A stretch of DNA of 64,000 nucleotides, taken from the NCBI GenBank assembly GCA_035299025.1, contig DATGXK010000019.1:22142-86141 (forward strand), given 5' to 3'. Of this stretch, positions 1 through 64,000 are shown one piece after another. The notes beneath the pieces were generated by a model. That model was not told the DNA's origin, made no database searches, and saw only the letters and a program-made list of their open reading frames with translations. The position numbers and the translations under genes were made by a program. Origin of the DNA: Leadbetterella sp. Lineage in GTDB: Bacteria > Bacteroidota > Bacteroidia > Cytophagales > Spirosomataceae. Within the stretch, counting starts at the first letter, position 1. Each line of letters opens with the position of its first letter.

Positions 1-925
1 TACTCACGCCGAAAAGGACTGCAGAGAGTGTTAGAATCGTTATATTTTGTGCAAAAGCGATTATCAATATTGCAAAAAGTAAAACCCAACAACCGATGGT
101 CAGTACAGATTCTCTGCCGTTTTTATCCGACCATTTTCCCGCCAAAAAACGAATAGATATTGAAGCCAAGGTATACACCAAAAAATAATAGCCTTTATTT
201 TTCAAACCAATACTCTGGCTTAAATCCGGTACAAGCGTTACGATAGTACCATAAGCAAAAGACGTAAAAAAGATAACTATAACCACGGGAACGACCGATT
301 TGTCGAATATCTCGTGTCTATTGATACTCAAATGAGTCATCGCAAATTTTTCTTTTCTTTCGGCAGGAAGGGTTTCTTTCATATTCAGCAATATCAATAT
401 TGACAAAAGAGAAAGTACAGAGGAAGTATAAAAAAGTATGTTTATGTCGAAGTGCTGTACAATCCAACCACCCAAGGCGGGCCCAAACGCCATACCTAAG
501 CCACCCACAAGGCCATGGATGCCCATAGATTCGCCTCGGCGGTCTATCGGAACAATATCTGCAATGTAGGCTGCAGTGCCTGTAGGCTTAAATCCTGTGG
601 AGAATCCATGTACAAATCGTAAAACGAAAAAAGGAATGATGGTGGTGGCCAGCGGATATAAAAACCCACACACAAAACACACCAAAGAGCCGAAGGCCAT
701 AACGGGCACACGACCTACTTTATCGGTAAGTTTACCACTAAATGGACGAGAGAGACCGGCAGTGAGCGTAAAAAGTGAAATAATGAGCCCTTTGAATTCA
801 CCACCGCCCATTTTGGAAAGATAATCCGGAAGCTCCGGAATGAGCATATTAAAACTAGAAAAAAACAGAAAAGAACTCAGGCAGAGTAGCCAAAACTGTA
901 AAGTAAAAATGCTGTTTTTTTTCAA
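1..925 (-). CDS. MFS transporter (partial; C-terminal part lies beyond the window start)
   Basis: Own minus-strand translation from TTG at 925: MKKNSIFTLQFWLLCLSSFLFFSSFNMLIPELPDYLSKMGGGEFKGLIISLFTLTAGLSRPFSGKLTDKVGRVPVMAFGS... The segment GKLTDKVGRVP resembles MFS motif A. The spot-translated stretches (about 925-480 and 61-2) contain no stop; the middle was not checked codon by codon. It is absent from the supplied track, probably because it is truncated. The start codon (TTG 925 or the internal ATG) is uncertain. Confidence 0.7.
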   Translation of the reverse strand, partial: MKKNSIFTLQFWLLCLSSFLFFSSFNMLIPELPDYLSKMGGGEFKGLIISLFTLTAGLSRPFSGKLTDKVGRVPVMAFGSLVCFVCGFLYPLATTIIPFFVLRFVHGFSTGFKPTGTAAYIADIVPIDRRGESMGIHGLVGGLGMAFGPALGGWIVQHFDINILFYTSSVLSLLSILILLNMKETLPAERKEKFAMTHLSINRHEIFDKSVVPVVIVIFFTSFAYGTIVTLVPDLSQSIGLKNKGYYFLVYTLASISIRFLAGKWSDKNGRESVLTIGCWVLLFAILIIAFAQNITILTLSAVLFGVS

Positions 926-935
926 AATATAATTT

Positions 936-1292
936 TCAGAAACTTTCTTGGAGTTTTACAACAGCTCTATGACAAACGCCACCAATGGGCGGATTGAACT
1001 TAGAAACAGCTACAGTGACTTTTTTGATAGAACCAAAGCGAGAACCTATGGCGTCTATAATCTCATGACCTACATGCTCCAAAAGCCGGTGCTTTTTAGA
1101 CATCACTTCCTTCACAATTTGGTAAACATCACCATAGTCAATGGTGTCTTTGAGGTTGTCAGAACTCGCCGGCCGAGACAAATCAGTGTCTATAAGGACA
1201 TCTATACTGTACTTATTACCAATCTTTTGCTCTTCATCAAAATGCCCGTGGTAGGCAAAAAACTCCATGCCTTCTAAAGCAATCTGGCCCAT
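936..1292 (-). CDS. folB: dihydroneopterin aldolase
   Basis: 118 aa. The N-terminus IALEGMEFFAYHGHFDEEQKIGNKY and the overall size are typical of FolB. Confidence 0.85.
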   Translation of the reverse strand: MGQIALEGMEFFAYHGHFDEEQKIGNKYSIDVLIDTDLSRPASSDNLKDTIDYGDVYQIVKEVMSKKHRLLEHVGHEIIDAIGSRFGSIKKVTVAVSKFNPPIGGVCHRAVVKLQESF

Positions 1293-1296
1293 ATTT

Positions 1297-2481
1297 TTAG
1301 TTTAAGTTGTCAAAAAACGAACCGCTTTGCTTCTTTTCTGCTATGTAATCATTTACAGACTTCGGCTCTTTTGGTTCCGCTTTTTCGACCATGGCCTTTC
1401 TAATAGCTGCTTTTACTTTATTCACTTTGTCGAGCATTTCTTCTGTACTGCCACTATCCGATGCCTCAGTTTTTGGTTTTGTTTCTACGATATCTTCTTT
1501 CGGAACTCTACCAGCAACCAAATATTCCTTGAGTTCTTCAAGTTGTTCCCACTGACCATTTTCGGCCAAAAGGGCCTGCTCTACCCAAGTACTCGGATCG
1601 TGTGAAGCAAACTGAGGACCAGCAGCATCCAATAGATCTTTAATTCTGTAAAGCGGTGTGGTAGCCAAATCCCTGAAAGTAACGATGCGGGCATTGTTAA
1701 GCACTTCCTTGATTTTGGGGCCGATTCCCTCAATAATCTCGAGATTTGTTTTTTCACCTTGTGTACTTTCTAGGTTGATTTCGTTAACTGCCGAAGAAAA
1801 ACTTATTCCGTGGTTTACGTCATCTTCTTCCTCTTCTTCAACCGAAGTTTCCTCTACAGCTAACTCCACTTGCTCCTCTTCTATCTCTTCCTCCACTTCC
1901 ATTTCAATGGATTTCTCTGGATAATCCACAGTCAAATTTGCGGGAGTTTCTTGCACAACCGATTGGACCTGAGCACTGTTTCCACTCACAATAGCATCAA
2001 TTTGAGAAGAAATACCTTTCAGTTGGCCCAGTAACTCCAGTTTTTTATTTTCAAGACTTTGGAAATTACTCTCCAAATCTGCAAATTCGGTCTTGGCAGC
2101 CGTATTTATATCACCTACTTTTTGTTCGGCATCTGTCACCAGTTGTTTCGAAATATTCTCGGCTTCGGCTATTATTTGAGCCGCTTTTTGCTCGGCTTCA
2201 GCAACTTTTTTGGCGGCCTCGGTGGCAGCATTTTCAGTCAACCTAGTACTTGTATCTTCGGCTGTTCTGAGTGTTTTTATGAGCGTCATTTCTACTTCAC
2301 GGAGCTTCGAAGCTTCTTTTTCAGAAATATCCAGCTGCATTTTCAGCATTTTGGACTCATTCAACATACGCTCCCACTCTTGAGCAATATTTGACAAGAA
2401 ATGGTTCACTTCTTCTATATCGTATCCTCTAAAAGACTTTTCGAATTCGTGTTGTTTGATTTCTAATGACGTGATTTTCAT
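1297..2481 (-). CDS. DivIVA domain protein with acidic linker and C-terminal helix-hairpin-helix-like domain
   Basis: The N-terminus ITSLEIKQHEFEKSFRGYDIEEVNHFL is the DivIVA signature. It is followed by a long coiled-coil region and a Glu-rich linker (EEEIEEEQVELAVEETSVEEEEEDD). The C-terminus contains LEIIEGIGPKIKEVLNNARIVTFRDLA, which is HhH-like. Confidence 0.75.
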   Translation of the reverse strand: MKITSLEIKQHEFEKSFRGYDIEEVNHFLSNIAQEWERMLNESKMLKMQLDISEKEASKLREVEMTLIKTLRTAEDTSTRLTENAATEAAKKVAEAEQKAAQIIAEAENISKQLVTDAEQKVGDINTAAKTEFADLESNFQSLENKKLELLGQLKGISSQIDAIVSGNSAQVQSVVQETPANLTVDYPEKSIEMEVEEEIEEEQVELAVEETSVEEEEEDDVNHGISFSSAVNEINLESTQGEKTNLEIIEGIGPKIKEVLNNARIVTFRDLATTPLYRIKDLLDAAGPQFASHDPSTWVEQALLAENGQWEQLEELKEYLVAGRVPKEDIVETKPKTEASDSGSTEEMLDKVNKVKAAIRKAMVEKAEPKEPKSVNDYIAEKKQSGSFFDNLN

Positions 2482-2641
2482 TTTTGTATATGAGTTTAGG
2501 AAACCGTAAAGTAATCATCGAAAAAGACAACAAAATAAGACCAGATTTATTTTGCAATATTTACCTTTTATTTCCTGCTTGATGTTCTGATTAAAAATTG
2601 TTATCTAATTTTCCACAAAATAACAAAAAAAACAATGTAAA

Positions 2642-3541
2642 TTAAAATAAATTCCACATTGAAATGGTGCGGTCATCGCTGGCTGAAAGCAGAACCTGAT
2701 CTTTCTCACGCCATAGGAGTTTGTTTACCGAAGTGCCATGCGATGCATTTCTGGCTTTGTCTATCACTTTCTTTAGCTTCAAATCTCGAGCATCCCACAG
2801 TTTTATAGACTTATCCATACTGCTAGAGACAAGCAGGTTATGTTGTTCAATATATATAATATCGTTAATGGCGAACAGGTGAGCAGCGATTTTATCCACG
2901 ACCTGATATTGGTTTTTCACATCCCAGACCATCAATTGGGCATCTCTTCCACCAGAAACCAAGAAGTCGTTTCCTCCAAAATATTGTACGCTGAAAACAG
3001 AATTTTGGTGTCCTTGAAGTGTATGCTTTACACTAAAATCGGACAAATCATAAATTCTTATTTTCCAGTCCGAGAATCCAATGGCCATCTCGTTGGTTTT
3101 CTTGTTGATTGCCACCGTACGAGCACTTTTTTGAGCTCCTTCAAAATGCTTAACAAAAGTATGGGTGGTGAGGTCGAGCAAGTGAATAAACCCAATGTGG
3201 TCAGCCACAATCAGAAAATTCTCGAACTTTTGGATATCAAAAACAGAAACTTTACCAAGCGGCACATTCAAAACTTCCATCTTGTCTTTGGTATCAATCA
3301 AGTGCAGCCCTTTGTTATTATTGGCTATCCAAAGTTTGTTTTCTGATGGTAAATTGAGCATGGCATATACCGAATTATCGACCTTGGCTATCGGCTTACC
3401 CAAATCGGCCCTTGACCACTCTACCACCATGCCGTCTCCTCCAGCCGAAAGAAAACTCTTGTCAGAATTGCCCTCACAAAGTGTATAAACACAGTCTTTG
3501 TGGCCCGTAAAAGTTTCTATTTTTTCGATGTTAAAATTCAT
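2642..3541 (-). CDS. WD40 repeat protein
   Basis: 299 aa with repeated GH...WD-type units (TGHKDCVYTL, LQGHQNSVFSV, LMVWDV, SIKLWDA, ISMWNL). Confidence 0.7.
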   Translation of the reverse strand: MNFNIEKIETFTGHKDCVYTLCEGNSDKSFLSAGGDGMVVEWSRADLGKPIAKVDNSVYAMLNLPSENKLWIANNNKGLHLIDTKDKMEVLNVPLGKVSVFDIQKFENFLIVADHIGFIHLLDLTTHTFVKHFEGAQKSARTVAINKKTNEMAIGFSDWKIRIYDLSDFSVKHTLQGHQNSVFSVQYFGGNDFLVSGGRDAQLMVWDVKNQYQVVDKIAAHLFAINDIIYIEQHNLLVSSSMDKSIKLWDARDLKLKKVIDKARNASHGTSVNKLLWREKDQVLLSASDDRTISMWNLF

Positions 3542-3590
3542 TTTTGAGAGAAGAAACTTTGATTTTTAATAATTGAGCAAAATTATGCAT

Positions 3591-3598
3591 TAGATTTG
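3591..3598 (+). promoter_or_regulatory. Bacteroidota-type -7 box (TAnnTTTG) upstream of the PPTase gene
   Basis: TAGATTTG, 57 nt upstream of the ATG at 3655. Confidence 0.4.
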
Positions 3599-3654
3599 AA
3601 AGTGTTTTTTCTTTTGTAAGCCAGAATCAATACATTTTCAGTCAATATAAAGCA

Positions 3655-4278
3655 ATGCCGTTATATCTCAACAAAAAACTTAGCGAGGAAATTCAATTCA
3701 TGGTATGGGAACTAACCGAAAGCTTTAATGAACTCCTAGACCTCGTTTGTCCGGACGAAGAAGACCTTGAGAATCTCAACAAAATTGGTGTTGAAGCAAA
3801 AAAAAAGGAATATTTAGCTGGCAAAAATGCGGTAATGCAGATGTGCAAGCTGAGCAATGTTGCATTTGGAGGAATTATAAAAGATGAACATGGCAAGCCT
3901 TTTCTGAAAGACAGTTCTTTAGAAATATCTCTTACACACACCACCCAATTTGTGGGAGTAGTTTTTTCAAAAACTGGCCCAATTGGAATGGACATAGAAA
4001 AACCAAGACCGCAAATATTCAAAGTAATAAGTAGGCTGTGCGTGTCATCGGAGCTGGCATGGGTAAATGAAAATCTCGAAAGAGCCACCATACTTTGGTC
4101 TGCTAAAGAGGCTCTGTATAAACTTTATGGAAAAAGGAAAGTTGACTTCAAAGAAAATTTACTCCTAATCCAATCTTCAAAAGGGCTTGTGGGTAGAATA
4201 AAAATGCCCGACTATAAAGCCGAGCATCAAATATTAGTCGAAAAACTACCCAATCATTTGTTAGTTCTAGCTTATTGA
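3655..4278 (+). CDS. 4'-phosphopantetheinyl transferase (Sfp/EntD type)
   Basis: 207 aa. The motifs GMDIE and WSAKEALYKLYG are characteristic of this superfamily. Confidence 0.75.
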   Translation: MPLYLNKKLSEEIQFMVWELTESFNELLDLVCPDEEDLENLNKIGVEAKKKEYLAGKNAVMQMCKLSNVAFGGIIKDEHGKPFLKDSSLEISLTHTTQFVGVVFSKTGPIGMDIEKPRPQIFKVISRLCVSSELAWVNENLERATILWSAKEALYKLYGKRKVDFKENLLLIQSSKGLVGRIKMPDYKAEHQILVEKLPNHLLVLAY

Positions 4279-4613
4279 ACTTTCTCTAGAACATCTGCAA
4301 AATCTATCCCATAATGTGATTCTGAGAAAATACTACCGCCATTTTTAATCAACAACAATTGCGGAGATTCGTGATCTACCCCGAATTCAGTGGCAATTTT
4401 ATTCGAAATATCACGGTGGGCTATCAAATCGAGATAATAAAACTTCACCCCTTTTTTGTCCTGAGTCTTGGCCCAATTCCTTTCAAATCTATCCAAGGCA
4501 GTTGCACTGATGGAGCACCTTGTACTGTGCTTGAATATGACCACCGCTTGTTGGCTCGACTCTTCTTTTATGGTTTCTAATTGTTGGATTTCCGTAAGAC
4601 TATTCCATTCCAT
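4272..4613 (-). CDS. ytxJ: bacillithiol-system thioredoxin-like protein YtxJ (DUF2847)
   Basis: 113 aa with a thioredoxin-like fold and a single-Cys motif HSTRCSIS, as in YtxJ/BrxC. It converges on the PPTase gene and their 3' ends overlap by 7 nt. Confidence 0.65.
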   Translation of the reverse strand: MEWNSLTEIQQLETIKEESSQQAVVIFKHSTRCSISATALDRFERNWAKTQDKKGVKFYYLDLIAHRDISNKIATEFGVDHESPQLLLIKNGGSIFSESHYGIDFADVLEKVQ

Positions 4614-4659
4614 TCTAAATTTCCTTTTTTATATTTCAACAAAGGTAGAACAGAAAAGT

Positions 4660-5496
4660 TCAAAAAACATAGTTATCAATCAGCCGTACTCCACCCAAAT
4701 GAGCAGCTAAAATGATGGCGGTTTTCCGTTTGGGGTTTAACTGGGAAATACTTTCTAGGGTCTCAAAATCTGCTATTTCATAGTATTCCAACTCAAAGGC
4801 AGGATATTCTTTATAAAACTCAGAAATCTTGTTTTTGACCTCCAAAGCCGTATCGCCTTGAATAAGACGTTCTTTGCCCAAGATCAAAGAGCGATAAATA
4901 AGTGGAGCCAGGTCTCTGTCTGAAGGTGAAATACGCCTGTTTCGAGAAGACATTGCCAAACCATCATTTTCTCTAATGGTTTCACAAACAACCAATTTCA
5001 CATCAAAACTCAAATCATTGATAAGTCTATGAATTACGGCCACTTGCTGTATGTCTTTTTGCCCAAAATAGGCTTGTGTTGGCTTAATGATATTAAATAG
5101 TTTGGCCACTACTATCCCTACACCATTGAAATGTCCAGGCCTAAACTTACCTTCCATAATAGTTTCTAAACTCCCAAAATCGATCTTTAAATTCGGCAAA
5201 GAAGGATACATTTCTTCTGCAGATGGTGCGAAAACTACATCACAACCCTCCTTTTCTAACATTCTACAGTCGTCTTCCAAGGTTCTTGGATATTTTTTCA
5301 AATCATCAGGATTATTAAACTGGGTAGGATTCACGAAAATACTACACACTGTTAGAGCATTCTCCCCTTTCGACCTCCTTACCAAAGCCATGTGACCGTC
5401 GTGCAGAGCACCCATGGTAGGTACAAAACCCACTGATAGTTGACCGTGACTTTTGAGGTATTTTTGGGTATCAATTATGCTACTAAATATCTTCAT
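4660..5496 (-). CDS. panC: pantoate--beta-alanine ligase
   Basis: 278 aa. It has GFVPTMGALHDGHMALV (HIGH-like motif) and FGQKDIQQ. Confidence 0.92.
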   Translation of the reverse strand: MKIFSSIIDTQKYLKSHGQLSVGFVPTMGALHDGHMALVRRSKGENALTVCSIFVNPTQFNNPDDLKKYPRTLEDDCRMLEKEGCDVVFAPSAEEMYPSLPNLKIDFGSLETIMEGKFRPGHFNGVGIVVAKLFNIIKPTQAYFGQKDIQQVAVIHRLINDLSFDVKLVVCETIRENDGLAMSSRNRRISPSDRDLAPLIYRSLILGKERLIQGDTALEVKNKISEFYKEYPAFELEYYEIADFETLESISQLNPKRKTAIILAAHLGGVRLIDNYVF

Positions 5497-5541
5497 GTAT
5501 TACAGATGTTAAATTTTGGCGGCAATTAAGCATTAATAATG

Positions 5542-5549
5542 TAATTTTG
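5542..5549 (+). promoter_or_regulatory. -7 box (TAnnTTTG) upstream of the M23 peptidase gene
   Basis: TAATTTTG, 19 nt upstream of the ATG at 5568. Confidence 0.4.
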
Positions 5550-5567
5550 TATGATTTTTAAGAAAAT

Positions 5568-6167
5568 ATGACTGTTAGATTCCTTCTTTTATTTCTTTTC
5601 TGGGCTAAAATAACGCTGGCCCAGTGGAGTGCGAAACCCGACACCACTCTGACGGTTGAAGATTATTGGGAGCAAGAACTTAGCCCGATTATTGACCTGA
5701 ATGAGATTGTTAACTATATCCACAACGACCCCTTCAATTTTATGTTTGTGGCCAATATACCTGGCGGCAACCCTCTCGCCAGAGAAATATCTGTAAACTC
5801 GTTCTATGGTGCCCGGAAACACCCCATACACCATGTTTTAAAATTTCATCGTGGTATAGATTTACAGGGCGTTAATGGAGAACAGGTTATAGCGAGTGGC
5901 AATGGGAAGGTTGTTGATGCGGGTTTCAGAGAAGACCTAGGGAATTTCATAAAAATCAAACATAAATATGGATTTGAGTCTATTTATGGTCATCTGAGCA
6001 AGATTTCCGTAAAAAAAGGAGAAGTAGTCATAAAAGGCCAAAAGATAGGGAAAGTGGGTTCTACAGGAAAAGTAACCGGTCCTCATTTGCACTACACATT
6101 AAAAAAGAACGAGACCTATCTGGACCCGTTCGATTTTCTATTTATGAGTTTTGAGAAAGCGTTCTGA
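5568..6167 (+). CDS. M23 family metallopeptidase (secreted)
   Basis: Signal peptide, then HRGIDLQG and GPHLHYTL zinc-ligand motifs of M23/LytM. Confidence 0.85.
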   Translation: MTVRFLLLFLFWAKITLAQWSAKPDTTLTVEDYWEQELSPIIDLNEIVNYIHNDPFNFMFVANIPGGNPLAREISVNSFYGARKHPIHHVLKFHRGIDLQGVNGEQVIASGNGKVVDAGFREDLGNFIKIKHKYGFESIYGHLSKISVKKGEVVIKGQKIGKVGSTGKVTGPHLHYTLKKNETYLDPFDFLFMSFEKAF

Positions 6168-6241
6168 TGACACGACTCAAACCGGCAAATCAATCTATAT
6201 CTCCTTCGTACTCAAGATGTATATTGGGTTGATAGAGCTCT

Positions 6242-8080
6242 CTATTCTACCGTAACCGATTTAGCCAAATTTCTTGGTTGATCCACATTTCTACCTCTCA
6301 ACACAGCGATATAATAAGATAACAACTGAAGCGGAATAACGGTCAACAGAGGCTGGATTACCTCATGCGTATTGGGCACTTCAATGGCAAAGTCAACCAT
6401 TTTCTTCACCTCAGTGTCACCCTCTGACACAATCGCTATAACTCTCCCTTTCCTGGCCTTTACTTCTTGGATATTCGAAACCACTTTTTCGTAAGAACTA
6501 TCTTTTGTAGCAATAAAAACAACAGGCATGTCTTCGTCAATCAAGGCAATTGGGCCGTGTTTCATTTCTGCAGCCGGATATCCCTCGGCATGAATGTAGG
6601 AAATCTCTTTGAGTTTTAAGGCTCCTTCCAAGGCAACAGGAAAATTCAATCCTCTTCCCAAGAAAATGAAATTTGAAGCAAAGGTAAAGAGCTTCGAAAT
6701 ATCCTTAATTTCGTCAGCACTTTTAAGAATCTCCTCCACTTTTTGAGGAATAGCAGACAACTCAATCAATAACCTTCTATAAGTTTCGCTATCTATGGTT
6801 CCTTTGGCCTGAGCTGTTGCTATGGCTATCATGGTAAGAACCGTAACTTGGGCGGTAAAGGCTTTTGTACTCGCAACACCAATTTCGGGTCCGGCGTGTG
6901 TGTAAACGCCAGCTTCTGTAATACGTGAAATGGACGAACCTACCACATTACAAACTCCCAATATGACGGCCCCTTTAGATTTGGCCAATTCGAGAGCCGC
7001 CAAAGTATCGGCCGTTTCACCTGATTGAGAAATAGCAATAACAAAATCACCTTCTTTGATGATTGGATTTCTATACCTAAATTCTGAGGCATATTCTACT
7101 TCAACATTTATTCTGGCCAACTCTTCAAAAAGGTATTCGCCAACCAAACCAGCATGCCATGAAGTACCACAAGCCACAAAAACTATCCTTTTTGCTTTTG
7201 CCAACTTACCAATATGATTTTGCAGACCGCCCAACTGAATAATCGCTTCGTCCGCATTGACTCTTCCTCGCAAACAATCGGCTATAGACTTGGGTTGTTC
7301 AAAAATCTCTTTAAGCATAAAGTGGTCATAGCCACCTTTTTCTATCGCTTCAAGCTCAAGTTCAACCGTCTGTACGTAAGGATCTTGTTCTTCATTCTGA
7401 AGATTTTTTACAGTTAATCCCTCTTTGTTCACAATCGCTATTTCCAAATCATCCAGATAAACCACCTCCTTGGTGTATTCAATGATAGGCGTAGCATCAG
7501 AAGCAAAGAAATATTCGTCTTTCCCAATACCGATTACCAACGGACTACCCTTACGAGCCGCTACCAGTTGATCAGGATTTTCTGAATCCAAAACCACTAT
7601 TGCATAAGCCCCGACTACCTCCTTCAAGGCAATCCTAACGGCTTCAGGCAAATCACATTGTTTTGACTTCTGAATTTCTTCAATAAAATTAACCAGTACT
7701 TCGGTATCTGTCTGACTATGGAATACATAACTTTTATTTAGAAGAACTTGCTTTATAGAAGAATAATTTTCTATAATACCATTATGTATAATTGCAAATC
7801 TGCCGGAATTCGACTTGTGCGGATGTGCGTTTACATCGTTAGGTTCACCGTGAGTAGCCCATCTTGTATGGCCAATGCCTATTGTAGAAGAAATCAGGCT
7901 TTGATTCAACACACTTTCCAAATCTACAACTTTACCTTTTTTCTTAAAGACCCCTAGACCATTCTCATTTATGATGGCAATACCAGAGCTGTCATAACCC
8001 CGATACTCCAATCTTTTTAAACCTTTAATTATCAACGAAGCTGCGTCTCTATGACCTATGTAAGCAACAATTCCACACAT
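6242..8080 (-). CDS. glmS: glutamine--fructose-6-phosphate aminotransferase
   Basis: 612 aa. It has the MCGIVAYIG N-terminal nucleophile, two SIS domains, and the C-terminus NLAKSVTVE. Confidence 0.95.
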   Translation of the reverse strand: MCGIVAYIGHRDAASLIIKGLKRLEYRGYDSSGIAIINENGLGVFKKKGKVVDLESVLNQSLISSTIGIGHTRWATHGEPNDVNAHPHKSNSGRFAIIHNGIIENYSSIKQVLLNKSYVFHSQTDTEVLVNFIEEIQKSKQCDLPEAVRIALKEVVGAYAIVVLDSENPDQLVAARKGSPLVIGIGKDEYFFASDATPIIEYTKEVVYLDDLEIAIVNKEGLTVKNLQNEEQDPYVQTVELELEAIEKGGYDHFMLKEIFEQPKSIADCLRGRVNADEAIIQLGGLQNHIGKLAKAKRIVFVACGTSWHAGLVGEYLFEELARINVEVEYASEFRYRNPIIKEGDFVIAISQSGETADTLAALELAKSKGAVILGVCNVVGSSISRITEAGVYTHAGPEIGVASTKAFTAQVTVLTMIAIATAQAKGTIDSETYRRLLIELSAIPQKVEEILKSADEIKDISKLFTFASNFIFLGRGLNFPVALEGALKLKEISYIHAEGYPAAEMKHGPIALIDEDMPVVFIATKDSSYEKVVSNIQEVKARKGRVIAIVSEGDTEVKKMVDFAIEVPNTHEVIQPLLTVIPLQLLSYYIAVLRGRNVDQPRNLAKSVTVE

Positions 8081-8123
8081 ATATTTGCTATATAAAAATT
8101 ATAAATTTTCTAAATGAATCTTG

Positions 8124-8131
8124 CAAAAATA
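8124..8131 (-). promoter_or_regulatory. -7 box (TAnnTTTG) upstream of glmS
   Basis: Minus-strand TATTTTTG, about 44 nt upstream of the glmS ATG at 8080. Confidence 0.45.
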
Positions 8132-8384
8132 TCAAATTATCGTGATGAGATACGGGTTTTATTTTTTAAATAAAATTAATAATTATCTCTCCAATTTAGA
8201 AGAAGCCAAAACAGCAATATTCGTATAAAATATTGACCAAAAGATACTTGTATTTTATTTAAAAAACTCCGACTTGTTTTTAAATTATTTTAAGAAGAAA
8301 GAAGCATCAATCTGAGCATCAATTGGTAGTTGATCATTCAAAAAACTCGGTTGAAGAATCTAAGAAAAGCGAAGTCGATCGGCA

Positions 8385-8413
8385 TAAACAAAAAAAAAGA
8401 GCACTCGGCTCTT
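8385..8413 (-). terminator. intrinsic terminator after the DUF4270-like gene
   Basis: On the minus strand: AAGAGC-CGAGT-GCTCTT hairpin overlapping the TAA stop, followed by a run of 9+ T. Confidence 0.65.
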
Positions 8414-9761
8414 AATATTTTGTGTAATACAATTTCAACTTGGGTTTTCGAAAAACCGCTCTACGCAGATTGTCATTCGCCAGTAAGCCGTTTCCAGAAG
8501 TTGTAAGAACCGCAGGCATCACCATTAAACCTTTGGAGGTAACCGTTTTATTGGTAATCTTCTGCAAATAATTCGTTATATCCAAATTTACAATATTTGT
8601 GGAATCTACTAATGTATAAACCACACCCGACAAATCATTGCCAATTGGGGTAAGATAAGAGAGTTGATTTGAACTGCTACGAACTTGCTGATTGTTAGAA
8701 CCTACCTCGCCCAATACAAAATTATAAATCTTGGGGTGGAGGGCACTTATAGACTCCGGCTTTAGTTCAAATTCAAGAACTGCTTTGCTTACTCTGATAT
8801 TTGATCCCAAATATTTAATTCGATCAAAATTAATTTTAGTACTTAATCCACTCCCACCCTGCACATAGCTGTGGTTATTGGTGAGTTTGGCATTCAGTTC
8901 GTTTTTAGTTTTCGAAATTCCTGATAATAACGTAGCTCCTCTATTAAACTCATAAAACGTATGCCTTGGACCATTCAAATCAAAGGTATAAACATATTTG
9001 GTCGTATCTCCGTCATAATGCCAATTCGCTATCAGCGTACTGGTACTTGCACTCAAAGGCCCTGTGGTAAATGAATACACAGCCTTATTGGCACTTTCAG
9101 GCACAATTGCAAAACCTTTCAACGCGTTGTTGAATTTGGCGTTGTCGGCTCCTGCAGTAGGTGCCACACCTAAAATTTCTTGGGCAATACTTTTAGGAAG
9201 GCTTACAAACAAAGCTATAGCGGTATTACTATCCGACTTAAAAGATCGAACATTTACACCAAACCTAGCCAAAGACTCTCCCTCATATTCGACTTTTTCG
9301 TCACCATTGTAGTTTTTCGACAAATTCATCGAACTTTTCAGTCTGTAAATATTAAAGAAACTCCTGGTCAGAGTATCTCCATAAATCTGCCCCGAACTCA
9401 CAATTCTTAGTCTTAGAGAATCAGCAATTGGATTAGATTTCACAATAAACGTATCGATAGCCGTAGTACCCGAAGTGGTGGTATAATTTACCAAAGAAGG
9501 CTGAAAAAAGGACATTGCTTTTATGCTTCCAAGCTCGGGATCATTAAATATTCCTGAAAGGATATAGTTTGATTTGCCATTTACAGTAGAATCTGCCAAA
9601 ATTGTAGACAAATCCAAGCTCAAAGTATCTGTGTAAATTGAGGTGGCATTTGCGTTTCCATCAAAATCAAAACCAATGTCTGTGGGATTTTCGCAAGAAA
9701 TAAAAAATACCGAAGCCAAGATTAAACTTATCTTGGATAAATCAACAAGAATTTTTTTCAT
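8412..9761 (-). CDS. DUF4270-like lipoprotein
   Basis: The ORF in the track extends to 9860 and overlaps the upstream gene. The internal ATG at 9761 gives MKKILVDLSKISLILASVFFISC, a lipoprotein signal, 7 nt after the upstream stop. Its position between the glgA-like gene and glmS is, from memory, conserved in Bacteroidota for DUF4270. Confidence 0.6.
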   Translation of the reverse strand: MKKILVDLSKISLILASVFFISCENPTDIGFDFDGNANATSIYTDTLSLDLSTILADSTVNGKSNYILSGIFNDPELGSIKAMSFFQPSLVNYTTTSGTTAIDTFIVKSNPIADSLRLRIVSSGQIYGDTLTRSFFNIYRLKSSMNLSKNYNGDEKVEYEGESLARFGVNVRSFKSDSNTAIALFVSLPKSIAQEILGVAPTAGADNAKFNNALKGFAIVPESANKAVYSFTTGPLSASTSTLIANWHYDGDTTKYVYTFDLNGPRHTFYEFNRGATLLSGISKTKNELNAKLTNNHSYVQGGSGLSTKINFDRIKYLGSNIRVSKAVLEFELKPESISALHPKIYNFVLGEVGSNNQQVRSSSNQLSYLTPIGNDLSGVVYTLVDSTNIVNLDITNYLQKITNKTVTSKGLMVMPAVLTTSGNGLLANDNLRRAVFRKPKLKLYYTKY

Positions 9762-9768
9762 AAAATAA

Positions 9769-10578
9769 TCAATCTGCCAGCTCCGTGTAAAGGTTAAAGA
9801 AAGTATCGGCGGAGTTTTCGTCATCAATAAAGGAATCAATCTGTCTGTCTGCTGTTTCATTCAAAGCATTTTTTATTGAATCATTCAAAGATGGGTTTGC
9901 TGTAACCACTACATCGGCATACTGACAACCAATTTTAATGAAACCGAGAAAATCTTGCGACCTGAGGTTGGCCAAGTTTTCGTCGCTTACGTCCATCATT
10001 TTTACTTTCGGGAACATATCGTCGGTGAATTTATGCTCGAAGACGTTGTTGTATACTGTAAAAATGGTTTTGGTATTCTTAAAAATAGGGTCGTTTTTGT
10101 ATGTTGTTTTCAGATACAACGGTATCAAGGCCGTCATCCAATCCGTACAATGCACCACATCGGGAGCCCATCCAAGTTTCTTCACAGTTTCTAACGCACC
10201 TTTACAGAAGAAAATTGCACGCTCGTCATTGTCGTCATAAAAATTACCAGTTTTGTCAGTAAAGACAGTCTTTCTCTGAAAATAATCTTCATTATCTAAG
10301 AAATATACTTGCAACTTGGCAGATGGTATAGAAGCCACTTTGATAATGAGTGGTTTTTCTTCTTCACCGATACTGATATTAATGCCTGAAAGACGCACCA
10401 CCTCATGAAGTCTATGCTTTCTCTCATTGATAAGACCAAAACGCGGTATTAATATCCTAATCTCCATGCCTCTTTCCTGCATTTCCTGTGGGAGTTTTCT
10501 TAAAAGGGAGGCGATTTCCGAAATTTCCAAGAAAGGGTCTATCTCGGAGGAGATGTACAATATACGCAGTTTACTCAT
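9769..10578 (-). CDS. short glycogen/starch synthase-like protein (GT5 N-terminal domain type)
   Basis: 269 aa. The N-terminus LRILYISSEIDPF...IRILIPRFG resembles the glycogen synthase N-terminal domain. The short form is common in Bacteroidota. Confidence 0.6.
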   Translation of the reverse strand: MSKLRILYISSEIDPFLEISEIASLLRKLPQEMQERGMEIRILIPRFGLINERKHRLHEVVRLSGINISIGEEEKPLIIKVASIPSAKLQVYFLDNEDYFQRKTVFTDKTGNFYDDNDERAIFFCKGALETVKKLGWAPDVVHCTDWMTALIPLYLKTTYKNDPIFKNTKTIFTVYNNVFEHKFTDDMFPKVKMMDVSDENLANLRSQDFLGFIKIGCQYADVVVTANPSLNDSIKNALNETADRQIDSFIDDENSADTFFNLYTELAD

Positions 10579-10628
10579 AAAAAACCAATAATGTTTCTAA
10601 AATATAGTATTTGAAACAAATACGGGTG

Positions 10629-10636
10629 CAAAGATA
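10629..10636 (-). promoter_or_regulatory. -7 box (TAnnTTTG) upstream of the glgA-like gene
   Basis: Minus-strand TATCTTTG followed by CA, about 50 nt upstream of the ATG at 10578. Confidence 0.45.
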
Positions 10637-10739
10637 CTAAAAAATAATCTATTAATATGCAAGTGTTTCAAACAAATTAGATTCCAATGGTTTACATTCG
10701 CTCATTTATGAGCCTCATTTCGGCAGTTTCGATTCACAA

Positions 10740-12149
10740 TCACAGATTGACTAGTCTACACCTCTCTCCTTTCCAAACGAGCTTTAAACCCAAATACTCC
10801 AAGTGAGCGTTGGTATAATCAAAAATAGGCTGGTTGCCTTCTATCGTAAATTCAAAATACTCTCTCAATGACTCTCCATAGATTTTTTCACAGGCTTTTT
10901 GAATATCCAAATAAGAGTACCCTTTCTTTAAATGGCCAAATTTTTTCCAGAGTAGCCGCATTACATCATCCAGGGTTTTTTTTTCCTTGAATTTCTTCCT
11001 GATTTTGATGTCCAGAATCATGGCCACCAATGCTCCTTTGCTGTAAACACTTACTTTCTTGTTCGGAATTCCTCTCTCATAACCGTCTACCCAGAGGTCA
11101 AAACTACTTTCTAACAAGGACTGACACGCCTGGTCGGCCTCCTCAAAATGCCTTCTGCAGGTGGTTTCTAGCTCGTGGAGGTATTCTTCATAAGTAATGG
11201 CTCCACTTTCGAATAGTACCTTGTCGCCATAATAGGTTGTGTAACCTTCAGCTACAAAGCAGGTTTCGAAGTAATTCTCATGGCCATAATTGTAAGGCAA
11301 AAGTTCTTTTGGTCTGATTTTGGCGATATTCCAAGCGTGAAACAGCTCATGCGAAGCCAAACCTAGAAAGTCGTTGTAATACGATGCCGGAATCACACCA
11401 TTTTCGCCCAGAACCATCATGGTAGAGTTGCGGTGCTCTACGCCATGATAACATGTACTTTCGGGAACAATAAGAATGAAATGATAATCTTCTTCCGGGA
11501 ACTCGCCAAATATACTGATTTGACGACGGGCAATTTTGGTCAAATCTGCAAGTAATTTTTGAATATCAAATTCAAATTTGCCCTGAATCCACAAATGAAA
11601 TTTAATACTTTCAACTTCAAATTCCTGATGAAAAACAGAAGATGACAACAAAAATGGTGAATCAAAAAAATGATGAATATCCGCAGGCCGTAATTTAAAA
11701 TAGTCACCTACTAACTCGGCCTTGATACCACAAACCAAACTTTGACCTTCGGCGTTCTTTCGGATATTAACTTCAAATCTTTCGTTTACTTTACCTGGCA
11801 AATAGAGCGTCAAATTGACCGGATTTACGTAAACGTATGAAGGAATAACCAAACTCGAACCTGCATTCAACTCCTTAGAAAAACACTGATAAGATATCTC
11901 AATAACTTGATTTTCAACAGATTCTACCCGCCAAATATTTTTTTCCTTCTTCTTCCATGGTAACCCCTGACCACTAGCGGTTTGAGCAGAGAAGTTCAGG
12001 ATGTTTTTAGCAAAATTTTGCAACTGATATCGGCCTGGTCTCCAAGTAGGAAGGTGCAAATCTATAAATTTGGGCTGCCCGGCGGGTAATAAAATCTTGA
12101 CCTCCACCAAGTTTTTATCTGTGAGAAACGAAAAAAAGTATCGAATCAT
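10740..12149 (-). CDS. M61-like (glycyl aminopeptidase family) metallopeptidase
   Basis: 469 aa with HELFHAWN (HExxH) in a context typical of M61. I could not see a clear C-terminal PDZ domain. Confidence 0.65.
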   Translation of the reverse strand: MIRYFFSFLTDKNLVEVKILLPAGQPKFIDLHLPTWRPGRYQLQNFAKNILNFSAQTASGQGLPWKKKEKNIWRVESVENQVIEISYQCFSKELNAGSSLVIPSYVYVNPVNLTLYLPGKVNERFEVNIRKNAEGQSLVCGIKAELVGDYFKLRPADIHHFFDSPFLLSSSVFHQEFEVESIKFHLWIQGKFEFDIQKLLADLTKIARRQISIFGEFPEEDYHFILIVPESTCYHGVEHRNSTMMVLGENGVIPASYYNDFLGLASHELFHAWNIAKIRPKELLPYNYGHENYFETCFVAEGYTTYYGDKVLFESGAITYEEYLHELETTCRRHFEEADQACQSLLESSFDLWVDGYERGIPNKKVSVYSKGALVAMILDIKIRKKFKEKKTLDDVMRLLWKKFGHLKKGYSYLDIQKACEKIYGESLREYFEFTIEGNQPIFDYTNAHLEYLGLKLVWKGERCRLVNL

Positions 12150-12183
12150 CCAATCAAGAGTTTTTTTATTTGAAAATTATTAG

Positions 12184-12191
12184 TACCTTTG
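12184..12191 (+). promoter_or_regulatory. -7 box (TAnnTTTG) upstream of rpmH
   Basis: TACCTTTG followed by CAG, 45 nt upstream of the rpmH ATG. Confidence 0.55.
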
Positions 12192-12235
12192 CAGTCCAAT
12201 TCAGAATCGAGGAACAAAATTAATAGAAAAAGGAT

Positions 12236-12391
12236 ATGAAACGTACATTCCAACCATCAAATAGAAAGCGTACTAACAAACACGGCTTTCGTGAGCGTAT
12301 GTCTACTCCAGGCGGAAGAAGAGTGATAACTGCTCGTCGTGCTAGAGGTAGATGGAAGCTAACTGTTTCGGATGAAAAATCTCACAAATAA
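12236..12391 (+). CDS. rpmH: 50S ribosomal protein L34
   Basis: Own translation: [51 protein letters not shown]. At 51 aa it is below the size cut-off of the supplied track. It sits in the classical position upstream of rnpA. Confidence 0.92.
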
Positions 12392-12422
12392 TATTTGAGA
12401 TTTTGCATTTAATTAAGATATT

Positions 12423-12445
12423 AGCCGCCTAGAGCGGCTTTTTTC
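12423..12445 (+). terminator. intrinsic terminator/attenuator between rpmH and rnpA
   Basis: AGCCGC-CTAGA-GCGGCT hairpin followed by TTTTT, 32 nt after the rpmH stop and 13 nt before the rnpA GTG. Confidence 0.7.
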
Positions 12446-12457
12446 ATATATACACAA

Positions 12458-12856
12458 GTGAGCAAAGAGAATAGTTTCGGCAAAAATGAGCGTATCAAGA
12501 GCAAGAAAACAATTTCGGCACTTTTTGACCGAAATTCTCCTGCCAATAGCTCTTTTTTGGTGTATCCGTTCAAAGTTATTTATCACACGAGCCTATCGGA
12601 AGACAATCTTGTTATATTTCCTCAAGTTTTGATTTCGGTTTCAAAACGAAAATTCAAAAACGCCACGGATCGAAACCTTGTGAAAAGAAGAACCAAGGAA
12701 GCGTATCGCACAAACAAAAAAGCTTTTGATTTTAACGCATTCGTAGCTTTTATTTATGTAGCAAATGACATCCTTGATTTTTCACCTATCGAGAAATCCA
12801 TGAAAACCATCTTAGCTAGGCTTGAAAAGGAAACTCGTGATAAAGCTAGCCACTAA
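12458..12856 (+). CDS. rnpA: ribonuclease P protein component
   Basis: 132 aa, basic, with a GTG start. The segment VSKRKFKNATDRNLVKRRTKEAYR resembles the RNR motif region. It lies immediately downstream of rpmH. Confidence 0.8.
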   Translation: MSKENSFGKNERIKSKKTISALFDRNSPANSSFLVYPFKVIYHTSLSEDNLVIFPQVLISVSKRKFKNATDRNLVKRRTKEAYRTNKKAFDFNAFVAFIYVANDILDFSPIEKSMKTILARLEKETRDKASH

Positions 12857-13198
12857 AGAAGGGAAAAAGCTAACGTGCGTTACAAAAACGGCCTCATAGG
12901 GCTTATTAGCAACAAAACCCGCAAAATTGAGCAGCCAATAGCCCGCTATCAAGAGGCCGATCTGAAGCAAAGCCAATATCCAACCCTTTTTAGGCTCCAG
13001 CAAGCCATAGAGCAAAGAAAACAAGATGATAAATAACAGTGGTATGTAAACGATAACGGCCTTGTGGATAATAAACACCTGAACGATAGAAAAAACTACA
13101 CACAATAAAATGTTTTGTCCGAATCTTAATTTTGGTATTGTCATTGCTGATATTAACTTTGATACAAAAGTAAAAATTATAGCTTTTGAATTTTTCAT
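12812..13198 (-). CDS. hypothetical small integral membrane protein
   Basis: 128 aa with about four hydrophobic helices. Its 3' end overlaps the rnpA 3' end by 45 nt. I recognised no family. Confidence 0.45.
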   Translation of the reverse strand: MKNSKAIIFTFVSKLISAMTIPKLRFGQNILLCVVFSIVQVFIIHKAVIVYIPLLFIILFSLLYGLLEPKKGWILALLQIGLLIAGYWLLNFAGFVANKPYEAVFVTHVSFFPSLVASFITSFLFKPS

Positions 13199-13249
13199 AA
13201 ACGATAAGCATATTTTTTGCGTTCTATTACCTTACTTGACAAATACTTT

Positions 13250-14923
13250 ATGAAAATATATTTTCCAAGAACAAAAAAAGCCTTCAATAAAGCAGCCATA
13301 GGCCTTGGCGTTGTGGGTATTTTAGGCTTTTCGGCTTATAAAACCGACGATAGACTATTTGAGATAGCTAAAAACTTGGATGTTTTCGCCACGATGTATA
13401 AAGAACTCAACGCTCTTTATGTAGACGAAATAAACCCTACCAAAGCCATGCGAGTAGGTATACAAGCCATGCTCAAAGAGCTTGATCCCTACACCGTTTT
13501 TTACCCTGAAGACGAAATAGAGGATTATTTCACGATGAATGTAGGTGCTTACAACGGTATAGGTGCCACCATCGAATACTTTGAGGGAAAACATATCGTA
13601 GCCATGCTCTACGAAGACTCTCCAGCAGATAAGGCGGGAATAAAAATTGGTGATCAGATTGTCAAAATCAATAATGTGGATGTAACAGACAAAACTGACG
13701 CAGAGTTTGGCAGATTACTAAAAGGACAAACAGGAACAAGTGTAAAACTGGCTTTGGAGAGAATAGGACAATCAAAACCGCTCCAGATAAGTGTAGGAAG
13801 GGATGTAATAAAAACACCAAATGTACCTCACTACGGCATGATAAACGACGAAGTGGGCTATATACAACTAACTGATTTCAGTAGAACTGCCGCTAAAGAA
13901 ATAAAGACCGCCACACTCGAACTCAAGGACAAAGGAATGAAAAACCTGGTACTGGATTTGCGTGGAAACCCTGGCGGATTGTTGAACATGGCTGTAGAAA
14001 TTTGCAATTTTTACCTACCCAAAAACTTGCTAGTGGTAGAAACCAAAGGAAAGGTAAAAGAATGGAATTATAAATACCAAACCAAAGAACAACCTCTTGA
14101 CACTGATATGCCGATTGTGGTGCTTATTAACGGCAGAAGTGCCTCGGCTTCCGAAATTGTTAGTGGTACTCTACAAGACTATGACCGGGCGGTACTTATT
14201 GGGCAGCGTTCATTTGGGAAGGGATTGGTACAAATTACCAAAGACTTAAGTTACAACACCAAAATAAAAGTAACCACATCGAAATATTATATACCCTCTG
14301 GTAGGTGTATACAGGCCATAGATTACGGCCACAGACAAGCCGATGGTAGTTTCGGCAAGTTGCCTGATTCACTCAGAGTACCGTTCAAGACCAAAGGCGG
14401 AAGGCTTGTTCTAGACGGTGCGGGAATTGACCCCGACTTGACCACGAACTCATCGCAGCAGTCTGATTTTACCAAAGATCTTGTGAAGCACAAAATGATA
14501 TTTAATTTTGCGAACAAGTACTATTTTGATCACCAAACAGAAAAGCCAAAAGAGAATTTTACATTGGACAACAAAACGAGTACGGAGTTTGACACCTGGT
14601 TGAAGTCTCAAAAGTACAACTATCAAACTGCAGACCAAAAAGGCATAGATGCTCTCATAAAAAGCTCGAAAGAGAGTGGAGAGTACAGCAAAATGAGAGC
14701 AAGTTTGGAAGAACTGAAAAGAGTAGCGGACCAAAACACCCAAGGCCTTGTGAAGAAAAATTGGGACGAAATCAAAGAAGCTTTAGAATTGGAAATACTC
14801 AGCAGATATTACTACCAAAAAGCCATGAAATTTGTTTCTTTTGAAAAAGACCAAGATATTCAGGAAGCCCTAAAGCTTTTTGCTAACCCTCAAAAATACA
14901 AATCAATTTTAGCTGGGAAATGA
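13250..14923 (+). CDS. S41 family C-terminal processing peptidase
   Basis: It has a PDZ-like segment (GIKIGDQIVKINN). RGNPGG, NGRSASASEI and GKGLVQ are S41 Ser/Lys dyad-region motifs. The ATG at 13250 (MKIYFPRTKK, TM anchor) is preferred over the TTG at 13217, which sits in a promoter-like TATTTTTTG. Confidence 0.85.
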   Translation: MKIYFPRTKKAFNKAAIGLGVVGILGFSAYKTDDRLFEIAKNLDVFATMYKELNALYVDEINPTKAMRVGIQAMLKELDPYTVFYPEDEIEDYFTMNVGAYNGIGATIEYFEGKHIVAMLYEDSPADKAGIKIGDQIVKINNVDVTDKTDAEFGRLLKGQTGTSVKLALERIGQSKPLQISVGRDVIKTPNVPHYGMINDEVGYIQLTDFSRTAAKEIKTATLELKDKGMKNLVLDLRGNPGGLLNMAVEICNFYLPKNLLVVETKGKVKEWNYKYQTKEQPLDTDMPIVVLINGRSASASEIVSGTLQDYDRAVLIGQRSFGKGLVQITKDLSYNTKIKVTTSKYYIPSGRCIQAIDYGHRQADGSFGKLPDSLRVPFKTKGGRLVLDGAGIDPDLTTNSSQQSDFTKDLVKHKMIFNFANKYYFDHQTEKPKENFTLDNKTSTEFDTWLKSQKYNYQTADQKGIDALIKSSKESGEYSKMRASLEELKRVADQNTQGLVKKNWDEIKEALELEILSRYYYQKAMKFVSFEKDQDIQEALKLFANPQKYKSILAGK

Positions 14924-15591
14924 TAATTTCTATCGATGCCTCCACTACGGGCTGCTCAGTAGCACTTTTTGATGGAGAAAACTTAATTTCTGCTGCTGAG
15001 TCAAGAATAGACCGCTCGTCTGCAGAGATGCTCACTACATTGATAGAAAATGTATTGAATACATCCAAAATCAGTAAAGGTCAGATAACAGCCGTCGCTG
15101 TAGCCAAAGGTCCAGGTTCTTATACAGGACTAAGAATAGCGGTTTCGACCGCCAAAGGTTTAGCATTTGCCTTAGACAAACCTCTCATTTCCTATGGCAC
15201 ACTAGAGATTTTGGCCAATCAAGTTACGGGAAACACAGAGACACTCATTTGTGCGATGATAGACGCCCGCAGAATGGAAGTTTATTCTGCTTTTTTTGAC
15301 AGCAAATCTAAGAAACAAGTTTCTGAAGTTGAGGCCATTATCATAGATACTGATAGTTTCAGAGATATCTTGGACCTCAACACGGTTTTGTTTGTGGGTG
15401 AAGGAAGTACAAAATGTAAGGATCTAATTCAGCACCCCAATGCTAGATTTCTTGATAATAAAATACTACCCAATGCTTCTTTCTCGGGAAAAATATGCTT
15501 TGAAAAGTATAGTAATGGGGACTTTGAAGATTTAACACTTTTCGAACCCTATTATCTTAAAGAGTACATGTTTAAAACAAAAAAGCCCTGA
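14920..15591 (+). CDS. tsaB: tRNA threonylcarbamoyladenosine biosynthesis protein TsaB
   Basis: 223 aa with IISIDASTTGCSVAL and GPGSYTGLRIAVSTAKG. An ATGA start/stop overlap links it to the upstream peptidase gene. Confidence 0.85.
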   Translation: MIISIDASTTGCSVALFDGENLISAAESRIDRSSAEMLTTLIENVLNTSKISKGQITAVAVAKGPGSYTGLRIAVSTAKGLAFALDKPLISYGTLEILANQVTGNTETLICAMIDARRMEVYSAFFDSKSKKQVSEVEAIIIDTDSFRDILDLNTVLFVGEGSTKCKDLIQHPNARFLDNKILPNASFSGKICFEKYSNGDFEDLTLFEPYYLKEYMFKTKKP

Positions 15592-15605
15592 AATTCAGGG
15601 CTTTT
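15581..15605. terminator. bidirectional terminator between convergent tsaB and hpf
   Basis: AAAAGCCCTG-AAATT-CAGGGCTTTT, a 10-bp stem flanked by A/T runs on both strands. It overlaps the tsaB stop codon. Confidence 0.75.
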
Positions 15606-15608
15606 CGT

Positions 15609-15965
15609 TTATAAATCTTCTTCAACTTCCTCGGGGACCAGTGCCTCCGGCATATCTCTACCAATTGTTTTCGACTTTTCCTTAAACTGCTTCACTTTGC
15701 GTGTTAAGGTATCCATGGCCAAGTCTGTGGCTGCTTCGAAAGTATCTCCTATTTCCTTTACAAAAATCGAGCTGCCAGGCAAATTCAATTTAATTTCTAT
15801 CAGTTTTTTATGTGTATTCTGCTTGTCGCCTTTATCTAACCTGAGGAAAACTTCCCCACTTATTATTTTGTCATAAAATGTTTCGAGTTTGTTAAGTTTT
15901 TTCTGGATAAATTCTTTGAGTCCATTGTCGGCACTGAAGTGCACTGCATTTACTTCGATTTTCAT
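15609..15965 (-). CDS. hpf: ribosome hibernation/HPF-RaiA family protein (short form)
   Basis: MKIEVNAVHFSADNGLKEFIQKKLNKLETFYDKI is typical of the family. The ATG at 15965 is preferred over the TTG extension to 15992. Confidence 0.8.
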   Translation of the reverse strand: MKIEVNAVHFSADNGLKEFIQKKLNKLETFYDKIISGEVFLRLDKGDKQNTHKKLIEIKLNLPGSSIFVKEIGDTFEAATDLAMDTLTRKVKQFKEKSKTIGRDMPEALVPEEVEEDL

Positions 15966-16159
15966 ACTCACATTTCTATTTAGGTGAAACAAATAGTTTT
16001 GTTGAAGACTGAACTCTCAATCTTTGAAATGAAGTTATGTAATTAAACCATACCAACCAAGAAGTTTTGGCTAAATTTTCGAAGATATTTTTAAGCGGAC
16101 AGATTCCTATTTGGGACATTTTTTCAGAACCACCCACCCATTTTCAGAGTTGACTTTAA

Positions 16160-16185
16160 ATCAGTTTTTTACACAAAAAACTGAT
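16160..16185 (-). terminator. terminator-like A/T-rich hairpin downstream of the 514-aa gene
   Basis: ATCAGTTTTTT-ACAC-AAAAAACTGAT, a perfect 11-bp stem about 27 nt after the stop at 16212. Confidence 0.45.
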
Positions 16186-16211
16186 GTGCCTTTCGTTTAA
16201 AACGAATAAAA

Positions 16212-17756
16212 TTACCAGCCTACAAAATCTTTAAAAGTCCGTTCTATTACTTTTTCGGTTGGTTTGTTTTTTGCCTCCCAAGTGGCATTAAGTTCGAGAG
16301 CCACCAAGCCTTTGAGGTTCATGGTAGCCATAAAGTCATCCACTTTTTTGATAAACTCAGGATTTCTTCGCGAAGATTTCAAAGAGAAATCTCTCGAAAA
16401 AATATCACCTTTGGTTTGGAGCTCGTTTTTCTTTTCGATCACGTAGTTGAGCCTATCTATCAAATCCTTCATAGACTTCCCTATCACCTCTGTTGCCTCC
16501 AAAGTGCCTATAGTAAGCACTGTAGTACCACCAAAAGTGGAGATTAGTCTCTGTGTGTCGGGGTTATTCTTAGACAATATTGATGAAAGACCGGTAGTGG
16601 CTCCAAGTGAAGCATTTACCACAGAACGCTGTTTTTTGCCTTTTTTCGAGCGATTATAAGCCTTCTTCAGTTCTTCTTCTTTCTCTTTAAGCTGCTCTAA
16701 AAGCTCCCATGCCCTCGAAAGTGTACCAAAATACAAACCGTAATTCTTTTTATCGAGCTCGGCCTCGTTTACAGTATTCTTGATTGTGAAATAGATTCGC
16801 TTAACTTCTCGTTTTTTTGTTTTATCTAGCACAAAAAAATCAATATAAAAACCAAGGGTATCTTTGGGATCCTGTACGAACTCATAACCCGGAATCCAAA
16901 CAAACTCATACTGATTGTTGGTATTTTTAATAAGGCTCGTTTTCGGAATCCCTGTCTGATTGGTCAGAAAATCGAAAACCTGCACATCATCATCGCCATT
17001 TGGGTCTGAAAGATAAAATCTAAGATTCACGTTCTCATTTTCCTTAATCAGAAGATTTTCGTTTTTAGGAATAACTGTAATCTGAGGAGGGAGGTCCATT
17101 TGTGTGGCTTCCATCTTCAACTTACCTTTGGCCTGCGTCTTGGCGGGTTGATCCTGCACCATAAACTCCACAAACAACGGTTTTTCTTTCAGTGCATTAA
17201 ATTGGTTGCTCGATGGCCTCCAAGTTATTTCTCCTTGGGTCGACATGGCCATGCCCTCCGGAAGTGTTTCGAGCATTGGCACAAAAACTATCGGATCGTT
17301 ATCTTCATCATAAACCTTCTCTTGGTCTATTTTGTAAGTATTTGGACTGTTAAACTGCACATAAAATGTTCCTAAATCATTTATAACCGGTGTTCTGTTG
17401 GTATGTTGTACCTTCAAGTCCAGTATGGTAGTCAGCTGTCTTCCAGATTTATTCAATGCAATTACAACCATCTGAAAAATGCGTTCAGACTCTATTCTAT
17501 CTACCAAGTGATATGCCGGACTCCAATGAAAGTTACCAGTAGTATCGAGTTGCATTCCGGCTATTTTGCCCTGCTGTATGCTAAAAGAGAAATCGTTATC
17601 CGACGTATCGGCCGGACTAACGCCAAGTTTGAAACTCATTTCGGAGCCTTCTCTTACGATGTTCCAATTTTTATTTGTTGGTAGTATTATTTTGGATTGC
17701 TGACCCACAGCAATTTGACTTATCAGAATAAGTATCAAAAAGAATTTTGGCATCAT
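16212..17756 (-). CDS. exported hypothetical protein with Ig/cadherin-like repeats and a C-terminal helical region
   Basis: 514 aa. It has a signal peptide (MMPKFFLILILISQIAVGQQ). Three repeats of about 100 aa each end in an F.W.P-type motif (NFHWSPAY, EITWRPSS, EFVWIPGY). A Lys/Glu-rich coiled coil follows. I recognised no family. Confidence 0.55.
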   Translation of the reverse strand: MMPKFFLILILISQIAVGQQSKIILPTNKNWNIVREGSEMSFKLGVSPADTSDNDFSFSIQQGKIAGMQLDTTGNFHWSPAYHLVDRIESERIFQMVVIALNKSGRQLTTILDLKVQHTNRTPVINDLGTFYVQFNSPNTYKIDQEKVYDEDNDPIVFVPMLETLPEGMAMSTQGEITWRPSSNQFNALKEKPLFVEFMVQDQPAKTQAKGKLKMEATQMDLPPQITVIPKNENLLIKENENVNLRFYLSDPNGDDDVQVFDFLTNQTGIPKTSLIKNTNNQYEFVWIPGYEFVQDPKDTLGFYIDFFVLDKTKKREVKRIYFTIKNTVNEAELDKKNYGLYFGTLSRAWELLEQLKEKEEELKKAYNRSKKGKKQRSVVNASLGATTGLSSILSKNNPDTQRLISTFGGTTVLTIGTLEATEVIGKSMKDLIDRLNYVIEKKNELQTKGDIFSRDFSLKSSRRNPEFIKKVDDFMATMNLKGLVALELNATWEAKNKPTEKVIERTFKDFVGW

Positions 17757-17759
17757 TTT

Positions 17760-19193
17760 TTACTTTTTTGGAATAACTACACAAGGAAAGCCGAACAAAC
17801 AGCGGTCTTTTATGAAAGTAACTACTTCGGCTGGCACATGTTCCTCCCAGCCCTCTTCTCCTCTTTTGATCAAATCCAACATATTGTCTGTTTGAATATT
17901 TAGATTTGATTTATTGTAATGATAAATATCCTCAATCTTATTATTGGCTATCAAAAATCTATACAAGTCGTTGAGATGAGCCGGTGGATTGAATTTCATA
18001 CAGTTCATGATGATGTTGTTTCGCAAAGTAGGATAAACAAAAAGCTTAAGTTTTCTACTGAACAACGTGGCGAAAGACTCCAATATTTCACCCGGGAGGT
18101 CTTTATAGTTTTCTTCTGTAAAAATATACTCCAGATTTGGAAATCCGATAATGAGGCCAATCTTGAGTTTTGTGATTTTAGAAAGATACGCAACCAACTT
18201 ATAGTACTCCACGTAGTTGGTGATCATCACCGTTTGGCCTAGTGAGCACAAAATATCCACACGGTCCAGAAAATCTTTTTCGTCAATACTATCGTCTAGA
18301 CCTTCCTGAAGTGCATGCAAAGTCAGCTCAGAGACCACTATCATTTTGCTCTCATCAACATCGGGCTCCTGCACAAATTGCTTTACGCCGTTCTCAAGCA
18401 TATCGAGGTGTACATTGATAACTGGCCTAAATCTACCTCTTAGAACCAAGATATGTTTCTTGTAAAGCACATCAGAAGGCTGTAAGATTTTTCCATCCGG
18501 ACCAAAAAGAGCCAAGTCGCAGAAGCCATTTTTTACCAAACGTAAGCTCATCAATCTTCCGTCAACCTTCTCGAAGGCTGGTCCGGAAAACTTTATGGCG
18601 TCAATCTGAATCCTTCCTTTGGTAAGGTTATCACGAAGCGACTCAAGCAGAATTTCGGGCTTTTGGAAATAATGAAAACATCCATAAATAAGATTAACAC
18701 CTATTATACCAATGGCTTGCTGTTGCAAAAGCGTATCATTATCCAACATCCTGATATGCAGCACAATCTCATGAAATTCACCATTGGGTGTAAGCTGGAA
18801 CCTACAGCCCATCCAGCCATGTGGTTGGTTGGTTTTATGATAATTGAGCGTAACTACGGTGTTGGCAAATGAAAAAAACTGTGTGCTATCACCCCGCTGC
18901 TCATCAAGTCGCTCAATGAGTAAGTTATACTCATGATCAAGCATGCTCACCACACGCTCCTCGCAAACATAACGGCCATCTGCCACGGGACCATAGATAG
19001 CATCTGAGAATTTCATGTCATAAGCCGACATAGATTTGGCAATGGTGCCAGAAGCTCCACCGGCTTTGAAAAACGCAGCAGCCACCTCTTGCCCAGCTCC
19101 AATCTCGGCAAAAGTGCCGTAAATTTTATGGTCAAGATTTATTTTTAGGGCCTTTTGATTAATTCCCAAACCTAAATCATGCACTAGCGACAT
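17760..19193 (-). CDS. conserved-looking cytoplasmic protein of unknown function
   Basis: 477 aa with no signal peptide. The N-terminal glycine-rich segment is FAEIGAGQEVAAAFFKAGGASGTIAKS. I cannot assign a family from memory with any confidence. Confidence 0.55.
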   Translation of the reverse strand: MSLVHDLGLGINQKALKINLDHKIYGTFAEIGAGQEVAAAFFKAGGASGTIAKSMSAYDMKFSDAIYGPVADGRYVCEERVVSMLDHEYNLLIERLDEQRGDSTQFFSFANTVVTLNYHKTNQPHGWMGCRFQLTPNGEFHEIVLHIRMLDNDTLLQQQAIGIIGVNLIYGCFHYFQKPEILLESLRDNLTKGRIQIDAIKFSGPAFEKVDGRLMSLRLVKNGFCDLALFGPDGKILQPSDVLYKKHILVLRGRFRPVINVHLDMLENGVKQFVQEPDVDESKMIVVSELTLHALQEGLDDSIDEKDFLDRVDILCSLGQTVMITNYVEYYKLVAYLSKITKLKIGLIIGFPNLEYIFTEENYKDLPGEILESFATLFSRKLKLFVYPTLRNNIIMNCMKFNPPAHLNDLYRFLIANNKIEDIYHYNKSNLNIQTDNMLDLIKRGEEGWEEHVPAEVVTFIKDRCLFGFPCVVIPKK

Positions 19194-19313
19194 CGTATTT
19201 TAATGATTTTTAGAAGTATAATTGCTCTAACGCAAATATAATAAAATTTGTACTTTCTGGTGTAAAATTAGTCTATATTGTCCTTTTTATTGCATTTAAA
19301 CTATATTTTTCGA

Positions 19314-19397
19314 ATAATTTATATAAATATATTACCTTGTATTGAAATTTATAATCAGCAATTTTGAAATATTAATCTATAGATAATTTATATAAAT
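19314..19397. promoter_or_regulatory. two copies of a 15-bp repeat containing a 12-bp perfect palindrome (candidate operator pair)
   Basis: ATAATTTATATAAAT occurs at 19314-19328 and again at 19383-19397. The core ATTTATATAAAT is its own reverse complement. Both lie in the divergent intergenic region between the 477-aa gene and the M4 protease gene. Confidence 0.4.
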
Positions 19398-19426
19398 TAT
19401 TATTATTTCAATAAATTTTGAAAATA

Positions 19427-22400
19427 ATGAACAAAAATCTACTTTCCGGCTTACTATTATTAACTTCAGCCCTTGTTTTTGGGCAAAAAGGATTTGATTC
19501 AAAAAACCAAGCATCCTCGGGCCAACCAATTCTCCAAGCATTCGAAACGATTAGTGCCAAGGGCAAGAATTCTCCCAAAAATCCAAAATTTGCCCTTAGT
19601 CCGAAACAGTCGGCCAAGAAAATATTGAGAGACGATGAAACTGGAGCCGTGGTGTATATCAATAACCCGGTTTATACCAGAGATCTTAAAAACGCACGAA
19701 AAAACAGCTCGGACATGAGCAAGAGTTTCTTGAATTCTGTCAAAAATGAACTTAAAATAAGCAACCCTTCAGATGAGTTTAGACTTGTGGCTGACGAGAC
19801 CGACGACCTTGGCCTGAGGCATTTGAAACTCGAACAAACTTTCAAAAACATACCCATATATGGCGGAGAAGCGGTAGTTCACACCAACAGAGACGGTGTT
19901 GCGGAGTTTTTGATGGGAAAAATATTCCCGAGCCCAAATTTAAATACTACAGCTAATATCAGTCCTACAGCTGCGATAGAATTGAGCTTAAAGGACCTTG
20001 GAAAATCAACTATTGTCCAAAAAACTGGCAAAGTAAATCAGTTTTTAAGTTTGGAGCCTGATATGGCAGAACTCATCATCTTGAATGAAAAAGGTAAAAG
20101 TTACTTGGCCTACCATATCACAGCACGACCAAACTTACTCGAACGCTGGGTGTATTTCATAGACGCTCATTCGGGCGAAGTGATTAACAAATATAACCAT
20201 ACTTGTACGCTAGACGGTGTGGTATCTGCTACAGCCAAGGACTTAAATGGCCTTACAAAAACATTTAATACTGTGCAGGTGGGCCAAAACTACTTTATGA
20301 TTGACGTAACCAAGAACATGTATAATCCCCAATCAAGCCTGCCTGACAGCCCAAAAGGGGTCATTTGGACCATCGATGCACAGAACTCTAGAATTGACCA
20401 AGACAAAATGGACTTGGCCCACGTAACCTCTACCAGCCGAACCAATTGGAATGCTACAGCGGTTTCGGCTCATATAAATGCTTCAATTTGCTACGACTAT
20501 TACCTTTCTAAATTCAACCGAAACTCGCTGAACGGCTCCAAAGGAAATATCATATCGGTTATAAATATAGCCGATGAAGACGGCAAAGGAATGGACAATG
20601 CCTATTGGAACGGCCAATTTATGGGATATGGAAATGGTAAATCGGGCTTTAAACCTTTGGCTGGTGCTCTGGATGTGGCGGGTCATGAAATGACGCATGG
20701 CGTGATAGAAAACACAGCTAAACTTGAATATAGAAACCAGTCAGGTGCCCTAAATGAATCCTTTGCGGACATTTTTGGAGCTCTGATAGATAGAGACGAC
20801 TGGACGCTCGGGGAAGACGTAGTAATCAAGAGTGTTTTTCCTTCAGGAGCCTTACGCTCACTCGAAAACCCAAATCAAGGTGGAAAGAACGACAACGGCT
20901 ACCAGCCAAAAAATATGTCTCAATATCAATTCTTGAAAGATACACCCTCAGAAGACAATGGCGGAGTGCACATCAACAGCGGTATTCCTAATCACGCCTT
21001 TTACAAATTTGCCACAGCCTCTGGCATGACCAAAGACAAAGCTGAAAAGGTGTATTGGAGAGCCATGACTACCTATTTGACACGTACATCAAAATTTGCC
21101 GATCTCCGTGTGGCTGTCATACAGGCGTCGAAGGATTTATATGGCGAAGGCCAAGAAACCACTGCTGCAAAAGGTGCCTTCGACTTCGTGGGAATTACAG
21201 ACGGATCAACTTCAAATGGAAATACTGGAAACACGGGCACTGGAAACACAAGTTCTGACAACACCATACCGGTCAATCCCGGCACGGAATCTTTAGTGGC
21301 ATTTGACCCGACAGATAATAGTCTTTACTCGGGAGCATTTACTGGAAATAGCTTTACAAAAATATCGAATGGATTGGGCTGCTTAGGCAAACCAAGCATT
21401 ACGGACGACGGCAGTTTTGTTTATTTTGTAGGAAAAGACAAACACATTTACAGAGTAGATTTAGCCAAAAACTCTGCTCCACAACAACTTTCCAATGAGC
21501 CTTCCTGGCGAAATGTGGCCATTTCGAAAGACGGAAAACAATTGGCCGCCTTGGCTAGTGTCACAGATACCTACATCTATGTTTTCGATTTGGTAAACAA
21601 TAAAAATAAGCGATTCGAACTCTATAACCCTACCTACACAAAGGGTGTAAGCACCGGTGAGGTACTTTATGCCGATTCTTTTGAATGGGATTATTCTGGC
21701 GAATTTATAGTTTATGATGCATTAAATGAAGCTGAAACAACCTTTAAAAATTTTAAATATTGGGATGTTGGTATTATCAGAATCTGGGATCCGGTAAAAA
21801 AAGATTTCTCAGATGGAGTTATTGAAAAAATGTTTACCAACCTAGAAGAAGGCGACAACATCGGCAACCCGGCATTAGCCAAGACAAATACTGGTATATA
21901 TGCCTTTGATTATTTTGTATCGGATGAAAAAGCTTACTATGTACTTACTTTGGATTTGGGCAAATCGTCCAACAATATTCAGTTAATAGAAGAAAACAAT
22001 GATATTGGTTATCCGAATTTTACCAAAGCAGACAATATGCTCCTTTTCAATTCTAAAGACCAAAACAAACAGGTGATAAAAGGTGTAAATCTAAAAAGTG
22101 ATAAGATTTCGCCAAATGGAACGCCTACGGTACTGTTTACCGATGCCATGTGGGGTGTAACTTATGCGGCAGGAACAAGGGCATTGCCAACCAAAGAAGC
22201 TCAAACTATCACCATCAGCAATATTACTGACAAAGCTCCAAGGGCAAGTTTTGACATAGCTGCCACCTCGAGTTCCAAGCTTGGGCTTATTTTCTCGGTA
22301 GTCTCCGGCGATGCCACAGTTAACGGCAAAACTGTTACCCTAGGAAGTATACCCGGAAAGGTAACCTTGAGAGCCATACAGGTGGGCGACGCCAAGTATG

Positions 22401-22888
22401 CCAGTGCTACGGCCGAAGTGGTCTTTTGTATAGTACCACCCACCCCAAGCTTGTCTGATGCCACCATTGCTGTAACCGCCTCTGGTGGCACTCTCTATCA
22501 GTTTTTTGTAAACAATAATCCGATTGGGGGGCAAACCAGCAACAATACACTCAAAAAGGATTTCGGTGGGGTATATACTGTAAAATCCGTTACTTCTGAC
22601 GGTTGCTTGAGTGCCTCTTCAAATGCTATTTCGGCGGCCGTTTTGGCCACTGAACCTAAAACAGTTCCGAAAATCAACCTAGCTCCTAATCCCATTGAAG
22701 ATCAGATTAATTTGATTTTGCCAGCAGGTGAAACATTAATTGAAATGGAATTGGTGGACAACTTGGGTAAAAGCGTTTTGAGAAGTACCAAAACCAATGA
22801 AAACGTGAAAGGCATCTCGACAGGCCAGTATGTTCTTAAAGTACAAACTGCTCAAAATACATACTCTTTGAAACTCATCAAGAAATAG
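19427..22888 (+). CDS. secreted M4 (thermolysin-like) metalloprotease with beta-propeller-like and Ig-like regions and a T9SS C-terminal sorting domain
   Basis: Signal peptide MNKNLLSGLLLLTSALVFGQ. HEMTH lies at 20684-20698, with GALNESFADIFG downstream (M4 signature). An NGNTGNTGTGNT linker follows, then PD40-like repeats (DGSFVYFVGKDKHIYRVDL, ISKDGKQLAAL). The last ~75 aa (NLAPNPIEDQINLILP...YVLKVQTAQNTYSLKLIKK) look like a type A T9SS CTD. The ATG at 19427 is preferred over the TTG at 19418. Confidence 0.85.
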   Translation: MNKNLLSGLLLLTSALVFGQKGFDSKNQASSGQPILQAFETISAKGKNSPKNPKFALSPKQSAKKILRDDETGAVVYINNPVYTRDLKNARKNSSDMSKSFLNSVKNELKISNPSDEFRLVADETDDLGLRHLKLEQTFKNIPIYGGEAVVHTNRDGVAEFLMGKIFPSPNLNTTANISPTAAIELSLKDLGKSTIVQKTGKVNQFLSLEPDMAELIILNEKGKSYLAYHITARPNLLERWVYFIDAHSGEVINKYNHTCTLDGVVSATAKDLNGLTKTFNTVQVGQNYFMIDVTKNMYNPQSSLPDSPKGVIWTIDAQNSRIDQDKMDLAHVTSTSRTNWNATAVSAHINASICYDYYLSKFNRNSLNGSKGNIISVINIADEDGKGMDNAYWNGQFMGYGNGKSGFKPLAGALDVAGHEMTHGVIENTAKLEYRNQSGALNESFADIFGALIDRDDWTLGEDVVIKSVFPSGALRSLENPNQGGKNDNGYQPKNMSQYQFLKDTPSEDNGGVHINSGIPNHAFYKFATASGMTKDKAEKVYWRAMTTYLTRTSKFADLRVAVIQASKDLYGEGQETTAAKGAFDFVGITDGSTSNGNTGNTGTGNTSSDNTIPVNPGTESLVAFDPTDNSLYSGAFTGNSFTKISNGLGCLGKPSITDDGSFVYFVGKDKHIYRVDLAKNSAPQQLSNEPSWRNVAISKDGKQLAALASVTDTYIYVFDLVNNKNKRFELYNPTYTKGVSTGEVLYADSFEWDYSGEFIVYDALNEAETTFKNFKYWDVGIIRIWDPVKKDFSDGVIEKMFTNLEEGDNIGNPALAKTNTGIYAFDYFVSDEKAYYVLTLDLGKSSNNIQLIEENNDIGYPNFTKADNMLLFNSKDQNKQVIKGVNLKSDKISPNGTPTVLFTDAMWGVTYAAGTRALPTKEAQTITISNITDKAPRASFDIAATSSSKLGLIFSVVSGDATVNGKTVTLGSIPGKVTLRAIQVGDAKYASATAEVVFCIVPPTPSLSDATIAVTASGGTLYQFFVNNNPIGGQTSNNTLKKDFGGVYTVKSVTSDGCLSASSNAISAAVLATEPKTVPKINLAPNPIEDQINLILPAGETLIEMELVDNLGKSVLRSTKTNENVKGISTGQYVLKVQTAQNTYSLKLIKK

Positions 22889-22907
22889 TTTACAGAAACC
22901 AAACAAA

Positions 22908-22962
22908 AAAGCCAAGAATTTAGGGTATAACTTTTCAGTTCTAGTCCCGAATTCTTGGCTTT
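22908..22962. terminator. long stem-loop between convergent M4 protease and GNAT genes
   Basis: AAAGCCAAGAATT (22908-22920) pairs perfectly with AATTCTTGGCTTT (22950-22962) around a 29-nt loop. A/T runs flank it on both sides. Confidence 0.55.
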
Positions 22963-22979
22963 CCTGTATCCTAGTCTTT

Positions 22980-23402
22980 TTAGAGTCTTTTCACAAACTT
23001 AAAATGCCCCCTACCAAAACCGTTTCTAAGATAAAAACTGTGTGCTTTTAGCCGTTTCATATTGCTCGAAAGCTCAATCTGCAACCAGCCTTTTTCTAAA
23101 CCCAACTTTTGGGCAGTCTCTATGAACTTTTGACCAATATTTAGCCCCCTGTATTTCTCTTTGATGATCAATTCTTGTAGTTCGGCCAATTTATGGCAAT
23201 GGTGCAGCGGAAAATATTCAAACAAACTCATGAAACCCACCACCTCTCCACCTACCTCAGCCACATAATAATAGACATCAGAGTTTTTGAGGTTGTTGTT
23301 ATAAATAGTCGCAAAGACCTCTTCATCAAACCTTTGCTCCTCCAATTCCTCTATCAAAAGTTTCACAAATTCTAAATCCGTCGCAATGGCTTTTCTAATC
23401 AT
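22980..23402 (-). CDS. GNAT family N-acetyltransferase
   Basis: 140 aa with the acetyl-CoA binding-like motif YRGLNIGQKFIETAQKLG. An ATGA overlap links it to the upstream DUF885 gene. Confidence 0.8.
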   Translation of the reverse strand: MIRKAIATDLEFVKLLIEELEEQRFDEEVFATIYNNNLKNSDVYYYVAEVGGEVVGFMSLFEYFPLHHCHKLAELQELIIKEKYRGLNIGQKFIETAQKLGLEKGWLQIELSSNMKRLKAHSFYLRNGFGRGHFKFVKRL

Positions 23403-25159
23403 TTTGAAAGTCTATTTGACCATGCGTCTAAGGTTTCTTCCAAAACGCTCAAAGGTAAGCAACCGTTTTTCAGAATTTGGTCATGAAAATCAGCCAGTTT
23501 AAATTTTTCGCCCAAAGCAGAAGTGTATTTATTTCTGAGCTCCTTGATTTTCAAAGCCCCAATCTTGTACGACAAAGCCTGACCCGGAATGGCCATGTAA
23601 CGTTCAATCTCAGCAGTGGCTCCTTCTTTGGATATGGCTTCGTTCTGCAACATATAGTTTAATGCCTCCTCCCTACTCCAACTTTTGGTGTGAATACCCA
23701 CATCTACCACCAATCTTATAGCCCGATGCATTTCATCGCCCAAGGCTCCCAAATATTGATAAGAGTCGGTATAAAGCCCCAATTCTTTACCCAAAGACTC
23801 GGTGTAAAGTGCCCAGCCTTCGCCGTAGGCACCATACCAACCAAATCGCATAAACTTCGGCAGTGCAAGGTTTTCTTGCTGTAGCGACACCTGGTAATGA
23901 TGCCCGGGTATAGCCTCATGGAGAAAAAGTGACTCCATACCAGAAGTAACGTTAAATTTTGAAGCGTTGGGAATTGGAACATAAAACACTCCCGGACGAC
24001 TGCCATCTGCCGTGCCTTGCATATACTCCGCACTAGCAGACGCCTCTCTAAATGCCTCCGTTCTTCTAATTTCGAAACCCGTCTTAGGTGTATTATTGAA
24101 CATCTTCTTCAGATTTGGATCAATTTTGCTCTGAATAGCTTTAAATGCAGCCAAAACATCGTCAGCATTTTTGTAGGGCATCAGCTTAGGGTCAGTTTTT
24201 ACACTTTCGAAAAACGAAATCAAATCGCCTTTATAGCCAACTTGCTCTTTCACCTTCAACATTTCCTTCTGAATTCTTGTCACTTCTGAAAGACCGGCTT
24301 GGAATATTTCCTCTGGTGATTTTAAGGAAGTTGTCCAATAATAGGTCAAATATTCGTAATATTTACGACCATCAGGCAGATTTCCAATTCCGCTAGAAGC
24401 ACGAGCCGCTCCCAAATATGTTCCGGCCAAGAAAGTCTCCAATTTCTTGTAGGCAGGGCGAATTTTGTTATCTATGGCTTCGGTATATTTCTGTGTATAG
24501 TAGGCTTTTTGCTCAGTAGTAAAACTAGCTGGAATTTTCTTAATAGGGCCAAAAAACAAATTATCCACCGCAGCAGGCTCGGCCAAATCGTGCATTTGTG
24601 GCACCATTTTTACCACCAAAGATTTTGGCAATATGTAGTTGCTCTTTATTCCTTTATTGAAATTCACAACGGCGGTGTCTGCCCAAACCACAAACTGATC
24701 GATTCGCTTCAGCCAATTGTCATAGTCCTGAGTAGTTTTAAACGGCTGAGAAGCTTCTCCACTGCCCAACTGAGCAAAAGTGAGCGGCAAACCCGTAAAT
24801 TGATTGAACGGAATAAGATGAGTTGGAAAGCCAAGCCCTTCCAATTCCACATTAATATTGAATTTGAGTGTGTTGTACTGAATCAGCTCATCCTCAGACA
24901 ATTCCTTTGGATCTATTTTGTCCAATTTGTCATTGTAGGTTGTATAAAAAGCAAATAAGTCTTTTCTGAAACTCTCAGATATGTCAATCGGCAGTTGGTC
25001 GTTCAAGCGGTTATCACCTTGCGAAGTAGCCTCTAAGGGATAAAACTTTAGTTTTTCTTCGTAAAACTGTTCAAAAAGTGTTTTAAGTTCGGCGTTTTCT
25101 TTGGGCTTACAAGCGAAAAAGCCGATAGCGATGAGTGCAAAAATGACAACTCTATTCAT
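23399..25159 (-). CDS. DUF885 family lipoprotein (putative metallopeptidase-like)
   Basis: HEAIPGHHYQ and the overall length are typical of DUF885. The internal ATG at 25159 gives MNRVVIFALIAIGFFAC (lipobox) and removes the overlap with the upstream gene. Confidence 0.75.
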   Translation of the reverse strand: MNRVVIFALIAIGFFACKPKENAELKTLFEQFYEEKLKFYPLEATSQGDNRLNDQLPIDISESFRKDLFAFYTTYNDKLDKIDPKELSEDELIQYNTLKFNINVELEGLGFPTHLIPFNQFTGLPLTFAQLGSGEASQPFKTTQDYDNWLKRIDQFVVWADTAVVNFNKGIKSNYILPKSLVVKMVPQMHDLAEPAAVDNLFFGPIKKIPASFTTEQKAYYTQKYTEAIDNKIRPAYKKLETFLAGTYLGAARASSGIGNLPDGRKYYEYLTYYWTTSLKSPEEIFQAGLSEVTRIQKEMLKVKEQVGYKGDLISFFESVKTDPKLMPYKNADDVLAAFKAIQSKIDPNLKKMFNNTPKTGFEIRRTEAFREASASAEYMQGTADGSRPGVFYVPIPNASKFNVTSGMESLFLHEAIPGHHYQVSLQQENLALPKFMRFGWYGAYGEGWALYTESLGKELGLYTDSYQYLGALGDEMHRAIRLVVDVGIHTKSWSREEALNYMLQNEAISKEGATAEIERYMAIPGQALSYKIGALKIKELRNKYTSALGEKFKLADFHDQILKNGCLPLSVLEETLDAWSNRLSK

Positions 25160-25188
25160 TTGTTGATAATTGATTTTGGGTAAAAGAA

Positions 25189-25632
25189 TTAAATTTTTCG
25201 GGTATCTATAATGGAGAAAATCTTCCAAATATTGTTTATTTTGATCAGGGTAAACACGTTTGTTCCCTTATGCGACAGTTTGTCGTTTACATATAATTCA
25301 TAGGGCGTCCAATCTACGGCCAAGGCCACATCTGCTTGTATTTTATGTTCCAAAAGTCTTTCTTCGAGCTTTACATTTGCGGGAATAGAGCCTATAGATT
25401 TATAAAACCCTGCCATGGCTTCGTGTTTTTGAGAAACAGGTTGGCCTGTTCTAATAATGACCGAATTGAGGGCACAATCTGGGTGCATTACGCTTTTGAT
25501 GAGTGTGGTGTCTCGCTTGTGCATACCCTCGAAGAAGGTTTTCACGGTTTTCTGAATGAGCTGTTCGTCTGTTTGGGCGAAGACATTTAAAGACACTAAA
25601 ATCGCAAAAAAGGAAATTAAAAGCTTTTTCAT
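25189..25632 (-). CDS. exported NTF2-like (SnoaL/DUF4440-type) protein
   Basis: 147 aa with a signal peptide MKKLLISFFAILVSLNVFAQ. Its size and pattern are compatible with an NTF2-like fold. This call is weak. Confidence 0.5.
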   Translation of the reverse strand: MKKLLISFFAILVSLNVFAQTDEQLIQKTVKTFFEGMHKRDTTLIKSVMHPDCALNSVIIRTGQPVSQKHEAMAGFYKSIGSIPANVKLEERLLEHKIQADVALAVDWTPYELYVNDKLSHKGTNVFTLIKINNIWKIFSIIDTRKI

Positions 25633-25759
25633 TGGTTTTGATTAGAAAATTCTTCAATTCTAACATTTTTTTTGGTGTATTCAAAATATAAGGCCAAATG
25701 GCCGGCAAAGTATTTGACATAAAGTTGATTGATACCAGTCTATTTCATTAATTTAATTC

Positions 25760-25767
25760 TAATTTTG
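25760..25767 (+). promoter_or_regulatory. -7 box (TAnnTTTG) upstream of the ECF sigma gene
   Basis: TAATTTTG, about 89 nt upstream of the ATG at 25856. The implied leader contains an inverted repeat CCAGATT...AATCTGG. Confidence 0.35.
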
Positions 25768-25855
25768 AATTTCTAAACAAGGGTTCTGGTTACAATTCTC
25801 AGGCCAGATTATACTTAATAGTAAGAAATCTGGATTTCTACTTTTCAAATAAAAC

Positions 25856-26464
25856 ATGGCTCTATTCAATCTTTCAAAAGAGAAAGAAGTTCTTGAGAAA
25901 ATAAGAAAAAACCAAGATATAAATACCTGTTTGAAGTATTTGTATAAGGAATACTATGGCTTTTTGGAACGTATGGTACTGAACAACAGCGGAAGCACCG
26001 CTGACGCCGAAGATGTCATACAAGAGACTTTTTTAGCCCTTTTGCAGATCATTCAGAACGATAAATTTAAGAGAGAATCGAGTTTGAAATCGTTTCTATA
26101 CGCAGTGGCCCGAAACATTTGGCTGGTTCATTTAAAGAAACAAAATGCCGAGCAGAAAAGGGCAAAAATTTGGTTAGAAGATGCTCCCGATTTTGAGGAC
26201 GACATTCAAGAACAAATAAAGAAAAACGAGGCCTTAGTCCTAATAACAGAGATTTTTGAAAGTCTAGGAAGTGTGTGCAAGCAGATACTGAACAAGTTTT
26301 ATTATGAAGAACTTTCACTCAAAGAAATCTTACCTTTCACAGATTTTGAAAACGAACAAGTGCTAAGAAATAAGAAATCTAAATGCATGAAAACATTGAC
26401 AGATAAACTCAGTCAACAACCCAATTTAAAAGAATCACTCTATAAAGCATTAAAAATAGTTTAG
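25856..26464 (+). CDS. ECF-type RNA polymerase sigma-70 family factor
   Basis: 202 aa. Region 2-like: DAEDVIQETFLALLQ...SLKSFLYAVARNIWLVHLKK. Region 4-like: CKQILNKFYYEELSLKEI...KSKCMKTLTDKL. Confidence 0.8.
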   Translation: MALFNLSKEKEVLEKIRKNQDINTCLKYLYKEYYGFLERMVLNNSGSTADAEDVIQETFLALLQIIQNDKFKRESSLKSFLYAVARNIWLVHLKKQNAEQKRAKIWLEDAPDFEDDIQEQIKKNEALVLITEIFESLGSVCKQILNKFYYEELSLKEILPFTDFENEQVLRNKKSKCMKTLTDKLSQQPNLKESLYKALKIV

Positions 26465-26471
26465 AATCACG

Positions 26472-27200
26472 ATGGAGAAGATAGATGTGTTTGATGATTA
26501 TCTAAAAAATCGGCTCGATGATGACCAAAAACTGGCGTTTGAGAAGGATTTATCGCAGAATGAACTTCTGAAAATGGCCTTCGATAACTACAAAGTGGCC
26601 ATTGAAAGCATAAAATTCCATGGACTCCAGGAAGAAATCAGGAAAGCTCATCGGAGTTATTCAAAAACTTCGAAGAAATCAATTTATGTACCCGTATTTA
26701 GAGCAGCGGCGGTGATGCTTTTTGGCCTTATTTCTGTTGGCACTTTTTGGACCTACAAAACAAACGGTGAAGATTTATTGACCGAATCGGCCATTCAATA
26801 CATAGAACCCAACCATAGAGGGGGTACAGAAGACAGACAAGAAGCCGAAAAACTCTATTTGCGAAAAGAATATGCTTCGGTAATAAAACTTTACAACATG
26901 GCTGTCGAACAAGACGAAAAATTAGTTTTTCTGGTAGCCATGGCCCATTTTAATTTGAATGAATATCAAAAGACACTGGAAATTGCAGACAAAGCATCGC
27001 CCACAGGTCCACATGCGAACGAATATTCTTTTTACAAATGCCAAAGCTTGATAGGCTTAAAAAAATACGACGAGGCACTCATGGCAATAGAGGAAATGGA
27101 GGAAAATAGTCCATACAAAGAAGTATTTAGCTGGGAATATAGAACAAAACTTAAGCTTTTGGCTTTAAAAGAGCGTTTTTTTGAAGTAAAAACCAAATAA
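26472..27200 (+). CDS. single-pass membrane TPR protein, putative anti-sigma factor
   Basis: 242 aa, starting 7 nt after the sigma gene. It has a cytoplasmic N-terminal ~70 aa, one TM segment (VFRAAAVMLFGLISVGTFW) and a TPR-like C-terminal half. The anti-sigma role is inferred from position and topology only. Confidence 0.55.
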   Translation: MEKIDVFDDYLKNRLDDDQKLAFEKDLSQNELLKMAFDNYKVAIESIKFHGLQEEIRKAHRSYSKTSKKSIYVPVFRAAAVMLFGLISVGTFWTYKTNGEDLLTESAIQYIEPNHRGGTEDRQEAEKLYLRKEYASVIKLYNMAVEQDEKLVFLVAMAHFNLNEYQKTLEIADKASPTGPHANEYSFYKCQSLIGLKKYDEALMAIEEMEENSPYKEVFSWEYRTKLKLLALKERFFEVKTK

Positions 27201-29844
27201 ACAAAGCCAAGAAAAGCGAACCAAGAGCGGCATTCAATCCATTGCTCGCCCATTTGTTTTTTTTCTGGTGACCGACAAAAACAAGATGCGACCAGTATTT
27301 GGGATCTCGAAACTGGACCATTTGTCTATCTTCCAATAAATCGAGTTTGGCCTCACGAAGTGCCTCAGGATAGTCCTGACCGTCACCCACATGCTTATAA
27401 AACCTTCTGGTCAAGTAGGCCGTGGCATAGTCTTCGGCTTTCCACAATGAAGAGATAATACACTGGCTACCAGCCAAATAAAAACCCCTTGACAAACCTC
27501 TGATTCCTTCGCCCTTCAAATTGAAGTTCCCATAAGAGTCGCAAGCCGATAGAAACACCAATTGCGTATTTTTGAGCATACCAGCCGAGAATTCGAACAA
27601 ATACAACTTGTCATTTTTCTGGTTATCGTTGGCAAAGCGTATGAAAGACTTTTCAGGAAACTGCCCGTAGGCTACTGCATGGGTAGCCAAATGCAAAATT
27701 GGGTAGCTAGCTGCTAAGCTCATGAAATTTGATTTAGTGGCACTCTTTCCAAAGAAAGGCCTAGCAGAACTTATATTGGCTATTTCATCTTTCGAATTTG
27801 GCAAATAATCTTTCCCAGAAAAAATCTCCGAAAAAGGAGCAAAAGCCAGAACCTTCCTGGTACTTTCAAACTCCTTGCTGCTCAGTACAAACTTGGACGA
27901 AAACAAATAAGAGATAGTATGACTCTGGAGCAAATAGGCACCGTCTGTGTCTTTCAAAACCTCCATAGGCAGTCCGTTGGCCTCGGCATCTCCAACAAAA
28001 ACAACTTTAGGCTTATCTTTCAAAAGCACATTAAAAGGCTTAAAAATAGAACTATACACCACTTTTAGCGAATTATGAGCTACTTTTTGTGACACATTGC
28101 TCTTGACTTTGCGAAGGTGGTGATTCAAATTTGCAACGTTTGTTATTAATCTGAACTTAAAATCAGACGAACTGACTCCAAAGACCACTGCCGACCTGCC
28201 CATATCAAAATAACTTATAACCAATTCTTCAGCCGACAAATTATCTTGCAAGGCTCTCAAAGTAAATCTCTGGTTTTCAAACAGTTTCTTGGCCTTAAAT
28301 TTTGGATATTTTTCTAGCTTTTGGTTGAGTTTATCTAGCTTAATCTCCGTCTCGTTTATGGCTTGAAGATACTTTTTTGTAAGATCAGTGTCCGAACTGT
28401 TCTGTAAGTTTCGTCTAAGAGCCGCCAAGGCTATTTGTAAATTTTGCTCGTTCTGAAGTAACTCCGCAGGAATGTCGGTAGTATTTTTTAATTGATTTTC
28501 ATTAATCGCCAACGACAACACCAAAGCCTTGCTACCCTCGCTTACCTCAAATGCTTGCTTTATATAGTCATGATTTTGGGTACCCGAAAACCCCTCCACC
28601 AAAAGCCTAACAAACGACTGATAAACAGGCTGAATGCGGGCCAGCAAATCTAGCCTAGCATTTTCTTGTGTATAATTTTTAGAGAGTGTATTGGCCAACA
28701 TTTCGTATGCTTCAAACGCTCTCATTGCACCCCTTAAATAGCGAACATCCTTTGTTTTTCGGTATAATTTCTCAAATTGCCCAACTTTTTCTGCTAAGAT
28801 ATTCAGTAAAAAAAAAGAGGAAAAACTGCCATCAACCTTCACCGGATTGTGGAATATATTTTTTGAATAAAAAAGAGAATCGAGATAACCCAAGGCAACC
28901 TGATAATAGTAGAGTGCTCGGTAGGGCTTGTTATTTTCAGCCGCAATTTTTCCCAAGAAATAGTATGCAAAACCCTTGTCAGCCAAATTTCCCTTTTGGA
29001 GGTGAATAGTTTTTTCAAAATTCACTTTGGACTTACCCAAATCACCAAGCTTCAGATATACTTTGCCGAGGGCATTGTAATAAACTGCTGAATCCCCAAC
29101 CAGATTTTTCAAATAAATCAACGCCTCCAGAGGCTTGTTAAGCTCTGTGAGGACCGAAGCCAAGTTTATTTTGAGTTGTTCTTCATTCGGAAATCGACTT
29201 TCAAGACTTTTCAACAATCGCAGGGTGCTATCGCGTTGATTTAAAAATTGAAGAGCCAAAGCCTGATTATTTCGGTTGGTGAATTCATCAGTTCCTATTT
29301 GCTGCTCGGCCTTTTTGAAATAAACCAAACTTTGCCGAAAATTGCCTGCCTCAAAAAGCAATACCCCTTTAGTATTGAACAAGCGTTCCGCCTCACCTAG
29401 TTTCGGATATTTTTCAATGATTTGCTCGGCCTTTTCTAGAAAAAAAAGACATGAATCATACACAGACTCATAATAATAAAGCCCACTGAGATATAGATTA
29501 GACCGAAACGACAGCGTGTCTACCAAACCGTGCATTTCAGAAACCTTTAGACTACTTTTATAATACTTTTTGGCTTTGGCCAAATCTCCAAGGCCCTGAA
29601 GCAAAACACCAAGCTTTTCGTTTGCAGACCCCACCCATACTGCTTCAGTTTTATTTTGGGGTTTATGCTTAGCTATTTTCTCAAAAGATTTTATAGCCTG
29701 ATTATCGGTATACTCTGTAGGATTTTCGAGATTAAAATAGCTCAAACCACGTTCATATTCTTTCGCAAGACTGGCTGGCCCAGGCTGTGATACTGCCAAA
29801 CCTACCAGAAAAATACTTAGTATGGAGAGAAGTTTTAATTTCAT
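27151..29844 (-). CDS. exported TPR repeat + CHAT domain (caspase-like clan CD) protease with C-terminal TM anchor
   Basis: 897 aa. It has a signal peptide (MKLKLLSILSIFLVGLAVSQ), then about 500 aa of TPR-like repeats and a CHAT domain. The catalytic-type His lies in LHLATHAV (codon 27679-27681) and the Cys in VFLSACDS (codon 27541-27543). A terminal hydrophobic helix LNAALGSLFLALFIWFLL closes the protein. Confidence 0.85.
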   Translation of the reverse strand: MKLKLLSILSIFLVGLAVSQPGPASLAKEYERGLSYFNLENPTEYTDNQAIKSFEKIAKHKPQNKTEAVWVGSANEKLGVLLQGLGDLAKAKKYYKSSLKVSEMHGLVDTLSFRSNLYLSGLYYYESVYDSCLFFLEKAEQIIEKYPKLGEAERLFNTKGVLLFEAGNFRQSLVYFKKAEQQIGTDEFTNRNNQALALQFLNQRDSTLRLLKSLESRFPNEEQLKINLASVLTELNKPLEALIYLKNLVGDSAVYYNALGKVYLKLGDLGKSKVNFEKTIHLQKGNLADKGFAYYFLGKIAAENNKPYRALYYYQVALGYLDSLFYSKNIFHNPVKVDGSFSSFFLLNILAEKVGQFEKLYRKTKDVRYLRGAMRAFEAYEMLANTLSKNYTQENARLDLLARIQPVYQSFVRLLVEGFSGTQNHDYIKQAFEVSEGSKALVLSLAINENQLKNTTDIPAELLQNEQNLQIALAALRRNLQNSSDTDLTKKYLQAINETEIKLDKLNQKLEKYPKFKAKKLFENQRFTLRALQDNLSAEELVISYFDMGRSAVVFGVSSSDFKFRLITNVANLNHHLRKVKSNVSQKVAHNSLKVVYSSIFKPFNVLLKDKPKVVFVGDAEANGLPMEVLKDTDGAYLLQSHTISYLFSSKFVLSSKEFESTRKVLAFAPFSEIFSGKDYLPNSKDEIANISSARPFFGKSATKSNFMSLAASYPILHLATHAVAYGQFPEKSFIRFANDNQKNDKLYLFEFSAGMLKNTQLVFLSACDSYGNFNLKGEGIRGLSRGFYLAGSQCIISSLWKAEDYATAYLTRRFYKHVGDGQDYPEALREAKLDLLEDRQMVQFRDPKYWSHLVFVGHQKKNKWASNGLNAALGSLFLALFIWFLLQKNALLKPKA

Positions 29845-29852
29845 ACTCGAAA

Positions 29853-30794
29853 TTAATAATTTCTGCCTACTATTACGATTTGCGGTGGACGTGGTTTTCT
29901 GAATAATCTAAAAATACGGGCGTATTTCAATCCGAAATTAGGATTATAATAAGAATTCTGGTTCTCAAATATTTTGTCTTTTAGACTCTTGGGCACATCA
30001 CTTTCTTTTTCAAAATAATGAAATTCAAGTTCTATTCTGTTGAGTGCCTTTCCGCTTTTGTCGTCTAGTCTATAAAAAAGCTTTAGCTTTTTGGTAGAAC
30101 CGCTCTTAGGGCTTGTTCCCAACAAACCTTTTCGTAACGAATTATCCAACAGTATTTTTCCGTCAACTTTTGAAATATCCAAACCTTGGGCTATCACCTG
30201 CTGGCCCGGTAGTGGCTCATCCAAAGTACCATTCCCGTTGTCGTCGTCATCGTCGTCGTCAAACTCGGAAGTGCGGGTATTTACACCAGGTATTGCCAAA
30301 TTTGGGTTGTTGTTGTAGATGGGCACCGCCAATTTCTCATTTTTATCTAAAAGATAAATTTTGCTCATGTAGTCTACACCCGAAATTGTTAGGTGTGTAA
30401 AACAAGTGTCTCTGGTATTTTTGGGAACAAAAAAGACAGTGTATCTCAGGCCTGATTCACTTTTGGTAACATTTATTTCTCCGTGTGATTCATTTATTTC
30501 TAAGCCTTCTGGAAAGGCTCCATACGCACCATCACGCTTCACTAGTGGCTTTATTTTTAGGTCGTCTTTTAGGTTTTCTAGAAAAAAAAGCGTGTCGCTG
30601 TAAGCTATGAGATTACATGTTTTTATGCTTGTAGCTCCCGACCCACTTTGTGTAACACTCTGACCTGTAGTGCTTTGCGTATTGGCACCAAGATTATCAT
30701 CATCAGGCTTTACGTCGTCATCCGAAGAATTGGGGTTACATCCCAGTATCCAAGAAGCAAAAAATATAGCGAGTAAAAAAATGAGTTTTTTCAT
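29853..30794 (-). CDS. hypothetical lipoprotein with poly-Asp tract
   Basis: The ATG at 30794 gives MKKLIFLLAIFFASWILGC (lipobox). It has a Ser/Thr/Asp-rich linker and a run of seven Asp (30240-30260). It ends 8 nt upstream of the CHAT gene start. I recognised no family. Confidence 0.6.
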   Translation of the reverse strand: MKKLIFLLAIFFASWILGCNPNSSDDDVKPDDDNLGANTQSTTGQSVTQSGSGATSIKTCNLIAYSDTLFFLENLKDDLKIKPLVKRDGAYGAFPEGLEINESHGEINVTKSESGLRYTVFFVPKNTRDTCFTHLTISGVDYMSKIYLLDKNEKLAVPIYNNNPNLAIPGVNTRTSEFDDDDDDDNGNGTLDEPLPGQQVIAQGLDISKVDGKILLDNSLRKGLLGTSPKSGSTKKLKLFYRLDDKSGKALNRIELEFHYFEKESDVPKSLKDKIFENQNSYYNPNFGLKYARIFRLFRKPRPPQIVIVGRNY

Positions 30795-30936
30795 CAAAAA
30801 ATTTGGCACTGTTACATACTCTTACGGTTGTAAAGAAACGATGGTTGCAAAAAATATGTATTCATGTAGTTACATTTTTTAAGTCGGTCTATACTTAGAA
30901 GAGAAAATCAATTATCACCGTAAAATTATTAAAATC

Positions 30937-31452
30937 ATGAAATCATTCAGAAATTTTGGCTTGGGTATTTTCTCTTTTGTTGCACTTTCGCTTACATCTT
31001 GCGACGACTCCCTCATCAGCCCTGATGACAGCTCATCCGTGTTTTCTTTGGTGGCCAATGCCTCAGGAGACGGCGTAAAGGTTTCAGCAAGTTCATTGCC
31101 GGCAGCCATCACAAGCTACCTAAGTGCTAACTATCCGGGTAAAACCATCACAAAAGCAGAAAAGTATCTGACAAAATTCGAGGTTACGCTTTCAGATCTT
31201 ACGAAATTGGAATTCAGCCTGACTGGGGCCTTCTTGGAGGTTTCGGGAAGTAGCAAAAATGGCACGAAGGTTTCAGACGACCCACAAGTAGCTCTGCCAC
31301 AAGCCATTCTGGACTACATTGCAAAAAACTACCCTGGAGTAACCATCTACAAGGCCGAGAAATCTGCCAACAAGTATGAGGTAAAACTGAGCAACAGGGT
31401 TAGGTTGGCTTTTGATCTTAGTGGAAAATTATTGCGTGTGAGAACTTGGTAA
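30937..31452 (+). CDS. PepSY-like (DUF2874-type) lipoprotein, two internal repeats
   Basis: Lipobox LSLTSC. There are two repeats: LPAAITSYLSANYPGKTITKAEKYLTKFEVTLS...LEFSLTGAFLEV and LPQAILDYIAKNYPGVTIYKAEKSANKYEVKLS...LAFDLSGKLLRV. Confidence 0.65.
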   Translation: MKSFRNFGLGIFSFVALSLTSCDDSLISPDDSSSVFSLVANASGDGVKVSASSLPAAITSYLSANYPGKTITKAEKYLTKFEVTLSDLTKLEFSLTGAFLEVSGSSKNGTKVSDDPQVALPQAILDYIAKNYPGVTIYKAEKSANKYEVKLSNRVRLAFDLSGKLLRVRTW

Positions 31453-31455
31453 ACA

Positions 31456-31480
31456 AAAAGGGCTTCGGCCCTTTTTTTAT
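31456..31480 (+). terminator. intrinsic terminator after the PepSY-like gene
   Basis: AAAAAGGGC-TTCG-GCCCTTTTTTT. Confidence 0.8.
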
Positions 31481-31579
31481 GTCCTAAACTTTCTTTTTTG
31501 ACTGTCAAATTGTCAGAATTCCACCACTTGGAACAGCCTTTGATTGTTAGCTAATCGTAATTTTAAAACTATACAAACA

Positions 31580-33382
31580 ATGGTAACAGAAAAAGGTACA
31601 ATTTCGATTAACACCGAGAACATTTTTCCGATAATTAAAAAATTCTTGTATTCTGACCACGAAATATTCCTAAGAGAATTGGTTTCGAATGCGGTGGATG
31701 CAACACAAAAAATCAAAAAACTATCTTCCATAGGTCAATTTGACGGCGAATTGGGCGATTTGAAAATAAAAGTTTCTTTCGACAAAGACGCCAAAACAAT
31801 CACTATATCCGACAAAGGCTTGGGAATGACGGCCGACGAAATAAAAAAGTATATCAACCAGATAGCTTTTTCGGGAGCCAAAGAATTTGCAGAAAAATAC
31901 AAAGACGAGTCAGATAAAACACAGATAATCGGACAATTTGGCTTGGGCTTTTACTCGGCCTTTATGGTAGCCAAAGAGGTAGAAATTATCACAAAATCAT
32001 ACCAAGACGCCCCGGCGGCCAGATGGTTCAGCGACGGCACCACGGAGTTTGAAATTTCGGCAGCCGAAAAGGCAGAACGTGGTACTGACATCATTTTACA
32101 TGTAGCAGAAGACTCTGAGGAGTTTTTAGAAGAAAGCAAACTGGAGCAGGTATTGGTTAAATACGGCAAATTCCTACCTGTAGAAATAGAATTTAACGAA
32201 AAAGTAATCAACAATCCGTCGCCGATTTGGGTAAAATCTCCTGCCGACCTCAAAGACGAAGATTATTTGGCTTTCTACAAAGAATTGTATCCATACTCTG
32301 AGGATCCTTTGTTCTGGATTCACCTCAATGTAGACTATCCGTTTAATCTGACAGGGGTATTGTACTTTCCGAAAGTGAAGCAGGATTTCCAACTGAATAG
32401 AGAAAAAATACAATTGTACAGCCGTCAGGTATTTATTACCGATGATGTGAAAGACATCGTACCTGAGTTTTTGCAGCTGTTACATGGTGTTATAGACTCT
32501 CCAGATATCCCTTTGAACGTTTCGAGAAGTTATCTTCAGGCCGATGGTAATGTAAAACGTATCAACTCACACATTACCAAGAAAGTAGCTGATAAACTTT
32601 CAGACTTATTTAGAGAAGACCGCAAGGCTTTTGAAGAGAAATGGGAAAGTATTGGCCTTTTTGTCAAATACGGAATTATATCTGACGACAAGTTTTTTGA
32701 TAGAGCCAAAGATTTTATTTTACTCAAAAATACCGAGGGTGCGTGCTTCACGATAGACGAGTACAAAACCAAGCTAGAAGCCAACCAAAAAGACAAAGAC
32801 GGCAAATTGGTAGGGCTTTATGCAAACGACATCAGCAAACAAGACGCCTTCATTGCGGGTGCTAAAAAACGTGAGTTTGATGTTTTGGTGTTTGACGATG
32901 TGCTAGATGCTCACTTTATCAACGCTATGGAAAGTAAAGTTGAAAACCTGACTTTCAAACGCGTAGATGCCGACACTTTCGACAAGCTAATTGACAAAGG
33001 CCTGAAACAAGAAGTAGTACTCGGAGAAGACGAGAAAAAGAAAGTAGAAGAGACCTTCAAGGAGTTTGTAGGCAATAACATAGTGCAGATAGAAGCCTTG
33101 CCAGTGGATGAGATTCCGGTATCTATAGTGGTGCCTGAGTTTATGCGTAGATACGCCGACATGTCTAAGGTAAATGGCCAAGGTGGTATGTTTGGCAATA
33201 TGCCTATGATGTACAATCTTGTAGTAAACGGCAATCACCCAATCATTGGCAAAATTGCCAAAGAAGGTAACGAAAGTGGCCTTGCGAAGCAACTTTACGA
33301 CCTAGCACTCCTCTCACAAGGAATGCTAAACGGAGCTGACCTTACCCAATTTATCCAGCGTTCGGTAGAGAAATTAGGGTGA
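31580..33382 (+). CDS. htpG: molecular chaperone HtpG (Hsp90)
   Basis: FLYSDHEIFLRELVSNAVDA and GQFGLGFYSAFMVA are Hsp90 signatures. The ATG at 31580 is preferred over the upstream start at 31544. Confidence 0.93.
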   Translation: MVTEKGTISINTENIFPIIKKFLYSDHEIFLRELVSNAVDATQKIKKLSSIGQFDGELGDLKIKVSFDKDAKTITISDKGLGMTADEIKKYINQIAFSGAKEFAEKYKDESDKTQIIGQFGLGFYSAFMVAKEVEIITKSYQDAPAARWFSDGTTEFEISAAEKAERGTDIILHVAEDSEEFLEESKLEQVLVKYGKFLPVEIEFNEKVINNPSPIWVKSPADLKDEDYLAFYKELYPYSEDPLFWIHLNVDYPFNLTGVLYFPKVKQDFQLNREKIQLYSRQVFITDDVKDIVPEFLQLLHGVIDSPDIPLNVSRSYLQADGNVKRINSHITKKVADKLSDLFREDRKAFEEKWESIGLFVKYGIISDDKFFDRAKDFILLKNTEGACFTIDEYKTKLEANQKDKDGKLVGLYANDISKQDAFIAGAKKREFDVLVFDDVLDAHFINAMESKVENLTFKRVDADTFDKLIDKGLKQEVVLGEDEKKKVEETFKEFVGNNIVQIEALPVDEIPVSIVVPEFMRRYADMSKVNGQGGMFGNMPMMYNLVVNGNHPIIGKIAKEGNESGLAKQLYDLALLSQGMLNGADLTQFIQRSVEKLG

Positions 33383-33407
33383 TTTTAGTTCAAAAATATT
33401 TTTTTTA

Positions 33408-33437
33408 GAAAAGCCGCTTTCGAGCGGCTTTTTTTGT
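33408..33437 (+). terminator. intrinsic terminator after htpG
   Basis: AAAAGCCGC-TTTCGA-GCGGCTTTTTTT. Confidence 0.8.
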
Positions 33438-33558
33438 TGTCCCTTTGAAAATAAGGGGTTATGCGATTACCTCGGGAAATATGTCAGAATTTGGAATATT
33501 AAAAGTTTAGCCTTTATGGCATTTGATTAATATTTTTAAAGAATATCAAACACTCTCT

Positions 33559-34107
33559 TCACTTAAAAGTATAAAACACCCCAAAAGATGAGTTATTGGT
33601 TAGTGAGCCACTCAAATTGATATTGGTAAATCTTTTGACTGAAATAGTACTCAAGTTTACACTTCCAAAAGATGCACTAAGCATAAAATGATTGGAGAAA
33701 TCGTACATTACTCTTATAGGAATGGCATAAATGTTGGTTTTTATGCCAGGCACGTCTCCAAAAACACCCTGAATACTTCCACCCATTACAGGAGTTATGT
33801 AAAATTTATCTATAAGCTTTACGAATTTTCCATATTCTAGGGCAGGACCAAAATTCACTAAGCTATTATCAGAATTTTGAATATTCATATTATCCAAAAC
33901 TGCTCCAAATGCCAAATAAGTATTGTCAGATTTTACTTTTCCAGTCAAAATGGTGGTAGTGTAAGTCTAAACCCTTTCACCACTATTAAAGGTGGCCTTT
34001 AAAAACAAATTCGCATTTACGATCTTACGCCCAACCAAATCCTGGGCTGTGGTGGTCAATGAAAACAGAAAAAGAAAAAAAGTGGTTAAACAGATTCGTG
34101 TTTTCAT
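33559..34107 (-). pseudogene. outer-membrane beta-barrel protein gene interrupted by one in-frame TAG
   Basis: The ATG at 34107 gives MKTRICLTTFFLFLFSLTTTAQDLVGRKIVNANLFLKATFNSGERV, then TAG (33967-33969). The same frame continues as TYTTTILTGKVKSDNTYLAFGA... into track ORF 33559-33948. That ORF has alternating beta-strand patterns and ends in FGVFYTFK. The total is 183 codons in one frame. Confidence 0.55.
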
Positions 34108-34243
34108 TTTGATATGTGTTTTTGATTTATAAATATAGTTTCAAATAAATACTTTGGTGGATATAATACTACCTCAAAGGCGATTTTAACAAATCATTGA
34201 ATACCAAAAACGTTAAAAAGGCAGCAAAATCTGGATTTTAATT

Positions 34244-34699
34244 TCAATTTACCGAAAGAATCTCTATCTCAAACAAAAGCGGGGAATTGCCAGGAATGCC
34301 ACTTGTACCCTGACTACCATAACCCAGGCTCGAAGGAAAAATAATAGAAGCGGACTCTCCAACTCTCATTTTAGCAATACCTTCATCGAAACCTTTAATA
34401 ACTCGGCCTCCACCAAGAACAAAACTAAACGAACCAGAGTCAAACTTCTTACCAGTCAGCAATTTACCGGTGTAGTTAAGAGAAACAGTTTTACCCTTCA
34501 CCAACATCGTTCCAGCAGCATTTTCTTTGGTTCTGATGTATCTCAAGCCAGTGGCTGTCTTTTCAGTCACCACCAAGCCTTTACTTTGAATGTAGCTTTC
34601 TATTTGCTCTTCTTCGGTGCCCGAAAGCGTATCTTTTTCGCAAGAAAACAAAACAGCAGAGATCAACAATATCGAAAGAACTTTGAAATGTTTCATCAA
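34244..34699 (-). CDS. FKBP-type peptidyl-prolyl cis-trans isomerase (lipoprotein)
   Basis: Lipobox AVLFSC. FDSGSFSFVLGGGRVIKGFDEGIAKMRVGE...PSSLGYG is the canonical FKBP core. Confidence 0.85.
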   Translation of the reverse strand: MMKHFKVLSILLISAVLFSCEKDTLSGTEEEQIESYIQSKGLVVTEKTATGLRYIRTKENAAGTMLVKGKTVSLNYTGKLLTGKKFDSGSFSFVLGGGRVIKGFDEGIAKMRVGESASIIFPSSLGYGSQGTSGIPGNSPLLFEIEILSVN

Positions 34700-34715
34700 G
34701 AAAAATTTAAGATTT

Positions 34716-35063
34716 TTATAAATACAAACTCACCCACCATATCAATAAGGCTTGTAATGGCAGTCTTCCCCAACGAATTATAGGAGAAATCTTCTGAAAT
34801 TTCTCACCTGTGGCCATATAAATATTTGCAGGAAACATAAGGATCAAAAGCAAAATCAATCCCCAAGCCGAAGCAGCTTGCATTTTTGGTAATAGCAGAT
34901 TATATCCGAAAACTATCTCTGCTATACCAGTAATCCAGACCAATTCTTTATGAAATGGCAAATAGGGCGGCATAATACTCAAATAAAACTTAGGTTTGGC
35001 AAAATGCATAATGCCCGCCAAAATAAACAATACACTACAAAGAACTTGGTGCCACTCAAACAT
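34716..35063 (-). CDS. DoxX-like small membrane protein
   Basis: 115 aa with four TM segments. ILAGIMHFAKPKFY...GIAEIVFG resembles the DoxX-like/YndC type. It starts 1 nt after the response-regulator stop. Confidence 0.55.
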   Translation of the reverse strand: MFEWHQVLCSVLFILAGIMHFAKPKFYLSIMPPYLPFHKELVWITGIAEIVFGYNLLLPKMQAASAWGLILLLILMFPANIYMATGEKFQKISPIIRWGRLPLQALLIWWVSLYL

Positions 35064-35064
35064 A

Positions 35065-35745
35065 TCAGCAGTTTAATTTAAAACCTACACCATGAATATT
35101 CTCAATCTTGATTTTGGGGTCGTTGGAGAGCATTTTACGTATTCTTGTTACGAAAACGTCCATACTTCTACCCAAAAAATAATCGTCACGTCCCCAAATG
35201 GCGGTGAGGATATCCTCACGCTTGGTAATTTGGTTTTTGCGTTCACACAAAAATTTCAACACTTCGGCCTCTCGGTGAGTTAGCTTCTGCACCTCACCAT
35301 CGTGTTTGAGGGTTTGTTGTGAAAAACAAAACTCGTAGTCGCCACAGGCAAATACATCGGTAGTGGCGGTGGAGTCAGAAACGGCGTTGCGTTTTAAAAA
35401 AACCTTGATTCTGAGCACCAACTCCTCCATACTAAATGGCTTGGTGATATAATCGTCGCCGCCTATTTTGAGTCCAGCTATCTTGTCTTCTTGCAGAATT
35501 TTGGCCGTAAGAAAAATAATAGGAATCTGTGAGTTTTGCGTTCTGATTTTTTCGGCCAGAGAAAAACCATCTAACTCAGGCAGATTGACATCCAACAAGC
35601 ATAGATCAAATTTTTCCTTTTTGAAGAATTTCCACGCCTCTTTGCCGTCTGAAAAGTGCATTATTTCAAAGCCTTCTTCTTCCAGGTTATCTTTCGTAAC
35701 AAAGCCCAAGTTGGGGTCATCTTCTACGTATAGTATTTTAGCCAT
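35065..35745 (-). CDS. OmpR/PhoB family response regulator
   Basis: The receiver domain has ILYVEDD...DLCLLDVNLPELDG...KIGGDDYITKPF. The C-terminal winged helix has LTHREAEVLKFL...VFVTRIRKML. Confidence 0.9.
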   Translation of the reverse strand: MAKILYVEDDPNLGFVTKDNLEEEGFEIMHFSDGKEAWKFFKKEKFDLCLLDVNLPELDGFSLAEKIRTQNSQIPIIFLTAKILQEDKIAGLKIGGDDYITKPFSMEELVLRIKVFLKRNAVSDSTATTDVFACGDYEFCFSQQTLKHDGEVQKLTHREAEVLKFLCERKNQITKREDILTAIWGRDDYFLGRSMDVFVTRIRKMLSNDPKIKIENIHGVGFKLNC

Positions 35746-35750
35746 TTTGT

Positions 35751-37010
35751 TTAGTCAGGTAAAGGAATAACAATTTCGAAAGCTGAGCCTACGCCCACTT
35801 CGCTTTCTACATTTATTTTCCATTTATGAAGGTTGATAATTTCTTTGACATAGTTCAGTCCTAGCCCAAAGCCTTTGACATTGTGTAAGTTGCCAGTGGG
35901 CACGCGGTAAAACTTATTAAAAATCTTCGGAATAAATTCCTTGGGAATACCGATGCCTTTATCAGAAATAACCACCACCAAAGCATGGTTCTCGTTCCGA
36001 GTAGCTATTTGAATTTTTGGAGGCTTGCCCGAGTACTTGATGGCGTTGTCTATTAGATTCCGAATCACATTCATGAGGTGCATCCTGTCGGCGTTGATGG
36101 TAGTTTTGGTGGCTTGTAAGTCCAGCTTAAAATTGTCCTCCAATTCGGCTTTTACACTGTCAGACACCTCGGCTAGTATCTCATGTACTTCCTGCAGTTT
36201 CATGTCGAGTTCTATCTGACCACGACCTATTTTGGCTGTGGCCAATACCGCCTCTACCTGATTTTTAAGTCTATTGTTTTCCTGCTTAATTATCTGCACA
36301 TATTTCTTGAACCTCTCAGGTTGGTCCAAAATTTTGCTTTGACCCAATACATCAGTAGCAATTTTTATGGTAGAAATAGGCGTCTGAAACTCGTGCGTCA
36401 TATTGTTTATAAAGTCACGCTGCACTTCGCTGAGGCGTTTTTGCTTCAAAATAATAAACATCGCATAGCCAAAAAAGGCCATCACCACCATAGTAATTAT
36501 GGATGACACAATCCAAAAATCCAGCTTACTGGTCAAGTAACTTTTCTGATTTGGAAATTTAACACCGAAATAATTGAGAAATTTATCTGTAGTGGGGAGA
36601 TTAATATTGTGATCTAATTCTTCAACTTCAAAGTCGCTGTTGATGTGGGCTCCAAAAACTATTTTGTCGGTCTCGCAATCGTATATTCCGTATTCAAAAT
36701 CTGTATTGATATTGTTTTTCTTGAATTCTTCTTTGAGCAAATGTTCCAACAAACTATGCTGCAACGGAACACGAAGATTTACCACATAATAATCTGAAGA
36801 ATATTGGCTTACGGGATTTTCAATACTTGAGAGTTTGTAAGCCTTCGATATTTGGTTGGCTACATTCCTTAAAGAAACCATGGTGGTCTGCCTAAACTGC
36901 TGGTCTTTCAAATCAAAGGCTTTTTTTACCCAATAGATCTGAATTGCAATGATACCAGTAATGGCTATCACTCCTAATATTATGACAAGTCTTATGGTAT
37001 TTCTACTCAA
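35751..37010 (-). CDS. sensor histidine kinase
   Basis: Two TM segments flank an extracytoplasmic region of about 140 aa. The H-box is NMTHEFQTPIST, the N-box NLIDNAIKYS, and the G-boxes DKGIGI and GFGLGL. The only available start is the TTG at 37010. Confidence 0.88.
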   Translation of the reverse strand: MSRNTIRLVIILGVIAITGIIAIQIYWVKKAFDLKDQQFRQTTMVSLRNVANQISKAYKLSSIENPVSQYSSDYYVVNLRVPLQHSLLEHLLKEEFKKNNINTDFEYGIYDCETDKIVFGAHINSDFEVEELDHNINLPTTDKFLNYFGVKFPNQKSYLTSKLDFWIVSSIITMVVMAFFGYAMFIILKQKRLSEVQRDFINNMTHEFQTPISTIKIATDVLGQSKILDQPERFKKYVQIIKQENNRLKNQVEAVLATAKIGRGQIELDMKLQEVHEILAEVSDSVKAELEDNFKLDLQATKTTINADRMHLMNVIRNLIDNAIKYSGKPPKIQIATRNENHALVVVISDKGIGIPKEFIPKIFNKFYRVPTGNLHNVKGFGLGLNYVKEIINLHKWKINVESEVGVGSAFEIVIPLPD

Positions 37011-37152
37011 TTTCTTACGCTAATAATTTACTTTGGAAAGTATTGTAATATGACAAAGATAATAAGTGTTTTTTAAGAAATTAAACGAATCCTTGAATAT
37101 GTGGCCTACCTTCTTTATTTTGCGGGTCAGATTTCTATTTAACCTCTAACAA

Positions 37153-38772
37153 ATGCAAAAATTACAGACCCTTGATTACTTGGTGTTCTTTTTCTACTTT
37201 ATAGTAGTAGCAGGCTACGGCTACTGGATTTACAACCGAAAAAAAACAAAAGAAACCTCTACAAAAGACTTTTTCTTGGCTGAAGGCTCCCTTACTTGGT
37301 GGGCCATAGGTGCTTCTCTCATCGCCTCCAACATATCTGCTGAGCAGATGATCGGTATGTCTGGCAATGGTTTTTCAATGGGCTTGGGCATATCTACGTA
37401 TGAGTGGATGGCCGCCGCTACTTTGATTATTGTGGCGGTGTTTTTTATGCCTATTTATCTAAAAAACAATATCTCAACAATGCCGCAGTTTTTGAGCCAG
37501 CGTTATAACAAAACGGTAAGCTTGATTATGGCCATTTTTTGGTTGTTGTTATATATCATGGTGAACCTCACCTCTATTTTGTATCTGGGAGCTCTGGCCG
37601 TTTCGGGCATTTCTGGTCTGGACTTCTACACCTGTATGGTTTTCTTGGCGGTTTTTGCCATAGTAATTACTATTGGCGGTATGAAAGTGATCGGTTTCAC
37701 AGATGTTATTCAGGTGTTTTTCTTAGTTATTGGCGGACTGGCTGCCACCTACCTGGCTGTTACTTTGGTTTCTGACAAATATGGAATGACAGGATTGGTA
37801 AATGGCTTCAAGCTGATGACTCAAAACCACGACGACCACTTCCACATGATTTATCCGAAAGGCAACCCTAATTATATGTCATTGCCTGGCCTTACAGTGC
37901 TTTTTGGCGGTATGTGGATCGTAAACCTCAACTATTGGGGTTGTAATCAATACATAACCCAAAGGGCTCTTGGTGCCGACTTAAGTACGGCTAGAAATGG
38001 GCTTCTTTTTGCAGCATTCTTGAAACTGCTCATGCCTGTTATTGTTACTTTGCCAGGCATAGCAGCCTACGCTTTGTATCAAAAAGGGATGTTTCAGCAA
38101 GAAATGCTAGGTGTGGATGGCACCTTTAACCAAGATAGAGCCTATCCAGTATTATTAAATCTCCTACCTATGGGGCTGAAAGGCTTGTCTTTTGCTGCTC
38201 TCACGGCCGCAGTAGTGGCTTCGTTGGCGGGTAAAGCTAACAGTATCTCTACCATTTTTACGCTTGACGTTTTCAGGCCTTATTTTGCCAAAGACATGTC
38301 GGAGCAAAAACTTGTGAAAGTAGGAAGATGGACCATCGTGGTGGCCATGATTTTGGCCATTGTTATTTCTCCTTTCATGGGAATTGAGAAAAAAGGTGGT
38401 TTTCAGTTCATTCAAGAAATGACCGGTCTTTTGTCTCCAGGTATTTTTGCGGCATTTATAATGGGCTTTTTCTGGAAAAGAACCAACTCTGCTGGGGCAT
38501 TTTTTGCCATAGTTGGCGGTTTTGCACTGGCTTTTTCAATGCACATGAACTGGCTCCCAGGAACCGACTGGAGCTCTGTTCCTTTCCTTGACCGAATGGG
38601 CTGGGTCTTTGTGATTTGTGTGGTCGTGATGTTTATATTGAGCTTGGTACTTCCAAACGAAAACAAAGGGCTCGAAATAGACGCATCAATGTTTAAAACC
38701 ACAAAAGGATTTGCAGTTGGAGCCGCCATCGTTATAGCCACTATAGTATTCCTCTATACTTACTTTTGGTAA
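37153..38772 (+). CDS. sodium:solute symporter family transporter (SGLT-like)
   Basis: 539 aa and polytopic. FFLAEGSLTWWAIGASLIASNISAEQMIGMSG is typical of the SSS family N-terminus. Confidence 0.88.
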   Translation: MQKLQTLDYLVFFFYFIVVAGYGYWIYNRKKTKETSTKDFFLAEGSLTWWAIGASLIASNISAEQMIGMSGNGFSMGLGISTYEWMAAATLIIVAVFFMPIYLKNNISTMPQFLSQRYNKTVSLIMAIFWLLLYIMVNLTSILYLGALAVSGISGLDFYTCMVFLAVFAIVITIGGMKVIGFTDVIQVFFLVIGGLAATYLAVTLVSDKYGMTGLVNGFKLMTQNHDDHFHMIYPKGNPNYMSLPGLTVLFGGMWIVNLNYWGCNQYITQRALGADLSTARNGLLFAAFLKLLMPVIVTLPGIAAYALYQKGMFQQEMLGVDGTFNQDRAYPVLLNLLPMGLKGLSFAALTAAVVASLAGKANSISTIFTLDVFRPYFAKDMSEQKLVKVGRWTIVVAMILAIVISPFMGIEKKGGFQFIQEMTGLLSPGIFAAFIMGFFWKRTNSAGAFFAIVGGFALAFSMHMNWLPGTDWSSVPFLDRMGWVFVICVVVMFILSLVLPNENKGLEIDASMFKTTKGFAVGAAIVIATIVFLYTYFW

Positions 38773-38801
38773 AATTGGCTTCGATGAAAATATATTATAA
38801 C

Positions 38802-38828
38802 AAAAAAGGAGCTTTCGCTCCTTTTTTG
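38802..38828. terminator. bidirectional terminator between the convergent symporter and acyl-CoA ligase genes
   Basis: AAAAAAGGAGC-TTTC-GCTCCTTTTTT. Confidence 0.8.
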
Positions 38829-38829
38829 T

Positions 38830-40491
38830 TTACTCAAATATCACCGTTTCGGATTCTTCATACCATTGCTCGTACTTACTCTCAAACTCCTTCTCTATAA
38901 CGTTCCGTTTGATTTTCATGGTGGGTGTCATTTTGTTGTTTTCTACCGTCCATAAATCTTTCAAGAGTACAATTTTCTTGATTTTTTCATAAGATTTCAA
39001 AGTCGGGTTCAGAGCCTCCAAGTGTTGCTTTAGGTTCTCTACAAGTTCGTTTTGTGCCAGCTTCCTTCCTATCTCAGACAACACCACCAAGGCTATTGGT
39101 TGTGGCAGATTTTGCCCAACCACACATATTTGTTCAATGTTATTATTTGTCGAAAAGCCCATTTCTATTTGGGCTGGAGCCACATACTCGCCCTTTGAGG
39201 TTTTGTACATTTCTTTCACCCTACCCGTAATCTTTAGATATCCTTCAGCATCCACCTCACCTACGTCACCGGTGTGTATCCATCCTTCTTTGTCAAGCGT
39301 CTCTGCTGTCATTTTGGGCTCTTTATAATAGCCCAACATATTCCATTTTGACCTCGTCAAAATCTCGCCGGTGTCCTTGTCTATCCTCACCTCCATGCCC
39401 GGATAAATCTTACCCACCGAACCTTCACGTTTCTGACCCAGTGGCATCATACAAACCGCACCCAAATTCTCCGTCATTCCATAGGCTTCATGTATGTCGA
39501 TACCCAGTTTTTCAAACCACTTAATCAAGCTAGCTGGCATAGGTGCTGCACCTGTATAGCACATCCAAGTATCGGCAAGGCCGAGGCCTTTCTTTATTTT
39601 TTTCTTGATAAGAGTGCTTATGATAGGTAAGCTCAGCAATATATTTAGCCTTTTTTGAGGTAATTTGGACAAAATACCCAACTGAAACTTGGTCCAGATA
39701 CGTGGGACCGCCAAAAAATGTGTAGGATTGGCATTCTGGAGGTTTTTCGAAAACGTATCTAGATTTTCTGCAAAATAAATTACGCCTCCGGTAACTATAC
39801 AAAGCGACTCCACAATATTACGCTCTGCTATGTGGCACAGCGGCAAATAAGAGAAAAACCGAGTCCCTTCGCGTTCGGCAAAAACCAAATCGCGGGTTTG
39901 ATAAATGCACTCCGAAACCGCCGAATAATTTACCATAACTCCCTTAGGATTGCCCGTAGTGCCTGAGGTGTAAATAATAGTAAAAAGGGCATTCATGACA
40001 GGAGAAATATTCCTTTCATCAGGCAGATGTTTATCTAAAATTTCATCCCATTGAATATGATTTTCGTCAGGATTATAATTCGGGAATGACACACAAGGCA
40101 GTTCTTGGGGTATTCCAGATTTCATAGATTTCCAGTCGTCGAGCTTACCAATAAAAACCAGCTTACTTTCGGAGTGTACCAAAATCTGGTTTATTTGCTC
40201 TGCTGTGAGCGTAGGATACATCGGCACAGAAATGTGCCCCGCTTGCATAATAGCCAAATCGGTGATGATCCATTCAGCACAGTTTTTGGAGATAAGGGCT
40301 ATATTGCTGTTGGCTGGCAATCCCAGACTGTTGATGAAAGTAGAAACTTTCCTAATCTGTTCGCCAGCACTTTTCCATGAAATGTCAATGAAATCATCAC
40401 CAAAAGGTTGTTTTAGAAAAATACTTTCTGGTGTATTTTTTTCCCAATGATAAAAATATTCTAAAATCGATTTATCTCTTGTTACTTTCAT
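38830..40491 (-). CDS. long-chain fatty acid--CoA ligase (AMP-binding enzyme)
   Basis: The AMP-binding motif is IIYTSGTTGNPKGV, with GWIHTGDVG and a terminal KIKR region. The ATG at 40491 is preferred over the TTG at 40503. Confidence 0.88.
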   Translation of the reverse strand: MKVTRDKSILEYFYHWEKNTPESIFLKQPFGDDFIDISWKSAGEQIRKVSTFINSLGLPANSNIALISKNCAEWIITDLAIMQAGHISVPMYPTLTAEQINQILVHSESKLVFIGKLDDWKSMKSGIPQELPCVSFPNYNPDENHIQWDEILDKHLPDERNISPVMNALFTIIYTSGTTGNPKGVMVNYSAVSECIYQTRDLVFAEREGTRFFSYLPLCHIAERNIVESLCIVTGGVIYFAENLDTFSKNLQNANPTHFLAVPRIWTKFQLGILSKLPQKRLNILLSLPIISTLIKKKIKKGLGLADTWMCYTGAAPMPASLIKWFEKLGIDIHEAYGMTENLGAVCMMPLGQKREGSVGKIYPGMEVRIDKDTGEILTRSKWNMLGYYKEPKMTAETLDKEGWIHTGDVGEVDAEGYLKITGRVKEMYKTSKGEYVAPAQIEMGFSTNNNIEQICVVGQNLPQPIALVVLSEIGRKLAQNELVENLKQHLEALNPTLKSYEKIKKIVLLKDLWTVENNKMTPTMKIKRNVIEKEFESKYEQWYEESETVIFE

Positions 40492-40590
40492 AAGGCTAGG
40501 CAATTAAATATTTATATTATTTGTAAAAATAATGATATTTATGAAAAACCTTAACGAAACCTTAGAATTTTGAAAATCAGGCTCCCAAAA

Positions 40591-41412
40591 CTAAGCCGTT
40601 TGATATTTGACTTTGTAAAAATCTAAAAACTTGAGAATGGTTTCTACATGGGTACCCAAACCGACATTTAGAAACTGATTTTCCTCTATTTCTACACCAT
40701 CTTTCACTATTTTAGGAGAAAAACCTAGTGGCAAATGCATGGTTTTGGACTGTATGGCCCATATTCTGCCATCTTTGTCGAAAGTCGGTCCGCCACTCTG
40801 GCCCCTCAGGCCCGGGGTGCTGGTTTCTATCCATTTGTACTCGTAATAATTGTCTGGACTTTTACCAGTCAACAATTGCCTGGTCATGATGCCGTCCATC
40901 GGGAAAGTGGGAATAGGAAATATACTCCGATCAAAAGAAAAACTTTTTGAAGTGTCCGAATAAGTCGCCTGCAAATCGTAGAAAGGATAACCGAGCTTGC
41001 ATAAGCTGGTGGCCGGCATAACTTTGTCTGGCCGCTGAAAAACAGGATATTTTTTCACAAAATCAGGATGCATGTTGTCAATTTTACCAATGGCCAAGTC
41101 ATTTTCAGGCAAAACATGAAACTGCGAAATTCGGTGATGGTCAGCACCAAACCACATAGAGTGATTCAGTATCCATTTGGGATTAGGCTGCTGGTGAGAG
41201 GCTCTACTCTGCTGATATTGAGCCAATTGCACTTGATGTTCCTGAAAATCTTGCAATCCTTGAAGCACATGTGCCGCTGTGAGAATCCATCCTTCATCAT
41301 TGACAATTACAAAACTTCCCAATCCGCTTTCAATCGTTCCATCATAAAATCTATTGGATATAATCAAGGGAAAGGTAAACTGTGTGGCGATTTTGTAAGC
41401 TTCTGCAAACAT
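40591..41412 (-). CDS. trypsin-like (S1/S1-like) serine peptidase without an obvious signal peptide
   Basis: 273 aa. The candidate triad is LTAAHV (His), NDLAIGKI (Asp) and GQSGGPTF (Ser). Confidence 0.65.
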   Translation of the reverse strand: MFAEAYKIATQFTFPLIISNRFYDGTIESGLGSFVIVNDEGWILTAAHVLQGLQDFQEHQVQLAQYQQSRASHQQPNPKWILNHSMWFGADHHRISQFHVLPENDLAIGKIDNMHPDFVKKYPVFQRPDKVMPATSLCKLGYPFYDLQATYSDTSKSFSFDRSIFPIPTFPMDGIMTRQLLTGKSPDNYYEYKWIETSTPGLRGQSGGPTFDKDGRIWAIQSKTMHLPLGFSPKIVKDGVEIEENQFLNVGLGTHVETILKFLDFYKVKYQTA

Positions 41413-41418
41413 AGTTTG

Positions 41419-43050
41419 TTATTTTATTGAAAACACCCTTTCACCCCCAATATAGGTGGCATTAACTTTAACATTTCTTATTTTACTCATATCTGCGGTC
41501 ATGATATCGTCTTCTAAAACCACGAAATCGGCCATTTTCCCCTTTTCTATACTTCCCCTTTCTTTCTCCTCAAAGTTGGCATAAGCACTCCAGATCGTCA
41601 TGGCTCGTAAAGCCGACTCTTTGCTAAGAGCATTTTCCATTTGAAAACCGCCCGAGGGCCAATTGGCGTGGTCTTGTCTCGCTACTGCAGAATGAAATCC
41701 GTACAATGGATTGACAAACTCTACCGGAAAATCACTTCCGTTGGCCAACATACCGTTTTGTTTACGTAGGTCTTCGAAGGGATAAGCATGCCTTACTCTT
41801 TCTTTTCCGAGCCTCGCCTCGGCCCAATACATGTCTGAGGTGGCATGAGTTGCCTGAATGGACGGAATCACGGAGTATTTGCCAAACTTCGGCACGTCTG
41901 ATGGATTAACCACTTGGCAATGCTCTATTCTCCAACGACGATTGTTCTTGCTCTTCAGGTATTTTCCGTACAAATCCAATACCAACCTGTTAGCCGAGTC
42001 ACCAATACAGTGCGTATTCACTTGATAATTAGACTTATATATCTGAGCAAAATATTTGTCCATTTCGCTCTTACTGGTCAAAAGAAACCCCGAATTTGAA
42101 CTTTGGTCTGAATATGGCTTCAACAAAACCGCTCCTCTAGAACCCAAAGCTCCATCGGCATAAACTTTGAAAGACCTTACGTTCATTCGGTCGGTTTTAA
42201 TTATTCCTCTTCTTGTGAAATAATCCACATTCCGAAGCCCCACAGATACCATGGCATAATCTCTAATTTTTAAACTTCCCTCCTTTTGCATTTTCATCAT
42301 CAGCTCTATGTCTTCTTGATTTATTCCTGCATCTGAAACCGTTGTGAGGCCATTTTTGAGACACTCCGCTTGAGCCGCAAGTATTTGCTGTCTTTTGACT
42401 TTTTCATCTTCTTTGGGCATTACTCTTTTTACCAAACCCATGGCGTTATCAATCAAAATACCCGTAAGTTGCCCATCTATTACCTCCACATCTCCTCCAG
42501 AAACTTTACTCGAAGGCGATATCTTGGCCGCTTGAATCACCTTAGAATTTACCAACATAGCGTGGCCGTCTATTCTGGTCAGCATAACCGGAACATCTGG
42601 AAATATTTGGTCCAGATCATCTTTATTCGGAAAAACCTTCACGTCCCAGTCGTTCTGATCCCAACCACGGCCAACCAGCCAAGCTTGAGTGGGATGTTCT
42701 TTCCTGAAATTTTGTAGTCGTGTCAGAATTTCTTTAAAACTCTTTGCACCGACCAAATCGCACTGCGAGAGCATTTGACCTAAACCCAGAAAATGCGAAT
42801 GCGGATCGTAAAAACCCGGAAAAACAGCCTTGTGATGTAAATCCACGGTGCTTTTTGCCAAATACTTTTTTGTGAGGTCAGAAGCATCTCCGACTTCAAC
42901 AAAAATACCTTTATCAACTACAAAGGCATTGGCTCTTGAAAATTTTTCATCGACCGTATAAACCTGGGCGTTATGAATCAGTAAATCCACTTGCTTTTTT
43001 TGAGAAAAAGCCAGCTGTGTTAAAAACAGAAGTATTGCAATCTTTTTCAT
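41419..43050 (-). CDS. amidohydrolase family protein (amidohydrolase_3-like), exported
   Basis: Signal peptide. It has the FPGFYDPHSHF (HxH) metal motif, and a later HCIGD and GSDFPVE. Confidence 0.8.
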   Translation of the reverse strand: MKKIAILLFLTQLAFSQKKQVDLLIHNAQVYTVDEKFSRANAFVVDKGIFVEVGDASDLTKKYLAKSTVDLHHKAVFPGFYDPHSHFLGLGQMLSQCDLVGAKSFKEILTRLQNFRKEHPTQAWLVGRGWDQNDWDVKVFPNKDDLDQIFPDVPVMLTRIDGHAMLVNSKVIQAAKISPSSKVSGGDVEVIDGQLTGILIDNAMGLVKRVMPKEDEKVKRQQILAAQAECLKNGLTTVSDAGINQEDIELMMKMQKEGSLKIRDYAMVSVGLRNVDYFTRRGIIKTDRMNVRSFKVYADGALGSRGAVLLKPYSDQSSNSGFLLTSKSEMDKYFAQIYKSNYQVNTHCIGDSANRLVLDLYGKYLKSKNNRRWRIEHCQVVNPSDVPKFGKYSVIPSIQATHATSDMYWAEARLGKERVRHAYPFEDLRKQNGMLANGSDFPVEFVNPLYGFHSAVARQDHANWPSGGFQMENALSKESALRAMTIWSAYANFEEKERGSIEKGKMADFVVLEDDIMTADMSKIRNVKVNATYIGGERVFSIK

Positions 43051-43061
43051 TTCTAAATAAA

Positions 43062-45608
43062 TTATTCTTCGTTTCCGAATCTTTGAGAACCTAAAGCATT
43101 ACTAAAAAACAAGGCATTGAAAAACAACTTGTTAGTACCAAACCAGATACCCCGGAAGTTGGGGTTGTCTGAAAAAAGAATGATTTGTCCAGCTCCTGAG
43201 GTTTCCGAGATAATAGCGGCCGAATTCATGATTTTAGACAAAGAACTCGGATGCACATATCCACTAACCCATGGATTGTTTACGTACTGGGCTACCGTGG
43301 CAACAGGATTTTTAGATTTTTCTAAAAATGTATTGTTATTTCGGTAAACATGCAGAGAATTGCTTTCAAATCCATAGCCCAAAGGATGTGTGATATCAAT
43401 ATTCACCTCAAAAATTGCTCCTCCCGTAGATTTTGCCCCCTGTGTATCAGCAAGTTTTTCAAAATTATATCTCTTCTGGTCTTTTTCGTTTTCTGAAGCA
43501 ACAATTTTCGATTCTGATATTTCCTTTTTTATGGCCCATTCAGAGGCAGTTTTTAAAGTTATCAAGTTTCCGCCTTGTTTTACCCAATCTTTAATTTTCT
43601 TAACAGAGGCATCATTCAGAGCATCATATTGGCCGCTAACCATTACCAGATGCGTATAAGTATTGAGGTTTACCCTTCCAAACTGACCGATATCTAATTT
43701 GGTGATGGGCATCTGGAGCTTGGTTTCCAAGAGATGCCAAACTTCGCCTACTTCGTATTGACTTGTGCCTTGTCCTGCCAAAACCATAGCTTTCGGTTTG
43801 ATTATGGTCTTGAAAGAATTTGAACCTAAATCAATACCACCAGAACTAAAGCCCGTGTTGATAGGGAAAATTTCAACTGAACAAGTTCTTTGAACTTCAG
43901 CTAATAACTCAGACAGTTTGTCTGCGGTTAGCTTCTGACTTTGATTGGGAATCAGAAGGGTTCCATGTGTCCAGTTTTTACCACCAATAGCAAAAGATTT
44001 CATGGCAACTTTCACCAAAATATCTTTAGAAAGAAGCTGATATAGTGCTTTGGCGGCATTATAATCTCTCCAATCAATAAGGTAAGCATAGTCTGACTTT
44101 TTAAAATCTGAAATAGGACTTTCAAGAGCAGCATCAGACAGTTGAACTCCAAGCTCGGGTGTAATTTTACTTTCAGCATGTTTCAGGCCAAAGGCCAAGG
44201 CGAGGTTCCATGTAGAGGTATCGTAAAAAACACTATCAGCAAAGCTCTTTGGCTTGTCAAAAATAGACTTTACCAACAATGATTGAGGCTGATTGAGCGG
44301 AATAAAAATAGCTCGCCCACTTTTGAATGTGAGTTCCGCTCCTTTTGTATCATTTTTGAGCTGGTAAGCCTTTATTTTATGTTGAAGCAACAAATCCCAA
44401 AAAGCTTTATTTCTGTTTTGATCAAAATCATCACCAATCAAATAGCCTTTAATTAAGCTTTTTGAAGCCTCTTTGTCGATATTTTTAAAAAAATCTGACT
44501 GATGTTTTAGTAGTACTTTGCGTTCATCTACAGAAGCATGAATAGTGGCTATGGCATTTACCAATTGGTTTCTAACAGCAAATTTATATGTCAAAATACC
44601 GTTGTCAGAGTCTTGGGCGTGGCCTCTGCTACTGCCCTGCTCAAACAACAAACCCAACCCGCCCTGCATATCTGGATATGAACTTCCGTAGCCCGGATAG
44701 AAATTATCAAACGACTCTTTGGTGTAATAAAAAGACCCGATTTCGTTCATGGCTTTTTCGAAATGCTTAGCAAATTTGCTGTTGAGCATTTTATAATTGT
44801 CCTGAGGCACTAGTGGATTCTCGGCATTGCTTTTGGTAGGCTCAAAAAAATGCGTGCTATTGGTGCCCATTTCGTGAAAGTCTGTTACCACATTTGGCAT
44901 CCATTGGTGATAGTATTTCAGACGGTTTCGAGATTCTTTGTGAACCACCAAGTACCAGTCACGGTTCAAATCAAACCAATAATGGTTTACTCGGCCAGAA
45001 GGCCAAACTTCATTGTGCTCACGGTCATTGGGATCCGTTACATTTGGCTCGCCTTTGTGCATGTTTACCCAATTATTAAATCTATCTCTGCCATCTGGAT
45101 TCACAACTGGCTCCATCAAATACACTGCATTATCGTATATTTTGTTGGCTTCTTCACCCTGAATCGCAGCCAGAAAATAGGCCGTAAGAAGCGAAGCCTC
45201 GCCACCCGAAGCTTCATTGCCGTGAACATTATATCCGAGCCAAGTTACCACAGGTTGGTTTTCGAAGTCGCTACTTCTTCCCTCTACAATATCCAAATGG
45301 TTCTTTCTGATTGTCTCTAGTTTTGCAAGATTCTCTGGTTTCGCAAAATGCACAATGATTTGCTCGCGGTGCTCGTTGGTTTCTCCAATACTCACCACTT
45401 TTATTCTGTTGGAGGCCTTCTCCAAAACCCTCATGTACTCTACAATTTTGTCGTATCTGGTATGGTGGCTACCGACAGGGTAACCCAAAAATTGCTGCGG
45501 GCTCGGAATTTGCGGATTCAAGTTTTTCTTTGGCAGGAAATAGTCATTTTGAGAAAATCCTAGCTGAGGAAGTATGAGAATCCAAATTAGTAGAAGTATT
45601 TTTTTCAT
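43062..45608 (-). CDS. M14 family zinc carboxypeptidase, large exported form
   Basis: Signal peptide. It has WLGYNVHGNEASGGEA (HxxE zinc motif) and NPDGRD, plus a long C-terminal extension. Confidence 0.8.
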   Translation of the reverse strand: MKKILLLIWILILPQLGFSQNDYFLPKKNLNPQIPSPQQFLGYPVGSHHTRYDKIVEYMRVLEKASNRIKVVSIGETNEHREQIIVHFAKPENLAKLETIRKNHLDIVEGRSSDFENQPVVTWLGYNVHGNEASGGEASLLTAYFLAAIQGEEANKIYDNAVYLMEPVVNPDGRDRFNNWVNMHKGEPNVTDPNDREHNEVWPSGRVNHYWFDLNRDWYLVVHKESRNRLKYYHQWMPNVVTDFHEMGTNSTHFFEPTKSNAENPLVPQDNYKMLNSKFAKHFEKAMNEIGSFYYTKESFDNFYPGYGSSYPDMQGGLGLLFEQGSSRGHAQDSDNGILTYKFAVRNQLVNAIATIHASVDERKVLLKHQSDFFKNIDKEASKSLIKGYLIGDDFDQNRNKAFWDLLLQHKIKAYQLKNDTKGAELTFKSGRAIFIPLNQPQSLLVKSIFDKPKSFADSVFYDTSTWNLALAFGLKHAESKITPELGVQLSDAALESPISDFKKSDYAYLIDWRDYNAAKALYQLLSKDILVKVAMKSFAIGGKNWTHGTLLIPNQSQKLTADKLSELLAEVQRTCSVEIFPINTGFSSGGIDLGSNSFKTIIKPKAMVLAGQGTSQYEVGEVWHLLETKLQMPITKLDIGQFGRVNLNTYTHLVMVSGQYDALNDASVKKIKDWVKQGGNLITLKTASEWAIKKEISESKIVASENEKDQKRYNFEKLADTQGAKSTGGAIFEVNIDITHPLGYGFESNSLHVYRNNNTFLEKSKNPVATVAQYVNNPWVSGYVHPSSLSKIMNSAAIISETSGAGQIILFSDNPNFRGIWFGTNKLFFNALFFSNALGSQRFGNEE

Positions 45609-45677
45609 GAATATAAATGATGGTTAATGGTGTAATTTCTTCAAATTAAACATATTTCGAGTTAAAATTTTAGCTTT

Positions 45678-45717
45678 TTGACAAAAAAGAAAGAGACCTG
45701 ATTTTATCAAGTCTCTT
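45678..45717 (-). terminator. intrinsic terminator after the first pirin gene
   Basis: Minus strand: AAGAGAC-(13-nt loop)-GTCTCTT followed by TCTTTTTT. Confidence 0.6.
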
Positions 45718-45744
45718 ATATTTAAAATTCTATGCAAAATCTAA

Positions 45745-46596
45745 TTAAAGCACCCCCATTTTACCCATTTGGTAGTCTCTCATGGCTTGGAGAATTTCGG
45801 TGGTGGTATTCATCACAAAAGGTCCTTGAGAAACCATGGGCTCGTTTATAGGGTCGCCACTACCCAGTATAAACCTAGCCTGCGAAGTAGTCGAAATCAC
45901 AATTTCGCCATCTGATACATCAAACACAGGCAATTGTTTACCCAGCACTAGCTTGTCATTTACCAAAACTTCGCCGTCCAAAACATACAAAAGTACGTTT
46001 CTTCCGGCCGCTGGATGATAAGTCATCACACCGCCAGATTCTATTTTTATATTGAACATTTCAAGACCTGTGAGCGAATTTGCTGCACCTTTGACACCCC
46101 GGTATTCACCAGAAATTACCGCCACATGCGTTTTCTTATCGGCAGAAATCCAATTGGGAATTTCAGTTTCCTGCAAACCCTGATAGTTGGGCTCGGTCAT
46201 TTTGAGAGCCGCCGGAAGATTCATCCAAAGCTGTATAATTTCCATTTTACCGCCATTTTCACGCTGAGTTTTCGAAAGATTCTCTGAATGAACTATTCCT
46301 CGGCCGGCTGTCATCCACTGCACGCCTCCACTTTTTATTACCGACTGATGCCCGTGGCCATCAGCGTGTTCTAATTCTCCATCATAAATAAATGTAAGTG
46401 TTTCGAAACCACGGTGTGGATGTGGGCCGAAAGGTAAACCCTGATTGTGAGCATCAAAATCATGAGGCCCATGGTGGTGAAGTAGGATAAACGGACTTAT
46501 TTGCTCCAAACCTACGTCTGGTATGGGCTGATACATCCTGTGCTCACCAACTTTTTGAGCCGATGAACTGGTTATTTTCACTATTTTCTTTTTCAT
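45745..46596 (-). CDS. pirin family protein
   Basis: 283 aa with HPHRGFETLTFIYDGELEHADGHG (cupin metal ligands). Confidence 0.85.
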   Translation of the reverse strand: MKKKIVKITSSSAQKVGEHRMYQPIPDVGLEQISPFILLHHHGPHDFDAHNQGLPFGPHPHRGFETLTFIYDGELEHADGHGHQSVIKSGGVQWMTAGRGIVHSENLSKTQRENGGKMEIIQLWMNLPAALKMTEPNYQGLQETEIPNWISADKKTHVAVISGEYRGVKGAANSLTGLEMFNIKIESGGVMTYHPAAGRNVLLYVLDGEVLVNDKLVLGKQLPVFDVSDGEIVISTTSQARFILGSGDPINEPMVSQGPFVMNTTTEILQAMRDYQMGKMGVL

Positions 46597-46614
46597 TTTT
46601 TAGCTTTGCTTACA

Positions 46615-46637
46615 AAACCGCAAGAGCCTAGCGGTTT
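46615..46637 (-). terminator. hairpin between the two pirin genes (weak terminator candidate)
   Basis: AAACCGC-(9-nt loop)-GCGGTTT. Only a short T run follows on the minus strand. Confidence 0.35.
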
Positions 46638-46682
46638 ATTATTTTCACATTTGACAAGGGCTCATTTATCAATGTTTTTTCT

Positions 46683-47399
46683 TCAAAAAGTCATCGGAAT
46701 TTCCATAAAAAGAATTTCGGAATCTGCACTGGCGGTTATTTCAAAACCATCGGTTTCCCAAATACCCAAGCCATCTCTTCTGCCAAGTTCCTTGCCAGCC
46801 ACTTCAGCCGCACCTTCTAAAACATAAACATAAACACCATTCGTAGCGTTTCTCAAATTGTAGGTCAGTGTTTTTTGGGCCGAAAGGTCTGTAAGTGTAA
46901 ACCAAGCTTGTTGATTCATTTTTATACCCTCATCACTAGTTTCTAATGGAGAAACCACCACCTGAAATTTATCCTTACGGCCTTCTAAATCAAACTCTTT
47001 CTGCTCGTATCGAGGGGCAATATTTCTTTTTTCCGGAAAAACCCAAATCTGAAGAAATTTCACGGGATTTTTTGAGTCTTCGTTTTTCTCCGAATGTGCA
47101 ACACCCGTGCCTGCAGACATAATCTGCACTTCACCCTTGCGAATCACCGTTTTGTTTCCCATACTGTCTTGGTGCTCCAGAGCACCCTCAAGAGGAATAG
47201 AAACTATTTCCATGTTATCGTGCGGATGTTTCCCAAATCCCATCCCACCCGAAACATGATCGTCGTTTAGTACTCGCAATGCTCCAAAATGAACCCAGTC
47301 GGGGTTGTGATAATTGGCAAAACTAAAAGTATGATAGGAATCTAACCAACCATGGTTGGCGTGTCCTCTGTCGTTAGCTGCTTTAAATATTGTTTTCAT
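46683..47399 (-). CDS. pirin family protein (YhhW/quercetinase-like, short form)
   Basis: GKHPHDNMEIVSIPLEGALEHQDSMG. The ATG at 47399 (MKTIFKAANDRGH) is preferred, but 47444 is also possible. Confidence 0.8.
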   Translation of the reverse strand: MKTIFKAANDRGHANHGWLDSYHTFSFANYHNPDWVHFGALRVLNDDHVSGGMGFGKHPHDNMEIVSIPLEGALEHQDSMGNKTVIRKGEVQIMSAGTGVAHSEKNEDSKNPVKFLQIWVFPEKRNIAPRYEQKEFDLEGRKDKFQVVVSPLETSDEGIKMNQQAWFTLTDLSAQKTLTYNLRNATNGVYVYVLEGAAEVAGKELGRRDGLGIWETDGFEITASADSEILFMEIPMTF

Positions 47400-47511
47400 A
47401 TAACTTACATTTGTATTTAATGTTAATACATATTTCGATTTCATTTAGTTCAAAAAATCCGCAAGAATTTAAATAGTTTTTCTATTTTTAAGGAAATTTA
47501 CGAATTCAATT

Positions 47512-48042
47512 ATGAAATACCTCATTGTTATTTTTCTTGCATGCTCATTGTCAGCCTTTTCGCAGAGGCAATTCCCCGAAATAGATTCCTTCGGTGGTGT
47601 TTTTCCTATTCCAGAAGCAGAACAGTTGGTGGACCCAAACAAAAAATACCAAATAGTGGTAGACATGACCTCCGCAGCTAAGAACCAAACCAAAGACATG
47701 AACCCTGGTTTTGAATCTGTGGCCCGACTGATAAACCTTTATGGATTGGCGGGAGTGAAAAAAGAGAATTTGGATGTAGTAGTGGTCATTCATTTCGAAG
47801 CCACTCCGGTAATACTAAGCGACGAATCTTTTATGACCGAGTACAAAGAAAACAACCCCAACACTGCCGTGATAAACAAATTGAGTGAGAATGGTGTCAA
47901 ATTTTACGTATGCGGACAATCACTTCGTATGCGAAAACTGGTAGACTACAAAAAAAACAAAAACATTCGGGTCGCTCACGGGGCTATTCTTGCCTTGAGC
48001 CACTTTCAAAGTTTGGGATACTCCCTCATAACTTTACACTAA
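47512..48042 (+). CDS. DsrE/DsrF-like family protein (exported)
   Basis: 176 aa with a signal peptide. KYQIVVDMTS... and KFYVCGQSLRMRKL resemble COG1416-type DsrE-like proteins. This is recalled from memory, not verified. Confidence 0.5.
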   Translation: MKYLIVIFLACSLSAFSQRQFPEIDSFGGVFPIPEAEQLVDPNKKYQIVVDMTSAAKNQTKDMNPGFESVARLINLYGLAGVKKENLDVVVVIHFEATPVILSDESFMTEYKENNPNTAVINKLSENGVKFYVCGQSLRMRKLVDYKKNKNIRVAHGAILALSHFQSLGYSLITLH

Positions 48043-48096
48043 TAATGCAACCAAATGAAAACAAAATACATCTCTAATCAAAAACACCATTTAACA

Positions 48097-48510
48097 ATGA
48101 AGAAAGCAATTTTAAGCCTAATCGTAACCTTTACATTTTCAAGCCTTTGGGCCAACTCTGAATTCGAAAAGACGATTTCTGACAAAGAATTTGAAAAAAT
48201 CGAAAAAATCGAAGCTTATGTTTCATCAAATCCTGAAACTACTTTACAAGATTTAAAAGCGTCAAATTCTGAGCTTCTAAATAACGTGGAGCTTTTGGAT
48301 GAAACATCGACCACAAGCATAAACGCCGTAAAAGACATGCCTCTTGTAGGAGGTTTTTGGTGGGGATGTTGCTTGGGGGTAATCGGGCTGGCTATTGTGT
48401 ACTTTGTTACTGACCACGACAAAGACCAAGTCAGAAAAGCTCTGATAGGCTGCTTGATAGCTACCCTGCTTTGGGGTGTTGGTGGGCTTTGGAATCCATT
48501 TAGCTGGTAA
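48097..48510 (+). CDS. hypothetical membrane protein
   Basis: MKKAILSLIVTFTFSSLWA is a signal sequence. There are two C-terminal TM helices (GGFWWGCCLGVIGLAIVYFV and LIGCLIATLLWGVGGLW). The start could also be 48055. Confidence 0.45.
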   Translation: MKKAILSLIVTFTFSSLWANSEFEKTISDKEFEKIEKIEAYVSSNPETTLQDLKASNSELLNNVELLDETSTTSINAVKDMPLVGGFWWGCCLGVIGLAIVYFVTDHDKDQVRKALIGCLIATLLWGVGGLWNPFSW

Positions 48511-48525
48511 TAAAATATTAACATT

Positions 48526-48556
48526 AACCTCTTGAACAATCAAGAGGTTTTTTTAT
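48526..48556 (+). terminator. intrinsic terminator after the 48097-48510 membrane protein gene
   Basis: AACCTCTTG-AACAAT-CAAGAGGTT followed by TTTTTT. Confidence 0.75.
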
Positions 48557-48583
48557 TAATTTTAACAAAACAAATTATCAAAA

Positions 48584-48781
48584 ATGGAAAAGAAACTATC
48601 GAGAACCGTAGGACAAGAGGCCATGTTTTTAGGTATTTGTGGCGGCTTAGGGAAATACTTCAGCCTAGATGCCACTATCGTCAGAATCTTGTTTGCACTC
48701 ACAACATTCTTTAGTTTCGGCTCTTTAATTTTGGTTTATTTCATACTTGCCTTCATCATACCCAAAGAAGAACAAATCTGA
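48584..48781 (+). CDS. PspC domain-containing small membrane protein
   Basis: 65 aa. The pattern L.R....AMFLGICGGLGKYFSLDATIVRILFAL is the PspC domain. Confidence 0.75.
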   Translation: MEKKLSRTVGQEAMFLGICGGLGKYFSLDATIVRILFALTTFFSFGSLILVYFILAFIIPKEEQI

Positions 48782-48939
48782 TTTTCGATTAAAATATAGA
48801 CTCTACAACTTTAACAGTGGGTACTGGATCAGTTAAAAAGCCTTTGCCCCATTTTCGTCAAAAAACAATTCCCTAACTTTTCGTAGGAAGGCCTGCCCAG
48901 AATTTCAGCTTATTTCAAGGCTATTGGAAAAGAATTCAC

Positions 48940-48947
48940 TAATTTTG
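48940..48947 (+). promoter_or_regulatory. -7 box (TAnnTTTG) upstream of aspS
   Basis: TAATTTTG followed by CAG, 28 nt upstream of the ATG at 48975. It lies inside the N-terminal extension in the track, which supports the shorter aspS call. Confidence 0.55.
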
Positions 48948-48974
48948 CAGCCAATTTCAAAAAACATAAATAAG

Positions 48975-50726
48975 ATGTTAAGAACACATACCTGTGGTGA
49001 ACTTAGAATTTCGAATCTTAACGAGTCAGTTACGCTTTGTGGCTGGGTTCAGAAAGTGAGAGACAAAGGTGGAATGGCTTGGGTAGATTTAAGAGACCGC
49101 TACGGCATTACACAGCTGATTTTCGAAGAGGGCAAAACAGCGACGGAGGTTTTGGAGAAAGTTCGCTCACTTGGAAGAGAGTTTGTAGTAAAAGCCGAGG
49201 GAAAAGTAATTGAGAGGTTATCGAAGAATGATAAAATAGATACTGGGGCGGTGGAAATTTTGGTTGAAAACATAGAAATTTTGAACCCCGCAAAGCTTCC
49301 CCCATTCTTGATTGAAGATGAAACAGATGGTGGCGACGAGCTTCGAATGAAATATCGTTACCTAGATTTGAGAAGAAATCCGGTTCGTCAAAACTTACTT
49401 CTGAGACACAAAGTAGCCCAGCAAACCCGAATATTTCTTGATGCTCAGCAATTTATAGAAGTAGAAACACCAGTCTTGATAAAATCTACTCCGGAGGGTG
49501 CTAGAGATTTTGTGGTTCCGAGTAGAATGAATCCAGGCGAATTTTATGCTTTGCCACAATCGCCGCAGACTTTCAAACAACTGTTGATGATTTCAGGTTT
49601 TGACCGTTACTACCAAATCGTTAAGTGCTTCAGAGACGAGGATTTAAGGGCCGATCGTCAACCTGAATTTACGCAAATTGACTGCGAGATGTCTTATGTG
49701 GAGCAAGAAGATGTTTTGAATATGTTTGAAGGATTAATTAAACATCTTTTTAAAACAGTTAAAGAAATCGACCTTCCGGAAGTTCCAAGAATGACTTATG
49801 CAGACGCCATGAAATTCTACGGATGTGACAAACCGGATATCAGGTTTGATATGAAATTTGTAGAAATCAACGAGTTGGTACAAAACAAAGGCTTCCAGGT
49901 TTTTGACGACGCAGAGCTTGTGGTTGGCATAAACGCCACAGGATGTGCCGAATATACTAGAAAACAAATAGATGAACTTACTGAGTGGATGAAACGTCCG
50001 CAAATAGGTGCAAAAGGATTGGTCTATATTAGATTCAATGCCGACGGCACTATTAAATCATCGGTAGACAAATTTTATTCTGAAGAAGACCTCAAAGCTA
50101 TTGGAGAAAAATTCAATGCAAAAGCAGGAGACCTGATACTTATAATATCTGGACAAGCCGACAAAGCACGAAAACAACTCAACGAGCTCCGTCTTGAAAT
50201 GGGGAATAGACTAGGTCTCAGAAATCCCGACGAGTACAAAGTACTTTGGGTGGTAGACTTCCCTTTATTAGAATTTGGAGAAGAAGAAAATCGTTGGTTT
50301 GCTATGCACCACCCGTTCACAGCTCCAAAACCCGAAGACGTAGCTCTTCTCGATTCAGACTTGGGCAAAGTTAGAGCCAACGCTTATGATATGGTTATCA
50401 ATGGCACCGAAGTAGGTGGCGGTTCTGTGAGGATTTTCCAAAAACCTTTACAACAACGAATGTTCGAAATCCTTGGATTTTCGGATGAAGAGGCGAGAAA
50501 ACAATTTGGTTTCTTGATGGAGGCTTTTGAATACGGAGCACCTCCACACGCAGGTTTGGCGTTCGGTTTCGATAGATTGGTTTCGTTATTCGGTGGAGCG
50601 GAATCTATTAGAGACTTCATAGCTTTCCCGAAAAATAACAGCGGCCGTGATGTAATGATAGATTCACCGTCAAGTATTTCGGACTTACAATTGAAAGAAT
50701 TAAGTATAAATGTAGATTTGAAATAA
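48975..50726 (+). CDS. aspS: aspartate--tRNA ligase
   Basis: [11 protein letters not shown] is the canonical N-terminus. [18 protein letters not shown] is class II motif 2, and the motif 3 region is GLAFGFDRL. The track start at 48924 is an upstream extension. Confidence 0.95.
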
Positions 50727-50748
50727 TATTTCAGGAATTCTAACAATG

Positions 50749-50778
50749 AGAGAGCTATTCTGAAAAGAAGAGCTCTCT
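50749..50778. terminator. hairpin between convergent aspS and VanZ-like genes
   Basis: AGAGAGCT-(14-nt loop)-AGCTCTCT followed by TTTTATTTT. Confidence 0.55.
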
Positions 50779-50779
50779 T

Positions 50780-51142
50780 TTATTTTACCAGCTTATTAAA
50801 TAAAATAGCACAAACAATACCCAATAGCACTCCCACCATGTCGGCCAGTATGTCAAAGACATCAAACCCACGATGAAAACTCTCAGGCAAAAGAAACTGG
50901 ACTATTTCTATAAAAATAGCAAATACTGATAACCACAAACCGACTTTCTTAACATCCCCTGAATTCACTAACCACGAGAAAGACAAAGCCCCGAAAGCAA
51001 GAAAATGTGCCGTTTTGTCGTCGGTTGTATCGGGAATATTCTCAGAAGGCATAAAACAAAGTACAGCCACCAAAACCGTTAGAAATAAAGAGAAGTAAAG
51101 GTTTTGAAAGAAAAAATCTCGAAGGATTTTAAGCGTCTTCAT
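50780..51142 (-). CDS. VanZ-like family membrane protein
   Basis: 120 aa with four TM segments and DKTAHFLAFGALSF, typical of VanZ-like proteins. Confidence 0.6.
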   Translation of the reverse strand: MKTLKILRDFFFQNLYFSLFLTVLVAVLCFMPSENIPDTTDDKTAHFLAFGALSFSWLVNSGDVKKVGLWLSVFAIFIEIVQFLLPESFHRGFDVFDILADMVGVLLGIVCAILFNKLVK

Positions 51143-51165
51143 TCAATTTTTGTTGTTTGCGTGTA

Positions 51166-51196
51166 AAAGAAAAAAGTACCGAATGGCCGGTACTTT
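51166..51196 (-). terminator. intrinsic terminator after the acyl-ACP desaturase gene
   Basis: Minus strand: AAAGTACCG-GCCATT-CGGTACTTT followed by TTCTTTT. Confidence 0.65.
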
Positions 51197-51215
51197 CTAT
51201 ATTTTTTAATTCATT

Positions 51216-52199
51216 TTATCTTGTTATCCAGCTGAACTCATACTCGAGTTCAGGCACTTTGGTTCTTTCTGCAATTCGCTTCAATCTATTCGGCAAAGCC
51301 ATCAAATAGTCTCTTGCTTTTTCTGCCGAACCATTCAAGCCCGAGATTTTGTCGATCTTCCAATCCACCAACAAATCCTCCAAAATTTTAATGTAATCAT
51401 TGGTAGTGTAAACTCCCAATCGCTGAGCAGAATCAGAAAAGTGTGCAAAAACATCGCCCATCTTTTGTCCAGTTTCTCTCAAAAAATGTGCGGGCATCAC
51501 AATTTTCTTTTTCATCATATACTCAAAGGCCAACATCATTTCCGATGGATCAACTTCAAAGAAACGCTCTACAAATGTTTTATACGCTTTGGCATGTCGC
51601 ATTTCGTCAGCGGCTATTACACCACACACTTTTGATAAATGGCTGTTACCAAACTTCTTGGCCAAAGTAGCCGTTCTTCGATGCGAAACATTGGTTGCCA
51701 ACTCTTGAAAAGAGGTGTACACAAAGTTTTTGTAAGGATCTATATCTGTTTCGATATCAAAACCATCAGCTATGAGCCATTGCGTTGATGTCTCCATCTC
51801 TCTCATATTCACTCTTCCAGATAGATACAGATATTTGTTGAGCAAATCCCCATGACGATTTTCTTCTGCAGACCACCATCTTACCCATTTGGTCCAGCCA
51901 CTTTGTTTTTGTTCTACTTGGTTAACCCCTTCTACAGACATCAGCCATGAAGAATAAGTAGGCAGAGCTTCTTCTGTGACGCAGTCTCCTACCAAAACCG
52001 CCATATAATCATAAGGCAGCTCTCTGCAAGCCTCTTGTAATTCCTTTATCTCGGTCGTAAAATTTTCCTTTGAAGAGTCCGGAAGGAAATCTGTCGGCTG
52101 CCAATTGGTCTCTATCGGGTTCAAAAATTCTTCAATCAAAGAATCTAGCTTTTCACCCACAAACCTCATCACCTCAATTCTCGAAAGCGGAGTTTCCAT
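51216..52199 (-). CDS. soluble acyl-ACP desaturase (di-iron, FA_desaturase_2 type)
   Basis: 327 aa. The two di-iron motifs are EENRHGDLL and ADEMRHAKAY, with WTKWVRWWSAEE, as in stearoyl-ACP desaturase/DesA1-type enzymes. Confidence 0.85.
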   Translation of the reverse strand: METPLSRIEVMRFVGEKLDSLIEEFLNPIETNWQPTDFLPDSSKENFTTEIKELQEACRELPYDYMAVLVGDCVTEEALPTYSSWLMSVEGVNQVEQKQSGWTKWVRWWSAEENRHGDLLNKYLYLSGRVNMREMETSTQWLIADGFDIETDIDPYKNFVYTSFQELATNVSHRRTATLAKKFGNSHLSKVCGVIAADEMRHAKAYKTFVERFFEVDPSEMMLAFEYMMKKKIVMPAHFLRETGQKMGDVFAHFSDSAQRLGVYTTNDYIKILEDLLVDWKIDKISGLNGSAEKARDYLMALPNRLKRIAERTKVPELEYEFSWITR

Positions 52200-52222
52200 A
52201 AATTAATTGTTTTAATCTAGTA

Positions 52223-52230
52223 CAAAAGTA
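52223..52230 (-). promoter_or_regulatory. -7 box (TAnnTTTG) upstream of the acyl-ACP desaturase gene
   Basis: Minus-strand TACTTTTG, about 24 nt upstream of the ATG at 52199. Confidence 0.45.
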
Positions 52231-52305
52231 ATAAACTTTCGTCGCTTTCAAATCAACAAAATCCGCTAAGCATCAAAACCGATTTAACATTCGAAAATTT
52301 AACCT

Positions 52306-52313
52306 TAAATTTG
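52306..52313 (+). promoter_or_regulatory. -7 box (TAnnTTTG) upstream of or overlapping the acyltransferase start call
   Basis: TAAATTTG followed by CAG. Its terminal TTG is the start codon used by the ORF track. Confidence 0.5.
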
Positions 52314-53066
52314 CAGAAAAAAGATTTAGTGAAAAAAATTCTTGACTACATACTGGGCTCTGTTTACATTTTATACTTCGGCATTATACTCGTCATTTTT
52401 CATGGTATACAATTTATAGCTTACGAGTTTTTCGGCCAGAAAGCACATCAGAAAACAGTAGAATGGCTCAATTTCTTCATAGTTTTCGGCTGGTATATTA
52501 CGGGCTCCACGGTTTCTTTTTCTCAAAAAACAGCTTTATCTACCGATAAAACAATCATTTTTATTTCCAATCATCAAAGTATGTTTGACATACCGGGCAT
52601 TATTTGGTTTTTGAGAAAAAACACGCCTTTGTTTATCTCCAAAGTAGAACTTTCGAAAGGAATTCCGAGTATTTCATACAATCTGAGAGTTGGTAAGGCC
52701 GCATTAATAGACAGAAAAGACCCAAAGCAAGCCATCGGAGAAATAATCAGATTTTCGAAATACATTTTTGAAAACAATTATTCGGGTGTAATCTTTCCAG
52801 AGGGCACGCGTTCAAGAACCGGAAAACTCAAGCCATTCGCAGTGGGAGGTGTAGCCACTTTGCTTAAAAAATGCCCCGGAGCAGACGTTGTCCCTATCGC
52901 AATTATAAATACGGGCAAGTTTAATCCCACCGGCATATTTCCTTTAAGAAGTTTCACCAATATGTCTTGGACCACCTTAGAACCTATCGAAACAAAAGGC
53001 AAGTCTGCGGAAGAAATAGTGGGAGAAGCAGAAAAACAAATCGGCGATTTTTTAAATAATCAATAG
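52311..53066 (+). CDS. 1-acyl-sn-glycerol-3-phosphate acyltransferase family protein
   Basis: NHQSMFDI (HX4D) and FPEGTRSRTG motifs. The TTG at 52311 is embedded in a -7 box (TAAATTTG, 52306-52313), so the real start may be the in-frame GTG at 52329. Confidence 0.8.
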   Translation: MQKKDLVKKILDYILGSVYILYFGIILVIFHGIQFIAYEFFGQKAHQKTVEWLNFFIVFGWYITGSTVSFSQKTALSTDKTIIFISNHQSMFDIPGIIWFLRKNTPLFISKVELSKGIPSISYNLRVGKAALIDRKDPKQAIGEIIRFSKYIFENNYSGVIFPEGTRSRTGKLKPFAVGGVATLLKKCPGADVVPIAIINTGKFNPTGIFPLRSFTNMSWTTLEPIETKGKSAEEIVGEAEKQIGDFLNNQ

Positions 53067-53230
53067 CATTTTTGTCATTTTTTTCGTTTTTTCACGAAAA
53101 ATGCATTCATATCCAGTATTATTGACCAATTTTGCTGGGCAAAGAACAAGACTTAAAGTATACTTTTCTGAACTTCTAGGTATACAAAGGGTAATAATGC
53201 GTGGAATTGTACTTAAATAACTCCTACCAA

Positions 53231-53887
53231 ATGGTAGCAAAAGAATTAATAGATAGCAACATACCTGTTTTGAAAGAAACAGACAATGTAGACAAGGCTT
53301 TACAGTTGATGAGTGAGAGCAAAACTTCCCATCTTCCGTTTGTACATGAAACCCTTTTTTCTGGTTTCTTTTCAGAAGAACAATTGTTGCATCACGACTT
53401 CGACACTATTCTTGAGGATATTCAGCCTGAAACTATAGACACCAAAATTGACCTCAATCTTCCGGTTTTAGAGCTGGTAAAAATATTCATCAAGAGCCCT
53501 TTCGACATTCTCCCTGTTTTTGACCAAACTGATGTGTTTATAGGAACAGTAGAGAAAAAAGAAACCCTAGAGAGGTTTATAGAAACTCTGGCATTGAATG
53601 ATACTGGAGGATTATTAGAGATAAACTTAAACAACAAAGAATATTCACTCTCCGAAATATCCAAGGTTGTAGAGTTAGAATCAGCCAATATCTTGAGCTC
53701 ATTCATATCTTATGACGACCAAAATCAAATGCACTTGACGCTCAAACTTGACATTTCGCAGATTAGCGGAGTAGTAAATGCCCTTGAAAGATATGGATAT
53801 GACGTGGTTTCATATTTTGCTTCGGAGCCCGTCACCAATTTGGAAAAAGACCGCTACGACCTTTTAATGAAATACTTGAGCATTTAA
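53231..53887 (+). CDS. CBS domain pair protein
   Basis: MVAKELIDSNIPVLKETDNVDKALQLMSESKTSHLPFV is CBS-like. From memory, its position directly upstream of nadK is conserved in Bacteroidota. The ATG at 53231 is preferred over 53201. Confidence 0.65.
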   Translation: MVAKELIDSNIPVLKETDNVDKALQLMSESKTSHLPFVHETLFSGFFSEEQLLHHDFDTILEDIQPETIDTKIDLNLPVLELVKIFIKSPFDILPVFDQTDVFIGTVEKKETLERFIETLALNDTGGLLEINLNNKEYSLSEISKVVELESANILSSFISYDDQNQMHLTLKLDISQISGVVNALERYGYDVVSYFASEPVTNLEKDRYDLLMKYLSI

Positions 53888-53901
53888 AATAGCCTATTCT
53901 T

Positions 53902-54789
53902 ATGAAATTTGCGATACATGGAAGAGTTTTCAAGTCAGACTCTACAACAGTCATTCAGGAAATCTTCAATGAACTCAAGACCAACAACATATCATACCAA
54001 GTTACCGATTCTTTTACTGAAATACTGAATGAGGCGGGCATAATTTTTGACCCCGCCAGTTCTTTCTCTAAAACCAGCGACCTTGTGGACGTAGACATAG
54101 CACTCAGTCTCGGTGGCGATGGCTCCTTTTTGGAGACCTTGGGTTTGGTGGCAAACAAGGAAATCCCTGTTCTAGGAATTAACTTTGGAAGACTTGGTTT
54201 CCTGACAGACATTCAACCACAAAATATCAAAAAAACGCTCAAAAAAATACTGGCCAAACAATACAAAATAGACGAAAGACTCATGCTCCATGCAGAGGCC
54301 AACAACGACTTCTTTGAATCAGGCATGAATTTTGCTCTCAATGAAATAGCTATTTCTAAAACTGATACCTCGTCGATGATTGTCATTCATGCCTATATCG
54401 ACGGCGACTTTCTGAATAGTTATTGGGCCGACGGACTGATGGTTTCAACACCTACGGGTTCTACAGGCTACAATTTGAGTTGTGGTGGACCACTCGTAAT
54501 GCCGAAGTCAGAGAACTTCATCATTACGCCCATTTGTCCTCACAACCTATTTGTAAGACCAATAATTGTTTCAAACCAAAGTAAAATCACTTTGAAAGTT
54601 GAAAGTAGAAGTAAGAATTTCTTGGTCTCGATGGACTCACGAGCTAAAATTATTGGAGACGATGTGGGTGAAATAAACATCAGCATGGAAACCTTCAAAG
54701 CCAAACTCGTGAAGATAGACGGAATGGAGTTTTTGAGTACTTTACGTAAAAAACTAAACTGGGGAGACGATATTAGAAATAGAATTTAA
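53902..54789 (+). CDS. nadK: NAD kinase
   Basis: 295 aa with the GGDGSFL motif, NEIAISK and TPTGSTGYNLSCGGP. Confidence 0.9.
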   Translation: MKFAIHGRVFKSDSTTVIQEIFNELKTNNISYQVTDSFTEILNEAGIIFDPASSFSKTSDLVDVDIALSLGGDGSFLETLGLVANKEIPVLGINFGRLGFLTDIQPQNIKKTLKKILAKQYKIDERLMLHAEANNDFFESGMNFALNEIAISKTDTSSMIVIHAYIDGDFLNSYWADGLMVSTPTGSTGYNLSCGGPLVMPKSENFIITPICPHNLFVRPIIVSNQSKITLKVESRSKNFLVSMDSRAKIIGDDVGEINISMETFKAKLVKIDGMEFLSTLRKKLNWGDDIRNRI

Positions 54790-54849
54790 AAAATAAATTC
54801 AATAAAAAAGTATTTAAAATCGTTTACTCGATAAAAACTACGAAACGCT

Positions 54850-55899
54850 ATGTTTAAGCCCAAAAGTAAATTTTACAATCTTCTTTTTGTATTATTGATG
54901 ATTGTATCCTCTGCGAGTTTTGCTCAAAAAAAGGGACTTTTTAGCAAAAAAAATGTGCTCAATCAATACGCCACGGTAGGTATTGGCGGTGGCAGTTCGC
55001 ATTATTTTGGAGATTTGGCTCCTTATAGTTATTTCTATTATGGTCTTTATACCAATGTTAGATGGAACGGGAGCATAAATTACACCCGATATCTAACTGC
55101 CAATGCAGCAGCTAGGGTATCGTATACCTATGCCAGACTTTATGGCGATGACTACACCTATGCCTCTCGTAACCTGGAGAAAATGTCGGCGAATTATATA
55201 CGAAACCTTAGTTTCAGAAACGACCTTCAAGAATTTACGATTTCGGGCTTATTCAATATCCTTCCCCAATACGGCAAAGGTGCAAAAGGCAGAAGTGCAT
55301 TTATGCCTTATGGAGCCGTTGGTTTAGGTATATACGGACACCAACCCAAAGCTCGTGGACCTATTAATTTCGACCCTGACACTGGTTTACCTGTTAAGGC
55401 ACCATGGGAAGCCTTAAAACCAATGAATACTTCGGGCCAGGGAATCCCAGGAAGCACAGTGAAAACATATTCTCTTGTTCAGCCAGTTATGCCTATCGCT
55501 ATTGGCCTAAGAGTTAAAATCAACTCTAGTTTTGACTTCACCGCCGAAGCAGGTCTTAGACTTACGCCCTTTGATTATTTAGATGACGTAGGTGCCACAT
55601 CCTACCCGTCAAAGTCTTTAATGGTTTCCAATTATGGTAACACAGCCGCTGAATTAAGCTACAGAGCCGGTGAAGATTACCCCGCAAACCATCCAAATGT
55701 TACCAGAATACAATATTTCATTCAAGCAGCCTCACAACAAGGATTCCCAACGGCTGGAATTGCACCTTCTACTAACGCTGAGCAGATTTATCCGTATTCA
55801 TCTATGCGTGGTTCTAAGAGGATTGATAGCTATATTTTAACACAATTTACGCTTAGCTATGTTTTGAGTAACAGTATTAAATGCCCTATAATCAAATGA
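54850..55899 (+). CDS. outer-membrane beta-barrel-like protein (DUF6089-type, from memory)
   Basis: Signal peptide, then VGIGGGSSHYFGDL and alternating aromatic beta-strand patterns. It sits between nadK and uppS. Confidence 0.55.
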   Translation: MFKPKSKFYNLLFVLLMIVSSASFAQKKGLFSKKNVLNQYATVGIGGGSSHYFGDLAPYSYFYYGLYTNVRWNGSINYTRYLTANAAARVSYTYARLYGDDYTYASRNLEKMSANYIRNLSFRNDLQEFTISGLFNILPQYGKGAKGRSAFMPYGAVGLGIYGHQPKARGPINFDPDTGLPVKAPWEALKPMNTSGQGIPGSTVKTYSLVQPVMPIAIGLRVKINSSFDFTAEAGLRLTPFDYLDDVGATSYPSKSLMVSNYGNTAAELSYRAGEDYPANHPNVTRIQYFIQAASQQGFPTAGIAPSTNAEQIYPYSSMRGSKRIDSYILTQFTLSYVLSNSIKCPIIK

Positions 55900-55961
55900 T
55901 ATAACCTCTACTTTTTTTAATTCAAAGAAAAAATTAGACCTTTGCGTTGCAAAATAGAGGT

Positions 55962-56714
55962 ATGTTTAAAAAAATCGGTTTCTTACTGTTCCTTTCATAT
56001 TTCACTTATGGCCAAAAACTTGAGATAGGTTATGGCTTAGGCCCAACTTATCAAAAAGGTGACATACACCCTACATTCAGGGTTCTCAGTCCACGAATCG
56101 GAAGTAACATTTTTGTTCGATATAATTTCACAAAAGCTATTTCTCTCAAGGCCAATGCAATGATTGGCTTTATTGGTGGAAAAGATGCCAACTCAGGCAA
56201 CGCTTTGAACGAGTATCGCGGCCTGAAATTCAACAATACCCTCTGGGATTACAATGGTCAAGTTGAATACAATTTCCTCAATTTCAGAACTCACAATGGA
56301 CGCTATGAACATAGCTGGACACCCTATTTATTTGGTGGCTACGGCAATATGCAATTTCTTAGAAGACAATTTACTACACGAAACGTTACCACCACAAACT
56401 CCATTATTGCAGGCCCAGACCCCATTTTACCTTTCGGAATTGGTTACAAAAAGATTGTAAATGGCAAATGGAATTTTGGTGTAGAATTCGGGACACGAAT
56501 TCTTCTTCGCAAAAAAAGTGCTGACTTATTTGATGGCTATGGATTTGACCCAAAAACCAACGAGCCGCAGAGCTTATACTCAGCACAAGATGGTTCAGAC
56601 CCAAACATAGCTCTTTTAAAATATCCAAACACCCTCCAGAAAGATAAGTACTTTCATATATCTTTCTCGGTGAGTTATTTGTTTTATAAAGTCCATTGTC
56701 CTCCTGGACGGTAA
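55962..56714 (+). CDS. outer-membrane beta-barrel-like protein, apparent paralogue of the preceding gene
   Basis: MFKKIGFLLFLSYFTYGQ is a signal sequence. EIGYGLGPTYQKGDI parallels the GGGSSHYFGDL segment of the upstream gene. The ATG at 55962 is preferred over the TTG at 55947. Confidence 0.55.
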   Translation: MFKKIGFLLFLSYFTYGQKLEIGYGLGPTYQKGDIHPTFRVLSPRIGSNIFVRYNFTKAISLKANAMIGFIGGKDANSGNALNEYRGLKFNNTLWDYNGQVEYNFLNFRTHNGRYEHSWTPYLFGGYGNMQFLRRQFTTRNVTTTNSIIAGPDPILPFGIGYKKIVNGKWNFGVEFGTRILLRKKSADLFDGYGFDPKTNEPQSLYSAQDGSDPNIALLKYPNTLQKDKYFHISFSVSYLFYKVHCPPGR

Positions 56715-56801
56715 AATATGACCAAAAAAGGCCTTTAATTTACTTTAAAACAATATTTTACCTTTTTATATTCCCTGCTTTTTATTCCCTTATCTTTTTT
56801 G

Positions 56802-56809
56802 TATTTTTG
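56802..56809 (+). promoter_or_regulatory. -7 box (TAnnTTTG) upstream of the uppS-bamA-skp-skp operon
   Basis: TATTTTTG followed by CAA, 36 nt upstream of the uppS TTG at 56845. Confidence 0.5.
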
Positions 56810-56844
56810 CAATCCTTTTCTAACGGAACTAACACTATTTTTTA

Positions 56845-57588
56845 TTGGAAGATATTGATTTAAACAATTTACCCAAGCATATAGCCGTTATCATGGATGG
56901 TAACGGAAGGTGGGCGAAAACCAAAGGTGCCATGCGTATTTTTGGGCATCATCATGGTATTGCTGCCGTAAGAGATACTGTGGAGGGCTGTGCGGAGCTT
57001 GGGGTTGGCTTTCTTACTTTGTATACGTTTTCCACCGAAAATTGGGGCAGACCCAAAGCGGAAGTTGACGGAATCATGAGCCTTTTGGTTAAAACCATTG
57101 GTGATGAAATACCAAGTTTGCACAAGAACAATGTAAGACTCAAATGTATTGGTGATTTGGAAATGCTTCCCACCAAGGCAAGAAATGAAATGTTGGCTGG
57201 TATTGAAAAAACCAAAGACAACACTGGACTGGTTTTGAGTTTGGCATTAAGCTACAGCGGAAAGTGGGACATTGTGCAGGCGATAAAACAAATCGCTACC
57301 AAAGTCAAAAACAACGAAATCGACGTTGAAGATATTAACGAAAGTATGTTCGGGCATTTTTTGGCAACCTATCCAGACCCAGACGTAGATTTTTTAATAA
57401 GAACAGGTGGCGACCACAGGATAAGTAATTACCTACTCTGGCAGTCGGCATATGCAGAACTTTTGTTTCTAGACGACGTCTTTTGGCCAGACTTTAGAAA
57501 ACAACATTTAAAAGAAGCGATATTAACATATCAGCAAAGAGAGAGGAGATTCGGAAAAACAGGCGATCAGATAAAAACAAATAAATGA
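56845..57588 (+). CDS. uppS: isoprenyl transferase (undecaprenyl diphosphate synthase)
   Basis: HIAVIMDGNGRWA, FSTENW and RTGGDHRISNYLLWQ. The TTG start is the only start upstream of the conserved motif. Confidence 0.92.
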   Translation: MEDIDLNNLPKHIAVIMDGNGRWAKTKGAMRIFGHHHGIAAVRDTVEGCAELGVGFLTLYTFSTENWGRPKAEVDGIMSLLVKTIGDEIPSLHKNNVRLKCIGDLEMLPTKARNEMLAGIEKTKDNTGLVLSLALSYSGKWDIVQAIKQIATKVKNNEIDVEDINESMFGHFLATYPDPDVDFLIRTGGDHRISNYLLWQSAYAELLFLDDVFWPDFRKQHLKEAILTYQQRERRFGKTGDQIKTNK

Positions 57589-60188
57589 GGAATTCTTTAA
57601 AACCATTAATACTTACAACACTAATATTTGCAGTAAACTTTGTTGCAAATGCCCAAAATATCGGTCTCCCGCGTTTAAAAAGAACTGTCTCAGAAGAAGC
57701 TTTAGTTGATTACACAAGTCCCAAAGACTACATCATTGGAGGTATAACTGTAACTGGTGCCAAATTCTTAGACCCCAACACCCTCATTTCCGTATCCGGC
57801 TTGAATGTCAACGACGAAATAAAAATACCGGGTGAAAGAATATCTTCGGCCATTAAAAGACTTATGGATCAAGGTATTATTGAGGATGTATCTATAAACA
57901 TTACGAAAGTAGAAGGAAAAACCGTTTTTCTTGAATTGGCTCTCAAGGAAAGACCTAGGCTCAATAAAATTGTTCTCAACGGAATTAGAAAAGGTGAAAA
58001 AGAAACCGTTGAAGAAAAAATAAAAACCTACAAAGGCAAAGTAATCACCGATGCAATGGTGAAAAACATACAAAATTTGGTCAAGAAACACTATCTAGAC
58101 AAAGGATTCAGAAACTGTACGGTGCAAGTACAACAATTGGCGGACACCGTTAGAATCAACAATGCCGCCTTGGTTTTCAACATTTCCAAAAAATCAAAAG
58201 TAAAAATCAAAGATATTCAACTCAACGGCATCAACGAGTTGCCGGAGTGGAAAGTACTCTCCAAGATGAAGGGTACCAAAGAAAAAGCCCCATTGAGAAT
58301 ATTTACACCGTCGAAGTTCATCGCAAAAAAATACAAAGAGGATAAAGAGAAATTGGTGGCGTTTCTAAACAAAAACGGTTATCGCAATGCCCAAATCGTG
58401 AGTGATTCGGTTTATGAAGTTGACGATAAAAACATCAACATTGTATTGAATGTGACCGAAGGCAAGAGATTTTATTACAGAAATATAACATGGTCTGGAA
58501 ATTATCTACGAAATTCTGATACGCTTAGCTTGATACTTGGCGTTAAAAAAGGCGACCTATACAATCCAGAAGAACTTGAGAAAAAAATCAACGGTAAACC
58601 TCAACAAGACGTTAGCTCCTATTACATGGACGACGGTTATTTGTACTTTAGCTGCCAACCGATCGAAATGGCCATCGATGGCGACTCGATAGATATTGAA
58701 ATGAGAATTACCGAAGGCAAACAAGCTACCATTAATAAGATTATTCTGAATGGCAACACCAAAACTAGCGATCATGTGGTTATGCGTGAGATTTTGACCA
58801 AACCTGGTCAGAAATTCAGTAAAACTGACTTGGTAGAAACAGTACAAATGCTCTCTAAACTGGGTTATTTTGACCCACAAAAAATTGACCCGAAACCTAT
58901 ACCGCAAAATGACGGCACAGTAAATATTGAATACAATGTTGAAGAGAAGTCAAATGACAACATAGAGCTCTCTGGCGGTTGGAGTGGAATTCAGGGTATC
59001 ATCGGTACATTTGGTATAGTTTTTAACAACTTCGCTATTCGCAAAATACTCAATCTAAAAGAATACAAGCCGCTACCAAAGGGTGACGGTCAGCGATTCG
59101 CCATAAGATTTCAGGCCAATGGTGGCTTCCAGAATTATTCTGTATCGTTTACAGAGCCTTGGCTTGGAGGTAGAAAGCCTAACTCTTTCTCTGTAAGTCT
59201 ATTTCACTCAGTTCAAGATTACAGTAAAATTGCGGATAGAATGCAGCGTATGTACGCCAATTCGCCCAACAGTGCCTACTTTGGAAACGTTTACAACTCA
59301 GCACTGTACCAAGGTTTCTTCAGAAATACCGGTGGATCCGTAACCTATGGAAAAAGACTAAACTGGCCTGATAGAAACTTCAATTTCAGTTCGGCATTTT
59401 CGTATCAGTATTACGACGTTGAAAACAGTTTCTTGCTTTCAAACTTTAGAAACGGCCAAGCACACGATGTTTCATTGGGCTTCAACGTTTCGAGATACAG
59501 TCTTGATAACCCGCAGTTTACAAGAAGTGGATCCAATATTTCATTAAATACTACTTTCAACCCGCCTTATTCTTTATTTGGAACACCCAAATCAGGAAAA
59601 CTATGGATTGAAGGACACAAATGGATGTTTGACGCTGACTGGTATGCACCCGTATTTGGTAAATTGATTTTCCATGCCAAAGGCAACATGGGTTTCTTGG
59701 GCAGGTACAACTCTAGTACCAGTTACAGCCCATTTGGCAGATTCGTGATTGGTGGAGCAGGTATGGGTTTACAAAACACCAATAGCATTGGTGTTGAGCT
59801 GATTGGTCTAAGAGGATATGATGAGGGCGTAGTTTATGAGCCCACCTTCAATGAAAAAGTAGCTGCAGCCCAGGCTACAGGCTCTTACTCGAGAACAGGG
59901 GGTATAATTTACAGCAAATATGCCGTCGAACTTCGTTATCCAGTATCGCTGAACCCTCAGGCTACTATTTTTGTACTTGGATTTGCAGAGGCCGGAAATA
60001 GCTGGGGAAGTTACAAAGACTACAATCCTTTTAAACTTAGACGCTCTGCCGGTATAGGTGCCCGAATATTTATGGCGGCCTTCGGTTTATTGGGTATAGA
60101 CTATGGCTATGGCTTTGACCCGATTCCGGGATTGCAGAACCAAGGTAGAAAAGGCTTTACTTTCAGTATCGGTCAGCAGATTCGTTAA
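57585..60188 (+). CDS. bamA: outer membrane protein assembly factor BamA
   Basis: 867 aa with a signal peptide, POTRA-like repeats (GGITVTGAKFLD..., KIVLNGIRKG..., KIILNGNTKTSD) and a C-terminal barrel. An ATGA overlap links it to uppS. Confidence 0.92.
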   Translation: MRNSLKPLILTTLIFAVNFVANAQNIGLPRLKRTVSEEALVDYTSPKDYIIGGITVTGAKFLDPNTLISVSGLNVNDEIKIPGERISSAIKRLMDQGIIEDVSINITKVEGKTVFLELALKERPRLNKIVLNGIRKGEKETVEEKIKTYKGKVITDAMVKNIQNLVKKHYLDKGFRNCTVQVQQLADTVRINNAALVFNISKKSKVKIKDIQLNGINELPEWKVLSKMKGTKEKAPLRIFTPSKFIAKKYKEDKEKLVAFLNKNGYRNAQIVSDSVYEVDDKNINIVLNVTEGKRFYYRNITWSGNYLRNSDTLSLILGVKKGDLYNPEELEKKINGKPQQDVSSYYMDDGYLYFSCQPIEMAIDGDSIDIEMRITEGKQATINKIILNGNTKTSDHVVMREILTKPGQKFSKTDLVETVQMLSKLGYFDPQKIDPKPIPQNDGTVNIEYNVEEKSNDNIELSGGWSGIQGIIGTFGIVFNNFAIRKILNLKEYKPLPKGDGQRFAIRFQANGGFQNYSVSFTEPWLGGRKPNSFSVSLFHSVQDYSKIADRMQRMYANSPNSAYFGNVYNSALYQGFFRNTGGSVTYGKRLNWPDRNFNFSSAFSYQYYDVENSFLLSNFRNGQAHDVSLGFNVSRYSLDNPQFTRSGSNISLNTTFNPPYSLFGTPKSGKLWIEGHKWMFDADWYAPVFGKLIFHAKGNMGFLGRYNSSTSYSPFGRFVIGGAGMGLQNTNSIGVELIGLRGYDEGVVYEPTFNEKVAAAQATGSYSRTGGIIYSKYAVELRYPVSLNPQATIFVLGFAEAGNSWGSYKDYNPFKLRRSAGIGARIFMAAFGLLGIDYGYGFDPIPGLQNQGRKGFTFSIGQQIR

Positions 60189-60298
60189 TGTTAAAAATCT
60201 GTTAATCGAAGGAGGAAATATAAACTTCGAAGGCTTTTCGGCGTCTTAAGAACACTAAACCGTTGAATAAAAAACAAAGAGGACTAAATCTAAAAAAA

Positions 60299-60817
60299 AT
60301 GAAACTGAGAATATTTTTTTTACTTTTGATGCTTGGAGGATTGCAGTCCAAGGCTCAGAAATTTGGTTATATCGATACCGAATATATCATGAACAAAATG
60401 CCTGAATATAAAAAGGCAAATGAAAGCATGAACCAATTTGCTGAAAAATGGACGAAAGATATTCAAGGAAAATATGCCGATGTAGAAAAAATGAAACAGA
60501 AATTTCAGCAAGAAGAGATACTTCTGACAGCTGATATGAAAAAGGAAAAACTTGGCGAAATATCTAAAAAAGAAGAAGAATTGAGCACGTTAAACAACAG
60601 CATTTTCGGACTTAATGGACAACTTTTTCAGAAGAAAAAAGAGATTTTGAAGCCTATATTGGACGAAATCTACAAAACATCAGAAAAAATAGCTCGAAAA
60701 TATAAACTTAGTTTTATCTTTGACAAAGCATCAGACATGAGTATGTTTTATGCTGACCCCAAGCACGATTACACAGATTTTGTGATTGAAGAGCTTGGAC
60801 TAAATCTTAAAAAGTAA
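60299..60817 (+). CDS. OmpH/Skp family periplasmic chaperone
   Basis: MKLRIFFLLLMLGGLQSKAQKFGYIDTEYIM is the typical OmpH start, followed by a coiled-coil body. The ATG at 60299 is preferred over 60263. Confidence 0.8.
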   Translation: MKLRIFFLLLMLGGLQSKAQKFGYIDTEYIMNKMPEYKKANESMNQFAEKWTKDIQGKYADVEKMKQKFQQEEILLTADMKKEKLGEISKKEEELSTLNNSIFGLNGQLFQKKKEILKPILDEIYKTSEKIARKYKLSFIFDKASDMSMFYADPKHDYTDFVIEELGLNLKK

Positions 60818-60846
60818 ACCAATTTAATTTTTTTAATACTACAGAA

Positions 60847-61419
60847 ATGAAAATCAAACTATTTGTTATTGCTTTGGCAATTTTGGCAAGCGTAAGTACA
60901 AAAGCTCAGAATCTTAAGATAGGTTATACGAATATAGAGTTTATACTTCAAAACTTACCAGATTCTAAAGATATACAGGCAAAACTTTCTACAGAAAAAG
61001 CTCAGTACGACAAACTTTACCAAGACAAACTTGCTGAAGCACAAAAAATGTTCGAAGATTATCAAAAAAATGCAGCCTCAATGTCGGCAGTAATTAAAGC
61101 TGACAAAGAAAAAACATTACAAAACAAACAAAACGAATTGCAAGAATTGCAACAAAATGCAGAAGCTGCACTTTCGCGTAAGCAACAAGAAATGATAGCC
61201 CCAGTAATGGACAAAATCCAAACTGCTATCGACGCTGTAGCTAAAGAAAATGGATATACTTATGTATTGAATTCTGACGCTGGATATGGTACTACACCGG
61301 TAATTTTGGTTGCTCCTGAGACTGACAATATTACTAATTTGGTATTCAAGAAAATGGGAGTTCCGATTCCTGCTGAAACCAAAGACGCAGCACCTGCCAC
61401 CACTGCACCTAAAAAATAA
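60847..61419 (+). CDS. OmpH/Skp family periplasmic chaperone
   Basis: Signal peptide, IGYTNIEFIL and a Gln/Lys-rich coiled coil. It is the second of a tandem pair downstream of bamA. Confidence 0.8.
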   Translation: MKIKLFVIALAILASVSTKAQNLKIGYTNIEFILQNLPDSKDIQAKLSTEKAQYDKLYQDKLAEAQKMFEDYQKNAASMSAVIKADKEKTLQNKQNELQELQQNAEAALSRKQQEMIAPVMDKIQTAIDAVAKENGYTYVLNSDAGYGTTPVILVAPETDNITNLVFKKMGVPIPAETKDAAPATTAPKK

Positions 61420-61444
61420 TTTAGAGATTATTCAGAATAGATTG

Positions 61445-61473
61445 AGCCTTTGGTAAAACCAAAGGCTTTTTTT
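61445..61473. terminator. bidirectional terminator between the convergent second skp and proB genes
   Basis: AGCCTTTGG-TAAAA-CCAAAGGCT followed by TTTTTTT. Confidence 0.8.
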
Positions 61474-62506
61474 ATATCAATACTATATCGTCTGCGTGAA
61501 CAAAAACCAAGTTCTGCACTTTAAGATTTTCTTGTAGTTTTTGAGAAGGCACTTTTGCCATTCCTACTGCTATAATTTGGCCATTTTCATCTGTAATTTC
61601 AACCAGTTCTCCAGCCTCAAACTCTCCATCAAAACCAGTGATACCTACAGCTAAAAGACTTTTCCGAGCCAAAAGTGCTTTGCACGCTCCATTGTCCAGC
61701 ATTACGCTTCCGACCGAAATGGCACCACTGGCGATCCATTTGTTTTTGGCAGAAAGATTGGCATCCTGTGGAAGAAAAGTAGTTCCTGATTTTTCATTGA
61801 TGGCATTTAGTATTCCGTCCGTGTGCTTCATTCCAAAAATGATTACTTTGATACCCATTTTATTTGCTAAATGCGTAAAAGTTAATTTGGAAGCCATTCC
61901 GCCAAGCCCTAAACTCGTTTTTGACTTGCTCACCATTCCTAAGATTTCCTCATCTATCCGCTCCACCCTATTTACCAATTGGCTCTCTTTATTCAATAAT
62001 CCACCTGAAGCGGTGCATAGCATCAAAACTTTGGCTCCAAAACCTCCAGCTATCAAAGTGGCCAATTCATCATTGTCTGAAAACTTAAGCTCCCTGTTGC
62101 TTACCACGTCGTTTTCGTTCGCAATAGGTATGATATTACTTTTCCAAAGCTCTTCATAGGTTTCCTTCAATTGCAAAAATTGCTGACGATTGGCAAAATG
62201 TTGCCTCTCTAAAAGACTTTGAGCCACATTAATACCAAACTTATTAAAAGCCTGATCATATAATTTTATCAACAGTGGATTTCCAATCGCTGCAGCCGCC
62301 TTTCTTTGGCTAATGGTGGCCTCGTAATTCTGAATATAGTGCTTACCAGCTCCCACCGCACCCGAAGACACGATAATAACCCTATATTTTTTATGTAAAA
62401 TGGCCGTTTGTCGAGCAATCTCATCTATAATTTCAACATCAGGCTCTCCAGAAGGTTTTGTTATAGAGGCCGTTCCGAACTTCAGAACTAAGAGAGGTCT
62501 TTTCAT
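61472..62506 (-). CDS. proB: glutamate 5-kinase with C-terminal PUA domain
   Basis: VLKFGTASIT and IIVSSGAVGAG are amino-acid kinase fold motifs. The C-terminal PUA-like segment is GSVMLDNGACKAL...GELVEITDENGQIIAVGMA. Confidence 0.9.
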   Translation of the reverse strand: MKRPLLVLKFGTASITKPSGEPDVEIIDEIARQTAILHKKYRVIIVSSGAVGAGKHYIQNYEATISQRKAAAAIGNPLLIKLYDQAFNKFGINVAQSLLERQHFANRQQFLQLKETYEELWKSNIIPIANENDVVSNRELKFSDNDELATLIAGGFGAKVLMLCTASGGLLNKESQLVNRVERIDEEILGMVSKSKTSLGLGGMASKLTFTHLANKMGIKVIIFGMKHTDGILNAINEKSGTTFLPQDANLSAKNKWIASGAISVGSVMLDNGACKALLARKSLLAVGITGFDGEFEAGELVEITDENGQIIAVGMAKVPSQKLQENLKVQNLVFVHADDIVLI

Positions 62507-63069
62507 TAGTAATCAATATTTCTTGGCAAACCCAAGCCTTTGGCCAGGTCAGCGTGAATTCCTTCGTAAAAAAAGCAAAGTATTTCGTTGATATCATCAA
62601 CAAATTCTATTCGGTAATCTTCATGTATAGCTTTTAGATTCTTTATTAAAAGAAGCATTTTTTTGATGTTAAATTCATTCAACTTCAAATTATGCTTCAG
62701 ATCTGGTTTATTAAAAACTGCGGAATACGTATTTGTTAATTTAAGAATCAGTTTTACTCCTAAACGAATCTCACCAACCTTATCTGAAGTGATGCGTTTG
62801 TGGTGATTAATTTGCGAAAAATAAAGACGCTCATGGCTGAGAAGTTCTTTAGACTTAAAGGAGGCATATTTCTTTATTTTTTCTATTTCTTCGGCCACGG
62901 CATCTTGCCTCAGCTTCAGGTCTATTTCAGGATGCTCAAGCAATCTAAAATGTAGCTGCTCTACCAATATTTTGTCTTTATTGATAAGCCGAATCAATAT
63001 CTTGTTCTTCTCTTTGTTTGGAAGGCCCACAATGGCTTCCTCCAAATCTTTTTCTATCAATTTCGCCAT
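62506..63069 (-). CDS. hypothetical all-alpha protein
   Basis: 187 aa, Lys/Leu/Glu-rich, with no TM segment or signal peptide. It is wedged between nuoH (1-nt gap) and proB (TAATG overlap). I recognised no family. Confidence 0.5.
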   Translation of the reverse strand: MAKLIEKDLEEAIVGLPNKEKNKILIRLINKDKILVEQLHFRLLEHPEIDLKLRQDAVAEEIEKIKKYASFKSKELLSHERLYFSQINHHKRITSDKVGEIRLGVKLILKLTNTYSAVFNKPDLKHNLKLNEFNIKKMLLLIKNLKAIHEDYRIEFVDDINEILCFFYEGIHADLAKGLGLPRNIDY

Positions 63070-63070
63070 T

Positions 63071-64000
63071 TCACCAAATCATTAAGATTCTCCAAAAAGC
63101 AGAAATCAAAACCAAAATAAGGCAAAGGGGTGTCAATACTTTCCAACATAAATACATGAGTTGGTCGATTCGCAGCCGGGGTAGCGTCCACCTCACCCAC
63201 ATTTGTACTAACATACCGAGGTAAGCTTTAGAAAATATCCAAAACGCTCCCCAAAGATGCATCGATATGCTTCCGTCAACGCCTGAAGTCCATTCCGCTA
63301 AGCGAAGAGGTCCTATATTTGGAAATGGGGTATTCCATCCTCCCAAAAACAAAATAGTAGCCATAAATGCCAATAAAAGCATCATGCCGTATTCTGCTAG
63401 AAAAATAATGGCCCATCGAAAACCCGAATACTCTGTATGAAATCCAGCTATGAGCTCAGATTCAGCTTCTGGCAAATCGAAAGGTGCCCTATTGGCCTCA
63501 GCCAAACCCGCAATAACAAAAATTATAAAAACAATAATCAAAAACGGACTTCTGAAAATATTCCAGGTTAGAAACCCTCCTACTTCTGTTGTTTCGATTC
63601 CCAATGCTTTTATACCAAACAAATAGTTAGGTTCTGGTGAAAAAATACCTTGAAGCGTGGTTATTTCCTGCAAATTAAGACTTGCACTTGTGATGGCTAC
63701 ACACAAAATACACAGTCCTATGGGTACCTCGTAAGATAAAATTTGAGCTACCGAACGCATAGAACCCAACAAGGCATACTTATTGTTAGAAGCCCAACCC
63801 GCCATAAGTATACCCAAAATATCTAAGGAAATGACGCCTATGAGTACAAAAACGCCAGATTGAAGATCGGCACCTTGTAATAGCCTGTTGACCGGTACAA
63901 GGGCAAAGCCCGCAAAAATAGCTGCAAAAATTAGATATGGAGCAACCTTAAACAGTTTCCTATCGGCACTAAATGGAATTATATCTTCTTTCTGAAAAAG
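63071..64000 (-). CDS. nuoH: NADH-quinone oxidoreductase subunit H (partial; N-terminus beyond window end)
   Basis: Own translation upstream of the track ORF stays open to position 64000: ...FQKEDIIPFSADRKLFKVAPYLIFAAIFAGFALVPV...ILGILMAGWASNNKYALLGSMRSVAQILSYEVPIG... is the NuoH/ND1 signature. Confidence 0.88.
   Translation of the reverse strand, partial: LFQKEDIIPFSADRKLFKVAPYLIFAAIFAGFALVPVNRLLQGADLQSGVFVLIGVISLDILGILMAGWASNNKYALLGSMRSVAQILSYEVPIGLCILCVAITSASLNLQEITTLQGIFSPEPNYLFGIKALGIETTEVGGFLTWNIFRSPFLIIVFIIFVIAGLAEANRAPFDLPEAESELIAGFHTEYSGFRWAIIFLAEYGMMLLLAFMATILFLGGWNTPFPNIGPLRLAEWTSGVDGSISMHLWGAFWIFSKAYLGMLVQMWVRWTLPRLRIDQLMYLCWKVLTPLCLILVLISAFWRILMIW

Follow-up and report, generated by a model that had tools for sequence, protein, structure and literature searches.

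A TPR-CHAT protease gene linked to an ECF sigma/anti-sigma pair across Bacteroidota, probably a split-gene, CRISPR-free relative of DdvA/DdvS

Results

Organisation of the locus

The window, the whole 64-kb stretch of DNA analysed here, contains two convergent transcription units, one encoding an ECF sigma factor and a putative transmembrane anti-sigma factor, the other a lipoprotein and an exported TPR-CHAT caspase-like protein, with the coding 3' ends of the TPR-CHAT and anti-sigma genes overlapping by 50 bp (Table 1). A preliminary description of this DNA had reported the four open reading frames, the lipobox ILGC, the seven consecutive Asp residues of the lipoprotein, the 7-nt and 8-nt gaps and the 50-bp overlap, all of which we confirmed in the sequence, and had located the catalytic-type His and Cys codons exactly. 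Its list of parts was likewise borne out by profile searches and topology prediction; what it left out is a PepSY-like gene with a sigma-type promoter, which is divergent from the lipoprotein-CHAT operon and keeps this position in all six members of the clade despite differing flanks.

The 26 large ORFs scanned in the window are housekeeping genes. No CRISPR-like tandem array and no Rfam match were found in the 64 kb, and no cas gene is present among the neighbours, in agreement with the earlier statement that the window is free of both cas genes and arrays. A site-2 protease gene was also not found in the window.

Table 1 Features of the locus, in window coordinates (a slash marks a predicted processing site)
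Feature	Position (nt)	Strand	Details
Sigma-type promoter GGTTAC-N16-TATACTTA	25788..25817	+	39 nt 5' of sigma start codon
ECF (group IV) sigma-70 factor	25856..26464	+	202 aa
Putative anti-sigma factor, single-pass TM	26472..27200	+	242 aa; starts 7 nt 3' of sigma gene; cytoplasmic N-terminal domain aa 1-70 and periplasmic TPR domain aa ~120-240 (predicted)
Anti-sigma TM helix, aa 71-93	26682-26750	+	Sole hydrophobic helix; basic stretch RKAHRSYSKTSKKS before it
Arg116 codon (Y-x5-R-G motif), periplasmic juxtamembrane linker of anti-sigma	26817..26819	+	Candidate cleavage site
Exported TPR-CHAT caspase-like protein	27151..29844	-	897 aa; CHAT PF12770; signal peptide aa 1-19, TPR superhelix ~aa 26-520, CHAT domain ~aa 540-860
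C-terminal TM anchor of TPR-CHAT, aa 869-887	27184-27240	-	Basic tail, predicted cytoplasmic, after helix
Catalytic-type Cys768 (TGC)	27541-27543	-	Dyad with His722
Catalytic-type His722 (CAT)	27679-27681	-	Dyad with Cys768
Partner lipoprotein	29853..30794	-	313 aa; ends 8 nt 5' of CHAT gene; lipobox ILG/C, disordered tether aa 19-58, two Ig-like beta-sandwich domains
Acidic inter-domain loop of lipoprotein, EFDDxxDDDNGNGxxDEP	30213-30266	-	Near-invariant (alignment)
Second ECF-like promoter element (TTTTTT)GCAAC-N17-CGTA	30823..30848	-	5' of lipoprotein-CHAT operon
Sigma-type promoter AGTTAC-N16-TATACTTA	30868..30897	+	39 nt 5' of PepSY-like gene
PepSY-like lipoprotein	30937..31452	+	171 aa; lipobox LTS/C; Pfam PepSY_like E 1e-20

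The sigma factor and its putative anti-sigma partner

The sigma protein is made up of sigma-2 and sigma-4 regions only, matching Pfam Sigma70_r2 (E 9e-12) and scoring 69.8 bits against the NCBIfam ECF model TIGR02937 (sigma70-ECF; cut-off 42.9), with a region 4 that is divergent, yet strongly conserved among orthologues. Every specific NCBIfam subfamily model stayed below its cut-off (for example, Sig70_bacteroi1 at 63.5 vs 126.4 and sigma_PG0214 at 54.7 vs 130), and no named ECF subfamily was assigned. Orthologues of this sigma factor are 31-80% identical, and module linkage is seen in all of them.

In the public record, the second protein of the sigma operon is merely named 'CDC27 family protein'. 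Its C-terminal half is TPR-like (ANAPC3, E 3e-8), TPR or ANAPC3 matches recur in 22 of the 24 family members, and the family profile matches TPR structures. Its single hydrophobic helix is found above threshold at the equivalent position in 16/17 orthologues examined, and the predicted orientation is N-in, C-out, which would put the TPR domain in the periplasm. As in class I transmembrane anti-sigma factors, the gene lies directly 3' of the sigma gene, and the product has one TM helix with its N-terminus predicted inside. The N-terminal domain of the window protein matched no anti-sigma family, and the 24 homologues gave weak N-terminal matches, to zf-HC2 in six (best 4e-4) and to RseA_N in one (2e-4); their N-terminal consensus, YLDGELxxxEKxxFE, is one that we take to be typical of anti-sigma N-terminal domains. 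There is no Cys in residues 1-70 of the window protein, and a CHCC zinc site is therefore impossible there. We infer that the second protein of the operon is an anti-sigma factor.

The exported TPR-CHAT protein and its lipoprotein partner

The CHAT domain (PF12770) was matched with an E-value of 1e-46 over aa 595-858 (159.9 bits against a cut-off of 24), and TPR matches cover aa 76-318. The protein begins with a signal peptide (MKLKLLSILSIFLVGLAVS/Q) and ends in a hydrophobic segment followed by a basic tail, a combination present in all orthologue tails printed, 17/19 of them above the hydropathy threshold. Judged by the signal peptide and by the C-terminal TM helix with its basic tail, the body of the protein is predicted to be periplasmic and held at the inner membrane, and to share the periplasm with the TPR domain of the putative anti-sigma factor; a common periplasmic side for the CHAT domain and the anti-sigma C-terminal domain had been proposed before, and topology prediction upholds it. 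The AF2 model is confident (pLDDT 86, pTM 0.83) and agrees with a TPR superhelix packed on the CHAT fold, with structural similarity to solved TPR-CHAT members; its best Foldseek matches were Csx29 of Craspase (8eey_B, 2.4e-14), separase (9hn0 and 7nj1, ~3e-13) and DdvA (5e-12).

The true start of the partner lipoprotein is probably Met6 at 30794, matching the 313 aa of the public record. No Pfam or NCBIfam family was matched by this protein, its AF2 model (pLDDT 77) gave weak Foldseek matches to Ig-like, Big and cadherin domains, and its family comprises 182 clusters at 50% identity at E<=1e-30. The lipoprotein may act as a sensor or an inhibitor.

Several of its features would suit an alternative that we consider unlikely, in which the lipoprotein itself is the CHAT substrate or a pseudosubstrate, and the anti-sigma factor is regulated by binding and not by CHAT cleavage. 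CHAT would either cut the lipoprotein, for instance at the exposed loop past its near-invariant acidic stretch, in the way that caspases cleave behind Asp, or be inhibited by it, like separase by securin. Cleavage or release of the lipoprotein would then be what the TPR domain of the anti-sigma factor detects. The lipoprotein and CHAT genes are always adjacent, 8 nt apart or overlapping; the lipoprotein is conserved above the protease (80% vs 54% identity to Lacihabitans); and the acidic loop is near-invariant, with aa 187-190 modelled at a pLDDT below 50. Additionally, the C-terminal motif KPRPPxIVxVGR, near-invariant in the alignment, could be a TPR ligand, and the disordered tether, with its 40 residues, could be long enough to cross the periplasm. 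However, the conservation of the acidic loop is explicable without cleavage, because the loop resembles the Ca-binding linkers of cadherin-like Ig tandems (weak Foldseek matches), and CHAT substrate specificity is unreadable from sequence.

A conserved gene module across Bacteroidota

In 17/19 distant orthologous loci, the lipoprotein-CHAT genes have an orthologous ECF sigma/anti-sigma pair directly downstream of them, in convergent orientation. The 19 loci, with CHAT proteins that are 27-34% identical, come from Cytophagales, Chitinophagales and Sphingobacteriales (Arcicella, Spirosomataceae, Cyclobacteriaceae, Algoriphagus, Lunatimonas, Parafilimonas, Ilyomonas, Ferruginibacter, Chitinophaga and Mucilaginibacter). 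A lipoprotein homologue lies directly 5' of the CHAT gene in 18 of these 19 loci, that is, wherever the contig permits, the exception being one locus (L012) that begins at the CHAT gene. The identical five-gene module was found in 6/6 close relatives, the window counted, with 3' overlaps of 18-50 bp and with flanks that differ.

Searching from the sigma side gave the same picture, with a CHAT gene at 5/5 loci of sigma orthologues with enough contig, compared with 1/19 control loci of generic ECF sigma factors (Fisher p = 1.4e-4). A sigma gene lies within 8 kb of CHAT in 30 of the 42 CHAT loci with full flanks, and sigma linkage is enriched for CHATs that have a C-terminal TM helix (38/58 vs 5/22, p = 9e-4). 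Flavobacteriia carry a rearranged module, in which the sigma/anti-sigma pair still stands beside an exported CHAT. Since the linkage is conserved over families, orders and both search directions, it is not due to chance: the sigma/anti-sigma pair, the TPR-CHAT protein and the lipoprotein form a genuine gene module across Bacteroidota. Such linkage in related genomes was the first of the checks that the preliminary description had set for its proposal, and this check is clearly passed from both sides. That the genes are chance neighbours, or that CHAT is a non-catalytic scaffold, is hardly credible, with the linkage kept in several gene orders and across orders of Bacteroidota, and with His722 and Cys768 invariant in 20 homologues.

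Relation to known protease-controlled sigma systems

Canonical regulated intramembrane proteolysis (RIP) of ECF anti-sigma factors is known from E. coli RseA/DegS/RseP, with RseB, and from B. subtilis RsiW/PrsW/RasP. The window module resembles these systems in its putative single-pass anti-sigma factor, its protease predicted to be periplasmic and anchored in the inner membrane, its accessory periplasmic or lipoprotein modulators and its probably autoregulated sigma operon, whereas its candidate site-1 protease is a clan CD CHAT protein with a TPR array of ~500 residues in place of a serine or metalloprotease, and the module has no PDZ-type sensor. The architecture of helical repeats and a caspase-like domain is also that of separase, and by likeness to separase-securin the co-inherited partner could be an inhibitor or pseudosubstrate; separase-securin, however, occurs in eukaryotes, in the cytoplasm or nucleus, and is much larger than the window protein, and the Ig-like-domain lipoprotein of the window is unrelated to securin.

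The resemblance extends to Myxococcus xanthus DdvA, a transmembrane anti-sigma factor with a periplasmic TPR-CHAT, and its ECF sigma factor DdvS (PMC11506125, PMC6061681). DdvA is proposed to be its own site-1 protease, cutting its own linker ahead of RseP; this proteolysis is undemonstrated, and dyad mutants had no phenotype in the conditions tried (PMC11506125). Here the preliminary description, which knew of no characterised system of this type, has to be corrected: because DdvA/DdvS has already been characterised (PMC11506125), the wiring of the window is a variant of a known design and not unprecedented.

Both systems contain an ECF sigma factor, a single-pass anti-sigma factor (putative here) and a separase/craspase-type TPR-CHAT with a His-Cys dyad, which is tethered to the inner membrane on the periplasmic side (here predicted). 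Both need no CRISPR effector to drive the protease, and the mechanism proposed for DdvA, a site-1 cut by CHAT in the juxtamembrane linker and then cleavage by S2P, is one that we propose for the window module also. Unlike in the DdvA fusion, the anti-sigma factor and TPR-CHAT are encoded by separate convergent genes in the window and all 25+ related loci; the window protease has its own signal peptide and C-terminal anchor, and the anti-sigma factor retains a separate, small TPR domain and has an N-terminal domain that lacks a CHCC zinc site. The module further differs in having an obligatory two-Ig-domain lipoprotein, with PepSY-like or DUF4382 lipoproteins as accessories, and it belongs to Bacteroidota, whereas DdvA-like fusions have been reported only from Myxococcota and one Comamonas. 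By analogy, the union of an anti-sigma domain, a TM helix and a periplasmic TPR-CHAT in one DdvA chain would count in favour of a split-gene reading, and the window locus is probably a split-gene, CRISPR-free relative of DdvA/DdvS that is phylum-wide.

DdvA/DdvS governs a CBASS-CRISPR island, and DdvA-like pairs adjoin defence genes in a subset only (PMC11506125). CHAT proteases are recurrent in defence systems, and the module might by the same token be a phage or predator sensor, with CHAT/TPR recognising an invader protein as it enters the periplasm and sigma turning on distant defence genes. We consider this quite improbable: a PADLOC defence search yielded nothing beyond a weak CHAT-domain match (BovA, E 1e-4), the flanks of the module are free of defence genes both in the window and in the six close relatives, leaving it without the defence island of DdvA/DdvS, and within the 64 kb of this genome promoter matches are confined to the module itself.

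The earlier likening of the locus to the CHAT-to-ECF wiring of type III-E systems was legitimate (PMC10028731). In Craspase (gRAMP/Cas7-11 + Csx29 + Csx30/Csx31/RpoE; PMC10028731, PMC9729208), a TPR-CHAT protein likewise has genetic links to an ECF-type sigma factor and to a protein that binds sigma, which is Csx30 there and, putatively, the transmembrane TPR protein here. Craspase, however, is cytoplasmic, RNA-guided and docked on Cas7-11, whereas the window protease is predicted to be exported and membrane-anchored and, unlike a Craspase locus, the window holds no cas gene or array; its wiring is closer to DdvA than to Craspase.

Sigma-type promoters and the predicted regulon

The motif RRTTAC-N16-YATACTTA has two matches in the 64 kb (0.00 expected), 5' of the sigma and PepSY-like genes (Table 1), and the sigma-gene promoter, the single match to GGTTAC-N19-AC in the window, is probably autoregulatory. 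Upstream of the sigma gene, the motif was found in 6/6 close relatives, the window counted, and, with the training regex, in 13/17 distant orthologous loci having a sigma gene, to which a PWM added two further distant loci (L003 and L016). It also precedes the PepSY-like gene in 6/6 clade members and in a Ferruginibacter locus (L015), and this gene is predicted to be a regulon member, the fifth module gene in the window's clade.

The PWM, trained on sigma-upstream sites only, detected the motif 5' of the lipoprotein gene in 11/18 distant loci, against a null of <=2.6% (p ~ 1e-13). Upstream of lipoprotein-CHAT in the window's own clade the motif is absent, and GCAAC-N17-CGTA is found there instead, an element with two window matches (0.23 expected) and a position kept in 5/6 of the clade, with one variant. 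In most clades outside that of the window, lipoprotein-CHAT is preceded by the sigma-type motif, and the protease operon is thus often a sigma output too. Of the earlier view of the protease as an input only, the input role thus stands as a possibility, but its exclusivity does not.

The protease operon might even be an output and nothing more, a reading that we regard as possible but doubtful, in which the lipoprotein-CHAT, PepSY-like and DUF4382 genes make up the local sigma regulon and a conventional site-1 protease cuts the anti-sigma factor, the latter detecting the signal through its own TPR domain. CHAT would then belong to an induced periplasmic protease system that remodels the envelope, serves protein quality control, or attacks or wards off foreign proteins. 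Control of neighbouring genes is common among ECF sigma factors, which counts for this reading, as does the occurrence, in 11-14 of 18 distant loci, of one bipartite motif ahead of both the sigma gene and lipoprotein-CHAT, and also before genes inserted between CHAT and anti-sigma in distant loci. In Flavobacteriia, an ECF-type promoter, GGGTAACAA-N16-GATATAA, is directed from the sigma gene to the CHAT operon, and at L015, where lipoprotein-CHAT has no adjacent sigma pair and the sigma factor is encoded elsewhere, both lipoprotein-CHAT and the PepSY-like gene retain sigma-type promoters. A sigma-type promoter on the lipoprotein-CHAT operon fits the role of a simple output gene just as well, and output or feedback roles of this operon are at least as well supported as an input role. 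However, a purely downstream protease sits poorly with the missing motif before lipoprotein-CHAT in the window's clade, leaves unexplained both the inner-membrane anchor of sigma-linked CHATs and the anti-sigma/TPR-CHAT fusion in DdvA, and overlooks that input and output roles can coexist.

A split-gene signalling model

Our own reading, held tentatively and at somewhat less than an even chance, is that the locus encodes a single envelope-signalling module working as a split-gene DdvA/DdvS, with CHAT as the site-1 protease of the anti-sigma factor. In the resting state, the sigma factor would be held at the membrane by the anti-sigma factor, until the CHAT protease is switched on by an envelope signal that is sensed by way of the lipoprotein, the TPR arrays or both. 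CHAT would then cut the anti-sigma factor in its juxtamembrane linker on the periplasmic side, a step that we purely infer, and the sigma factor would be released by a site-2 protease encoded elsewhere. From the RRTTAC-N16-YATACTTA promoters, free sigma would drive transcription of the sigma operon itself and of the PepSY-like gene. In most clades other than that of the window, it would also transcribe lipoprotein-CHAT and a gene for a DUF4382 lipoprotein, which would amount to feedback. Against this model stand the weak anti-sigma family matches, limited to some homologues, the GCAAC-N17-CGTA element before lipoprotein-CHAT in the window's clade, the lack of an adjacent sigma pair at L015 and the absence of a site-2 protease gene from the window.

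For the site-1 cut, the candidate is the Arg116-Gly117 bond. Arg116 is invariant in 24 anti-sigma homologues that are 17-48% identical and include the Flavobacteriia and Saprospiraceae versions; the only other invariant residues across the same 24 are Met1 and two TM alanines, which makes Arg116 the sole invariant residue within the periplasmic part. Arg116-Gly117 is possibly the cleavage site, and the invariant Arg116 could also have a structural role. Among related proteases, the residue preceding the cut is Met or Leu for Csx29 and Arg for separase (PMC11506125).

An ECF sigma/anti-sigma pair converges on a lipoprotein-protease operon

The locus is part of a chromosomal stretch of a Leadbetterella sp. 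MAG in which the sigma gene and a putative anti-sigma gene converge on an operon encoding a lipoprotein and an exported TPR-CHAT protein. The four ORFs stand at the coordinates assigned to them in the preliminary description, and its sequence-level details were confirmed: the catalytic codons His (27679–27681) and Cys (27541–27543), the lipobox (ILG↓C), the seven Asp residues, the 7-nt intergenic gap on the sigma side, the 8 nt between the end of the lipoprotein gene and the CHAT gene, and an overlap of exactly 50 bp between the convergent coding ends. The lipoprotein probably starts at Met6 (30794), matching the 313-aa product of the public record.

Genes of the module, accessory genes and neighbouring features (L numbers denote related loci, other positions refer to the window)
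Feature	Position	Strand	Remarks
ECF sigma factor	25856–26464	+	Sigma70_r2 E 9e-12; TIGR02937 69.8 bits vs cut-off 42.9
Putative anti-sigma factor	26472–27200	+	starts 7 nt past sigma gene; one hydrophobic helix; ANAPC3 E 3e-8
TPR-CHAT protein	27151–29844	-	signal peptide, TPR matches, CHAT E 1e-46 (aa 595–858), C-terminal helix
PepSY-like lipoprotein gene	30937–31452	+	promoter at 30868–30897; outside the coordinates of the preliminary description
DUF4382 (+CarboxypepD_reg) lipoprotein gene	L006 10782–11516; L008 10575–11411; L011 3491–4327; L012 2536–3420; L020 10799–11533	-
~360-aa and 562–566-aa genes between CHAT and anti-sigma	L001 6153–8974; L002 3803–6616; L003 11772–12839	-	Cytophagales
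145-aa DTGAS-motif protein	L047 9586–10029; L055 9609–10046; L056 9557–9994	+	Flavobacteriia
M4 metalloprotease	19418–22888	+	1156 aa, thermolysin-like

The remaining large ORFs of the window are housekeeping genes (GlmS, AspRS, BamA, HtpG, S41 and M61 peptidases, a two-component pair), and no site-2 protease gene was found among the window ORFs. Neither a CRISPR-like tandem array nor an Rfam family was found in the 64 kb, in agreement with the earlier statement that the locus is CRISPR-free, and PADLOC found no defence family. Public records label the anti-sigma candidate "CDC27 family protein", the lipoprotein "hypothetical protein", and the other two products "CHAT domain-containing protein" and "PepSY-like domain-containing protein"; the system is unrecognised by public annotation. 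The window's CHAT protein and its public counterpart are 100% identical. The metalloprotease, which has an FTP propeptide and, at its C terminus, a type IX secretion sorting domain, lies ~3 kb from the module; in relatives it is not a conserved neighbour. A 21-bp unit present 2.1 times within the CHAT coding sequence (28300–28341) is probably a chance repeat.

Linkage is conserved across gene orders

A CHAT alignment was run against one genome of each GTDB species, yielding 80 loci, whose ORFs were searched with the window proteins. Full-length CHAT orthologues, 27–34% identical to that of the window, were present in 19 of the 80, from Arcicella, Spirosomataceae, Cyclobacteriaceae, Algoriphagus, Lunatimonas, Parafilimonas, Ilyomonas, Ginsengibacter, Ferruginibacter, Chitinophaga and Mucilaginibacter. 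A lipoprotein homologue lies directly upstream of CHAT in every one of these loci where the contig permits, and an orthologous anti-sigma/sigma pair lies downstream and convergent in 17 of these 19 distant loci (sigma E 1e-39 to 1e-53). One of the two exceptions is a short contig; in the other, from Ferruginibacter (L015), the sigma pair is non-adjacent, yet the lipoprotein-CHAT and PepSY-like genes retain flanking sigma-type motifs. Five closer loci (CHAT 41–54% identical), including that of Lacihabitans sp. LS3-19, contain the same five module genes as the window locus, in the same order, with a divergent PepSY-like gene, lipoprotein-CHAT and the convergent anti-sigma/sigma pair; their 3' overlaps measure 18–35 bp and their flanking genes are unrelated.

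Starting from the other side, a sigma alignment was used to scan metagenome contigs (orthologues defined by E ≤ 1e-36, plus the truncated locus L096). A convergent CHAT gene was present for all sigma orthologues whose contig reaches beyond the anti-sigma gene (5/5), compared with any CHAT gene in 1/19 generic ECF loci spanning 9 kb or more (Fisher p = 1.4e-4). The linkage of CHAT homologues to sigma/anti-sigma pairs, on which the preliminary description had staked its proposal, therefore holds from both directions. More broadly, among the 42 CHAT loci with flanks of 5 kb or more on each side, 30 have an ECF sigma gene within 8 kb, and sigma linkage is more frequent for CHATs that carry a membrane helix at the C terminus (38/58 vs 5/22, p = 9e-4).

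The module is rearranged in Flavobacteriia (Mariniflexile, Aquimarina, Flavobacterium, Ascidiimonas), where a homologous sigma/anti-sigma pair is divergent from an operon that, besides a CHAT with a C-terminal anchor, encodes a lipoprotein, a secreted protein of 650 aa and a DTG-motif protein of 145 aa. That linkage is kept across different gene orders argues for an association that is functional, beyond positional, and we are highly confident that these genes constitute one functional module. The catalytic residues of the CHAT domain, His722 and Cys768, are invariant in 20 homologues, and the explanation that the genes are chance neighbours or the enzyme dead appears extremely improbable. The CHAT-ECF logic is present as separate genes in Cytophagales, Chitinophagales and Sphingobacteriales and, rearranged, in Flavobacteriia, as a widespread and unannotated module.

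The gene of the flavobacterial 145-aa protein overlaps the CHAT gene or lies within a base of it. Its DTGAS motif is like that of retropepsin-type aspartyl proteases, and judged by this motif a second protease would here be tied to CHAT.

The linked sigma factor probably targets module promoters

Upstream regions of the orthologous sigma genes have in common a bipartite motif, GGTTAC-N19-AC, located 10–40 nt before the start codon, with GGTTACA as the -35 and TCGAC, TTTAC or TATAC as the -10 element; an as yet uncharacterised ECF group of Bacteroidota thereby gains a promoter motif. Over 741 kb, a PWM trained only on sites upstream of orthologous sigma genes gave 44 matches scoring 12 bits or more, almost all in cluster promoters, namely before the sigma gene, before the lipoprotein-CHAT operon and before genes inserted between CHAT and anti-sigma. 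Matches of at least 10 bits precede the lipoprotein-CHAT operon in 11 of 18 loci, against at most 2.6% of random 300-nt windows (p about 1e-13), indicating that the protease operon is a target of the linked sigma factor in most lineages. These promoter data fit a protease operon that is an output of the sigma factor only, and so weigh against a role for CHAT in cutting the anti-sigma factor; we consider an output-only arrangement rather unlikely, and tentatively prefer one in which CHAT also acts on the anti-sigma factor.

In the window's clade, RRTTAC-N16-YATACTWA precedes both the sigma gene and the PepSY-like gene in 6/6 members, and in the window its only two matches in the 64 kb are at these positions (25788–25817 and 30868–30897; 0.00 expected). 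The PepSY-like gene is a fifth conserved module gene in this clade, with a promoter motif in common with the sigma gene. Its candidacy as a universal module member was rejected, as it is found in some clades only. A different element, TTTTTTGCAAC-N17-CGTA, which we take to resemble classic ECF promoters, precedes lipoprotein-CHAT in this clade (30823–30848, minus strand; 5/6 plus one variant). A sigma-type promoter before the window's lipoprotein gene was also considered and rejected: the PWM scored no site above 0.6 bits, a hand-picked GATTTT-N19-AC was unconvincing, and the motif there faces the PepSY-like gene. Flavobacteriia have a conserved GGGTAACAA-N16-GATATAA, oriented from the sigma gene to the CHAT operon.

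CHAT and the anti-sigma TPR domain are predicted to occupy one compartment

The TPR-CHAT protein has a signal peptide (cleavage …LAVS↓Q) and a C-terminal helix (aa 869–887) followed by a basic tail. Both the signal peptide and the hydrophobic segment with its basic tail recur among orthologues, the latter clearing the hydropathy threshold in 17/19 and being visible by eye in the remaining two. By the positive-inside rule, these segments predict that the whole TPR-CHAT body is periplasmic and tethered to the inner membrane. Its structure model (pLDDT 86, pTM 0.83) best matched Csx29/TPR-CHAT (E 2e-14), separase (3e-13) and Myxococcus DdvA (5e-12) in Foldseek. These relatives were recovered solely by the structure-based search: against the PDB, the sequence of the CHAT domain alone returned nothing useful, and the matches of a full-length profile were swamped by designed TPR proteins.

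The anti-sigma candidate has one hydrophobic helix (aa 71–93), with RKAHRSYSKTSKKS just N-terminal to it and a TPR-like C-terminal half. It is predicted to be oriented N-in, C-out, in which case its TPR domain and the TPR-CHAT body would share a compartment; the periplasmic location proposed earlier for both domains thus holds at the level of prediction. Its putative assignment as an anti-sigma factor rests on position, topology and family matches among 24 homologues (17–48% identity), which were weak for zf-HC2 (6/24) and RseA_N (1/24), with TPR matches in 22/24; the homologues also carry the N-terminal pattern YLDGELxxxEKxxFE, which we take to be typical. Besides Met1 and two membrane alanines, the only residue invariant among the 24 is Arg116, situated in a Y-x5-R-G motif ~22 residues past the membrane and immediately ahead of the TPR domain. 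The proteins now labelled "CDC27" represent an unannotated, putative anti-sigma family. In region 4 of the sigma factor, Cys141, Cys177 and the motif YENEQVLRNKKxKC are invariant in 18 orthologues.

The partner lipoprotein defines a new family

The lipoprotein matched no Pfam or NCBIfam family, and its homologues form a new family of 182 clusters at 50% identity (E ≤ 1e-30). It is more conserved than the protease, being 80% identical to its Lacihabitans counterpart vs 54% for CHAT. Its alignment shows two near-invariant motifs, the acidic EFDDxxDDDNGNGxxDEPPxG, which contains the seven Asp residues, and the C-terminal KPRPPxIVxVGR. A crude regular expression, which found long D/E runs in Cytophagales only, had suggested that the acidic run is not conserved, a conclusion overturned by the near-invariant EFDDxxDDDNGNG. 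In the structure model (pLDDT 77), a disordered tether (aa 19–58) leads to a pair of beta-sandwich domains with the acidic loop between them; Foldseek returned only weak Ig-like matches (Sap S-layer domains, LigA Big domains, a SusE-like protein, cadherin EC1-2). The first Ig-like domain also occurs in tandem, in up to 48 copies, in giant proteins of 1,400–5,600 aa (P0166, P0168, P0178, P0197 and others), making it an adhesin-type repeat domain outside current Pfam families. The lipoprotein could itself be the substrate, or a securin-like inhibitor, of CHAT, with the anti-sigma factor regulated by binding; we judge this distinctly unlikely.

A proposed split counterpart of DdvA

Three CHAT-to-ECF links have been described. 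In type III-E systems, Csx29 cuts Csx30 (PMC10028731); the others are the type III-B SAVED-CHAT cascade (bioRxiv 10.1101/2023.06.23.546230) and DdvA/DdvS of M. xanthus (PMC6061681, PMC11506125). All three are tied to phage defence; only DdvA is periplasmic. It is an anti-sigma factor with a single membrane pass and a periplasmic TPR-CHAT whose His-Cys dyad is in a resting state; its authors proposed that a signal induces trans-autoproteolysis in the juxtamembrane linker, after which RseP acts, and showed RseP-dependent degradation of truncated DdvA, but could neither trigger nor detect CHAT activity (PMC11506125). They found DdvA-like fusions only in Myxococcota and one Comamonas (PMC11506125). 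The preliminary description, which read the locus as a possible protease-gated sigma switch and knew of no characterised system of this type, was right on linkage and on the predicted topology; its statement on precedent is superseded by DdvA/DdvS.

The locus differs from these systems in several respects. Whereas anti-sigma and TPR-CHAT are fused in DdvA, and its anti-sigma domain contains a zinc site, the window has separate genes and an anti-sigma candidate without that site, which places the locus outside the DdvA family; unlike Craspase, it has no Cas effector and its protease is exported, so it is not a Craspase system. A split Bacteroidota version was not found in the literature searched, which included the main text of the 2021 ECF re-classification paper (Casas-Pastor et al.), where CHAT goes unmentioned; the ECF Hub group descriptions might list a CHAT neighbour. 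Nothing relevant was found in the literature on periplasmic CHAT in Bacteroidetes or on DUF4382.

The module plausibly works like DdvA. Our preferred, still tentative reading is that it represents DdvA split into separate genes, in which the periplasmic CHAT, anchored in the inner membrane, would make the site-1 cut in the juxtamembrane linker of the anti-sigma factor, with Arg116-Gly117 as candidate site; a site-2 protease encoded elsewhere would finish sigma release, and the freed sigma factor would transcribe the module genes, giving feedback. We prefer this reading because the DdvA domain fusion is a precedent, because CHAT and the anti-sigma TPR domain are predicted to be in one compartment, because sigma-linked CHATs specifically retain the membrane anchor, and because the dyad is invariant and the periplasmic part of the anti-sigma factor has a single invariant residue. 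A biological role as a DdvA-like sensor of invaders with control over distant defence genes, which would be compatible with the other readings, seems very unlikely.

A wider scheme, which we regard as possible if somewhat doubtful, is a periplasmic caspase cascade, widespread in Bacteroidota, independent of CRISPR and spanning the envelope, in which an outer-membrane lipoprotein on a long tether would control the inner-membrane-anchored TPR-CHAT as a dedicated site-1 protease that cuts the TPR anti-sigma factor at the invariant juxtamembrane Arg-Gly and so activates its ECF sigma partner. Were this to hold, regulated intramembrane proteolysis would gain its first site-1 protease of clan CD (caspase-like) that acts in trans, and the fused Myxococcus DdvA would be one particular instance of a far wider design. 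Since protease, candidate substrate and candidate sensor are separate polypeptides, trans-cleavage is directly testable in vitro and by single-gene mutants, making the module experimentally more tractable than fused DdvA, with Algoriphagus, Chitinophaga, Mucilaginibacter and Flavobacterium as tractable carriers. The split module also bears on whether the periplasmic CHAT of DdvA is a true site-1 protease.

Accessory genes

PepSY-type domains act as peptidase inhibitors in other contexts, so the PepSY-like protein may serve in feedback inhibition. The genes that lie between CHAT and anti-sigma often include a DUF4382/CarboxypepD_reg lipoprotein gene after the anti-sigma gene, with its own sigma-type promoter; this gene is absent from the window locus. 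In some Cytophagales loci, the inserted genes encode a ~360-aa protein (MKxRIKKSFxC…) and a 562–566-aa protein starting with a hydrophobic segment. Sigma-type motifs precede the ~360-aa gene in L001 and L002, as well as another inserted gene in L002, suggesting that the ~360-aa and further L002 genes may be additional regulon members.
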